A DNA stretch of 64,000 bases from Massalongia carnosa (GCA_965645245.1 OZ287077.1:1116001-1180000); one strand, 5' to 3'. Positions 1 to 64,000 are shown, counted from the stretch's first letter. A program made the numbers and translations. The notes: generated from the sequence alone by a model not told the origin.

Positions 1-614
1 TTTACCATTGTCCATTTTGATATTCGCACATGAAAAGAAAACTGCTTCGGCAGTAAATAAAATAAGTAGCGGGGGATAAATCTTGAGATGACTATTGGAC
101 AGGATCTAAACTTTTTAGACCGAATAGAGATGAGACGCAAGAAGGGCTTATTGAACAAAATGACTAAAGCAGGGCCTTACGTTGGTGTTTTAAGAAAGCG
201 CAAGGTACGTAAGGGCTGTTATCAAGGTGACTAAAGTAATTAATTTCTGATAAGGTTGTTCTATATCGTATAATCTATCTTGGATCCGGGGCGTTCCAAA
301 CCGATGCTGTCCCACGAGGAAAAGGAGATTGAGTTTGAAGACCAGTCCACAACGCGGTTGGGGATGAAAGTCGTGGAAGTTATCAATACAATGCCTGATC
401 TAGTACACACTCGAATAGTGATTTTGAGAGGGAAAGGGAATCTCTGTTCCAAACGAGTTCCAGACCTTGAAGGCGTCCAATGCGGAATAGTACTATACCC
501 GCCGAAAGGGTCGTCATTTGGATTCGGCCGTGATAAGCAACGCTGGATTTTGTGAAAGATACTCGTACATGGCGCTGGAAATAATCTTTATGTCGTTAAA
601 CAAGCCGGGTTCCA

Positions 615-2003
615 TCATCTCAGGAGGTTGCCGTCCCAGATCCTCCAACCAAGTCTAATGCCAAGGCTTTCCATCCTTTTGCACATCCAAATTCGGGCAC
701 CTTCGACTTCGTCCCACTCCTCAATGTATAGATTTATCAAAATATTTCCCAAGCGTGGAACTGCGGATCGCTGGTCCTTGGCCGTACTCACAAGTGCCTT
801 CATGGAGGATTCAAAAGGCACATCCCGCTCACTCGACCATAGGACAAGGGTTCTTATGCTACTAGGGAGAGAGTCAAATCCTGGGAAATGGGCGTGGAAA
901 GTCTCCAAGTAAACCAAGGATGAGGTTTTAAAGGTGGCTAGCTTCTTCTGTACTCGACTTTCGAACGAAGAGTCAACATGAACGAACAATCGTAAGCGCT
1001 GTAGAGAAGACCTGTTGCCGTCTAGGGCGCCCATGAAAAACCTGGTTGCTTCCGGGATTTCTGCTACTTGATCCTCGTCTTCGTCGTCTTCCTCCTCGTC
1101 TTCCTCCTCGTCCTCTTCTTCCCTATCATCTCCACAAGACTCTCCATAAAAAGCTATGGATTTAAGTCTTGGAAGCCCCCGGGTCAATGCTGCATAATCA
1201 CATGGTTGGCTTGTGACGACCCTAGAGTACAGCTCCGCCTGCCTCGTGCTCGTATCTGCATCAAGGCGATTAATTTCTAGCTCAACGAGATTCGAAAGTC
1301 CACGGACTAATGCTGTTACTTCAGCAGACGGGCTTGTAGACATGCCTGAGAAACAAAGTCGCTTGAGATTAGGCAAATTTGAAAGAAACCTAGCTGGCAG
1401 AAATTCTTCGTGGTTGGTGAGCGTGCATAGGTGAGGAAATCGATGGGCTATAATATTCGAGAATGAAACCAGCATGTGATACGAGGGGCGTGGATCTGCG
1501 TCCGTGCTTGGGAGAACAGTGAAGTGCTTCACGTTCGGAAGATAAGAGAAAGCACTTCCCAAGCGTTCCATTTCAATATCACAGGCTTGGTCATATGGAT
1601 TCCCAACCGGTGCTTGAGCACTATTGGCTGCGGTGATATTAGCTTGTCGAAGACGTTTTCCTAGCGCCCCAACAATCTTTTCCGGATCAATGTCATGAAG
1701 TTTGAACTGTATATCTACGACGTAGCGGAGATATCTTCGATCCACTTGGGAGAGCCAAGCGTATAATTCCAATTGTCCATCAAAAGCGAGGGACTGTCTG
1801 AAAAGAAATGGCTTGGCTTCTCGATAAATCTGGTGATTGACCAACAGCAAGGAAAACAGCGAGGAGGCATCATCCGGTACAAGCTCCGCATAAACATGCT
1901 CACGAAGCTCTAGAGGAATGGTGAGTAGATGAGGTGGTGGTCGTTGTGGCGCCTTGGCCCTGCTGACGTTGGGTGGTGCAGAAATCTTTCTTGGTTTGTG
2001 CAT
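615..2003 (-). CDS. Hypothetical protein with F-box-like N-terminus and LRR/RNI-like region
   Basis: 462-aa intronless ORF; N-terminal HLLTIPLELREHVY resembles fungal F-box-like starts; LxxLxxL periodicity (LPNLKRL, LSNLVEL, LPRLKSI); acidic tract. Confidence 0.6.
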   Translation of the reverse strand: MHKPRKISAPPNVSRAKAPQRPPPHLLTIPLELREHVYAELVPDDASSLFSLLLVNHQIYREAKPFLFRQSLAFDGQLELYAWLSQVDRRYLRYVVDIQFKLHDIDPEKIVGALGKRLRQANITAANSAQAPVGNPYDQACDIEMERLGSAFSYLPNVKHFTVLPSTDADPRPSYHMLVSFSNIIAHRFPHLCTLTNHEEFLPARFLSNLPNLKRLCFSGMSTSPSAEVTALVRGLSNLVELEINRLDADTSTRQAELYSRVVTSQPCDYAALTRGLPRLKSIAFYGESCGDDREEEDEEEDEEEDDEDEDQVAEIPEATRFFMGALDGNRSSLQRLRLFVHVDSSFESRVQKKLATFKTSSLVYLETFHAHFPGFDSLPSSIRTLVLWSSERDVPFESSMKALVSTAKDQRSAVPRLGNILINLYIEEWDEVEGARIWMCKRMESLGIRLGWRIWDGNLLR

Positions 2004-3737
2004 TGATAGGCGATAGGGCTTAACGAGATAGAGATAAATACTTTGAATGGTGAAGTGTCAACGGACTTGAATTGAACGTAAGAGCAGGGAAAGACTGAGT
2101 CTTTGAAGCTACTTATGCATAACGAAAGAATGCCGAAACGCCGAGTCTGAATGGTGAACATTATGGAAGGCTTAAGCATGAATCGTGCTCAGTCAGTTTA
2201 AACGAATGAAAGTACATGGACAGCAAGTGGAGAGAGCAAAGTATGGAAAACAAATGACTGGCCCAGGAAATCCTCGGCCATAACCAGGACCACCTCTGAC
2301 GAGCCATCTCACCATGGCATGGTTAACGAATGGCGAGAGATATGATATAATCAATAAATACGGTGAAGAAGCTACGCAACAGGATGAAGAGTAGATTCTT
2401 AGGGATGGAAGGAAAAGCTCAATAGCGGCAAGGTTCGCGCATAATTGAAGACATGAATCAACGAACGGCACAGAGGAAAGCGCATTATAAGCCAATCAGC
2501 GACAAGCTAGACGAGGAGGACTGGGGGGAATAGGTTCATAGCGTACGCCTGAGCATCAACAGATGACACGCCTTGATTTGAAGCGCGTATCACAGGTTGA
2601 GCGGTCGGTGGTGGAACCATAAGGAATAAGAAGCTGACGAGGTACACGACCTCAGATCTCCGTAGACTAGGGGGGGGATGGGTAGCTTCGCCGCATGCAG
2701 CCTAGGAGGATTTTTGTAAAGCCGCCCTCTACGCTCGCCTGCTCGGTGCAATTAGCTTTCGTACGATTTACGAGGAAGTCCCCGAACTACTCGACGTGAG
2801 GCAGGGCAAGCCTCTTAAATCCCAAAGCCATGGAACGGATGATTTCGCTGGTCTAGAAGTGTAGGCTGGCAGGAGAACGTGGCATGAAATGCAAGCATTT
2901 CAGATTGCCGAGAGGGAATGCAGTTGCGAGCCTGCAAGATCTCACACACACTCATCGCCCGGGGGTGTATGGATTGAAGCGGTGGATGTAAAGGGATGTG
3001 GGGGTATTGATGAGGTGACTGTGTGGCGAGGCGTTGAGACAGCGATTGCATAATGTTGAATGGAGTAGGGTTGAGGTTGGCGTTAGAGTTGGAGGAAAAG
3101 GTTAGGCATGACTGTGGTATGTGGTGGAAGCGGCTCAGAGTAAGCCAAGAAGGAAAAATCAACGACCGAAGAAAGCCGACCAATCAGGAGTCTCATCACC
3201 CACGCACGGAATAGAATCCTCTTCGAGCACCGACCATCTGACTCCCTCACAAATCATCATCAATTCTCTACTAATCCATTGTCGCCTATTCTTCAACATC
3301 ACACGCGCTTTCTCTGTAAAGTAGCACTGCTTCGCTTTGCACCCTTATTTGCTGCGCCTGAACTTGTGGCTTAGCCCAAGGAGCCTCAGAGCGAACTCGG
3401 CGTTTTACCACGATGTCTACGTCCTGCACCGACGATCTCCGCAGAAGCAAACTCTGCTGGTACTTTGTACTTTGTACAGAGTTTGTGGGCGAGTTGTGAT
3501 CTATTTACATCGTTTGTATAGCTGCACCCCCTCGTAGCGCCGGTCTGGCCAAAGCAAGGGCCGACGAAAAATAGACTACCAAAGATAATTGTCTGTCTGT
3601 ACCACACTAGGGTCCCTCGGATAACATGTCCAGACCTTGTACGAAATACATTCTCCTTCGCCTAACCATATGCAGGAAATGGATTAGCAACAAAGCCTAG
3701 AAAGGTTATGCAGCATGCATAATCCAACTCAACCCGG

Positions 3738-5132
3738 CTAAGATCGAAGTCGCAGTAACTTGGCCGCATAATCGGCAATTAGATCCTCCGACGGAAAACT
3801 CATATCTTCCAATTGCTTTGCGTACGGAGTTGGGACTTCAGCACCCGTGACTCGAACGGCAGGCGCATCGAGGTAATCAAAGGCGTATTCCATCGTTAAA
3901 GCCAAAATCTCAGCGCCCACTCCAAAACTAGGGAAGCCACTTTCGACGGCCATGAGATGGCCCGTCTTCTTGACCGATTTAACAATTGCATCAAGGTCTA
4001 AAGGTTTCACAGACCGTAGGTTGATCACTTCGGCTTCTACACCGAATTTTTTCTTCAGCGTCTCAGCAGCGGTGAGAGATTGTCCAACGCAACGAGAGAG
4101 TGTGACGATCGTAAGATCTTTCCCTGAACGTTCAATCTTGGCTTTGCCGAAAGGGATGACAAAGTCGTCTTTCTGGGCCGCCTCAGACATGGGAAAGGGT
4201 GTGCCGTAAAGTAATCTGCAAAGTATTAGTCTATATGATGGTATATCATACATATGATATTGTACTCGTTTTCCAAAACAACGACAGGGTTCGGATCTCG
4301 GATCGCAGCCTTGAGAAGCCCTTTTGCATCCTCCGAGCTCCATGGTGCTACAACTTTTAATCCCGGGATGCTGCCGTACCAACTAGAATAGTCTTGGGAG
4401 TGCTGTGCGGCCACGCCAGCAGCAAAGCCGTTGGGCCCACGGAAGGTAATGTTGCAGGGCTGAATGCCGCCGGACATATAATGTGTCTTGGCGGCTGAGT
4501 TTATAATCTGATCGATGGCTTGCATGGCAAAGTTGAAGGTCATGAATTCGCACTAAGAAAAAAACAGGCACAGGTCAGTCCGGGTGAAATTTCCGGTGAG
4601 GCACTGTTGGACCTACCACCGGGTGTAAACCTGCCAATGCAGCCCCAACAGTCAAGCCACAGAAGCCAGATTCGGTAATAGGGCTATCAATGACTCTCTT
4701 CTCGCCAAAACGGTCTAGTAATCCCTTGGTCACTTTGTACCTGTCAAATCATCAAGATTAGCATATTTGGCCGGTGAATCGTTCGGCGGTTTTCTCGGGT
4801 TGAAGACAGCCAGCAGATCTCGACGCTCTTCAGCGGAGGAGATTCTTTCCAACTCTGGCTTTCGTGCGAAGACACACTCACGCTCCATTGTATTGTGCAA
4901 CCTCTTCCCCTAGCACGAAAACTTTGGGATTCGCTGCGAGCTCCTCGGCCAGAGCCTCGTTTAGTGCGTCTCTGACCGCCACCTCTTTGACACCGCTTGG
5001 CGTGGCATATCTTCTCCGGTCGACATTAAATGGTAATGGAGTTACCGATTGGAAGGTGGATTTGGTAGACGGCGCAAGAGGCCTGTGAAGGAGAAATCGG
5101 GAAGCTGGCCGCAGCAAGCATGAGGCGACCAT
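3738..5132 (-). CDS. PDB1: Pyruvate dehydrogenase E1 beta subunit, mitochondrial (multi-exon)
   Basis: [70 protein letters not shown]; Arg/Ser-rich presequence from ATG 5132; canonical introns. Confidence 0.97.
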
Positions 5133-5311
5133 GACGATGACAGAGAAAGGAAATCTGGACGACCGTGAGGTCGAATATAGTGTTCTATGTAAAATATAAA
5201 AAGCTTTAATCGTGGGATGGTTTGCAAATGAGCGATTAGAATGACCAACCTTGAAGTGTAGGTTGAGTATCAGTATGAGCAAAATTCACCACCTAACTCA
5301 ACAGCGCTACT

Positions 5312-5329
5312 TAACCCTAATTGGGGTTA
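5312..5329. promoter_or_regulatory. Inverted pair of telomere-repeat-like boxes (TAACCC-N6-GGGTTA) upstream of PDB1
   Basis: TAACCCTAATTGGGGTTA about 180 bp upstream of the PDB1 ATG; function inferred only. Confidence 0.3.
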
Positions 5330-6928
5330 CTTTACTGTGCGGACGCTAGTGTTTCGCTGGGAATCAAGAACAACGCCATTACTACTCCGGAAAAAGCATA
5401 GCGGTCAACCAAATCATTTCAAGAAGTGCACGTGACAGAACGGGTCACACCCTCAACAGAACAACCGACTTCATCTTAGCTAAATTCTTAGGAAGTGCCC
5501 ACTCTATATTTACCTCCCTTTTCGTAGAAATAGTTTACTGGCCGTAAGGGCGAGCGAGTAAAATGAGGGAGTGTTTGAGTTGAGATGTTGAGAGAGGATG
5601 GTACCACTGGAAAAATTACCGTGGTTGAACGATCCTACAACGCGGACCTATTTCTCTTCATGACGGATTAAGCTTTTTTTCCGTGAAAGACGAGCAGAAT
5701 GGCAGGATAGCTGCAACGGCAGGCTTTTAGTTTCAGGATGTTTTTTGGCAGGATTGGGTGTTTCTGGGGGAAAGTATGAATGAATGCAACGATGGTCAAG
5801 AAAGGGGGATTTGTTGTCGACTCCACGATTCAGGATCACAATCGGTTTTTGGGCGGGTTGGCATTTCCGAAGACCTTCAAGGGCGCTGAGAGAGGGAGGG
5901 CTAGGGCCGCGTCTAACTTCGGTCGGGATGGGGGTGGGCAGTGAGAGGGACGAAAACTATGACGGAGAGGAAGTTTGGAAAGGTCGGACGTTCACTTCAT
6001 CAAAGACGCTTCAGGTTGGATTTAGTCTAGATTAGCTAAGGGAGCGGGAGAATTTGTGAGGTTGAGGAGCTCCTTTTCTGTTCCGACTAAGTCCTCTAGT
6101 TATGGTAGTACAATGCGAGACACCCGCGCCTTTTCGTAGTTTCTTGACTATGATGGTGAGAATGCAACGCTTGACTTCCTCCTTGTCCTCTGAAAACGGG
6201 GATATCCGATCAGGATTTTTTTGAAAGCACTATTCTGAGTCTGAAAGAAGAGTTAACATATATGATTCGATCTATACGGGGCTTTTCAGCTTCAGAGAAG
6301 GCCCTATATTTTCGGGGGAGGGCAATAGGCGCAGGCAAACAAAATCAAGACGAGTCGTGGAAGTCCTTTGCATCCAAGCTCTTATGTAATAAATCTTTAC
6401 CATCGGGCTTTCGTTAGTGCAATATAGTTAGAATAAGGATTCTAGGTGGTCTAGGTAGTAGGGGCTAACGATAGGATTTTTCTAAAGATTTCAGATAATC
6501 CTCCAAGGGTCTCGCAGTCTCCAGTAATAGTCCGGGTTCGCTTCTCGCATGATAATAATGGACGCTACTATGGTGAGAAAAGCAAAGATGCGTATGCTAA
6601 CCAGGCTTATCAGCCAGTCATCGGTGGTAGAGTGGAGACACCAGACATTATTTCATGGTGCGCTGACTTACCGAGTATGATCATCAGGAGTAGATCTCAG
6701 CTATGTCCTAGGCGACGCCAGGCGCTATGGTCCGCAAGATCGCCGCCGCATCACCCATAAACTAGCGATCGCGTAATCTCTAGAAGTGTGATAGTATCGT
6801 TGTTCCTAAGTTTTCGACCCCAACGAGATGAATTCCTCCGCCACAGTATTTTGATCTTGCTGGTATGCAAGACAATACCACTTGAAATAAAACCGGCGGT
6901 TCCTCCTCAAAGTTCAAGACCGTTGCTG

Positions 6929-8154
6929 TTAGTTGCCTGATAAGCTTGGATAATTTACAACTTCTTGTCCAGGTGGAGGGGCGATTGCGGCTAAATCATC
7001 TAATCTTTGATGCAAAGCAGTCTCTTGTCTACCATCCACCAAGCGTGTGTTCGGTCCATTAAGCGCCCCGACGGCTTTTGCCGTGTCTCGGCCTTGTCTC
7101 GCGATTGCCATTCGCTCGTCCTTCTCCATGTTATCCAATGGCCTTGGCTTTCCCCATTGTACACGCAAAGGACATCCTGAAATGACTGCCTTTCCTTGGC
7201 AATTTGCAGCTGCAGTCTCAGCTCCTTCTCGCGTAGCATAATTGATAAAGGCACAGTGAGATCGGTGTGAGCAAATAACAGACCGTAATACCCCAAACGG
7301 CGTAAAAAATGTTCGAAGAGCATGCTCAGGAAGGTCATCCTCCACGCCAGTAATAAAGAGAGAAGTGATATTAGGGTCTCGAGGGGGAAGAATATCCTGG
7401 GGTCCTGGCGGAAGCTGTGCGGTGCCTGGAAAGGTACGCCCTCCTCTTGAACCTCCACGACCCCCACGAAATGTTCCCCCTCTACCTCCTGAAAATCCAC
7501 CTCGTCGACTATCTTGAGTCCGGACAGGCCCTGGCGCCGCCGCAAGTCTTCTCTGCCGATCTTCATCATCAGTCCGAGTTTCTGCGTTTCTACCACTATC
7601 CTCGGTGACTTCTAGTCGCCGCTGTCGTTTGTAATAAGGCTCGCTATTGGCCAATCGCCTTAGAAGTTCTCGTGCCTTCTCGTCGGTTTTCTCATACTCT
7701 TCTACGCCACCTCTACCCTCCTCGATTTCCCGTTCATTCTCTTGAGCATAGTACTCTCGATTAATGCTGCTTTCTGGTCCTGGAGCTACCATTTTAAGCG
7801 CTGCATCTCGTACTACGATAGGAAGACCGAATGAGAGATCCAGCATGCAACACTGACAGCAATTCTTCAGTCGTGCGCAAGTCAGACAGATATTTGTGCG
7901 TTTGGTGCGGGCAGTCCGATCAGCTTTCCAGGAGAACACTGTGAATGGTCGCGTGCAGATTTTACATTCTGCTCCATGGTCTGATTTCAACATCTGAACA
8001 TATGGATTATCGGGAAGGCAATTCTCACAGACGGAAGGGAAATCTACAAATCGAGAGTTTTTAAGCAACAACCGCTACCATATCTCTAATCGGGTAACTC
8101 ACCCGTTGTTTCCCAACCCGAGCGATTAAGATCTTGTTTGATTTGAGGAGGCAT
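6929..8154 (-). CDS. SLT11: Pre-mRNA splicing factor Slt11/Ecm2 (RBM22 family)
   Basis: Exon 1 MPPQIKQDLNRSGWETT, intron, then DFPSVCENCLPDNPYVQM...CKICTRPF...CARLKNCCQCCMLDL zinc region and C-terminal RRM (SLFITG, CAFINY). Confidence 0.95.
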
Positions 8155-8557
8155 GATGAGGACGAAAGGGTTGCCTAAAAGTTAACGTGAGATGGAGATT
8201 CTAGAGGTTTTGATGATAGATAAGGTAAAGGTTGATCGGCAATATGTCACATCACTTGTGAAAATGCTGCGGAGTAATTGCTTTTCTTGCCCGGATAGCG
8301 TGCACATGTGATGTGGCGTGAGGAAGTCGATAGTTTAGCCGGGATCCGGCACTATGCCCTTAAATCGTTAGTGTTCTTATTTACCCTAGTCGAGACTGTT
8401 TTTCTTGCGATTACGAAGTCAAGATAATGCGGTTTACTCTGTATAGTCAGTAGTTTTGGACTTATCTTACACCCTCCTTCGGTCCTTCTTTTGTTTCCCA
8501 CGGCTGTGTCAATTCAATCATTACTCGAAAGTCTAGGATTAGTCGAAAGCACTGACC

Positions 8558-9850
8558 ATGGCCCCCATTGCCCTCGAAGCCGAAGACCATTCGCGAGATG
8601 CAGCTTTCAACAAAGCTCTACATGGCAAGCTCGAGGCGAAAGGCTTCCGCTCCATCATCAGCAAGGACCATGAAGCTCATCAAGCAGCGTCCGAAGAGTA
8701 TTTCAAGCATTGGGACAACAAATCCGCCGAGTCAGAGACCCCAGAGATTAGAGAGGTGTGTGTAGCTTCCCTAGTCTCACATAGAAGTATCACTAAATTT
8801 TACATAGGCACGCAAGAAAGAATATGCCACCCTCACCAAACAGTGAGTCAATGAATTATCTACCTGCGCTCCGTGCTGAGTGTTATGCGCAGCTATTACA
8901 ACCTAGCCACCGACATTTACGAATATGGCTGGGGAGGATCCTTTCATTTCTGCCGGTTCGCCTTCGGTGAAGGCTTTTACCAAGCCATTGCTCGTCATGA
9001 GCATTATTTAGCTCACGTGATGGGTTTGCGAGATGGTATGACCGTGCTAGACGTCGGTTGTGGTGTTGGAGGACCAGCTAGGGAGATTGTAAAGTTCGCT
9101 GGCGTCAACGTTGTGGGGCTGAACAATAATGACTACCAAATCGATCGCGCAACGGCCTATGCTGCAAGAGAGGGGCTTTCGCACAAACTCAGCTTTAAGA
9201 AAGGTGACTTCATGGTATATTATCCCTTCCAAAACGTCTCTTCTCCCAACCTTTACCCCTAACCACTTCAGCAGCAAATGTCTTTTCCCTCTAACAGCTT
9301 CGACGCTGTCTACGCTATCGAAGCCACTGTGCACGCCCCCTCGCTCGAAGGCGTGTACTCGCAAGTTTTCCGTGTGCTGAAGCCCGGCGGCGTCTTCGGC
9401 GTGTACGAATGGCTCATGACGGACGCCTACGACAACGAGAACCCGCAACACCGGCAGATCCGGCTAGGCATAGAGCAAGGCGACGGCATCTCCAACATGG
9501 TGCGCGTGTCCGAGGGCCTGCGCGCCATCCAGGCCGCTGGCTTCGAGCTGGAGATGCACGAGGATCTGGCCGACCGCGATGACGCGCGCCCATGGTACTA
9601 CCCGCTCGACGGCGACCTGCGCATGGCGCAGAGCCTCGGTGACCTGTTGACCATCGCGCGCATGACCAAGATCGGCAGGGCAACCATGCACAATCTCATC
9701 GGCGGCCTGGAGAGGGTTGGCATTGCGCCCAAGGGCACCAAGAAAACGGCAGACAGCATGGCCGTCGCGGCCGATTGCTTGGTGGCGGGCGGCAAGCAGA
9801 AGCTGTTCACGCCCATGTACTTGATGGTAGCGAGGAAACCGGCGGTGTAG
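8558..9850 (+). CDS. ERG6: Sterol 24-C-methyltransferase (4 exons)
   Basis: [69 protein letters not shown]. Confidence 0.97.
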
Positions 9851-10381
9851 GCGGTATTTTTGGTGTACATAATTAGACGATTTTACCTTCTCCCTGCGTT
9901 TTCTCTCTGAGGAGCCCTGTTCATAGACCGACCTGTACATATCATTGACTAACCTGCCTTTCCCCTTCATGGCAACAATTGAAATCCCAGCAATATCACT
10001 TTCCTCGATCAAATTAACTCCCTTCTCTCCCTCCCACAGGCCCTATTCTCTATCACTCTCATTTCCCTATCTAGAAAACCCAAGCTCGGAGGAGCAGAGT
10101 TGAGACGAGAGTTTTTGCAGGGGAAAAGGAGAGAAGAGGAGGGAGGAAGGGTTTTGAAGGAAGGGGAAGGAGAGACCGCTTGCAGGCTGATACCTATGCA
10201 TTCTCAAGACTTAATCAAAACCATATCTCTCGACAAAGGAGACAAGAGTAATTTAATGGGTATCATCGACATAAGTAAGAAAACCAGTTGTGCCCATCTA
10301 CGGTCCCATCTAAATCATAAGTAGATATTTTCTTTTTCCAAAGAACGCCCATGATAACCATCCGCCCTAATCGGGTCGTCC

Positions 10382-11211
10382 TCACTGGTCCGTAGGCGCC
10401 TGGTTGTATTTGTCCGTTGCCGATCGGAAAAGCTCTTGTTGCTGCAGCAGCAACTGCTCCTGCGTGAGTCCGCTTAGGTCCATTTTGCTCGATTTCTTCT
10501 CTCTCGTCTGCATCCCCAAAAGGTCAGCCAACGAACATACTAACAAACCAGTGTCCTCTGCTCTCTCTTCCTATCCTGCAAAGACTCATGAGGACATACT
10601 TTCAGCTGTTCCTTATGCTCCTCCGCCACAGCCATCACAGCATCCACGTACTCCGGAAACCCTAGGTCGCGCAGCGCTGTGACGATATGCTCTGTGGAGA
10701 TGGTCTTCTTAGCGTCGCGCTCGGAGATCTCATTCGCTTCCGAGGAGATGAGGGTGAGGAACTCCACGCAGCATTCGATCAGCACGTCGCGCGCTTCCCG
10801 CGTGAAGGTCGTGCCCTGGTCGTGGGCGAGGATCTCAGTGATGATTTTATGGACGGTAGCTAGAGGGAAGATTTCGATTAGCTTTCGAAGCCTTGCACTG
10901 GCTGGTTAAGCATTTAGAGCGGTAGAGGGGAGTTTTCGTGTACCGGATGGTAGCCGGAGGGTTTCCATCGTGCATTAGGCGATATGGATGAGCTAACGTC
11001 TGGGGATCTTTTCCACCGCGTTTGAGAGGCTGTGTAGATTGTGTGTCTTTTCCGGGGGGGGTTACTGGAGGTTCGGAAGGAAGAGTCTTCTTACCTTTGG
11101 GAAGAGAGAGATCATCGCTGCCTTTGTGACCGTTAGAGTCGCATTCCTCAGGGAAACAATGCGCATGCTCGCGAGAGGGGAACACTCACTGCCGAACTCT
11201 CGGTCAGACAT
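10382..11211 (-). CDS. NCB2: Negative cofactor 2 beta subunit (Dr1/NC2-beta, histone fold)
   Basis: Spliced MSDREFGS/SDDLSLPK/ATVHKIITEIL...LIECCVEFLTLISSEANEISERDAKKTI; final exon ends KYNQAPTDQ*. Confidence 0.93.
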
Positions 11212-11622
11212 GCTATGCACTCTTCTTGACTATAGCGAGAAGTCGTTTGAAATGTGTCTAAAATTCAGAAAGTGAGAAGACATAGACAACGGGTCGGGCA
11301 AGTGAACTTGGACTATACTCGTACGGAGTACTCGTACGAGTACTTGTAATTAGTTTCTGCCGCCTGGGATTTTGGCGGTGAAGATTTAGCGAGGCACCTA
11401 TAATTCGGAAATATTTGTTGAATTTCGTTTTCCATCTCATGTCAACGTTATATCCCCTCCAACAAAGAATGCTTCGTTGGAGGATTGATCTTTATGTACA
11501 ACATCATTTTTGATCAGTGGAGATAAGGACTTTTCGACTACTTGTCCATTGGAGGCGATGTACCCGTTGTCAAGGTAAGCCTTTTATCCCTATATCACCT
11601 ATCAATCTGCACCACTCGAATT

Positions 11623-11713
11623 ACTATGATGAACGTCGTGTCGCCCCTATCATACTATCGAGCTTCTGCTCTCGTGGTGATGTACCTGTCTTACCCAAAC
11701 GGACTATCTGAGT
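11623..11713 (+). ncRNA. Box C/D snoRNA, snR67/SNORD31-like candidate
   Basis: C box ATGATGA 11626-11632, guide GTGTCGCCCCTAT then degenerate D' (CATA), C' GTGATGT 11677-11683, D box CTGA 11708-11711; intronic. Confidence 0.7.
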
Positions 11714-11893
11714 TCTCTGTTTCCGCTTATCCTGTCTTGCTATGCAACTTGGTATTTCTGAGCTGACCTGAGGTGTATATAGATGGAAAAAAAGGCTTGC
11801 CCTCCCTCAGGTGCCACAATTATTGAGGCCAAAGCTTGTTCACTTGAAAGGTAAGGTCAATAGCCTCCGAGCTGCCCATACTTTCGAATATAT

Positions 11894-11974
11894 ACTACAA
11901 TGATGAATCAAAAAATGACTATCAAATGCCGATCTACGATATGACGAGCAAACTGGTTCGATTACCTGAATAGT
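11894..11974 (+). ncRNA. Box C/D snoRNA with two rRNA guides
   Basis: C ATGATGA 11900-11906; guide ACTATCAAAT 11918-11927 (antisense to 18S AUUUGAUAGU); D' CCGA 11929-11932; C' ATGACGA 11941-11947; guide TGGTTCGATTA 11954-11964 (antisense to 25S UAAUCGAACCA); D CTGA 11966-11969; ACTA/TAGT terminal stem. Confidence 0.85.
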
Positions 11975-12319
11975 GTCTTGGGTTTCTAATTTTAACCCCC
12001 CAATGGCGGCCAAAATTCGTTACAGTACTAACAAGTACCTTACACAGTGGCTTTAAAAGGTACTTGCCCATATGAGACAGAAGTTTAACGTAAGTTTAAG
12101 TCTGTGTTGATTATTTAGCTCCTATCATATATTGCATGGCTTATGATTATACAAAATTTTCATGCTAATACCGAAGACGTTTTATACGTCACCTGCGGAA
12201 AATCTTCCGAGTCTTTTCATCTTTCTTCTGAAGCCTACCTCCATCCACGTCTCGGTGTTGCTCATCAAGACGGCTGAAGCTGACTTGATGCTCATAGGAA
12301 GTGAGTACGAGGGCCTAAA

Positions 12320-13255
12320 CTATAATTTGTCACCGTGGTACCTTCCAGGCCCTTGAAACTCTTCTAGCTTCTTGTCGTTCCAACTAGTGGTCATTTAGTC
12401 ATAGAATCTCTAGCGGAGGGGTGAAAGCTTACCTTAGGAACTCCCCACTCAGCTCTCTTGGACCATCCAAGACTAACTTTGCTATGACGTGGCCTGGCTG
12501 CTCTGGTTTGAGCAGCCCGCCGGTTTTATGCAACTCATAAAACCTTGCGCTTTCTTTCTCTTGCATTCCTGAGGCATGAACGTCGCGCAGTTCTTGTTGC
12601 ATCTGCGTATCAACAACGCCGGGCCTGATAGCAATACTCGTCACGCTAGCCTCTTCAATAGACAGCGTTTTTGTAAGGTGATTCAATGCAGCCTTCGAAG
12701 CACCGTACGCTCCCCAGCTGCCATAACCAGTGACTGCGGCCCCGGATGAGGTGAAGAGGATGCGACCTTTGCTGTGTCGAAGGAATGGGAGAGCAGCCTT
12801 GGCCTACAAGCTGTAAGCCAAGGTAGTTGATGACCTCGTATCTTTTGCTTACGAAGGCAACGGCGCTAAAGAAATTGACATCAAAGTTTTCTTTCCAAGC
12901 TCCAAGGTCACAGTTTCCTATGGTGGTAACGGGGGGTAACACTCCATGGTTGAGGACAAGACCATCTAGCCGACCGAATTCTTTGATCGCCACATCCACA
13001 GCTTTTTGCGGGAGGGAGAGATCTGCCATATCTCCAACAACCACTCGAGCTGTTTTAGTATAACTTGATTGAATCCTATCCAGTGCTTCCTTGCCTCGCG
13101 CAAGTATCACGACATGGTGAGAATGGTCAAGGAGATATTGAGCAATTGCTAGGCCAATACCTAGTGGAGTTGATAAGTGAGACTATATTTCAACTGATGT
13201 TTTGCATGCTATTACCTCTTGATGCTCCAGTCACAATCACAGTCTTGGCTGTCAT
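12320..13255 (-). CDS. Short-chain dehydrogenase/reductase (YIR035C/sepiapterin-reductase-like)
   Basis: MTAKTVIVTGASRGIG Rossmann motif, LVLNHG, YGASKAA catalytic YxxxK, IRPGVVDTQMQ; 4 exons. Confidence 0.9.
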
Positions 13256-13685
13256 AGTTTGATATTTTTTCCCAAGAGCAATCACCAAAAAAGATTGAGA
13301 TAGAAATGGAAAGAAGAGGCGAAAAGCGGTTTGAATTCTCCGTCATCGGATCGGGACTTGCCAAGGTGGGGGTAGTGAATCTACAAAGTTCATAATTCAG
13401 ACAAGATATTCAACTCCGATCATTTGTTACGTAACCTGTGGCGGTATGTAAAAGGGTTTGTATCTTTCGTGACATGTATCAGCGGTCAATACCGAATGTG
13501 GGATTTCCTGGCCCTCAAACACCCCATTTCTTTCCCAAAGGACGACGTTCGCCTCACCAGAGCATTTACTTCTGTCTCCAATTGCGCAAGCATTTTCTTG
13601 CTCAGGGCTGGCCAACGTCATCGAAGCAAATCAAGCCATCTACTGAACCGGAATCGTAAATCTAGATTGGAAGCTGCTGGCTGAC

Positions 13686-15189
13686 TCACAACCCCGGACA
13701 TCCAGCGCCACACCCAGTCGGGCGCCGCGGATCGTACTTCTCCCCCTCGTCCTCACTCTCGCTCTCACTCTCACCCCCGCTCTCCCCCAGCCCCTCCACC
13801 ACCTCCTTCACCACTTCCACCTTCCCCGCACCAATACCACCAGCAACCTTCGCCTCCTCGGCCCCCCCCTCCCCCTCCCCATCCTCCCCCCCATTCTTCC
13901 CACCCCCATCCCCATCCCCATCCGCCAACACAAACGCGTTCCGAAACCCCCCCTTCCTGAACCCCCCTCCTCCAGGAGCGCCGGCGGTGCCAACGGCCGG
14001 ATCGGGCTTCTTGAGAGTGATGACCTGCACGAGGCCGGATTTCTCGTCGGCGCGACGTTCGGCACGGAGAGCCTTGGCGCGCAGGAGCGGGTCGCGTTGC
14101 ATTTGTTTCATTTCTTTGAGGCGCTGTGGTGTTTTGGCCGGGGGGGAGTTGGGGATTTAGTAAAGGGAGGGAATGGGTAGAAGGAAAATTAAAAAATTAA
14201 AAAAAGGGGGGGGGTTGCGAGTGGGTGGATGGGAATGGAGAATGTGAGAGATGGGGTCAGTGCTAGGAAAAGGAAAGAAAATGTAATACAGTGCAATGCA
14301 AATGAAAAAGGAGTGTCTTCATCAATCATTCCCCATACTCCCCATCATCTAAATAAAACCAAGCCAAGCCAAGCCAAAGCGACAAAAGCAGAAAACCAAA
14401 AAACACACCTTCTTATGTAAATGATCATAACTCGCCTCGTGCGCCTCGAACTCATTCATGCGCGAATACCCCTTGCTGCACAGGTCGCAGTGAAACGACT
14501 TCCGCGCTTCGCGGGCTGATTCAGTCTTTTTGGGGGGGGGGATATTATGTTAGTTAAGGTTCTTTGTTTTTTGGGAAGGGGGAGGATATTATGTTAGTTA
14601 AGGTTCTTTGTTTTTTGGGAAGGGGGAGGGGGGTTGAAGGAAGATAAGATGGGATGGAAATGGAGAGAAAGAGGAATTTGGGTGGTGTCTAGGAAAGAAG
14701 GATGAGAGGAGGAGAAGTGAGAGTGGATGGATGGATGTGTGAGGAGTGGAGATTTTCGGGGGGGGGTGGTAGGGAAGGGGTGTGTCTGTATGTATGGAGA
14801 GAGTCTGGTACTGAAAGAATAGGAAATGACAGGAAGAAACTTCTGGAGAGGAGGATGGATGGATGGATGGACAAACGGGAAGAAGAGACAACTGGCGGGT
14901 TGAGGAGAGTAGCGGCGTAGCAGTAGGAGGTCATCACCACTACCACCATAACCACCAGAATGGCGGTCCTCGTCCATGTAAACCCCACAGTTCCACATCT
15001 TATGCCAACGAAAAACCTCTCCCCCCTTTCCTTTCTATCCCCGTACAGAAAAGATTCCAAAAAAAAAACCAAACCTTCTGGTGAAGAAAATTCAGCCCCT
15101 AAAAAAAAGGTCTTGAAATTATCAGGAAAGGGAATCTTATAAACCAACCTTCGGCGCCGGGTTCGTGAAGCCCCGCTATATTCCGCCAT
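13686..15189 (-). CDS. U1/matrin-type C2H2 zinc-finger protein (5' exon uncertain)
   Basis: Exon 14525-14409 TESAREARKSFHCDLCSKGYSRMNEFEAHEASYDHLHKK; exon 14123-13686 RLKEMKQMQRDP...GGFRKGGFRNAF...YDPRRPTGC; putative exon 1 from ATG 15189. Confidence 0.75.
14541..14628. repeat. Perfect 44-bp tandem duplication inside an intron
   Basis: gatattatgttagttaaggttctttgttttttgggaagggggag at 14541-14584 and 14585-14628. Confidence 0.95.
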
Positions 15190-16708
15190 CAGTTGTTGGT
15201 TAGCTCTCTGTTTCCTTTCCTGTTCTCACTCACCCTCTGTCTCCGGTCCACTCAAAAACGAGACCAGACAACGTAGAAAGAATAAAAAAACCAGCATCCC
15301 GAATCGAGTCGCGAAAGTCGCGAAAACTCGATAGGATAGAAATGCTAGACAGATATGTACATAAAACAGCTATATAATGTAGATATAGATATCTCTAATA
15401 CGAAAGGGACAGTTTAACGTACTGGTGGCATGGCTTCTCCGCTTCTTCCTCTCTCTAATTATCTCCCTTTCCTCTCTTCCCACTCGTTCTTTCCTTCCGT
15501 TGAACGAGAAAAAAAGGCGCGCCCCCCCCCCCCGAAAAAGCTGCGGAAGGAAACGGTAAGAAGAGTCGATACCTCGGAATGGCGAGAGCCGGGGGGTTTG
15601 GCAGGGGAACGTGCACGAGGAGAGGTAGGAAAGCTAGATAGATAGTTAGGTAGCCAACTATAGAGAAGGTCAGGAACCGGAGATAGAAGGACGAGGATGA
15701 TACTGGAGGACTGTTGTTGTTGTTGATTATTTTTATTGTGTTGAATTCCTGTTTAGTTTATTTGTGAGAGGAATGGGGTGTGAGGCAATTAGATTGCTGT
15801 GTATAGATAGATGCTTATCGCTATTATTGTTAATTTGTTAAAAACCCAATTAAAATTTTTAAAATTTTTAAAAAAGCCCCGCCCGCCAAGACTTTCCGCT
15901 CCATTCTTCTCCACCTTCATTAACCAACTTCTTCCCCATCCCCCTCCCCCTCCCCCACAAACCGCGAAACCCCGAAATCCCACCCAGTATATCGTGATAC
16001 ACCCCTATACGCCCATCGGAACCGATCTAATAAAGAAGGAAAAGGAAACCCGGGAAGGTTCCGTGTGTGCATGCAAGCATGGATGGATGAATGGACAGAT
16101 GGACGGTATGTATCATGCGAAAAAACAACCTGATAGGCAAAAAGGGGGATCAACAAAAAATTGGAAGTCATCATTATACATAAAAGAAAAGGTGCAGTCC
16201 GCACCCCTCCCGCCCGGTTTTCTCCCCGGAACCGGGCACGACTCCTCCCACTTCCCTGGACATTTTCCCGCGAAACACCCCCCCCCCCGATCTAGATACC
16301 CGCCCCTCAATTTCACTCATTACCTGAAGCCTAGGGGTTCCCAGGTCCAGGTTGGAGGGATTGTCTCCTTCCTCTTCTCCCTCTTCCATCACATACACGC
16401 AGAAAATGCATGAGAGAGAACCATGTACGGTCTAAAAAGAGTCGTGGGAAATCTCCATGTACCAGCATTCCCATCTCCCCCCCCTCCCCCCCAAACACCT
16501 CCGTTCCATCCGTCCAGCCAGCCACATGGTCAGCCATCCGAAATCCATGGCCTCAGCCCCCGCCTGTCCGAAAAACCAATCCATCCATAATCACGTAAGC
16601 GACGAGGTGCTGCTAGCCTTGACTTACCAGGTGCAAGCCCAGCACGCTAATGGTCCGTTGGAGCCATCATCCCGATGGTAGGCGAAGGCAATCTGTAAAT
16701 CGCCGAAC

Positions 16709-18745
<2,037 letters not shown>

Positions 18746-20381
18746 GATAAGATCCCCGAGGCAGTTCGGGGAACGGTGGTGCGGTGGGGAATTGCACTGA
18801 GATGCGCGACGTTGGGGTTGGATAAGGCGTAGATCAAGCAAAGTGAGAGCTGATGCAGATAATCTATTTTCAATGGGTCTCGGCAAGATTCAACAAGTGA
18901 TGGTCATAAAGTGTGATGAATATCCGATCAGATCAGGTCAGATCAGAGTGCTAAGAACACCCGCTTAGGGTCTAGACGTCGAGGAGGCACTGGCGCTCTC
19001 GGCAATAGGGGGTAAAACCAGGGCAGTGCTGCGTTCCTGTTTGCGATGCAAAGCCTGGTTGCCGAGACGGCACTCAGTTACAAGTAAAACATTGTCAATT
19101 GAGTGCTGAAGATTGAATATCAAGATTATAAGAGCAACGATGATGCCATCACACAACACTTTAACGTGAACGATCGGAGGCGTGGCTGTATCCGAACTTG
19201 TGGGATTCGGCGAAGGCGGATGGGGAGTGAGGCGCCACGCCTTGGTTCGTGGGTGGAAAGCTGCCATCTGAGTGGCTGCGTCGACCTTCATCTAGAGCAT
19301 CTAACCACCTCCGTCTAACCCACTGCTTAAGGCGACATCTACTTGCCTGACGTGGTTGGTCTATACTTCGTCTTAACCTGGCTCCAACGAAATCCAGAGA
19401 TCATATAAGGCCAAAAGGTCCTCTTGAAGCATACTATAGCCACTAAGCGTTAAGCTGTTACACTCGAGACATCTGCTGGAGATCCAACGCGCATACATTC
19501 CAATTTATATCTAACTTCGCTCATGTTCTAAAGCCTTTGCAGCTCTTCGCCGCCTTCTCCAGCCCCCCCTTTTTTGGGATTACCGAGAACCCAAATATCG
19601 CGCCATAACCACACTCATCTCATCCTTCATTTCAACCCATAAGTCCTCTTGCCAGCACGATATGGCCGAGAAAGGGAAACGAACGCGCAGAGTCGTCAGA
19701 TGAGGGCAACTCAGTCGTTACAAAACAAAATCCCGTAGCAAAAGTATTTAGGATATCTGCCTAGACCCGGATCACCATCGTTCTTTTGTAAAGCGCTTGC
19801 GTCTCCTCCCCAAAAGTAGATGGCTTCAAGAGCCCTTTCTAAATGCCTTTATGCGAAAATAACGCTGTGCATGACTGAGCCCACAACCGACTGAAACCCC
19901 TTCTCGCCGCTATGGAGACTGATCCAGCCCCACGACAAAACAAGCCTTAGCGAGCCATTATGGTTTATGAATACGTTGTTTTCTTTTTCTCACTGACCAT
20001 CTATGGCTTTTATATCCAACACCGTTCCATTCTTGTAATATTTTTTAAAGCGCTCATTAAGACTTGTCTAGCCTAGCCAGAGGATAGAGTCCCAAAATCA
20101 AACGAACCAAGGTCGTCTGGGGAGTTCGCGATGCAGGAAGGTAGCCTAGGATAAAAGAGAACAGTTGAGAGGTACAGGGGGTCATCCACGAAAGCCGTTC
20201 TGATAAGATACTCATCGTATAGGGGCCTTTCGGATAATATGGAATCCATTTTCTATTCAAAAACACAACGAGTTAAGCCTTCTATATTAGGGAAGAAAAG
20301 CGATGCCATCAAAACATACCATGCAAATGCTTATACCTGGTATTGATATACAGTCCTCTGGTTTCAGATACATTCGTGGCC

Positions 20382-22074
20382 CTACCGCCAAATATCTTCC
20401 ATTAACTTGGCAACCTCAAACAAACTCTCATCAGCCCCGTACTGCCCAATTATTTGCAGCCCCGTAGTCTTCACCCCACAATGCGGATCGTCACGATCGA
20501 GACCCTTGCAGTCAACCGGGACAGGAACAGTGATAGCCGGTAATCCTGCAAGACTAGACGGCACAGTGAATACGTCCTCAAGATACGTTTCCACAGCAGC
20601 GGCTCCAGCAACAGAGCTCAGCGTTGGTGGTAGAGACGGCGCCGTTGGGGTGATTATCACATCAACCCCCATCCTCTTGTGTTCCTGCTCATAATCCAGA
20701 AGCGGGTGGTGCGCGGCAAAGACGCGGTTGAAGTCCTGCTGCACCAGTCTTCGCACTTTCTGTGCTTTAAGAAAGTAGTTATTCATGGCTGCGGCGCTTA
20801 AGCTGAAAGATCCAAGTAAAATCCGTCTTCTCACTTCTTCTCCCAGTCCGTCGCCCCTAGTGGAGGAATAGAGCACGCTTTCGGTGGCTTGGCGATCGGA
20901 CAGTTTGCTGCCGTATCGTACACCGTCGTATTTAGCTAGATTTGAGGAGGCTTCTGCTGGGGCTAGAATGTAATATGCAGCCAACGCTGCTTGAGTAGTT
21001 GGCAGCGCTACGCTTATCAAATCGTTGTCATGTCGAAGACATACCAGTGTGTCTATCCATGCTTGTCGGACGATCGGATCGAGTTCTTTGATATTACACT
21101 CCTTGGGTACCCCAATCCGTAAACGTCTAGGTTTATCACCTCTTTTCTGCGCGTATTGCTTGCTAATTTTATGACGCGTATTTTCCGAGGCTGACGTAGG
21201 ATCGTTAACGTCATATCCCTGAATTACATCTGTGACAGACCTTAGAGACTGCCAAAGCTAGCTCGGGCAATTCTTACTGTATATCTGCTGCGCTCGTTGG
21301 CTGCTTTCAGCGAGCACGCCTACAGTGTCCAAGGAATTTGCGTAGGCAATGACGCCATATCGAGACACAAGGCCATAGGATGGCTTGAAGCCTACAACGC
21401 CGGTATAGGCTGCTGGAAGACGTACAGATCCACCCGTATCGGTCCCTAAAGCCCTATTCACTTATTTAGAAGGGCACCAAGGCAATCTTTTCGATATCGA
21501 CTCACGCGTAACATTGGCCGGTAGCAACTGCCACAGCACTGCCACCAGAACTCCCTCCAGCAGAGAATGGATCATTAGGGTCCCCCAGATGACTTTTCAC
21601 TTTTCCGTGAATTGAATGAATCGAGTGAGATCTACGTTAAGTTATGAGTTGTAATCATCTCCTCGTGGTTTTATCAATAACAAACCCCATGCCAAACTCA
21701 TCAAGGTTGGTCTTTCCATGGATCAAGGCCCCAGCAGCTTCAAGCTTTCGCACCACTGTTGCGGTATAGGGGCTGGCATAATCTTTCAAAATCCTTGAGG
21801 CGCATGTTGTTGGCTCGCCTTGGGTACAGATATTGTCCTTAATCGCGATCAAACATCCATCTATGGTAGAATGTGGATTGCCTGCGCAATTATCAGAAAT
21901 CAAGAAATGTCTTTAAACGTCTAGTGACGTCTTACCGTTTACGACTCGCTCATCTGCTTGTTTTATCTTAGCGTCTAACTTCTTAGAATTCTCTGCATAG
22001 CTAACAAAGGCATTTAAGGCTTGATAAGTTCGTTGATTAGCGAAGATTTCTCGAGCTTGCGTCCTCAGCGACAT
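20382..22074 (-). CDS. HER2: Mitochondrial glutamyl-tRNA(Gln) amidotransferase subunit A (amidase signature)
   Basis: [71 protein letters not shown]. Confidence 0.93.
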
Positions 22075-22469
22075 ATGCGACGTCAATAAATGCGTTCCCC
22101 GGGGTTTTCTAGGATTCTAGGTCAAATCGCCTTTTCAGATCGTGGTAGTTAATGCATCTTAGCGTCTTATGACTTCAGCTCTGATATACAACAAAAGTTG
22201 CAGAAGTGAACATTTCATTGTCAAGCCTTTAGGATTTAACTTTAGAATAGCAACAAAAACGTAAATGTCCTTAACAAATGTAAACGGGGGAGAGGTGTTT
22301 TATATTCAAGCTCCTTAGTACAAGGTATGTATTGATACTAGGAATACTGCAAAAGGCTAAGAAAGGTGGTATCGAACGTGTCAATCTTCGCTATTTTGCC
22401 GATAAATCCTTTCTCGATTTTCTCAAAATCCCTCAAAATACGGGAGTGCTCCATTGCCCCATCTATGCC

Positions 22470-24421
22470 TTAGCATTCCCCGTTCCAAAACTCCTTGACC
22501 CACTCCGCAATCAGCGTTGTCATGCTGGACCCTTTCATATATGTGTCAGTATCTCTGTCACGATAGGCAGTTCCTAGGAACTCCAAGGCTACCAAAATAA
22601 ATGGCTGGATGAATTCATTATACACAAGGTCAACATTACCGGGATCGTCTGATTCTGACAGGAAATTTGCTGGTACATTGACCGTTGGCGTGGTAGATGG
22701 GAAACGTATGCGTGATTCTATGCAATTAGGCACCCGGTAAAACTTGATGTGGGAATGTACGGTATCATCGCCGTCTGTGCCTCCATCATCGATTGTTGTA
22801 TACCCAGGTGATAGACTAGGGCCATCTTCCTGAAGTAAAGCTTGAATTTGGCTACCTTTAACCAGACGGTCAAAGACGTCACCTGCGTGCTGGGCTCGCA
22901 ATTGTTCAGCCGACACCGGCAACTTTGCTTGGATAGCGTCTATTTGGTTTTCTAAAGGAGGCACATCACTATTAAGAATGACGAGCAATTTTTTGGCGAT
23001 GCTAAAGGGGACATCTTTGATGTACCGAAAGCCGCTGGTAAAGGGAGATATTGTATAGGTGGTGTCAATAGTAAAGGCACCTTCAAAAATATCAAACCGC
23101 AAAGCACCCGTGTTGGCCAACACCAGCGTTGGTTTGTTTCCACGAGCGGTATCGTGTATCATGTCTGGAAAAACACGGGTCTGTAGCCATGTAAAGATGC
23201 TGTCGTTGCTAGGGAAAGGAGCACGGTTCGTCCATAAATTTACTGGGGCGCAGCCAAAGCGATCATCAAGTTTGAGGGCTTTGCGAGCGGCAGCAATCAG
23301 GTTGGAGACATTTCGCCCATGCACCGTAGAGAAAGTTGTGCTATTGAGAGACGTGTGATGATAGTATGAGAATAAATTGTTGTCGATGTAGCGTCGCGCA
23401 AAAGTAGGCGAGGCTCGAAGCGCAGCTGCACCGGGTTTGTAAGGTCTTCGACTCTGAATATCATCGAGTCTTCCTCCCGTAACAAGCCATTTAATAGATA
23501 AGAAGCCGATTGTCTCCATATAGCGCCCACTTTCTAATGCTGAAGCCTTAGAGTCATATTTAACATAATCACGAATATGTGTATGGCCCCCAAAGAATTG
23601 AATTGGCGTGTCCCACTGTACATCTCGAATTGCCTTGAATATTGCCTTGAACGCTTCACCTCGAAGGGGAACATGACCTATTATCAAGAACAGGTCAATA
23701 TCTCTGTCACGTATAGCTTGTTGGAACCACTCCTCCTGAACGGTTTTCTCCACAGGCTGTACAAAAGTGTTATTCGAGTTTTGTCGGAAGTTGTAAAGAA
23801 AGCCAAAAGCCAAGATACGGATACCTTGATTCTGAGTTGTAAACTTCTTGAACCTTGGCGCCAATGGGACCTTGTCTCCTGATCTAGGATCGAAGATATC
23901 GATGTTCGAAGCCAGATAGTTTCCCCCAAAGTTTGGAACTGTTTTAAGGTACTCATTCTCTGAAGATTTTTGCTTGTATAGCTCGTGATTCCCAGAGCAG
24001 ATAAGATCAATCGTTTGTTCTTTGAATATCTCCGTAGTGAAAATGCCTTTAGGGTTTGATGCGTCGTAAAGCCCATTACCATCTATCCTATCCCCAGTAT
24101 CTATGAGCAAGAGATCAACTCCCTCGTCATTTGCCTTTTCCCGTAGTCGTTCCGCAAAGGAAATGTAATCCCCCCAGTCTGCACTGTAAGAAGGTCTTCA
24201 CCACAGGTCAGTCATAGTGAACGATGTTTCTTGAATAGACCTTACTCTTGAAGATGGCCAGCATGCCAGCCGTGGGTGTCTGTGGTGTGTAAGAAATTCA
24301 GCTGTCCCCAGGGTAGATCCCGTAAAGGTGCTTCCTTTGACGTAGGGGCAGAAGGCTGAGCTGCCCAAATCGCAATAGGAAGTCTTAGGATTAGAGAAGC
24401 ATAGGAAAATCGAGTAATCAT
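22470..24421 (-). CDS. Secreted/vacuolar calcineurin-like metallophosphoesterase (5'-nucleotidase family, YHR202W-like)
   Basis: Signal-peptide-like start; [45 protein letters not shown]. Confidence 0.9.
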
Positions 24422-24954
24422 TTTAAAGGCCGGCTGCTTCCTCTATCATTGAAGAAATTGCAGAGGGATGATCGTAACACGAAGATGTTGATTTGACTGC
24501 CTAAACGAAACATGCGAGGTACGGAGTACCTTAATAGGAGTAACTCATCACGTGGGCATAATGAGCACGAGGTTGAACAATTCGTTAGGTAATCATGAGT
24601 TTATGTAAAAATGATAAAGAATATGCGGGTAATTCAAGATATCTTGCTGAAGATGCGCGGTAAATCATGTTGTGGTTGAGGAATGTGAAACGCCGATGAG
24701 CGGAAGAAACACGATTTCACCCAACGGAGGCGATACTAACTTTGATTAGGACCAAAAACCTCCTTTAGAATTCCAGGCCCGAAGGAAGCTGAACGTTCAA
24801 TAGCAAGAGGATATCGAATATTTCTGTTTTATTTAAATAGAGAAATTACTGTCAAATATCTAAGATGCCAATTAAAGAGCGAGGAGAGCGACGATAACAA
24901 AGAAACAGTACCCAGAAAAATCAACGAAAACCCATCAATCATCCCCCGTAGCTT

Positions 24955-26912
24955 CTACCGATTCAGGTCACTCATCATCATCTCCTTCAATTTATGCTTC
25001 ATCGCCTTCCCGCTCGCATTTCTTGGAATCTCCTCTAAAATAACCACTCCCCCATCCAGAGCTTTATACTTGGCCAGCCGTCCCGCCAAGTATGCCTTGA
25101 TCTCATGCTCATCTACCAGCTTCCCTTCCACACTGGTTTCATCCAACGAATTCGGGCCTGTGGTGGTGTCATTTGCAACAATTGTAGCTGGTGGTGGTTT
25201 TCGAAGCACGACGTAGGCGCGGGGGACTTCCCCGGTGCCATCCGCAAGTGGGAGGCCAATGACGGCGGCGTTGGCGATTTGCGGGTGAGTCAGGAGGATA
25301 GCTTCCAGCTCGGCCGGCGAGACTTGCCATCCACGAACTTTCAAGAAATCCTAGGTCCGCATTAGAGGGAATGTGAATGTCTGGGACAAGTATAGGGGAC
25401 AACGGCAATACCTTTTTACGATCGATTACGTACCAGAGGCCTTCCCTGCGATATCCGACGTCGCCTGTTTTCAACCATCCGTCGAAGTCGATGGTAGCTG
25501 CTGTGGCTGTGGGATTATCGAGGTAACCTAGCATCATGCATGGTCCTTTGACGGTAATTTCCCCTTCCTTGTCATCTCCCTCGATAATGCTGCCATCGTC
25601 AGCGATCAACCTGAGAATTTCAACATTAGCAGCAAACTCTTTGCTTTCGAGACAAATACACTAACCTCATGCTCATGCCGGGGAACGTCCGTCCTACGCT
25701 GCCGCTAATATCTGACTGTGGCCAAAACAATGTTGTGGTCCAGCCTGTTTCCGTCATGCCCCATACCTGGGCAATCTTTGCTTCGGGTGAAAGAAGAGCC
25801 TGAAAATCTGCTTGGGTCGAGTACCGCAACGGCGAACCCCCAACCCAGATGTATCGAATTGAATCCAAAGCTTTCTTGTCTAACAAAGGCGACGTCAGAA
25901 TGGAGATCATCATGGTCGGCACCATGGGTAGCTCCGTGATCTTGAACTTTTTAATGGTGTCCAAGTACAGCTGCAAGTCGAATCGACGCATCATGTACAC
26001 CGAGTGCTGCTCTCGCAAAGCACAACCAGATATCAGCGGGACTGCAAAGTTATGGAAGGCCGGGAGACACATGAGGCGTGAGACCTTGAATTACATTAGA
26101 GAACGTGTTTTTACGGCTTGCTAGGAGATACTTGCCTCGTAAGGTTTGTTTGGTGGGCTGCGGATGTTGTGCACCTGGGCAACTGTAAAGTAGTGAGGAA
26201 TCATCGCAGCCTTGGGAAGCCCGGTAGTGCCGCTGGTGAACGCCAGTGCTGATACGGTAGTCCTGGCTTTCTTGGGATCATCAAAGGTGATCCAGTTGCT
26301 CTCGCCATATTGCAGCAAGTCCTCCCAGGATCGTAGGCCCTTGGCAGAGCCGTGATCAACTGTGTCAAATACAAAGATTCTCGACGCGGGTATCTCGCAT
26401 TCACTTGCAGCTATCAGAACAGTGGAAAGCATACGAGGCTCGCTGATAAGAAATTTGGCCTTTGAAGTCCGTACATGTTGGTTCAGCTCATATGGTAAAT
26501 AGGATGGGTTTGAGCCAGTCCACCGTCCTCCAGCACCAATGACACCCAAGCATAGAAGAGGATAGTATATCTGTTTCCATTCAGTTTCTGCAACGCAGCC
26601 TTACCCAAGACATGATTGAATTCTCGAGCACCCTTACGTCGTTGAAGGAGTGGATACAAACGCAATCATCAAGCTCTAGCCCTTGGGCCCTAAATCCTGC
26701 CACGAGCTTCCTGACTGTTGTGAGGGCCGTTCTTGGGGTGATGAAACGAGAGGGATCATTGACGTCTATAAGAATCTAAGATACCGTCAGTTAAGCGTAT
26801 CTAACATACACGCACCTAATGGAAGCTTTACAGGCTTGTCCTGGTCTCCTCCCGTGTTTTGGAATGCAAAAGAGACGACATCAATGTCGGGAGCTCCATA
26901 TTTTAGTACCAT
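24955..26912 (-). CDS. 4-coumarate-CoA-ligase-like adenylate-forming enzyme (AfeA-like)
   Basis: FTSGTTGLPKAA AMP-binding motif, QVWGMTE, GWLKTGDVG, KVRGWQVSPAELE, IPRNASGK; multi-exon with one GC-AG intron; no C-terminal PTS1. Confidence 0.9.
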
Positions 26913-27849
26913 AGTTGCCAGCTGCGCGTCCGCTCATGTAGAAGGAGTACCTCCGGACGCGCAAGTTGAATTGGAAAGGGCTACAAACCAAAAGATGATG
27001 CAGCGGCGACGGTTTGATAGCCGCCATTTAGGCATTATGGCTGCTAGGCAGACTGTACACCCGAGTAAAGGAGGCGCTCAAACTTGCTTTGATACGGAGG
27101 CGCCCTGACTGATGTCTCGAGCTGCTTGGAGGCACAGTATGAACCCATAATTGAGGTCTCAATTATTGGATTTTCCCTCATACCTTCCAAGGCGATAGAA
27201 CACATAGGTTAGCTTTAATCACAGACGATATTGATTGACGATCAGCTAACATTCCAGTTCTGTCGGTTCTCTAGTTCGTCGTCGTCCTACACCGCTACAA
27301 GTTGTGCTCATCTCTCTTCTCTGTAATCTGAAATGCACCAGCTTCACATTTCCGGATTCCCATCATCCGTACACCCCTGCTCTGTACTCGGCTCCTCTCC
27401 CACCAAATTCGAGCAGCGTCTCGGTGTTCCTAGCTTCGATGTTCTCCCGTGGAGCCGCTAAGCCGGGTCGATGCTCGCTTTTTCTGAGAACCGCTCCAAT
27501 AGGATGCAATCATGGGGCGATCATGACATAGCTCGGGGCGGCCAGTGATCGAGACTGCCTGGCGTGATCATTTGCCAGTCTTATCTAAGTATACATACTA
27601 GGTATGCAAATATCCCACTTCTTCCTTGGCGGAATTGTGGCTCGTCCAGCGTCTAGAAAGATTAGAAATTCGCTTCCACATTTTTCTAACCTGGAAGGTT
27701 GGGTAAGACCATGGCGGAATGTTCCTCGGTTAACTAGGCGTAAGCGAAGCATGTGGGGAGTTATGTACTCTATACGGAGGAACCTACTTTGAGACTAGCT
27801 TATGCGGGACTTTCGGCGCAAATATAGCCGAGGGATCCTAACGCATGAG

Positions 27850-27904
27850 CCTTGAACCTTGAACCCTGAAAACCCTGAACCCTGAGGCCTTAATCCTTAA
27901 TCCC
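27850..27904. repeat. Degenerate heptamer repeat (ccttgaa/ccctgaa/ccttaat)
   Basis: ccttgaa ccttgaa ccctgaaaa ccctgaa ccctgagg ccttaat ccttaat ccc. Confidence 0.6.
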
Positions 27905-29205
27905 ACCTGTCACTAACGTCCTGCAATGCGCATGATCCGTGCCCCCCGTGCAGGTCTCCGTTCTCGAACACCATGACTAGCGCCCATCGCCTTTCGTGCG
28001 CGGAGTGGGGGCGCACTACTTAGTTAGTAGACGCTATGTTGATGTACTTATGTTAGAAACTTAGAGCGGGAGTGGGGAAAGGTGACAGGGAGAAGATGTG
28101 GGTGAGAAGGGGGTGTTTGGCTCCTAGCCCCGGAAATCCACGCCTATCTCCGAGAAAGAGAAAAAAAAAATCGGCAGAAAATGCCAGCGATCTCGGTGAG
28201 AGAGAGAAACACATCTCACCACGATGTTTTTTCTTAAGGCGTCACCAATGCGTAACGGATGACAGAGTACAGACCAGAGTACGACACGCCTCCAGTTACA
28301 CACATTTCTATCGTCAATCGCCCTCCAGATCCGATTCGGGCCGATCAGATCGCCGTCCCACGTTCCCTTTCCCCCTCCATCCAAACAAAAGATGCACTAA
28401 ACCAAGTAACATCGACCGACCGACCGACCGAGTACAGAGTACCACGACCCAAGATCCGAACGTCCTCCCATACCACTATTTTCCAATTTAAAAAAATTTT
28501 TAAGAAAAAAGGAAAAGAGAGGGCCCGTTCATTCCAGATTCCCGCCTTCCACAAGCTAGTTGCTTCGTATCCCGTCATAGCCGGCCGGCGAGAGCCCATG
28601 CAAAATGTCCACCTTACTCGCGACTCTGTGCTCTCTGTACCTCTGTATACGACCCAGGATAACAACATGGGGGGGAGCGAGAGACTCCAGTGTACTGGAT
28701 CGTGCGTGTGTGCAGAGCGTTTGCGAGATCTCTCGCTACTCTCCCGGTCAGCACGGTGATCCACTCTACCCTGTCTATCTACTCTGTATAGAACAAGTAT
28801 ATCGTACAGACCTCACCCTCCCGTGCGAGGGTGCATCGCTACCACTACCTCCCTACCGAGCACCTACCCACCTACCTACCTACCTACCAGCCTTTCTACC
28901 CAAACCCAAACCCAGTCAGGAACCCACTACCCTACCGGCCGCTTTCCGAACTAGGGAATTTCCCGAGGGGACCGGTGCTTATGTAGAAAGTTAGGTACAA
29001 AGCCCATATGTATCACCCGCGCGTAGCTCCCTCACGCAAAATCCTAAGAAACGAGAGGCTACTTGCCTAACTTACCTACCAATTGGGGGTGCAGGAGGGC
29101 TTGCTGGGTTGCAGAGGGGCTGCGGGGGATTTTGTAGGAGGTGTACAGAGAGTACAGACGGTAAGTGGGTAGATTAGTTGAATGGGTGAATGGAGACGAA
29201 GGAGG

Positions 29206-29252
29206 AGAAGAAGAAGAAGGAGAAGAAGAAGAAGAAGAAGAAGAAGAAGAAG
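29206..29252. repeat. (GAA)n microsatellite
   Basis: Nearly pure GAA run of about 15 units with one interruption. Confidence 0.9.
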
Positions 29253-29645
29253 CTATTAGGCATTACTATATAAGGTAGGTAGGAAAGTAGAGGTATTCGC
29301 TGGAGGTTCGGACATGGCTGACTTGAGCTGCTCGTGAGCTATTCGGTCGCAATGGGGAAACTACTCGATATGTATGTATGTATATGTTACCCAAGTCCGG
29401 CGGTCTGGAAACGAGCGGTTTCAAAGCCGATTCGGTTCCATCTGTCTATTTACGTGAGGCTCGTGATGTTTTATAATACCCGAGGTAGATATAAAGCAAA
29501 AACGTACGGTGCGAAACGAGGGTATCATCCACCAAAAAACCGCAATGCCACCGACGGGTTCGAACATCTATCCAACCAAACCCACCTCACTGTGTGTGCA
29601 ACACAACCCGACAGGGTTGGTGCTTTTGGATATAAAAACCACCCA

Positions 29646-31394
29646 TCAGGAATCCCATATCGGCCCATAAGCGGGGATGCCGCGACTCTCCATGCCATAA
29701 ACGACCTTTCGCGTCAAGGCCGGGTTCGAGATGACGAAGACGGCCTCAGCGCCGGACTCGCGAAACAGGTGATACGTCAGCGCCACCATGTCCGGGCGGC
29801 CCGAGGCGCGCGTGTTGATGATCATGGCGTCGGGGTCGGCCTTGGCCACGCTCTCGACGATGGAGGCCCCGTACGTCTGGAGCGGATTGGGCGTGGACCA
29901 GAGGATGCGGCAACGCAGGGGGCGCGACACGAGCATGGAGAGGCAGGGCCCGATGCCCGATCCCGTCGTGACGATGACGACGCGCCGAAAGATTTCAGCC
30001 ATGCGGAGCACGCCCGTGATGGGCACGCCGCGGATCCAGTACGAGGCTTTGGGGCGCAGGATTTGGTCCTTGGTCCAATCGCCTGCGTCGGAGACGATTA
30101 GGGAGAAGGAGGAGCCGTCGGCTTCGGGGATGGTGGCGAACGCGTGCCATTCTTTCAGGGGGTTGTGTGTGATGCGGATGCCCAAGACAGGCCCAATTTT
30201 CATGTACTTGAAGCGGATGCGAACTGCGTGAGCGGACAGGACTTCGGGGAAGGCCTCGACTTTTCGGAGTCGGACCCAGGGGAGGATGATGAAAAAGGTG
30301 ATTGCAAGCAGAATCCAGAATGCGGGAGCCTTGATCACAACGATGCCCAGAGAATCTGCTCCAGGGATTTTCGATTGGGCCTTACACACCAGCAAGATTT
30401 CTACCCAAAACAGGCCGACTGACGTCCAGCCCGCAAACCGATGTACAGCTTCGAAGGTGTTATGGGAGAAGATCCGAAACCTTGGAATCGCGAAGAGGCA
30501 TATGGAGAGAAACAGAGTAAGCAGTATATACGTGATTGCCACAATGGCGGGCTCATCGAAACTTCCCGAGGTGTAATCCCTGGTGATCAAGGCTGTGAAC
30601 AAAATGAACCATGCTACCGCTGACACCGCGCAGCCGCTGTGAACCCCTCCAAAGTGATAAAGCTTAGCTATCACGCGGCGAAGTCGCAGCGGCCACGATG
30701 TGGGTGTCCAGCAACATATATTGTAAAGGGAGTTGATAACGTTTTCTTGCCGTATCAGGATTGAACCCAGGATATTCGCAGACGCGGCAGTTGCTATGCT
30801 CGATAGTGATGGACCAGATAGGCGAGAGTTTCGGTTTATAACTAAGAAAACAATGAAAGCTGTTATATTGGCAACAAAGACGATGGAAAAAAGCCGCTGA
30901 TAGACTGATATGAGATTATGCCGCAGCCTTCTCCATATGCGTCGCTCCCGCTTACATGGTAATGTCGGCATCTCGTCTGGGGGTATCGATATTCGCCATG
31001 CGCCATTGCTGGCGTTGAATTGCGCTGATGCGCGGTCTGGTCGTGGCATAGAGTTCTTATCTGACTCCTTAAAAAAATCGGCTCCAAGTGCTTGTGGGAT
31101 CAGTACTGGAGTAACGACTCCCTTCTCGAGATCTTCGTAGGAACTGCTGGAATGCGTTGATCCTGAAGGACATTCCTGTTCCGTTGGGTACCCCATTGCA
31201 GTTGCTCTTGCTGTATCCAAGAGGACTGGCTGGAAAGGCAGCTCCGCAGAACCCTTCCCAAGGGAGCCCTGACTCACATCTTGTGCATCTAGGCTGGTGT
31301 TTTGTGTAGTAGAGGCATCCGTTATACCAACTCTTGGAGATATACTAGAGTCGAGAGCTGCAGCTCGAGTATTGTAATCTTGAGATAGAGCCAT
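29646..31394 (-). CDS. TmpA-like integral-membrane flavoprotein oxidoreductase (ferric-reductase-like TM + FNR-like domain)
   Basis: 582 aa; about 6 TM segments with YHFGGVHSG and HNTFEAVHRFAGW His motifs; EWHAFAT, VSDAGDWT, TTGSGIGPCLS, YGPIWDS terminus. Confidence 0.88.
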   Translation of the reverse strand: MALSQDYNTRAAALDSSISPRVGITDASTTQNTSLDAQDVSQGSLGKGSAELPFQPVLLDTARATAMGYPTEQECPSGSTHSSSSYEDLEKGVVTPVLIPQALGADFFKESDKNSMPRPDRASAQFNASNGAWRISIPPDEMPTLPCKRERRIWRRLRHNLISVYQRLFSIVFVANITAFIVFLVINRNSRLSGPSLSSIATAASANILGSILIRQENVINSLYNICCWTPTSWPLRLRRVIAKLYHFGGVHSGCAVSAVAWFILFTALITRDYTSGSFDEPAIVAITYILLTLFLSICLFAIPRFRIFSHNTFEAVHRFAGWTSVGLFWVEILLVCKAQSKIPGADSLGIVVIKAPAFWILLAITFFIILPWVRLRKVEAFPEVLSAHAVRIRFKYMKIGPVLGIRITHNPLKEWHAFATIPEADGSSFSLIVSDAGDWTKDQILRPKASYWIRGVPITGVLRMAEIFRRVVIVTTGSGIGPCLSMLVSRPLRCRILWSTPNPLQTYGASIVESVAKADPDAMIINTRASGRPDMVALTYHLFRESGAEAVFVISNPALTRKVVYGMESRGIPAYGPIWDS

Positions 31395-34300
31395 TGCAAC
31401 AATTGGCTACTGTTTGATGGTTAAGGAAGGAGCGAGGACATGTACGCTTAGAGCTTCCTATGGATGGAATTAAACTGACACGGCAGACGTTGAGGCACCT
31501 GGATTGCATCAGGGGCCGGGGCCGGTGCTGCTGGGGGAGGCGCTACATGAGGTAAACGAACTATGCACTTCCGCTGACTAGGGAGCTTTATTCAAGCTTA
31601 GATAAGATGCTAATGGTCAAAATCCATCAAGATAGCAAGAAGCATGCCAAGCAGCTCCAGGCTGTCCGTTTGGAGAAATAGCATAGGCAGAGGCGGCGAT
31701 CTTATGTAGAGAACTATAGCGATAGCGCACCATGTGTACTGATACACGTAGGTACATAGGTGTTGACTATAAAGGTTAGACATAGGTAAAAATCCGAGGA
31801 ATTTATTGGTTGATCAATCTCGAACCTGACGCCGATGCGGCGGACACCCTCAAACGGATCTAAAGAAGAAGTAAGGTAATTCTTATTCAGTTGGTAACGC
31901 TTACGGAACCACACGCACAGGAGACACACGGTCGGTAAGGCATTCGCAGCTCGCTTGGATCGCACAGTTACAGGTCAGGTCATAACAAAGCATCACGAAT
32001 CTGGAGATAGAAGACTAGACTTTCATCGCGTTCGAACGGTTGCCGCCTCGTAATACACGTGCGGAATACATAAGCCACTAAGCGAAACGATGGAGCAGAA
32101 AGGCTATTTGCTAGACACCCTCCACTCTCTTTGGTGGTGGGGCCGCAACACCTTCGACGGACAAGGGAAGTCCATGGCCGAAGTTGCAGGAACTAGAGAG
32201 GGTAGACAAGGTTCGGGGGGGGGGGGTGGAGAGGGGGGTTGGGGGGTTGGTTTAGAGGGGGGTTAGGGGAAAGAACTTGAAGATAGACAGTATCAATAAT
32301 AGAAAGAGATGCACAAAGTCAAAAACTACCAAGGAAATTCCAGCAAATGCAGGTAAGAGGCAAGAGATCAGCCCTTTCAGAACAAAAACAATATGCTATG
32401 GCAAGACTGCCTAAGCTACACTAAGTGGTAGGGTATTTTGTGTGCCTCAAACTTATACTTCACTGTGCACAGTGAGATCATGCTCATAGTGAACTTTATA
32501 GAGTAAGCTTTTTTCATGATACCTTAGTGTCCCATCGCCTGCCTTGTTAGCTGTTGTCGCGTATGCGGGCCCACAGATAAAGGCCGGACAGCGCCTCCGA
32601 CATGCAGACCGCTACAAACAGCGATTTGTCTAAAACTTCAATCCTAGATCATCCAACAAGTCTTTGGCTAAATGTGATGCGTTGTTGCTCACGTTGCAAT
32701 CCAAAGTTGTGGAGATGCCCAGATGATGAAAACATGAGGCCACAAGATCGAAAATGGCGTCAAAATGTAACACGTAATCTAATCAGGCAACTGTATGGGT
32801 AAGTTAAACGCTGTAATGCTACGCCGAGTTGATCCTTTGAGAGTTTTCTGTCCCATCGGTGGTGTTTTCACGTTTGTCAAACGAGTTCGTGCAAACGCGA
32901 TTTCTCTGGGGCTACAATTTCGCGTCCAGACCAGAATAGCCCCTCAAGTACACAGAGTACGTTCATCGTGGCCGTCACCACACCTAAAAATGGATTACCT
33001 GTAGAGTAGGAATGACATTAAACTGGGCAGTCCATTTTTGACCCGGATCCACACACCATACCTTTATTGAGCTTAAACGTTTATAATATTCTAGAGACGA
33101 AAAGACCAACGAGGTGACCCAACGAGGCTGAGGTATCGAACGGACAACCTTCTTTCCTCTACCTGCGATGCTGGGTGGATTCGATAGTAGTCTGTATGGT
33201 CAAGACCACACAACGAGACCTTTATTCGTATATAGAGTAGCGTTTTCTAAGTTCCTCTTCTCCTCCTAAGATAAGAAGTTAAGATACGAAGATAAAGACG
33301 TTGACTTAAGGCATGAAGCGTCGACGATGGAGGACGGTGCTCCTACCACGTGGTATCCTCGGGGTTCTATTGGCCTTATGCGGTTCATCGTTTGATCATC
33401 GGATAAGTCTGTTCGCTTGTTTGCTAATGGCTCACTGGTAGGATCTAGCGCAAGGTTTCTTGGTCATGAATCAATATCTTAGTATAGCATCTCTTCGAAT
33501 TCCGCTTATTCAGACCACTTTGCTTATTGGTTGCGAAGCGGTCACTGGAGGCTCTAACGACCTGCAGTTGCCTTTTGTTGCCCGAAGTCGCTCAAAGTCC
33601 TGGAGCACAGGCTCCTCACTAATTAGTCTGGCCTGCTACGATAGATACTGATTGATGTTCGCTGATGAGAGGAAAATCAAACCACCTCAGTGTAACACGG
33701 TGTTCCTTTTGGTATGTACATCCCTTAGGTTTTCCGAATATACGATGAGGAAACGCAATTGCTTGGGGGCGTGATTTACTGCAGAATCCACAAACTATTC
33801 GTGCGACTGCGTATCTGTGTCTTTTTGATCTGAAACAACTGGATGTTAAAGGTGAGCCTGCCGAGAGGTGCATCAGCTGTTTGAGACTGTTAGCGGGTAG
33901 CCAGTATCAGCAACACACCACGGAGAACCACACAGATCCAGGGGACATTAGATACTCTGTAAGTATGCAACATGAAAGCATGGGTTCTATCAGCAACTCA
34001 ATAGACCAGAACACGGAGGGGAAGAAGAGTAAAGGTTTTCACACGTCGTGCAACCAGCCATGCCCTGGAGGTTTTTTATTGGCGATTCGAGTTCTTGATG
34101 ACGACTGGTGCCCTCAATCAAGAGCGAGATGCGCAAGCATGCATGGTTGAAGGAAACCAAGTCACTTCGGTTATGAGGCGATGGGACACAATTTACAATA
34201 TGACATCCAATGTTCTCCTTGATGCGAAAGATCAGTCAACCACGTAGTGAACTCGGCCGGTCGAGAAGGCCGCACCGGCTTGAGTGGGTTTCGGATCAAG

Positions 34301-35601
34301 TCCAAAGTTCATGCATGAAGCCTCAATGTGCGCTGTAAAGCATTGATTTCCGGAGATGATCGATGGCATATATCTATCGGATTATGGAGGCATGATATGG
34401 GGCATGAATCATTTTGGGGAACTCAGAAAGGTTAGATATACTCTGTACGAGGGGACAGGTCTCCTGGTCGGATGCGGCAGCTTTTTCGTAAGCCACAGAA
34501 CGTTAAACCCCCCAACTCATGTAAATCTCCAATTTAACCCCGGGCAACTTCTAAGCCCCTTTTCAATCTTATCAAAGGGGACAATTGTGCAGGACAAAAT
34601 CGATTCCCAATACAAGAGTACAGAGTATGTAAGTTACAGAGTGTATACAGAGTACTCGTTATGGCATCCTACACCAAACAACATCCGAACCCAACCTTCT
34701 GCTTCAAGATCATCTACCGAGCAGCTGTTGGCTTTTGGCCTGGAGTGGACATCATCATCATACAATCGATACAACGATTGTTCAATGGTTCGCTCGTCGG
34801 AGCACCTCAGGGTGCGCACAAATACATCAAAGTGCTCAGCCGTACTCTTGCAACCCAACTCACCGTTTGCCTCTGCTATCCTCATCAATGCCGTCGCGAA
34901 GTCTGGTCACGAGCGTGTTGTCCTGTTAAGGCCCAGCCTGTAAGGCGTCCAGGTCATCATCAGTCTCTCAGGGACCGGTTTGGAACAGATATACTCCGTA
35001 TCCATACTCCATACCCAACACTCAGCACAGCCAAGACTGAGATCCATTTCCTCCAAATGAGAAATGAGTAGGTAGGGAGGAGGTATTCCGCAGTCCGAAC
35101 CATGCAAGTAACACCCGTAAAGAAGACGCCCCCGCTCCCTTAAAAATCGCAAGAATCATAACGTATCCCAATCAGAATGCATTGAACCCGTAGCACCGCC
35201 ATCCTAGTGGCTCCTCCGTAACAGCTCGTGGGGATCCGATGCACAAGCAGATGCCAAGGCAGATGCTAAGCCTTAGGCCGAGGACGTAATCCCGCCGTAA
35301 AGGATAAATTCATGCACTAAAATAGGAAAATAAAGTGTAAGATACGTACGTAGGTCATGTTGGTCGGTGATGGACGAAACCTTTCGTTTCCACCAGTTTT
35401 CCTTTCCCAACCATTGCCCCTTTACTCCTCCTCATTTCAAGTGCCAACTCGATTGCTAGCTCCTCATGTTGGGGGATTTATCATTACTTTGGACGGAGCT
35501 TCTTTACTGCGGCTAGGTATTTTACGAGTTGCTTCTCCCATTGAGGATCGTACGCTGTACATATTTTAATGGACGCTGGCATATAAAAGCTAATCAAGGA
35601 C

Positions 35602-37031
35602 ATGTCAACTGGAACCGGCAAGCGGGATGTAGTATGGGCGGACGTATGTGGATGGTGATGAATGCTCTGTACACTTGCCAGTACTGATCATGAAGCGCAG
35701 GGTCTACGAGGCATTGCATCAGTTCTCGTCGTCACCGCGCACATATGTCGATCCTTAGCGCCACATCTCCTCTCTCCTGCCATGTCCGAAAAACTCCCCC
35801 CGATGCTGTTCCAGCTACCGTTTATTCGATGTCTGGTCATGGGGCGAGCTAGTGTCGCCGCCTTCGCTCTCCTTGCGGGTTATGTTAACTCGTTGTCGCC
35901 CATCAAAAAATCCCGCGCGGGAAACGTGGAGGGCGCTCTGTCGGGGATTGCAAAGAGCGCGTTTCGACGGACAGGCCGTTTTATCTTCCCGGCAATGATA
36001 GCAACGACGTTGAGTTGGCTCGTCTGTCAGTTTGGGGGATACAGGGTGGCAAAAATGGCCAGCTCAAACTGGATTCGGGACACGAGCCCCGACCCCAGCC
36101 CGTCCTTTGCAGCGGCTATCTACGATCTCTGTGAAAGTCTAGCCAGGACATGGCTGGATGGCGCGAATCAATACGACAAGATTCAATGGACGCTGACCTT
36201 TTTGCTGAAAGGCTCGATGATGACGTACCTGACTTTGTTTTCGCTCGTGTATGTCAAGCCTCGGTGGCGGATGATTATTCTTTGTGGGCTTTTCTATTTC
36301 AAATGGATGGGTGGGGATGGTGAGTGTTATTCACGATCAGATTGGAGGTCATCATGACTAACAATGTGCCAGCTGTTGTGGGCTTTAACGTTTTTATGGG
36401 CATTCTTCTCGCCGAGATCACCCTTGATTCCGAGCTGCAAGCCGCCGTTGCAGCTTATCCAGTATTACAAAGCGTGCTTTCAGCGAGCGCTATCATTCTT
36501 GGATTATACTTTTGCTCATACCCTGAGGAAAATCAACACTGGAGCAGCTGGTCTGCGAATCTGACAAGGCTTGGCGACCGCATCTTTCCGCATGGCGTGG
36601 AGTTTACTCGGTATTATCCTGGGCTCGGGGTCGATATCTTGACGACCGGCATAATGTTCAACACGACCGCGAAAAAGGTCCTCTCTCACCCGTTCTTCTG
36701 TTGGATGGGCAAATTAAGCTTTCCTATTTATCTTCTCCACGCCCCAATGATACGGACCGTCCTGGCATATGCTCTCTTCGGCTTCTCCGTACAGCCAAGT
36801 GGAGGAAGGGACGAGAGCGGAAACGAGTTACCGCCTGGCTGGTTGCCCGTGGCGAACCGGTGGATATGCGTCTTTGCCATTCCGCTGTTCTACGTTTTCT
36901 TATATCGAGTTGCTCAGCTATGGGCTCAACACGTGGACCCCTTTTGCGCACGTGTGACCCAATGGTTCGAAGACCTTGTGTTCAGGGAGGACGCAAAAGT
37001 GATGCAGGAGAAACCCCTGCTTTTATCATAA
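35602..37031 (+). CDS. Acyltransferase-3 (OafA/YrhL-like) membrane O-acyltransferase (3 exons)
   Basis: WAD/GLRGIASVLVVTAH, FALLAGYV, FRRTGRFIFP, WTLTFLLKGS, MGKLSFPIYLLH. Confidence 0.9.
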
Positions 37032-37589
37032 GCTGGATGCAGGGGACCTTTGTACAAAACCTCTCCTTGTTTGAAATATTGTTTTAGGATAGTCCAGCGG
37101 TGTTGATTCCCCGGTAGCGTTTCTGAAGAGGTTCTAGCACTTCACGGCGCCCTGATAAAACTTTGGATGGGAAAGGCAGGGCATATTGGAATAAATCTAA
37201 GACCCACGGTGATTATATTGGATAAACTCGAGAGTAAAACATCTAGTATCCTTCTCAGCTCTGCATTACTCCGTACAATAAATTGTATCTAATCTCTAGC
37301 GCCAGCGGCGAGTCTTTCCCTCGTGACATATCTTATTAGTAAGCAACTCTTGAAGCTATTGCGGGCTTGGCTTGGTGTTCATCATCACATGCAATTGTCA
37401 AAGCGAGATGCACAGATTCTTCATATAATTCACATAACATATCAACATTCTTTTTGTATTTATGTTTAGCTTGTCAGTAAAATTAGCTCCTTTAAAGCCA
37501 GTTGCAAACATTGGTGGCATATGCCTTCTCCTCTACATCTGCTTGGACCGAGTTCCTTTTTAGAGACATTCCTTTGAAAAGCGCAAGTC

Positions 37590-39663
37590 ATGGATGTGCA
37601 TGAGCGTGAGGAAGATTTTCCCTCTCCTGCAAAGAGAGCCAAGAGAAATCCTTCAAACCTCTTGAGTCTTCCACCCGAAATCCTTCAAACAATCGGATGG
37701 CACATGGATGCTTCAGCCTTCTATACCTCGCTTCTCACCTGCAAGAGGTTCATGGAAGTCGCCACCTGTCGACCGAACATTCTGCGCCATCTGTACAACT
37801 TGCCAGGCATACAGCTGGGCCTCAACGACATTCCCACCGCTCAGTTGCTTTTGGTTTTTCGTAAACGCGCTACCGAGTGCCTCTGCGGTGCTGGGGTTCT
37901 TGCCGATGTCAGAAGATGGAACCCTGTGCCGAGCATGGCAAGTTTCAGCAAGGCTATATTCTCTCCAGGACCACCACCTCAGTTCGCTACAGCGCAAGAC
38001 TTTGCCATGGTTCGTGTTTATGAGTTGACTTCACACCACGTCCGTCTGAAAGCCGAGCTTCAAACCTATGCGTGGGAGGCTGGTGATATCTCTGCGCTTG
38101 ACATTATTAAGATGGCCTTTTCGAGCAGTCTAGATCTTGCGGTTTTATACAGGGCTAGGAAGCCAATAAAAAAGCACAAAGTTTCCCCTTTCGTGGACGA
38201 ACTAGCGGAGACAGATAAACAAATGCTGAAATTGGTCACTTTTCCACGGTTGCATACCTCGTCCCGGGGCTTTTTCTATTCGTCGCACCAGCAAGAAACC
38301 AGAGATATTCGGTGCGGCATCGACGTTGAGCCTGTAGGTCTTGCAATTGCGTCGAATGGGAACGCCTGCATCGCATACAAAACCCCTGAAGCTCGAGGTA
38401 GCACTGAAATGTGGCTTATTGGTCGAAACAACAAATTAATGGACGCAAACAATTACGGTCAGTTCTAGAGTTTACCTTTCTGTTTTGCCTGATCTCCTTC
38501 ATAATTTTGAGAGGCCTATGTGTTTTATAATTCTAGCACGGAAGTAGAGAGGGGGGTTTGACGGGTTCTTACAACATGTAGTGATTTTAACTCCCCTCTC
38601 TTCACTTGTGATGAAACTAGAGCGATAGTCCCTCGGCGTTACTACTCATTTGTGAGATTGTCAGGATATGGATTTCCATTTATACGCGAAAAGCAATCCT
38701 TGCTGATTCCCCCTCCCCCCCCCGCTGATATCGATAATCATAGATTCTTCCCCAACAACGGTCATATTGCGAGATCCTCCGAGTATGGGCACACGTCCAG
38801 CATCTGCACGCCTAATATTTAACATGCAGTTCATACGAAAGGACCGAACCCTCAATTTCTACAAGGCTGGAAATCCAATCCACAGCTACTACACTCATTC
38901 CTGCGATCCCGAAAAGACCAGCAGCCACCATTTATCTCAGGAGAATCGAGTTCTGATCAATGTGCAGAAAAATGGCTCCTTGTCAAAGTTTGCGGTTGGG
39001 ATGCCCTTTGCGGGTTTTCACGCACGGAGCGTCGCCGTCGATTTTCAGAAGTCACCTGTCTGTCGGTTTTTCTACCTCGCCATCGGGATCAGTGAAGATT
39101 TCGGCGGGTCCAACGTTTTCATTGTGCAAACCGAGCGTGATGTCCCTTTGTTGCAATGTCAGCATGAGGTCAATCTTGAGAAAGGTCGAAGAGGGACGAA
39201 TTGGCGCGCCCTTGCGCTTCTGGCGGGCTGGCGGCCGAGTACGAGTTCGCTGGGAACGGTGATGGCTATCTCGCCAGGCGGTGGTCGCATTGCCGCTGCC
39301 ACTTGGTCTCGGGTTCTCGTATGGGCGTTCCATCCTACGTTGCTCCATCAGGGGATGCTACAGCACTATTTTCCGGCGCGGGACTACAACCCGAGGAAAG
39401 ACGTTGGCCGGCTACGACCCATCAAGCTGTCAACGGAGGGGGTGATCCATAACATGCTATGGGCCGATGAATCCAAACTCTACGCTACGACCGACCGAGG
39501 CTTGGTGCGTTGGGACATGGGGCATTTGTGTGTTGGGGAGCGGGAAGACTTGTCGTTGGCTTATGACGCTTGGCCCGAAACCGCCATCGAGATGCCAGCT
39601 GCCCAGGGGTTCAACGAGCACTGCATCGGACCCGTGCGTCGTTTAGGAGAACCACAAGGGTAA
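37590..39663 (+). CDS. F-box-like protein with beta-propeller-like C-terminal region (intron boundaries approximate)
   Basis: LLSLPPEILQTI F-box start; C-terminal SSLGTVMAISPGGGRIAAATWSRVLVW...GVIHNMLW...LYATTDRGLVRWD. Confidence 0.65.
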
Positions 39664-41325
39664 ACACACAACGGACTCGTGGGCGGCCGGGGCTTTGACG
39701 AGCCATGGAAAACTACGCGTAGCATCGAGCGATGTGCAGGCGCAGACGAGTTTGTTGATAGATATTGTTACGATGAAACGAAAGCGATTGTCTGATCCCT
39801 ATTGGCATGCTCGTACCCCAGCCACCCCCATGCCACGAGCAGAACCAGCCTGACAGAGCCGCGCTTTTCAACCCGTATGAATAGGTAGTCCTCCCCGGGT
39901 GCTCATCGTGACGGCGGCTCGGTTAACCAGGTAGGTTGTTATCCACAGTCACAATGATGCGCCCAGTTTGATGATGTCTCTCTTTTCCCACCCGGTGTGA
40001 AACTCCTGAAAAGCTTAAAGTTTGCACCAGAAGCCAGCCATTCAGGCGTCCTCGTTGGTCTGAACAAAACCCTCCCTGCGCAGCTGAAAACGCTGCAAGG
40101 CTGACGAGCTGAAAACGCCAGGAACGTGTTAGCTGGAGCGTGATACATGTTTGATTACTCTACATGTACCTAGACCATAGGCGTCAACGCCTAGCTAGGA
40201 AGGTGTAGCACAGAGCACTTACTCGGTACACGACATCCGATTGACGATGCGCTAGAATTTTATGTTAGCATTTGGCTTGTTCTACTTAGGTTTTGGGGGC
40301 TCTCATAGGCCTCGAGTTAGGTTACGCGAGGAGGGCATGTACAACCGATTTTCGAGGATGAAAAAGAATAGTATACAGAGTAGGTACTCCGTACGAGCCT
40401 CATCGATGGAGTATCGGGGGACGGTTAAATGCGGATGATGTCCTCTTGTTAATCGTGAGAAGGACAAACTGCTCCAGATGGATAACTTTTCAAGGTGGTC
40501 AAGCGTAAAGCGCCCAGTACAGAGCATGTAGGGTACGGAGTACATACTCAGCAACTCGACTCTGCACAAAGTGCCGGTACGTACAACCAACTCGGTAGCC
40601 GACATGCTGACATTCCCTCTCCAAGGGAGATCCTACGTAGGTGGCGCCATCTCTGTCCCTGCGGCAAAAAGGGCCCAACTGCTTGGGTGCGGAATGAAAA
40701 GGCAATGCCCGCAAACGTGAACACTGACCGGCTTTGCTGACGGATACTCGGTCCAGCCTCAATACTTCACTCGAACCTCGATCGTTGGATGTCCAATGTG
40801 CCCCGTGGTCAAGAACTAAACATCCCTTCGTTCTTACCATAGCATCTGGTACCTTGTCCTTCAATTTCTACATCACTTCTCACTTCCAACGGTCTGGACC
40901 ACTGCAAGGGACGGCAAGCGACCCCGACTAACCTATCGTTCTAGAACACGCCGAGACATCTCCCATTTCTCCACGATCACATAATCGTCCGCCGTCGCAC
41001 TTTCCGAAAGGGCTTTTGCTCAGCGACTGCCAAAACCTCCGACGCTTTCCCCCTCACCTCCACAGCAGTTACGATTGCTGGGCTTGAGCATACGATTTTT
41101 TCTTTTTGAAGGTCGTCGTTTACCGGCGGTTTGCACACCAAAGCTGGGATATTTCGTATGAGCGGTTTGATCGATTCGCTAATCACTTGACCCCAACCAA
41201 CACCTTCTCTCCTCGTCACGAATGGCAAAACTCAGAAAATAGAAAATGGCTAGGTACAGGAAATCCGAAATTGGGAAGCGCCCAGAATTTCAAAACAATT
41301 GAATTTGGCCGTTTCACTCCGCACC

Positions 41326-44120
41326 ATGACAACGGCGGCAACGATTCGGCATTCACGAACGATTGCAATGCCATCGACCACGCCTCACGGTCTCCCTTCG
41401 CGTACCCCAGGATCTGTGGGTCAGACAGGTTCAACCGGCCCTTCCGCCAAGAGTCGGTTGCCTCGCTCGTCACGCGATCTAGGCTCCCCTAGTCCTAATT
41501 ATTTCGAATTCGTAGCCGACCCGGCCAGTAATCCAACAGACTCCAACCCTTGGGGCCATGCGAAGAAAAACTGGAGTCCCGGGTCAGGTGGTTTTCGTGC
41601 GTTTACAGGGACGTCGCCGAGAGCCTATCCGGCAGAGGCACAGCCAAGATTCGAAGCTTTTCGCAGGCAATCACAAAGCGGCACCTTCAATCTTAGCCAT
41701 GGGAGTTTATCGCATTTCAGTTTGGGCTCTGGTACGCTACAGTCCCCAACAGCAGATGATTCAGAAAGCCGGCCAGGGGGGTTCGTATCGCCGCCAAACT
41801 CGCGGAATGTACCCTTTACAAATTCTACAGGCAAAGCGACGCCGAGAAACGATCGCATGGAGATAGATTATAGTGTTCGTTCCCCACCTAATGAAGCTTC
41901 CAAACCCGAGGAACCACCCTCGTTCTTCGACATGCCGCGGAACCAATCTCCGTCACACGCGCCCCCTCTGGATTCATCGCATATGGAAAAGAGTCGATTT
42001 CCACAAATGAAAGAACGCGACAGGCCAAACTCCCTGCCGCATACTACAGCTGATCTTCCTTCGCCAGCAGCTTTGTCCTCCGTTATCCGGCGTGCTGCTA
42101 CTTTGCCTCCCTCTCTTGCGGACGAGAATCCAACCATGGTGTCTCCGCAAGAGCTGGTTGATATTATAAAAAACCACTTATCTCAAGATATTCTTTTGCT
42201 GGATTTAAGAGTGTTCCCCCAGTTTTCTCAGTCGAGGATCGAAGGTGCGATTAACCTCTGTATACCTACCACGCTCCTCAAACGTTCATCATTCAACGTA
42301 CAGAAGCTGGCAGAAACTTTCACCAAGGAGCAGGAAAAGGAAAAGTTCAGCCGATGGAGAGAATCCAAAGCCATAGTCGTCTATGACACTAGTTCCGCTC
42401 AGTTGAAGGACGCAATGTCGTCGGTTAATACTTTGAAAAAATTCACCAAGGAGGGTTGGCAAGGCTCGACATTGGTCATCCGGGGGGGCTTTGCAGGGTT
42501 CGCGAAGAAGTGTCCAGACATGGTTGATAAAAGACCAGCAAATGAGATGGAAGGCTCAAAGTCCAGGAAACTGGCCCTTGATCCGACGATGTCTGTTGCA
42601 GCTCCCTTAGCAGGCGGGTGCCTGATGCCAAGTTCAAAGTCTGCGGCAACCCCCTTCTTTTGTAACATTAGACAGAACATAGATTTGATCGGGGGGGTGG
42701 GCCAAATTGCCGTCAAACTCCCGTCCGGGTTGGAGACGCGGGGGGTGGCCAGTTTACCCCCTTGGCTAAGGCTAACCTCAGATGAAAGAGACAAGGGCAA
42801 GACCGTGGCCGAGCAATTTTTGGGAATCGAGAAGGCCGAACAGCTGAGGATGCAAAAGGCCCTAACAAGCAATTTCTGTTACGGTACTCCGGATCCCACC
42901 GCGGTTGAAAACATCCAGATCGCTGGTATAGAGAAAGGGGCTAAGAACCGCTATAAGGATATGTTGCCATACGATCACTCTAGGGTGCGATTGCAAAATG
43001 TGCCTTTGGGAGGTTGCGACTACGTCAACGCTAGTCACATCAAATCCAAATGGAGCCACAGGCAATACATTGCAACCCAAGCACCCGTGCCTGCTACGTT
43101 TCAGGTAGAATGTTCTTTTTGGACCAATTCGAAAGTCTGCTAAACTAACTTTCACAATAGGATTTCTGGCGTGTTGTATGGGAGCAAGATGCTCGCGTCA
43201 TCGTCGTGTTAACTGCAGAATCCGAAGGCGGCCAACGCAAATGCCATCCTTATTGGCTTCCTAGCGAGTATGGGCCTTTTAAATTAAAACTCCTTTCGGA
43301 GCGTAAACTCTCAATCGAGACTCCCAAACGAGCGTCCACAAATGGCTTCACACCTCCAAATCAAAGACCAGGCGCCCTAAGACCTGGCATAGATCGTCGT
43401 CGATCCACGAACAACGGCAGTCTGCTCGATAGCCACGTTACCTATGATCCGCCCGCGCCCTCAACACCAGACTACGAAACCCCTCACCTCATCGTTCGCA
43501 AACTTGCACTTTCCCACGCTATGCATCCATTTGAACCGATGCGGGAAATCACTCAGTTGCAGTATTCTAGTTGGCCTGATTTCGGCACACCCGCCCATGC
43601 TGCTCATGTACTTGGCTTGGTGGAGCATTGCGGGGCTATCGTTAATAGTTATGATAATGGGAAAGGAAAAGGAAAAGGAAACGGGCGGAGTGGCACAGAA
43701 GCCCCAGCCAAGAAAGATGATAGGCCGATAGTGGTGCATTGTAGCGCCGGCTGCGGGCGAACAGGGACCTTTTGTACTGTTGATAGCGTGGTTGACATGC
43801 TGAAGAGGCAGAGATTTTCGAAAGTCGGCCTTTCAAAAGAATTCGATGATGACGACGACGACGTGGAAGAACCCGTGAAGATGGATCTTGACAACAACGA
43901 CAAGGGAGCAAATCATGAAGGCCTCGAGCAGTTTCCCACCGACGAGGTGGATTTGGTGGCAGAAACGGTGAAGGATTTCCGCCTACAAAGACTCAGCATG
44001 GTTCAAACGCTGAGGCAGTTTGTGCTTTGCTACGAGAGCGTATTGGAATGGCTCGTAAAACAATCCCCCGATAAGGCGCTGGTGGACGCAGCGGCGGCGA
44101 GGAAGAGTTACCATGCATAG
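41326..44120 (+). CDS. Tyrosine phosphatase with rhodanese-like domain (Pyp1/Ptp2/3-type MAPK phosphatase)
   Basis: LLLDLRVF...GAINLCIPTTLLKR rhodanese; KNRYKDMLPY, YVNAS, WPDFG, VHCSAGCGRTG, MVQTLRQF; one intron 43105-43160. Confidence 0.93.
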
Positions 44121-45296
44121 GCTTGCCGCCACTCTGGTTCGAAATAGGACTTGGTTTTTGTAGAGGTGGAAAAGGGCACATGGAGTCATGAGCGCCTCAT
44201 AGCACTGGATGGGAAAAGCCCACGAGTCGGGGAGCAAGAGTGTTTATAGAGGGATCTCTTTTACCAATGCTGTTTGGGGGATGGGAAGCGAAATGCCTTC
44301 AAGGTGTACATATTCATTGCCTTTTAGTGCTTGGCCTGGGAAGCGCGTTTTGGCTGGGGCATGGTGAGCTTCGTTCCAAGGTTGACTTGCGTCAAACAAC
44401 GAGAGCAACAAAAAAGGAAAGTTTAAATTGCTTTTTTTATTTTTTATGTGTGGGCGATGTGGCATATCCAACGCAATCAACTCCCCGTGAAATGCCCCGA
44501 TGAACTCAAATTGGGCTGCTAACTAACATGAGGAGAGCAATGACAGCTAACTACCCGATGCCTAACGTTTGATGTGTCCGCCAAGGTCAGGTATGTACTC
44601 GTACTTGTTGGGATGGCAGGCTGTAGAGTAAGTAGTACGGAGTGTATATATAGGTATCCGAGAAAGAGAAAACCAACCAACCAAACCAAACCATTAGAGT
44701 ACGTTTTCGATTCTACATAGACTTACTACTACCACTACATCTGTGGGGTAGGGGGTGGGGTTGGTAAGTCCCCTGCTTGCTTGATGGATGGATGAGGGGG
44801 GAAGGGGGAGATCTAGAAGTGATAGCAATAATTTAATCGAACAGCTTTAAACAAACACTTTACGTACCGAGTAAGTACGTACGTACATAGCATCCACCCC
44901 AAAACAAAAGTAAAAAAGCCTCCCGATGAGCAAAAGATCTCGATGAATTTGTTTTAATCGCATTCATGCATCATAACACTGTCTTTTCAAGCATGCGGAA
45001 TCAGATAAAATCGCGTCGCGCGAATTCAACGTTTCTGTCATTCTTGTGCATGGACATAGCTAGGTATAGGTATGTATGTATCTCGATAACATCTTCTGAT
45101 CCGTAAACGCCTTGAAAAGAAAAGAAAAAAAAACAAGTGGGCGGTAGTAATACGAGGCAATATCGCTTGATGACTTCCAGGTTCGCTTCTTCATTTTCAA
45201 AAAAAAAGAGGAAAAAGGCGCCTGTACCCAGTAGAGCCTCCAAGAGAGAATATGATAATCCCAGACTATGAGGTGGAGCAAGTCAAAGGGAGAACC

Positions 45297-47221
45297 TTAG
45301 GGACTGGTGGGAAATATATCCCCGTAGACCATCGGCGTCATCGTTACTGTACACGGCACTTGGACCCCGTTGGCCGTGTAAGCTTCGAAGTCCCCGCTTG
45401 ACACGCATGGCGAGACCCTCGGGAGCTTGAGATCGACGCGGACCTCTACAGTTCTGTTCCAATCCTGTTCCGAAATGTTGCACAACAGGGGTGGAAATTT
45501 GGCGGCACTCGATTGTAATTTCCCAGTTCTGCCAGCCTTGTCCCCGAACCAGCGCTGCTTCCAGTTAACCGCAGTGTGGTGAGATCAGCACACCCAAGGA
45601 CCCTGACGTACGAAGTTCTATCATGTAGCTTACAGTAACGAAGCCGCCGCTCGCTTTTTTACGCCCACTATGCGTAGTGATTTCTTACCCGGCCCCTCGT
45701 TAGCTTATCCCTACCAAAAATTTCTTAATCGGGGTATCCCGTATAATGACGGTCATAAATAGTAGTTACTGATTCCACTTGATAAGGCCGCCCACAGCCA
45801 CCGCGTCAATGCTATATTTGGGTGAGCTCTATCAAACAGGAAGAGCATGACAAAGACTCACTTTGATATCCGAGAAAGAGGAGCGATGTGTTTTAGTTTA
45901 GCAGCAGTATAGTGTCTCCCGCCCCCTCCGCCAGCAAGCACAAGCTATTTCTTATTACTTACGGGTGGATCTGGGAAGAGTTTCAGTGCGTCCAAAATAA
46001 GTGTTTCCAATTGGTCTTCGAATACCCCAAATATGGCATGGAGATCAGTGCTACAGCCGCTTCGTTAAACATGCGAGACCTTTGGCAGGAGCAAGTCATG
46101 GTACTAACAAAATCATGTTCCCGTTGCAAATTCCCGCCTCTTCATGAAAAAAAGGCTTGCTACAATTAGGGATTCTTATGCTAATGGGTTTTTCATGATT
46201 CGTCAAGCCAGCGTACCGTGCCTTGGACTCCTGTAATTGGCATCGTTTACTTATATGATTAGCCAGTTTGGAGATATTGGAAATCCCGCTATGTGTAGGC
46301 GACACCTAGCATCAAGCTGAAACTCTCGATCGATGTCATTGGAGCCTCTGGAAAGCCCCTGAACGGGAGCTAGAAGCCAGCAGACCCGATGGCAGGACAA
46401 TTTCGCCACTCGAAGAAAGCAAGGGTCAGATGTCCCTCCGCCCAAATCCAGGATTAGAGAAGTGTCGCCTTCCGTGAAAAGGTGCAGGTTAGATCGGAGA
46501 AATAAGGTTGCAACCGCATCCGATTCGGTAATGTTATAATGGAGACTTTTCAGCCGAGGACCATAGGCTCGGACTTCAGGAGTCTGGCATGCGATATTGA
46601 TAGCGCCTCTGGCGATGTAGCTAAATGTTCTGATAGTGCTCGCGTCCCATGTTGTCGGCGTTGTTAGAATGCAATGTATCTTCAGCTAAATGGGAGTGCT
46701 AGTAGTCCCAAGCCTTTTTTGTAGGTTGTCTCCAATGACGGTCATGGCATGTCCAATCAAAGAGCGGATGTAAACATAAATCCACAATTTCACCTCATCG
46801 ATACCTCGTGGAGATTGTTCGTAGAACCATGCTCGGTCGGGCGAGTGAAATACGGGGTCCAGCAGAACTTTGAAAAGTTCTTTGGTGCTGGAGCCATTAT
46901 CGCTCTTGCACTGAAAGCCCCATGATATACTCCCGGACGGGTTAATCTTGATCTGTGTTGGGGTTTTGAGGGAGTTGAATCCACAGGAGGGCCTTTGGCG
47001 GATGGTATGAATCTCTTCAGGGTCATCAGCTGTTTTCCACGCAACAACTAGACGGTGAAGTTAGTCAATGCCACCCAGCACACCGTTTAAAACTCAGAGG
47101 ATCCCCTCTATCCTTTGATGTTCTTCTTTGTCTTTTCTATGTACTTTACACATCTGCACTCACCAGAACCCGTCATACCAAAATCCACCGCGATACCGAC
47201 CTCGAGAGTTTTGAATGACAT
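45297..47221 (-). pseudogene. HSPA12-like atypical Hsp70 pseudogene
   Basis: Manual translation: IAVDFGMTGS/intron/VAW, KTPTQI, SWGF, ELFKVLLDP, LTTPTTW, ITESDAVA, ILDLGGGTSD, GSNDIDREF, LVLAGGG; in-frame TAG at 46686-46688, a frameshift near 46280 and further stops; 3' limit approximate. Confidence 0.8.
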
Positions 47222-47299
47222 CTCGAACAAAGTGTTCTAAATTCCAAGGCGAAAGATAAAATGGTGAAGGATTAATGCTCGAGGCTTCTTGGTTGATGC

Positions 47300-47640
47300 C
47301 GTACGCGATGCCAATATTCAATGGGCGATGAAATACTCGAGCTTCTGCACGGAAAGAAGAAGATCAGCGGCCTTTTTATTTCTGTTTTTTGTCCGCTGCT
47401 GCCTCACGGACGCGGATCTCAACACAAGCCTAGCTTTGCTATTCGTGCTCTAGTTGTAGAAGCCAATTTACCACTTCTTTGCTACAATTCTCTTTGCCGG
47501 TCTTGGATTCCTGCCAATCGTTTGTGGGGGTCTTCGGGATACAACAAGCATGTGAGACCTTGGACGGTGCACATCTTGTATCCTTTGGCCGGGTGTGCAA
47601 TGTTCATGATTTGATTCACACGCATTAGCCGGACTCTCAC
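47300..47640 (-). pseudogene. Possible Zn(II)2Cys6 transcription-factor relic
   Basis: ACESNHEHCTPG /frameshift/ YKMCTVQGLTCLLYP gives two C-x6-C loops; followed by a coiled-coil-like stretch with TAG stops. Confidence 0.35.
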
Positions 47641-48474
47641 TTTTCAAGCAAGAATCCTCATGTCAGAGGTTCATATGATCCAGAATTGCCGGGCTGGAAG
47701 AAAGACGGGGCCTATGAGTTTCATTGAAAGACAGCCTCTCTCGTTGTGTCGCCTAGAACTCCAAAGAAGAAAAGTGTCATCGATACCGAGCTTGAAATAC
47801 TGGGCTGCAGTCTCGGTTCACTGCAATAGCTATATCGTAGCAAAGCACTGTTTCGGGAGCTGGATCAATGGCTGAAGTTGCCGCGAGGTTCCAATTTAAG
47901 TGTTTCACGCCTTCCAGGTTTCTGAAATGCAATGCGCTTTTATCGTTTATTATCCTTGCGTGTAAAGGAATTGCACATGAGATTGAGACTGATTAATAAT
48001 TTAATACTGACTGCTGCAAGCACTTAGATCTGAATCAACTCAGGTGAATGCACATGCGCGGTGGCAACGAGGACGAGGATTGATTCATTCGGCCTCACAA
48101 GGGTCTTGCTCTTACTTTATCTAAGTTGAAAGCGCTTCACATGTGATGAAGTCTCGGATGGCGGAATGAAGAGCAAGTTGTTTGTTGTTCCTCGTGACAG
48201 CAGCAGCAATACATGCGTTGTTTCGGATCAGGGGTTGCCGTGTCACGTCACGACGGCACCAAGGTTGTTTCTGTCGTTTGAAGGCTTCGGATCCAAACAG
48301 TCAACGTTCGCCCGATTCGTAAAACCTCTTTATGTTGCGGATCTTTGTTCGGACATGATCGGGGCAACTCGAATTTTTGTTGGGACGCCACATTCATCGA
48401 TGCATTCCTGGCAATCCGTGCTTAAAAACAGCATGTGAGTTTCCATATTTTTTTCTTTCAACAAGTTCCTCCTC

Positions 48475-50116
48475 ATGCCCGAAGCTGATCCGTTCTCCAA
48501 AATGTCGCCACCTAAAAAAAACGTAAAGTCCTACGTCAAGTCCAAGAACCGCAACCCTCCACCAATCTTTTTACAAAACCCTCCATGCATTCTTCTATCA
48601 ATTCCCCCACGGATCCGTCCCCGAAATCTCTTACGAATCCCTCTCTGAAATCACCTGCCGATCCTTCCACGAAGCCTCTCATGAATCCTTCCGCAGATCC
48701 CTTTATGGATCCCTGCATGCATCCCTCCAAGGATTCCATCATGAACTCTTCCAACAACCTCACAAGGAATCCTTCCGTAATCCCTCCACGAATCTCGGAA
48801 CGACTCCCTCTAAGGAACCCTCCATGGATCCTTTCACAGAATCCCCCATGCATCTCCACGAGGATCCATTCTTGGATATCTATACGGAAGGTTGGGGCGT
48901 GGACAAAGAGGACTCAAAAACCTTGTCGATGAAAATGGGCATATGCCGCGATACCCGTATGACTTCCAGCAGTTTGACCTTGGAAATGTCGACATTATTG
49001 ATCACATGACCACTACTTACCCTCAGGCCGTGGATATACTCCCAAGGGTCAGGATTTCTTTCGAGCTGTCGCAAATTTTGCCATAGATTTCGACGGTGTT
49101 AGCGATAGCAGAATCATATATGCCAACGAGGTTGATCGAATTCAGCAAGTTTTAGACGAATTTGGACAAATGGACCCCGAGTTCCCCCCGGCCCTAATCG
49201 TGGATTTTCTTAAGAAGAGGTTCAATGTACCAGCCTTTATCCACATCATCAATTGGACAATCTAAGCCAGCCTCGCAGCAAACGGTGACATACGACATAC
49301 CTTGTTGCCCGCTCGAGTCGCTGCCTTGTTCTGCGACATTGATAGTCAAAGCAAGTCTCCCGCGCACTCATCCATATAAAGCCCCTCCTTAACCATCGGG
49401 TAGGCACCAAGAAACACCAGATTTTATCGCGAAAATGGATTCGATTGACCTTCGGGCTATTGAGAGGAGGTTACGCTCAGTTTGCGGCTTCTGACGAATG
49501 GCGTTATGGTATGGATCGTATCAAACGTTTCTTCGCCAACTCCTTGGACCCCAATGTCGAGAAACCGATGCCTACGGCAAGTCCTTTTCTAAAGGGCTAG
49601 ATGAGATATTTAGGGACGCTATACCTATTGGATACCTCCTCCTCGGTCATTCCGACCAATATCGTTGGGACTGGAATTGGCTACAACCGGAGGACTACGA
49701 TGAGAGAGTTAACGGGGCCCATCCCAAAACGCCTTCGTCCGTAGACAGCGATCCAAATCTACCTTTCGTCAAATCGCCAGCACTGCTGCTAGAGAGTTGC
49801 ATAACTGGAGAACTTCATGATGACTCCGTTACCTGCCACGAGGCCAAGTACGAGCAGTTGTTGGACCTCGAAAGCGGCCAAGCAATTGTGGGACCCACAC
49901 CATCTAACTACGCGAAAACCTAGGACGCTGATTCGGTTGGTGAGCAATGAATACTTAGCATTTGACCGCATCCGAGCACACTCATCGTTCGAAGTGCTTG
50001 TGAGCCAAGCTTCTGTCATTTTTGATCTAAAAGTTTGGCTGGTCGGTAATTTCCATAGATGGTGTTTATTGTACTTCGAGAAAATGCTTTCGTGGCGAAA
50101 ATCTTGTAAACATTGA
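48475..50116 (+). pseudogene. Frameshifted gene of unknown family with N-terminal 12-bp (tetrapeptide) repeat
   Basis: Chain of + strand ORF fragments (48585, 48824, 48892, 49498, 49817); about 20 degenerate 12-mers encoding DPST/NPSA/DPFM/HPSK. Confidence 0.5.
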
Positions 50117-51914
50117 AGCTCAAAATTTTTTGGTTTCGGTTAGAAAGAAAGGACTTCCGATCTACGAGTAGACAATGATATGATATAATGGAATGTGATA
50201 ATACTCTAAGTAGGGACTTAATAAATGAAATGAGGGCGCTGTTTAGGCAAGTGAGGCTAGTAACCTAAGTCCAAAAAAAAAATTTCGTGTCAGTAGACTA
50301 TGGCCTTATGGAGGTGAAATCGCGCTACGGTATGAGCAGCGGTTGAAGAACCAAATACCTGAGAAGTAGCAGGCTCAAGTCAGCTACAAACTTGCAGCCA
50401 AAAACAACCTCAACAAAGCTGTTCCAGAATCACCTATTACTGCACATACTAAAAACAATCAAAGTTAGCCTAGAGTACTATGGAGGGTCAGCAAGGCGTT
50501 GGAAAAGTTAGCCACTGTTTAATAAACCTCTTCGTTTACCTGGTCCTTCTAGCTCTCCAATAGAGCCACCCCCCCTTCAGTCGATGAAGGCAAATGGGAT
50601 GCAGCAAATATAGGTTATTCGAGATTCTCAACCGAAAAACTTCTGTAGGGAAGGAAAAAACCTCACGGTTGGTAAGGACACATCACAAGGGGAAGGGTGG
50701 CAGCCCAAACATGGGTACACAGCTGAATTTATCAGATCTTAAACGGGCTGGCTCATGTACGAATTTTAATGGCATCGAGTTCATGGTGCTCAGCCAGCAC
50801 ATTTCATAGACCCTTCTAGAGTTGGCCTCATAAGGCTAATTAATGGGAGATATACTATAACTATTGTCACGATGAAAATGATGAGACCTACCCTAGATTT
50901 CCACTCCACTCCGCTAAACGATGTAGATAAATGATGAAAAAAAAGAAAGCAAAATCGAAACTTTCTGACAGAGTATGTGGATGAGTTCATAAACCGACTC
51001 AAGCTTGACCTGAATCTTTGTACCGAAGGATAACAAGCTGTTGGGAGAGTTCCACTAGATGCTACAAAGGATATGTTAGATAAGACAGGAAATTGTATAA
51101 GCTAAAAGCTAGCGTCGTGATATGACAATCTAGATTAATTGTAGGATACACAATTAACTGAGGTTGAGGTGACCAACATCGAGACCCTCATTCGGCATGG
51201 CCTTATGGTGCAGCCGCTTCATGCATGCTTCGTTGACGGAACGTGACTATGAATGTGGGAAGGTTATCCGTATAGAAGAGTATAGACTAGAAGTTTTGAT
51301 GCGGTGCATTCAACAATCACCTTGTTCTAGACTCCGTGCTGTTGATTGAGGGGTTAGTCGGTCATGAGCCTACGAAGTGGTATCTCGCAATAGTCTCATG
51401 ATCCGAAGTTGGTTTTAAAGGGTTTCAAAAAAAGATGAATCGTGGTCCTCTATGAATGTTTCAAGACTCAAAATACTACGACTTACATCCTAATTAATAT
51501 GCCAGGTACCATGTCGCAGCTGAGCATTCTTACACTATCGATGAACTAATTCGAAGAAGCCCCTTTATTGGGCGCGTAAGGCTCTTGAGGTGGATCTTTA
51601 TTTTCAAAAGATGATCAAAAAGACACAAAATGCCTTCAAGGTCATATTCTTTATTTCGAAAAACAGCTGGGCTGTGGAACAATACTTTGAAATTGAAGTG
51701 TGCCCTGGTATGAAAAAAAAGGCGTGGTGCCGACTTATACGATGATTTCGACAGAAATCAGAATTATATCCGTCGCCTTCTGCGATCGTTATCATCTGGC
51801 TTAACTAGACGAATAGATTTCTGCGGTATTACCTGCAGCAATACCTTGGCCTTGGGCCTCGGTTCGGGTTGCCGTATCCAAAGCGGGATATGGGGTTTTC
51901 TTAGCCTTGATAGC

Positions 51915-53835
51915 TTGCGAGGTGACCGAGTTCGGGCATCACCTGTGACAGGATATCCAGGAGGTTCGGCTTTCACATCATCGTCGGGTTGCCCCCTCCC
52001 GCGGATCATGATTTTCCAGCCGCTCCGCCTCCGAACCTGTTCAGGCTGGAATTCCTGCAAGCTTTTCAGAGTGATGGTATCGCGATACCTCCCAGCTTTG
52101 CTTCTGGCTGCTTTGATATCGGAATGGGTGGCATTATCGTCTGAGCTGGTGGACTCGGCTCTTGAATTCTATAAGCTAAGGATCCTGCCTGATGCTAGCC
52201 TCTTTCTCGGCAGGAATCTTTCTTGAAAGGCCTCTTTCACGAAACTTGGCAAAAGATTGGAAGAAATCGACGTAATCATGTTGTGCCGGTTTGTTTAAGA
52301 AGGCGAGGTTCCCGTAAACGAAAGAGGTATTCACTATATGGCTTTGGCTATATACACGGGTATCTATCTGCGTTATATGCTGGGATCGTTTGGCTTTGGT
52401 GTATCTTTCTCTATAACTCGTTCTTAGCGAGAGCGGACTTAGCGTTCTGTGGATCTTTTCAAGGCAATTTATCATCAACTTTATTACCGAGTTAGCGCCG
52501 TATGGCATGAACAGCAGCATGACCAAAGTCTCCCGAAAGCTTGAATATAGATTTGACATTGCGAGGTCTTCTTCGATAGCGGTTCTTCTGAGACACCCTG
52601 TTGCATAGTGGCATTGCCTGGTAACGGTCGACCTTTGCGGAATCGTTCCATCGAAGAATAAGTTCGTTTTGCCGGGAGGTATTTCTAACTATCATAAATC
52701 TTCGGCCGAATTGACACGGAAGATAGCCTTGTCTATGAGAGCCAAGGCTAGTAGATACTAGGTATCATCATAGCAGCTTGCCATATTGAATAAGAGACGC
52801 GCGATACCTTCAAAGAAAATCATCAGTTAACACATAACAAAGGCGATGCGGATATCGATACACAGTATTTTCTGGATCGCGGTTTTTTTAACCAAACGTT
52901 GATCGATCCGATATATCACTTTCCACCCACCACTAGGGATGCGTACTAAAATCCCTTCAACATCCTGCAAGCGATCAGCGAAGCTCCTTTCAGATCGTTC
53001 CACAGAGATCCACCTGATATCGAAAGCCCCCTTTGTCCTTGTTCTTTTTCTTGAGGAAGAAGACATCGATCCTCGCCCTAGTTCAACAAAAGATGACGAT
53101 TGCGAAGAGGACTTAAGAACTTGATAACGCGGATGGATGAATTGGGTATCGCTAAAGATCCAAAACGTGATGTTGAATTGAATCAATTCGTTTTTGCCGA
53201 AAGGTTGCTTCTGCTTTTTCTTATTCATAACCAGGCTCTCTTTGATCAGGATACTTCTGATCAACTAAACGAAGTTCTTTTAGCTACTGGGACATCACAA
53301 TCTCATTCAAGGTTCACGTACATCGTATACCGCGCGCCTGTCTTCCTCCTCAATAAGACTGCCGGTAACTCGAGGAAATCCAACAAAGAAACATTCGGCA
53401 GAGTATTAAGTGTATGGACGGTGATCCGTACATCGTCGATTCTTCCTCGACTAATGGCCACGTAAAGCGAAGGAAGTCTTTAATCATAGTAAGATCGGGA
53501 GGGGGTAAACCTTCTCATAGGCTTCGTGCTTTCGTATAGCATGCATCTGCCGCGGCATCGTCGTCAGAAAGTAATTCTCCCGTGTCACGGTTCCTCTCCT
53601 CGATGACGTCCACCCATCTACTCGATTGGGTAAGCATAATACCTTTAGTTCTGGATTAGCAACTCACTTCTCATAACATCCTGAAGCCTAGGTTTGACCT
53701 TTGAGGCCTTTGAGGGCCTTCTTCATATGTTTTGTATCGTCCCTGATGCTATTTTCTTCCTGATGAGCCCCCTACTTAAAATCATTGGGCTTTGGTCTTC
53801 AGTAGCTCCTCCGCCGGTACTTCTTTACGGCCCAT
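51915..53835 (-). pseudogene. DUF3435 tyrosine recombinase (Starship 'captain') pseudogene
   Basis: Across frames: PDLTMIKDFLRF, SRGRIDD, FFVGFPRVTG, FIHPR, GWKVIYRIDQR, YLLALALIDKA, ELILRW, GDFGHAAVHAIRR*LGNKVD, ERYTKAKRSQHITQ, FQSFAKFRERGL, IPAEKEASIRQDP, LLDILSQVMPE; many stops and frameshifts. Confidence 0.88.
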
Positions 53836-54151
53836 AATCGTATGCGATAAATGAAAGAGTCTTGAGTGAATGTGGTAAAGCTTGTAGGCTTGCTTGATAG
53901 GCTCGCGGAGCAGGTAAGGTTCACGCGTATACTGGGTTGTACGAAGGAAGGGTGAAAATGCTGGAGCAGACTTGGAGGGAAATCTCTCGCGGGCGGTGAT
54001 TGGCAGACTTTTTGGACGGAGCCAGAATTGGAGGCACACCTACTCTCTTTTACCCCGTCTCGAAGCCATTTTCAGGGTTATCTGAGGCTATACTCTATAC
54101 AGGAGAGCGCTCGATAGAAGGGTGAGTGTGGAAGGATTTATCATTCGGATA

Positions 54152-54188
54152 GGGGTGCTACATCACCTAGGGGGTGCTGGATCACCCC
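54152..54188. repeat. Tandem pair of GGTG-N6-CACC dyads upstream of the captain
   Basis: GGGGTGCTACATCACC 54152-54167 and GGGGTGCTGGATCACC(CC) 54171-54188. Confidence 0.7.
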
Positions 54189-54213
54189 GGTCACGCTAAA
54201 GGCGGCATGCCTA

Positions 54214-55551
54214 CAGTACTAGGTCAAAAGTTTCCGACAGCTCCCCATCAACTTTTTACCCCCCCCACTGCTTTGAATTATCAACCACCAAGTTTTTATT
54301 TTATGCCTTGAAACTTGGTACGATGATTACATACATTCTAGCAAGGAATTTGGGATGAGAAATATATTTTTAATATTTCGTATACCATCCTTTCGATTGG
54401 ATGCAAGCTTCAATCCTCCTTTCCATGCTCTCTATTAAACTTCTCAACATTTCCTCATCTATCAAGGCCTATGCTTCTTCCAACGCTTTCCAAAGTACCT
54501 CGCGGACCTTATCATCACTACCAGTCACCGAATCGATGTCCGGATTGACTTGATAAAAGAGCTGTTTGAGCACATACCAAACGTGCTCGATGGGGTTCAA
54601 ATCAGGAGAATAAGGAGGCCAATCGATGATTGTTATACCGTTTTCATCGAACCATTTCTTCGCCTTTTTGGCAGTATGAATCGGTGCATTATCCTGTATG
54701 AAAATGAAGCCCGGTTCCCAAATTTCAAGCAGATTATCGTTCAATAATTCCAAATATGAATTCGCGGAGTACCCCATCTTCTTTGCTTCGAAATCGCGGG
54801 CCAATTTGTAAAGATCTGACCTTCCTCTCATACAAAAAGCCCCCCATACCATAACCTTGACCTCCTTGCCTTTGGCGTACGGTTGTATCATAGGTTTTTT
54901 CCATTTTTCCTCCGGAAATCTGAACATCCATTGACGCTATTTTCCTGACCCCTTTTCCACCGAACACTCGTCTGACCATATAATTTTTGACCATTGCTCA
55001 GAAGTCCACTCACGCCGAAGCAAGCACCATTCTAATCTCTTCTTTGCCACCTCGGGCGTCAATAAAGGCCGCTTTTTAGCCAGCCAGTTTGTTATACCGT
55101 AGTCTTTGAGCGTCCGATAGAGAGTGGATCGACTGCATTGCACCCCGGCCTCCGTACGCAGCTGCGCATAGGTGATGCGTGGATTGATTCGTGCAAATTT
55201 GATGATACGTCTTCTATCGCGATCCGAAAATATTCCAGGCCGACCTGATCGCGATTTGGACTTTTCGTTGTTGCGTTCTGAGTGCTTTTGAAGAGTGTAA
55301 ATGACGGTGGTTCGAGGCACATTTAATGTCTTTGCAATTTCGGCCGGTGCATGCCCCAACGCCTGGGCTCCAATAATCATACCTCTTTGACATTGATTCA
55401 ATTTGGTATTACGAGGCTTATTACCAGAAATTGAAGCCAACGGAGTGCGTGGCATGGTGAAATGATGAGGTCAAAGTTGATGGGTTGGAGGGGTTGAAAC
55501 GCGAAATCACGAAAATCGCGGGTAGAGTCGGAAACTTTTGACACGGGACTG
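54214..55551 (-). mobile_element. Tc1/mariner (impala-like, DD34E) DNA transposon, 1338 bp
   Basis: TA duplications 54212-13 and 55552-53; TIRs CAGTACTAGGTCAAAAGTTTCCGAC vs CAGTCCCGTGTCAAAAGTTTCCGAC (21/25 identical). Confidence 0.95.
54370..55455 (-). pseudogene. Tc1-family transposase (361 codons) with two in-frame TAG stops
   Basis: HTH N-terminus, RSGRP, WSDEC, FIQDNAPIH...SPDLNPIEHVW (34 residues between D and E), GWYTKY*; stops at 54937-39 and 54469-71, all in one frame. Confidence 0.93.
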
Positions 55552-55622
55552 TACGTCTCACGCGTTTTCGAATCATCTACATACATACCTACTTTTCAAA
55601 CACCCTCCTCTGGAACGACACC

Positions 55623-58600
55623 ATGTCGTCCATGTTCGGTCAACTAAATCCGGCATCATCATCGCAGTCTCAAACCGCCCCAGCAATCAATATATTCGGT
55701 CACCTTACAAGTTCTCAATCTCAGCAATCCCCAACTTCCCAGCCTGGTGGATTATTTGGCAGTTTAGCAAGCTCGCAAGCTCCTGCACCGCAATCAACTG
55801 GAACACCCTTGCAACAGTCTTCAGTCTTTGCGGAGCTTAGTGGCCAATTAAAGCCCCCAGCTTCCGCGAATGTATCGGACTCTCAGGCATCAACACTGGC
55901 GACCGGGAGTGGGGGAGGGATTTTGGGGTCGTCACAGCTAGCGGGAGCCCAACCACCGCATAATACAAGCTTTCCGGATTCTCAAAATAATGCAACTACT
56001 TCACAACCATTTGGATCGTCCTTTATCTCGCCCCAACAATCTCAACAGCAACAAACCCAATCAGGGCAATCTCAGGGTTGGACTGGTCAGCCGAGTCTAG
56101 GCATCAGTAGATCCTCACAACCGGTGTATTTTGACAACTTGCTGGAAAAGGGAAGGAACAAAGCAAATGATCATCCTGGAGGATCAGGATTTGGGGAATT
56201 ACCAAGCTTGCAACTTGGCTTGGGTGATATTGCCAGAAGAGCAAGGGAAATAGGAGGTGCGGGAGGGCAGGTACACGGAGGTGCCACGGTGGATGGCAAG
56301 GCGTCAGCTTGCAGATTATTCTTTTTCATCGGGTTACGGGAAAACTAACACAGGGTACAGGCATTATCTTTTGGCTGCCTCGGGAGTAAACCCTGGTACG
56401 ACTCGACGCGACCTTAATGCTCTTAATGCTATACCTTTCGTTGGAGGTAATCAGCAACAATTACCAGAGTGGGATCCAGACACGGGTAAGTATGTGGCCC
56501 AGTTGCAACAGCAATCCACACTCAAGATGACTGCTGAGGGTGTCGAGCGTGCACATCGCAATTTCGACGCCTTTCTCGAAGAGAATGTTGATATCAACTG
56601 GGAACTACAGCGTAAGAAGATTTATGAACACTTTGGGCTTTTGTCGAAAGGCAATGATGTAACAGATGAAGGTGCTTCATTTGGTAGTCCTGGTGGAAAG
56701 GGAAGTTTTGGCAGATCTACGAGAAAAGGACAAACCACCAACACACGCAAGCCTGGGCAAGCTTCGTTAAATAGAAGTATCTTCGGAAAATCAAGTTTAC
56801 AAAAATCTGTCATTGGTACCCCTGGTGTTGGGTCTCCAAATGCAACGCTTTTTGCCGATGTAACGGAGAAGAATGGGAACTCAACAAAGGCACATGATGA
56901 TCGGCTTGTACGAGAAAGACAAGCGAAATTTGCAGAAGTGGTGCAGAAATTAAATCAGGCCCGCCTGGATGAGAAATCGTATCCCGTCGTTCAGGAATTT
57001 GCATCTGTGGAGAGGCAATCGGGAGGAGAGGTAAGGTATATTCATACTCCAGAGGCATTTATTCACTTACAGCTGATTATCTAGTCTTCAAAACGACTCA
57101 TAGATGCTTATGAGGCGTTGACCGAGATCGTTGACGATCCTAATACTTCTAAAAAGTTGAATGGATCTATACTCGCCAAGGAACGTCATTTTGCTGAGAG
57201 TTACCTTGACGAGACGCCTAATTTTGCAAGATCAACGAATATCCGAAAGAAAATCATCAATGGTTCAAGAAGTTGTTTGGAGAAGCAGTAAGGAGACTCT
57301 TCATGCGTTGCCTGGCGGAACGATTAATGATATGTTATAGGTTTTTTGACCATCTTACATCTATCATAGCTCGACATCCCCGCGAGGCGAATGTCGGCGG
57401 CATACCGACAAACATTAACAAAGTTCGAGCGTATGTAAGGATACGTGCTGGCCGCAAAGATCTTACCCCAGATGGCACTGATTTGCAGGTTCTCGAGAAT
57501 GACTATTGCTGGGCATTAATATTCTTCTGCCTCCGAGCTGGTCTGCTCAGGGAGGCCGCAGAATACGTGACAAGCAATGCTACAGCATTTCGAGCACTGG
57601 ATCGTAATTTTATCACTTACATTACAAGTTATGCCGGCAGCACCGAGAAACGATTATCCAGATCGATGCAAGACCGTATAAATGCAGAGTATCAGCAACG
57701 ATCACGTATTGCTCCAGAAAACTCGCTCGATCCTTACCGTATGGCATGCTACAAAGTAATCGGTCGTTGCGAACTCAGCAAACGAACCTTAGATACAATT
57801 AGCCAAGGGATAGAGGATTGGATCTGGTTACAATTCAGTCTTGCTAGAGAAGTCAACCGTGCTGAAGAAGTTGCAGGTGATGTCTTCGGGCTGGAGGAAG
57901 TGCGAGAAACGATCCGCGAGATTGGCCAGCGCTATTTCATTAAAGGCCAAGAGGATATGGGTGGCTATGGAACGTACTTCTTCCTGCAGGTGCTAGGAGG
58001 CATGTTCGAGCAAGCTATAGCGTTCCTTTACCCTTACTCGTATGTCTCTGCAGTTCATTTCGCTATTGCATTGGATTTTTACGGGTTACTACGCGTTTCC
58101 GATTTTTCCATCTCGGAATCAGAGCTTCGTAAGTCTTGGTGTGAGAAATATGGTCACTTACTTCGTCTAAATGTGCAGCAGTCACCTATAATACCAAAGA
58201 GATGCCTCAGATCAGCTTTGGCCGCATGCTAGGCTACTATACGCGTGACTTTCGATCGGGGAATGTTGAAGCAGCGGTGGATTATCTCGCCTTGATTTGT
58301 CTCAACGGTGATCTGCCAGGGTCCTTGGGCAAATCTCAAGCCTCATTATGCCACGAGGCTCTACGCGAACTTGTATTGGAAACTCGAGAGTTTGCACAGC
58401 TCCTTGGCGATATCCGCTCTGACGGAACTAGGCTACGAGGAGCAATCGAGCAACGGCTGAAGCTTATTAGCCTGGCCGATCAAGACGAATTTCTTCATGC
58501 CGTTACTATCCAAGCCGCCAGCATCGCCGATGACAATGGAAGAACAAGTGACGCAGTGCTCCTTTACCATCTTGCAGAAGATTATGACAATGTAATCACG

Positions 58601-59440
58601 ATCATTAACCGCGCCCTCTCGGAAGCCATCGCCATCGAGATTGGCCAGGAAGAAATGCGCTTGCAGCCCCTAAAACCTAGAACCTCCGCTTCCCCAACTA
58701 GCTCGTACCAGCAACAGCAGGAGCCGCCGCCACAGGAGCCGCCGCCACAGGAGCCATCGCCGGGAAGCAGTCTAAGTCTTACCTCTGTCGACGACCCAGT
58801 CGTTCTCGCCCGCAATATGATATCTCTCTACAACGCCAACGCGCTATACTACCAAAAAATTCTCCCCGCTAACCGCGATGCCTGCGGAATTCTCCTACGT
58901 CTTAGCGAAGTCAAATCAAAAGTTCTTGTCGGCAAATGGGCAGAAGCTCTCGATGTAAGTTTTTTTCTTCTTTTTCGCTCAAAATATTCTTTAGAGTCTC
59001 TACCCGTCCTCTCCCCTCCCCATAATGAAGTGAAATATAAATTCTATAACTAAATTACCCGTGTGTAGCTAATTGACGCCCTCAACCTCCTCCCCCTCCA
59101 CGCCAAGTCCTCCATCCCTGCCATTCGTTCTCACGCCCAGGCCTTCAACGCGCTTCCCGCGACTATATCGCGCAACATTGGCCCTTTGCTTCTCTGGTCC
59201 ATCACCTGCATCGGCCGTCAGCGGGACATCCTCGCCACCGGTCAGTATGGCGTTGACGGTGGCAATGGAAATGGAACCGGTGTGGGTGGTGCTGGCGGGA
59301 CAAGGCAGGAAATGGACGAGGAGTTGCTGGTGGGGGCCAAGGATCTGATGGTTTTCGCGGGCTTGGTCAAGTATCGGCTTGGAGAGCGAGTGTGGGAGGC
59401 GGTCACGAAGTGTGGCGGGGATGTTGGTGTTTACAGTTGA
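55623..59440 (+). CDS. NIC96: Nucleoporin Nic96/Nup93 (multi-exon)
   Basis: Q/S-rich N-terminus with GLFG; LPSLQLGLGDIARRA, INWELQRKKIYEHFGL, WALIFFCLRAG, DPYRMACYKVIGRCEL, IEDWIWLQF, LRELVLETREFAQLLG. Confidence 0.95.
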
Positions 59441-60241
59441 AAGCGGGATTCGAAAGGAGGAAAGAGAAGGCGAAGACGAAGGCAAAGGAGGGAGGATGCA
59501 GAAAAGTGCGCGGAGAGTTAGGGCTTAGATGGCCCGCCCGCGATGGCCAAGAAGAAGTCGATCGGACCTTTAGCGTGTAGAGGGAATGGGTTTCAAATCA
59601 ACCAACCCTCTTCCTCACTTTTCTCTCACGGGTAAAAAGCGAGTCATCCAAATCTCCAGATTGATCGAAACCCCAAGTAGTCGAAGAACAAAAGCAAGAA
59701 AAAGATTCAGTCATACATGACCATGCCAGTTTCCCCTCCCTGATGAATGCGTCATTATCATCATCGTCGTCGTCCCCCTACCCGTCCATCTCATTCATCT
59801 ATGCTCCCCTTCTACTCATCCTTTCCCTCTTATACATTTTTCTTACTATGCACGAATCACGGTAAAGTGCCTAAGGTGTTTGACTCCTATGTATGTATGG
59901 GCTGGCTGGCCGTATTTGGTACGATTGATCGATTGATCGATAGGTATGGTATGTATATATCTAGCCATCCACCGATTAACGCACTCGACTCACCCACTCA
60001 CCCAATCAACTCACCTAAGTCATCCCCTCCCTCATCCTATTAACCTACTTAACTCACTCACTCCCGGACTCCTTTCCCTCCCCATGCACGCAAAAGTCCG
60101 AGAAGGTCTTGGTCCCGCAGAATACCAAGGAGAATGACCACCGTTTCGGTTCGTGGCGCTTCAGTTGCTTCAGTTGCTTTGCCTCCGGCTTGACGATTTA
60201 CGTCGCTTATATTTGCTTTAGCGTAAGGTAGGGGAGGGGAT

Positions 60242-60285
60242 GGGAATGGAGAGGATGGGGAGGGAATGGAGAGGATGGGGAGGGA
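60242..60285. repeat. G-rich tandem duplication (about 20 bp unit)
   Basis: gggaatggagaggatgggga x2 in a purine-rich intergenic tract. Confidence 0.7.
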
Positions 60286-61183
60286 AGGGAGGGGTTCGAT
60301 AAATATGTCAGATAGGTAGTATGTAAGTAGGTATACAAAAAAAACCGACTAATTGACTGAAACCCAAAAACGAGAAATAGTAAAAAGAAAAAAAGAAAAG
60401 AAAGTCGGACACCAAGACACGGATCATGGGTCATATGGACTAACGCTTCCCCCTATCCTGGCCGCGGCCCAGACTAGATAGAGATAGAGATAGAGAAATA
60501 AATACATACAAAGCACGACTCAGCGCCGAGCATCCAGCCATCCATAGATTCACTACTCGTCCATCATTCATGCTCTTCTATGCTAGCCAGTTTACGTTCC
60601 GCGGTGACTCCCCCGTCGTTGTTGTTGGTTGGGACGGGGTTTATTAGTTGGTTTGTTACTTGGGTAGCTATTTAAAGCCGCACGTGAGGGAACACTGGGT
60701 ATTTCTTGTGTCTTTTGCTGTCGTTATTGTTGATGTTATTTGTTACTAATCACCGCTGTCGATAGGAATAACGTTGGGAAGACGGTGAGTGACGAGGAGC
60801 GACAATAACAGCAAAGCACGACGTCCGGAGGAGTTAGAGTACATTGTGGAGGAGAACTGTGAGCGAAAGGAGACTTTTCTTCTTCGTCCAAGCTGGCGAG
60901 CTGAAGTTTGGAAGCTGAAAATGTGCTTATCTCGGCATTAAAGATTTATTATCAAGATTGGATAAGACATGAGCTTTTCCGAACGGCAACGGCTTCGAAT
61001 ATCCGTATGTATGAAGGGAGAATACTGCAAGTTTATTATAGAGAGTCTGATTGTGCATGGTACAGATTTGACAGCCGAGTTGAACGTTCACGACATCTTC
61101 GGTTAGGAACGCAGCCAGATAGGTAGAAAACAGATAAAAGCCGAATCAGGAGGGAAATAACGCAAGAAAGCAAACAAGAAATC

Positions 61184-61932
61184 ATGCGTCCCCACTCACC
61201 CATGAGCGACGACAGCACCATAGAGATGGAAGATGAATTCGTCGTCATCGGTGACGAGACCTTCGCGAAATGGGTCTGTTTATATACCCCCTTCCCCATC
61301 CACCCCTACATTTGACTACTCGTTAGCTAGCCGTGCTGACCTATTTTTATAAGGATGGCGACCAAACAAAGTATGTCCCGCCGACGCCGTTCCAGTCCGC
61401 CATGTCCACAGCCAAATATTCATGGAAGAAGAACCTGGCGACCGTTCAGAGCGGGATTGAAGCTGTCGGCGTAGCCGCTGCGAGCAGGTTGACGACAGCG
61501 GTGACGGGATTGACGCAGCCTGTTACGTCGGTGGGTGCAGATAGCGTTAGAGACATACCCACTTTGATGGGTTATGAGGATTCGGAGTCGGATGATAGTA
61601 CTTCTAGTATAGACGGGAAGCAGAGCAAGCATGACTGGCAACGCACCGAGGAAGCTCAGCTCGAGGAGAAATTCTCGAGAAAGATGAAGCATAAGATAGA
61701 TAAGGGTGCGCAGAACGAGATTGATGAGGGTCACACATTGTCGAGACAGGAGCAAACGGGCGGATTAGGACATGACGAGAGAGGCCCGCGATTTAGACTG
61801 GAGCAGCAACAATTTGATCCCTTGGGAGTCTCACATGTATGGCGGCAAAGCGTGAGACAAGAAGAATCGGTAGAACACAGGCAGAGAACACTGGCCGAGT
61901 GGCAGGAAAGAGATGAGAGCCCGAGGAAATGA
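61184..61932 (+). CDS. Hypothetical hydrophilic protein (2 exons)
   Basis: Exon 61184-61273 MRPHSPMSDDSTIEMEDEFVVIGDETFAKW, intron GTCTGT...GCTGAC...AAG, in-frame exon 61354-61932; no recognisable family. Confidence 0.5.
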
Positions 61933-62680
61933 CGACAAGACCAGGGCAGGCACTGGGTTGGATGGTAGAACGGTAGTCAAGACCACAATTGCTGCCCGAA
62001 AGCACGAAGAAGCGAATTGACGTGAAAGAACAGACCATGGATACAAATATCACAAAGGAGAAGGTAGGACTTTGGCTGCTGGAATGAAACGGAACGCTAG
62101 AGTAACTATTTCTCATCCCAGTGCCGAAAGCGTCTCCATCCAGCGACTAAGCAAAGACTGGACAGCCGGTAGTTCTGCTCGCTCACATCGCTACTCTCTT
62201 TCTTGTTAAGAAATTCTAACTAGTATCAAATGTAGGGGGCCTGTGTGCGCAAATAAGACAAGCGCCGTACAGCCACTAATTGCATCAGATTTATGTTGAA
62301 CGGTTGGCATTGAAGGCCTGCGATTCTCAGACATAATTCTGCAAACGGTTGGATTTTGTTGCTATTGGAGCGGTTTCTGTATAGGAGAGCAGCCTACATC
62401 TTGTTAGAACAGGCCCTTAAAATAGTAAACTGGCCATGTTGCATGCATACAGTATGGGTCAACTGCATTTCTGAACAGCCTGCTGGTACTCAGCCATACG
62501 TGGCATTCCTTGAATGCCGATTGCATATGTAAAAGTGTATCATCCATTGTTCAGTCACCAGCATTGGTGCGACCCATACTTTAAACCCAACAGAAAGTGC
62601 AAGCAGCGGAGCCTTTGATACGCCCATATGCCTTGAGTCACATGAGGGCTTATGATAGAGAGCTAGTGCTCATAAGACCT

Positions 62681-63977
62681 CTAGGTGTTCTTCTTTTTGC
62701 TTCCTTTGGGACGACCAACCTTGCGTTTTGGGGTTTCTGGTTCTGCAACATGCAAGAGTTTTTCGACAGGCTCTGCTTCTTTGACAACTTGTGGCGCTTC
62801 TACCTTGGACTGAAAACTACTATCATCATTGCTCGAATACTGAGTAACATCGCTCTCTTCTCCCTCGCCTTCCCCAATAAAAGTGTCCCTATCACCTGTA
62901 TCCTCTTCGTCCGACATATCTGGCATTTGCTGCTTTGTAGATGACCTATCAACCGTAGATTTTGCCTCTTCTTTAATATTTGCAATTATCTTCTTGGTCT
63001 CGGTTTCCTCGCCATTCAGCGTACCACACTCTCCACAACGCCATTTGCCCACATCTTCAGGTCGTTTGGCGCCTGGGGGAGCTTGACCGTTTACAAGCCG
63101 GCACTTTTTGCAAATCAAAGCCAAACGGTTCCTGGGTAACGACTCATCTTCTCCCAAAAGAACATCCATTAATCTATCGTACCAATGGGATCCTTCGCCC
63201 GATTGAGCATACTGAGGCTCGGCTGAATATGCATTTGGTGCAAACTCTGCTGATTCGTGTGGCGGAGATGGCATTCTTTGCGAAGCCGCTGTTAGTGGAC
63301 TGGCTGACAGGGGTGTGGCTTGCCCTAAAGGAGATCTCGATTGAGGCAAGGTCTGCTGGGGAGTGTTTGGAAAAGATGCCTGTGCCAGCTTGCCAGGAAT
63401 GTTTGCCGTCGGAGGCGGGACAAATGACGTTCTCCCCCCTCTTGAGACGCTTGAAACGCCATCCTTCGAACTTGGTCTCCCGTCGGAAGGACCAATTGAT
63501 TTGTTCTTTGTAGGGGGCGAGCCGCCGTATTTTTTAAGCAGTTCTTGTGTAGTATTGTATTTGGTGGTAGACTTAAGCTTCTCGATAGTTACGTCGCGCT
63601 GCTTTTGCAATTCTTCCAAGTGCGCTTGCACCTTTGAGGTGCGATAGTTATAATATGTACCAAGTGCAAGCCTCACGCCATATATTCTGTACTTGCTGTC
63701 AGTAAAACCCGGCGAGAATAGGCAAATAGTTCACTCCTGACAGAACAGGGCCACCAAATACTGCACCAATCTCTACTAGACCCCAGTTCTTCCAACCCAC
63801 AACAAGCACTAGAATAATAGAGTATAGAAGATAAGCGAAACTGGAATATAATATCCATAGCGCATTGAAACGTCTCGAACGTTGACGGAGGTTATCAAGC
63901 CTTGTGGTGCTCTTATTTATCTTAGTTGCAAGAGTCGAGAGAGTCTTTTCGAATGACGCTGGAGAGGTATCATCGCT
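62681..63977 (-). CDS. LNP1: ER junction protein lunapark (5' exon beyond window end)
   Basis: SPASFEKTLSTL, two TM segments, IEKLKSTTKYNTTQELLKKYG, WYDRLMDVLLGEDE, LICKKCRLVNGQAPPG...WRCGECGTLN zinc finger. Confidence 0.92.
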
Positions 63978-64000
63978 CTAAGCGCAGTCAGCGGCCAGCC

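What the first reader, a model, noticed from the sequence alone, without database searches (positions are those of the whole stretch)
51915..53835. Hidden, shattered Starship captain (DUF3435 tyrosine recombinase)
Seen: stitching minus-strand frames gives an ordered motif series from an N-terminal MGRK... through IKDFLRF, SRGRIDD, FIHPR, YRIDQR, HAIRR*LG.KVD, RYT...RSQHITQ, F..FRE.GL to LLDILSQVMPE, with intron remnants (GTACGT...GCTAA...TAG near 53320-53265). Knowledge: this order matches my recollection of DUF3435 YRs, the first gene of Starship giant transposons in Pezizomycotina. Inference: the catalytic Tyr of the GQSY motif reads SQSH here, one donor appears GT>AT, and there are many stops, so the gene is dead. 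The ORF track shows it only as unrelated fragments.
Basis: partly seen in the sequence, partly recalled or inferred. Interest (0 to 1): 0.8.

Follow-up and report, generated by a model that had tools for sequence, protein, structure and literature searches.

The report
Dead Starship-type recombinase gene relic
The minus strand at 51.9-53.8 kb holds a badly broken, single-copy leftover of a Starship-type (DUF3435) tyrosine recombinase gene in a lichen-associated fungus, but no giant transposon can be shown around it, so it is a real and rather ordinary transposon fossil.

Summary
A frameshift-aware alignment lays an intact 577-aa DUF3435 protein (P0002, Lecanora helva) collinearly on window 53835-51916 (minus strand). 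With four short intron remnants left out, 239 of 513 aligned residues are identical, with 10 stop codons and 12 frameshifts. The score is 723, against 33-54 in 18 controls.

A full HMMER search with one read-through frame gave 180 hits at E<=1e-3, best intact 1.1e-41. PF11917 was found in 18 of 20 long hits scanned. The relic itself reaches only E 0.13 on PF11917.

A model of P0002 matches Cre recombinase over both domains (Z about 13). The Tyr that is invariant in 14 of 14 relatives (GQSY) reads His (SQSH) in the relic.

The 'Starship captain' reading is not shown:
- Core genes flank the relic closely. The Nic96 start lies about 450 bp upstream once a polymorphic Tc1/mariner is discounted, and a phosphatase gene ends 7.8 kb downstream.
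- No accessory-gene domains, terminal repeats or empty site were found.
- Depth is single-copy, and there is no RIP signature.

Starship recombinases in lichen fungi and degraded copies are already published. This scan met similar relics on other DNA before. Interest is low.

The parts
51916..53835 (-). Pseudogene of a DUF3435 (Starship-type) tyrosine recombinase, collinear with residues 1-522 of the 577-aa relative P0002. The last ~55 residues of the relative have no counterpart.
   Evidence: Frameshift-aware alignments: 239/513 identical to P0002, 10 stops, 12 frameshifts. P0003: 197/405 identical. phmmer E 1.1e-41 and 3.2e-34. Controls.
53618..53667 (-). Intron remnant 1 (50 nt, GTGAGT...GCTAAT...TAG). 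It joins ...CYEK to WVDVIEE..., matching YHMW of P0002.
   Evidence: Sequence. Removing the four introns raises the alignment score from 770 to 855. Read by eye; no transcript data.
53265..53321 (-). Intron remnant 2 (57 nt, GTACGT...GCTAAA...TAG), phase 0.
   Evidence: Found independently by the aligner's intron state. Sequence.
52965..53013 (-). Intron remnant 3 (49 nt, GTGGAT...GCTGAT...CAG). It joins GGFRYQ to DVEGILV..., matching GLRYRDLEMVLL of P0002.
   Evidence: Found by the aligner's intron state. Sequence.
52409..52472 (-). Intron remnant 4 (64 nt, ATAAAT...GCTAAG...AG) with AT in place of the GT donor. Removal gives KVD-ERYTKAKRSQH, matching KVDERYSDVQRSQH of P0002.
   Evidence: The ancestral GT is inferred, not observed.
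52492..52509 (-). Box II of the recombinase: CAT GCC ATA CGG CGC = H-A-I-R-R (HxxR kept), followed at once by a TAA stop where relatives have Gly.
   Evidence: H346 and R349 of P0002 are conserved in at least 90% of 14 relatives.
52338..52352 (-). TAT AGC CAA AGC CAT = Y-S-Q-S-H, where relatives read F-G-Q-S-Y. His (52340-52338) replaces the invariant Tyr, the presumed nucleophile, and Ser replaces the invariant Gly.
   Evidence: Y381 and G378 of P0002 are invariant in 14 of 14 sequences. Relic residues.

Best explanation
Window 53835-51916 (minus strand) is a long-dead, single-copy pseudogene of a Starship-type tyrosine recombinase (tyrR, Pfam DUF3435). It sits alone between ordinary host genes of a lichen-associated ascomycete.

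The ancestral protein would have worked like Cre. An N-terminal core-binding domain and a C-terminal catalytic domain clamp the ends of a mobile element. A tyrosine attacks the DNA backbone to form a covalent 3'-phosphotyrosyl intermediate, and the element is cut out and re-inserted without a footprint.

The copy here can do none of this. It carries 10 stop codons and about 12 frameshifts. One splice donor appears mutated, the C-terminal ~55 residues are lost, and His stands in place of the nucleophile Tyr.

The decay looks like ordinary neutral erosion rather than repeat-induced point mutation. The cargo-carrying element it may once have led is no longer recognisable.

Shown: homology, collinearity, the lesions, the recombinase fold of an intact relative, single-copy state, and presence in samples of three studies. 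Inferred: the ancestral catalytic mechanism, by analogy with Cre and with HhpA of Hephaestus. Also inferred is that the gene once belonged to a mobile element.
For: 1. Homology. phmmer of one read-through frame (52098-53405, stops as X) against 1.84 billion representatives gave 180 hits at E<=1e-3, 59 at <=1e-10 and 3 at <=1e-30. The best intact proteins were P0002 (1.1e-41, 3 stretches) and P0003 (3.2e-34). Of 20 long hits scanned, 18 match PF11917 at E<=1e-3 and 17 reach its curated cut-off.

2. Collinearity across frames. tblastn pieces lie in the order -2, -3, -1, -2 at this locus only; every off-locus hit has E>=0.019. The frameshift-aware alignment gives 239/513 identical residues over P0002 1-522. 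Controls score 33-54 against 723.

3. Enzyme class. An AlphaFold model of P0002 (pLDDT 79.6) has Cre as best Foldseek match (E 7.3e-06). VIA-align gives Z 12.4-13.1 with 262-278 residues aligned, model 27-376 to Cre 25-320, which covers both domains.

4. Dead.
- 10 stops and 12 frameshifts against P0002; 9 and 9 against P0003.
- The invariant Y381 reads His, G378 reads Ser and R308 reads Gly.
- H346 to Y381 is 35 residues. That is the spacing of HhpA Y381 (at the His site) to Y416, both needed for transposition (PMC10104507, passages), and of Cre H289 to Y324 (recalled).

5. Not an assembly error. Contigs of X1 and X2 cover the relic with 0 differences. A 59-kb contig from another study (X4) covers 43001-54211 with 81 substitutions and 27 gaps.

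6. Single copy. Depth over 52001-53800 is 866.7 in X1, against 859.4 and 889.7 in the flanks.

7. Relatives. The nearest rows in a 23-row tree are the two Lecanora helva proteins. The 6-row group around the relic has SH-aLRT 94, and its named members are from Lecanora, Caloplaca and Xanthoria.
Against: - The relic itself does not reach Pfam's threshold. None of its 9 fragments hit PF11917, and the read-through frame scores only 11.6 bits, E 0.13, against a cut-off of 25.8. Family membership therefore rests on transitive homology.
- A word-indexed search with 96 residues found nothing.
- No whole genome is held, so divergent intact paralogues cannot be excluded.
- Frameshift counts depend on my own aligner and on which relative is used (7-12 across five relatives).
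- Three of the four introns are read by eye or by a simple GT..AG rule, without transcripts.
- That the GQSY Tyr is the nucleophile rests on invariance, spacing and the end of the structural alignment (model 376 = Cre 320). It does not rest on a residue-level superposition.
- Nothing tests whether short ORF pieces are transcribed.
Confidence: 0.9

Rival explanations
1. The relic is still the captain of a recognisable but derelict small Starship. The element would run from just upstream of the relic (about 54.2 kb) down to about 44.2 kb, at most 10 kb, and the gene-poor 44.2-51.9 kb stretch would be its eroded cargo.
For: The recombinase is transcribed towards that stretch, as captains are. The 7.8 kb hold no Pfam-recognisable gene in ORFs of 70 aa or more (0 of 32) or in six read-through frames (0 of 6). 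They contain at least one lineage-specific gene interrupted by a stop (47081-45950). Pfam also missed the relic itself, so decayed accessory genes could be missed too.
Against: - No DUF3723, ferric reductase, patatin or NLR signal.
- No terminal inverted or direct repeats. The only inverted repeat touching the relic (51907-51929 / 55696-55718) has its second arm inside the Nic96 coding region.
- Ten kb is below the elements described. A 17.9-kb candidate with only a tyrR was judged a likely false positive in PMC13486527 (section 6).
- No empty site in the 4 runs laid.
Confidence: 0.12
2. It is a relic of a different tyrosine-recombinase element (Crypton or DIRS-like) and not of the Starship / DUF3435 lineage.
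For: Cryptons are small elements that carry essentially only a recombinase, which would fit the lack of cargo here. Starship recombinases are described as related to Cryptons (PMC11162782, passages).
Against: The relatives found carry PF11917 at up to 1e-32, and the only Pfam family that the relic touches at all is PF11917. No reverse transcriptase or other DIRS-type domain lies nearby.
Confidence: 0.03
3. The gene is functional, and the apparent lesions are assembly errors, unusual splicing or recoding.
For: Four short introns do account for some frame changes.
Against: After intron removal, 10 stops and 12 frameshifts remain. Contigs of two runs are identical to the window, and a contig from another study is about 99% identical over the locus. 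The nucleophile Tyr is missing. The stops are of all three kinds, so no single reassignment opens the frame.
Confidence: 0.01

Closest known systems
Starship tyrosine recombinases (tyrR, 'captains'; Pfam PF11917 DUF3435), e.g. HhpA of Hephaestus and KIRC of Enterprise
   Same: - Homologous to proteins that carry PF11917.
- The intact relative has the Cre-like core-binding plus catalytic fold.
- The HxxR box and a Tyr 35 residues later are as in HhpA (PMC10104507).
- His at the HxxR position is as reported for KIRC, not the Tyr of HhpA.
   Different: The copy here is dead: stops, frameshifts, Tyr to His, truncated 3' end. It is single-copy and not at the head of any delimitable cargo element. 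No direct or inverted terminal repeats and no empty site were found. Its Starship family was not determined.
Pseudogenised or 'derelict' Starship captains (e.g. the Wallaby captain with many premature stops; degraded Horizon and Tangerine copies)
   Same: A captain-type gene riddled with stop codons. Many of the 10,771 predicted recombinase genes are expected to be pseudogenes (PMC11162782, passages). Degraded copies in lichen fungi are discussed in PMC13486527 (sections 6-7).
   Different: Published degraded copies are mostly ascribed to RIP and sit in AT-rich RIP-affected regions. Here the RIP indices equal the window average: TpA/ApT 0.73 against 0.75, and composite index -0.48 against -0.47. 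No remnant of the element is identifiable.
Tangerine family of Starship recombinases, specific to Lecanoromycetes (PMC13486527)
   Same: The named nearest relatives of the relic are all from lichen-forming Lecanoromycetes: Lecanora helva, cf. Caloplaca sp., Xanthoria mediterranea.
   Different: Most Tangerine-family captains are reported to lack a core-binding domain: 34.9% have none and 53% keep only 8 residues (section 8). P0002 aligns with Cre from residue 25 on, and the relic keeps that N-terminal part. Membership could not be tested: no reference sequences were available and the supplement was unreadable.
Cre / XerH / lambda-integrase tyrosine recombinases
   Same: Same two-domain fold by structure comparison of the relative's model: Z 12.4-13.5 for the Cre and XerH rows, 10.3-11.1 for the lambda-integrase rows.
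   Different: No detectable sequence similarity: a profile search of solved structures gave no recombinase hit. The eukaryotic giant-transposon context differs, and long C-terminal extensions occur in many relatives.

Membership tests
DUF3435 / Starship-type tyrosine recombinase (tyrR) | Direct match to Pfam PF11917 at or above the curated cut-off (25.8 bits) | tested here: not met
   None of 9 fragments hit it. The read-through frame scores 11.6 bits, E 0.13, profile 214-314 of 418; it is the only family listed for that frame.
DUF3435 / Starship-type tyrosine recombinase (tyrR) | Significant, collinear sequence homology to bona fide PF11917 proteins | tested here: met
   phmmer E 1.1e-41 to P0002, which itself matches PF11917 at 4.6e-32. 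239/513 identical over residues 1-522. Controls.
DUF3435 / Starship-type tyrosine recombinase (tyrR) | Tyrosine-recombinase fold with core-binding and catalytic domains | tested here: met
   Tested on the intact relative P0002, not on the broken relic. Cre is the top Foldseek match (E 7.3e-06). VIA-align Z about 13, model 27-376 to Cre 25-320.
DUF3435 / Starship-type tyrosine recombinase (tyrR) | Complete catalytic set (R, K, HxxR, nucleophile Tyr) | tested here: not met
   The Arg of the GARIG box, the Lys of the VKNN box and H-A-I-R are still readable. The invariant Tyr (14 of 14 relatives) is His in the relic.
DUF3435 / Starship-type tyrosine recombinase (tyrR) | Open reading frame | tested here: not met
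   10 stops and 12 frameshifts after removing four introns.
Starship element (captain plus cargo) | Recombinase is the first gene at the 5' end of a large element with cargo and accessory genes (DUF3723, FRE, PLP, NLR) | tested here: not met
   Core genes close in: Nic96 ATG at 55623 and phosphatase gene end at 44120. No Pfam family in 44.1-51.9 kb. Decayed genes could escape Pfam.
Starship element (captain plus cargo) | Defined boundaries (short direct repeats, terminal inverted repeats) and an empty site in another genome | tested here: inconclusive
   No credible terminal repeats. The relic is present in all 4 runs laid, from 3 studies. No related species' genome could be compared.
Starship element (captain plus cargo) | Evidence of mobility or several copies | tested here: not met
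   Depth equals the single-copy flanks at 85% likeness or more. More divergent copies could not be tested because no genome is held.
RIP-degraded repeat | TpA/ApT above about 0.89, (CpA+TpG)/(ApC+GpT) below about 1.03, positive composite index (thresholds recalled) | tested here: not met
   Relic 0.73, 1.21 and -0.48; whole window 0.75, 1.22 and -0.47.
Tangerine family (Lecanoromycete-specific Starship recombinases) | Monophyly with the reference Tangerine captains; usually no core-binding domain | not testable with these tools
   No reference sequences were at hand and the supplement was unreadable. The relic's clade keeps a core-binding domain, which is atypical for that family.

The most novel reading that the evidence does not exclude
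The relic may mark a former insertion of a Lecanoromycete-lineage Starship into the short interval between the phosphatase and Nic96 genes. Either almost all cargo was later deleted, or the recombinase gene moved on its own as a minimal captain-only unit of about 2.5 kb. The second case would mean that Starship recombinases can spread without a ship. The eroded 44.2-51.9 kb stretch, with its stop-broken lineage-specific gene, would then be the last trace of cargo.
Probability: 0.1. Interest if true: 0.4.

Novelty: new member of a known kind. Interest (0 to 1): 0.2.

Why it matters
It shows that a Starship-type recombinase gene once landed in this lichen-associated fungus and then decayed in place. 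This adds one dated-by-decay data point to the recently opened question of how Starships have shaped lichen-fungal genomes.

In practice, such relics escape both gene callers and Pfam. Here they appear only as 114- and 58-aa ORFs and an E 0.13 hit. Counts of Starship recombinases based on intact genes therefore understate past activity.

Beyond that it is an ordinary transposon fossil. Starship recombinases in 554 lichen-related genomes, and degraded copies, are already in print (PMC13486527, PMC11162782).

Tried and rejected
- Pfam on the 9 stop-to-stop fragments of the relic: no DUF3435 hit, only an irrelevant DUF1836 at E 0.098.
- Word-indexed homology search with residues 75-170 of the 170-aa ORF, longer proteins: 84 candidates, none significant.
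- Whole-genome search for paralogues: no genome is held for this window.
- Profile of 14 relatives against sequences of solved structures: 6 weak hits, E 0.62 or worse, to zinc-finger proteins in the Cys-rich C-terminal extension. No recombinase by sequence.
- RIP as the cause of decay: the indices are those of the rest of the window. Of the 8 stops aligned to a residue of P0002, 4 (R68, W192, Q260, W282) are one transition from a codon for that residue. This is an inference, because the ancestral codons are unknown.
- Inverted repeat 51907-51929 / 55696-55718 (23 nt, 83%) as possible element ends: rejected. One arm is recombinase coding sequence and the other lies inside the Nic96 coding region. 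A 19-of-23 match is about what chance gives in 12 kb (my estimate).
- Expression: no RNA holder is listed among the runs.
- Empty site for the relic: none among the 4 runs laid. The only empty site found belongs to the neighbouring Tc1/mariner.
- Supplement of PMC13486527, for family assignments of Lecanora, Caloplaca and Xanthoria recombinases: unreadable. It may hold the family of the relic's relatives.
- Earlier-findings look-ups by place and by sequence: nothing.

Full report
**Observation**

As plain ORFs it is only a set of fragments of 30-170 aa.

None of the 9 fragments hits DUF3435 in Pfam. A word-indexed search with 96 residues found nothing. Reading each frame through its stops (stops as X) gave one faint hit: PF11917 DUF3435, E 0.13, 11.6 bits against a cut-off of 25.8, profile positions 214-314 of 418. 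No other family was listed for that frame.

**Homology**

A full HMMER search was run with one read-through frame (52098-53405, 436 residues) against 1.84 billion cluster representatives. It gave 180 proteins at E<=1e-3, 59 at <=1e-10 and 3 at <=1e-30.

Two of the top hits (114 aa at 100% identity, 58 aa at 98%) are ORF predictions of the relic itself. The best intact proteins are P0002 (577 aa, E 1.1e-41, three matched stretches) and P0003 (428 aa, E 3.2e-34). Both are hypothetical proteins of the lichen fungus Lecanora helva.

Of 20 long hits scanned, 18 match PF11917 at E<=1e-3 and 17 reach the curated cut-off. tblastn of 12 relatives against the whole window finds collinear pieces in changing frames at this locus only. 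Every off-locus hit has E>=0.019.

**Anatomy**

I wrote a protein-to-DNA aligner that allows frameshifts and GT..AG introns. I then repeated the alignment after leaving out four intron remnants:
- 53667-53618: 50 nt, GTGAGT..TAG.
- 53321-53265: 57 nt, GTACGT..TAG.
- 53013-52965: 49 nt, GTGGAT..CAG.
- 52472-52409: 64 nt, ATAAAT..AG.

P0002 residues 1-522 then align to 53835-51916 with 239 of 513 positions identical (46.6%), 10 stop codons and 12 frameshifts.

| Relative | Identical / aligned | Stops | Frameshifts |
|---|---|---|---|
| P0002 | 239/513 (46.6%) | 10 | 12 |
| P0003 | 197/405 (48.6%) | 9 | 9 |
| Three more distant relatives | 35-39% | 5-7 | 7-9 |

The same aligner scores 723 on the relic with introns kept. 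It scores 33-54 on 18 controls: 1 reversed, 5 shuffled and 12 other stretches of the window. The last ~55 residues of P0002 and the long Cys-rich tails of other relatives have no counterpart downstream of 51916. The copy is therefore also truncated or eroded at its 3' end.

The introns show that this was a genomic gene copy, not a processed one.

**Enzyme class and active site**

- An AlphaFold2 model of P0002 with 37 aligned relatives (mean pLDDT 79.6, pTM 0.61) has Cre recombinase as best Foldseek match in the PDB (5crx_B, E 7.3e-06). Integron, XerH, Tn1549 and XerA recombinases follow.
- VIA-align gives Cre chains Z 12.4-13.1 with 262-278 residues aligned, model 27-376 to Cre 25-320. Both the core-binding and the catalytic domain are covered.
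- In an alignment of 14 relatives, four columns are invariant: R308, Q367, G378 and Y381 in P0002 numbering. H346, R349 and R350 are at least 90% conserved.
- H346-x-x-R349 is the box II motif, and Y381 lies 35 residues after H346.
- The PNAS paper on Hephaestus (PMC10104507, passages read) states three things. HhpA has Tyr381 at the usual His position and Tyr416 in the active site. Y381A, Y381H and Y416A all fail to restore transposition. KIRC has His at the first position. The spacing of 35 is the same, and it is also that of Cre H289-Y324 (recalled).
- The structural alignment ends at model 376 = Cre 320, which puts Y381 within about a residue of Cre Y324.

I therefore read the GQSY Tyr as the nucleophile. 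In the relic the box II motif is kept (H-A-I-R-R, 52509-52495) but is followed at once by TAA. GQSY reads SQSH (His codon 52340-52338), and R308 reads Gly. With more than 20 disabling lesions it is only one defect among many.

**Context**

The window is ordinary fungal chromosome. Pfam finds a transketolase-C domain, STL11, sterol methyltransferase, a kinase, an amidase, an NAD nucleotidase, AMP-binding enzymes, a rhodanese/tyrosine-phosphatase gene (41.2-44.1 kb), Nic96 (55.6-59.1 kb) and lunapark.

Upstream of the relic's ATG lies a 1,340-bp Tc1/mariner copy at 54212-55551:
- It matches DDE_3 at 3.5e-17 and HTH_Tnp_Tc3_2 at 1.6e-16, and has an in-frame stop.
- It has inverted ends.
- It is a high-copy repeat: summed contig depth is about 330,000-356,000 against about 860-890 in the flanks in run X1.
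- It is absent from a 59-kb contig of a lichen metagenome from another study, which joins 54211 directly to 55552.

With that insertion discounted, the relic's ATG (53835) lies 447 bp from the Nic96 start codon at 55623.

Downstream, 7.8 kb separate the relic from the phosphatase gene. They hold no Pfam family in 32 ORFs of 70 aa or more, or in six read-through frames. They contain one gene of a lineage-specific family broken by a stop (47081-45950, minus).

There is no tRNA or other Rfam RNA. The one inverted repeat that touches the relic has its other arm inside the Nic96 coding sequence.

**Population and copy number**

- Contigs of runs X1 and X2 (same organism label as the best holder, possibly the source itself) cover the relic without a difference.
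- The independent X4 contig covers 43001-54211 with 81 substitutions and 27 gaps.
- A 309-nt contig of X5 (another organism label, third study) lies inside the relic with 0 differences.
- Depth over the relic equals the flanks, so no copy of 85% likeness or more exists elsewhere in these data.
- The relic is thus fixed, single-copy and not an assembly artefact.
- RIP indices of the relic (TpA/ApT 0.73; (CpA+TpG)/(ApC+GpT) 1.21; composite -0.48) equal those of the window (0.75, 1.22, -0.47). Decay is not visibly by RIP, and frameshifts are not what RIP makes.

**Relatives**

I built a quick maximum-likelihood tree of 23 rows: the relic's conceptual translation plus 22 of the 37 hits of 250 aa or more. 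The 22 were picked by hand for coverage, and the other 15 were left out.

The relic sits in a 6-row group (SH-aLRT 94, below the 95 mark). Its nearest rows are P0002 and P0003. The named members of that group are from Lecanora helva, cf. Caloplaca sp. and, through the cluster of P0067, Xanthoria mediterranea. One row is unnamed. All named members are lichen-forming Lecanoromycetes.

**Comparison with what is known**

- Starship recombinases are DUF3435 proteins that lead giant cargo transposons (PMC10104507, passages; listing).
- starfish predicted 10,771 such genes, and its authors expect many to be pseudogenes. They recommend 'derelict' or 'degraded' for inactive copies. The Wallaby captain is cited as full of premature stops (PMC11162782, passages).
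- For lichens, PMC13486527 (abstract and sections 6-8 read) reports 1,508 recombinases in 554 genomes. It also reports a Lecanoromycete-specific Tangerine family, most of whose members lack the core-binding domain, and possible degraded copies.
- The relic's clade keeps that domain. Whether it belongs to Tangerine or to another family could not be tested, because there were no reference sequences and the supplement was unreadable.
- Earlier notes of this scan describe similar DUF3435 relics in other genomes.

**Verdict**

The label 'Starship captain' goes beyond the evidence: there is no ship. It is a new, dead member of a known family. It is useful as a record of past Starship-type activity in a lichen-associated fungus, but not surprising.

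Noticed in passing
window 54212-55551 (minus strand): A 1,340-bp Tc1/mariner copy with inverted ends. Its transposase frame is split by one in-frame stop (HTH part 54937-55470, DDE_3 part 54469-54936). It is a very high-copy repeat in the sequencing runs. This insertion is absent from a contig of another study, which joins 54211 to 55552 at a TA, so it is a recent polymorphic insertion.
   Followed up: partly
window 45950-47081 (minus strand): A frame with one internal stop (46686-46688) is 64-68% identical to three unnamed 189-257-aa proteins and 42% to a 316-aa one. None of them has a Pfam domain. It contains a DLGGGTSD motif reminiscent (recalled) of the phosphate-binding loop of Hsp70/actin-like ATPases. 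It is either a lineage-specific gene or another pseudogene.
   Followed up: partly
window 48553-48854 (plus strand): About ten degenerate copies of a 12-nt-periodic repeat (62-74% identical) lie inside a 160-aa open frame (48527-49009) rich in Pro, Ser and Ile. Neither the frame nor the repeat has a Pfam match.
   Followed up: no
window 28001-29500: This is the only stretch of the window with a clearly positive composite RIP index (0.47-0.69, TpA/ApT 1.26-1.50), yet its GC is about 51%. The cause was not examined.
   Followed up: no
relatives P0021, P0082, P0111 (not in the window): Some DUF3435 relatives carry extra C-terminal domains: a chromodomain (Colletotrichum) or a Myb-like DNA-binding domain (Fusarium). 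Many share a Cys-rich region after a YRPGEEP motif.
   Followed up: no
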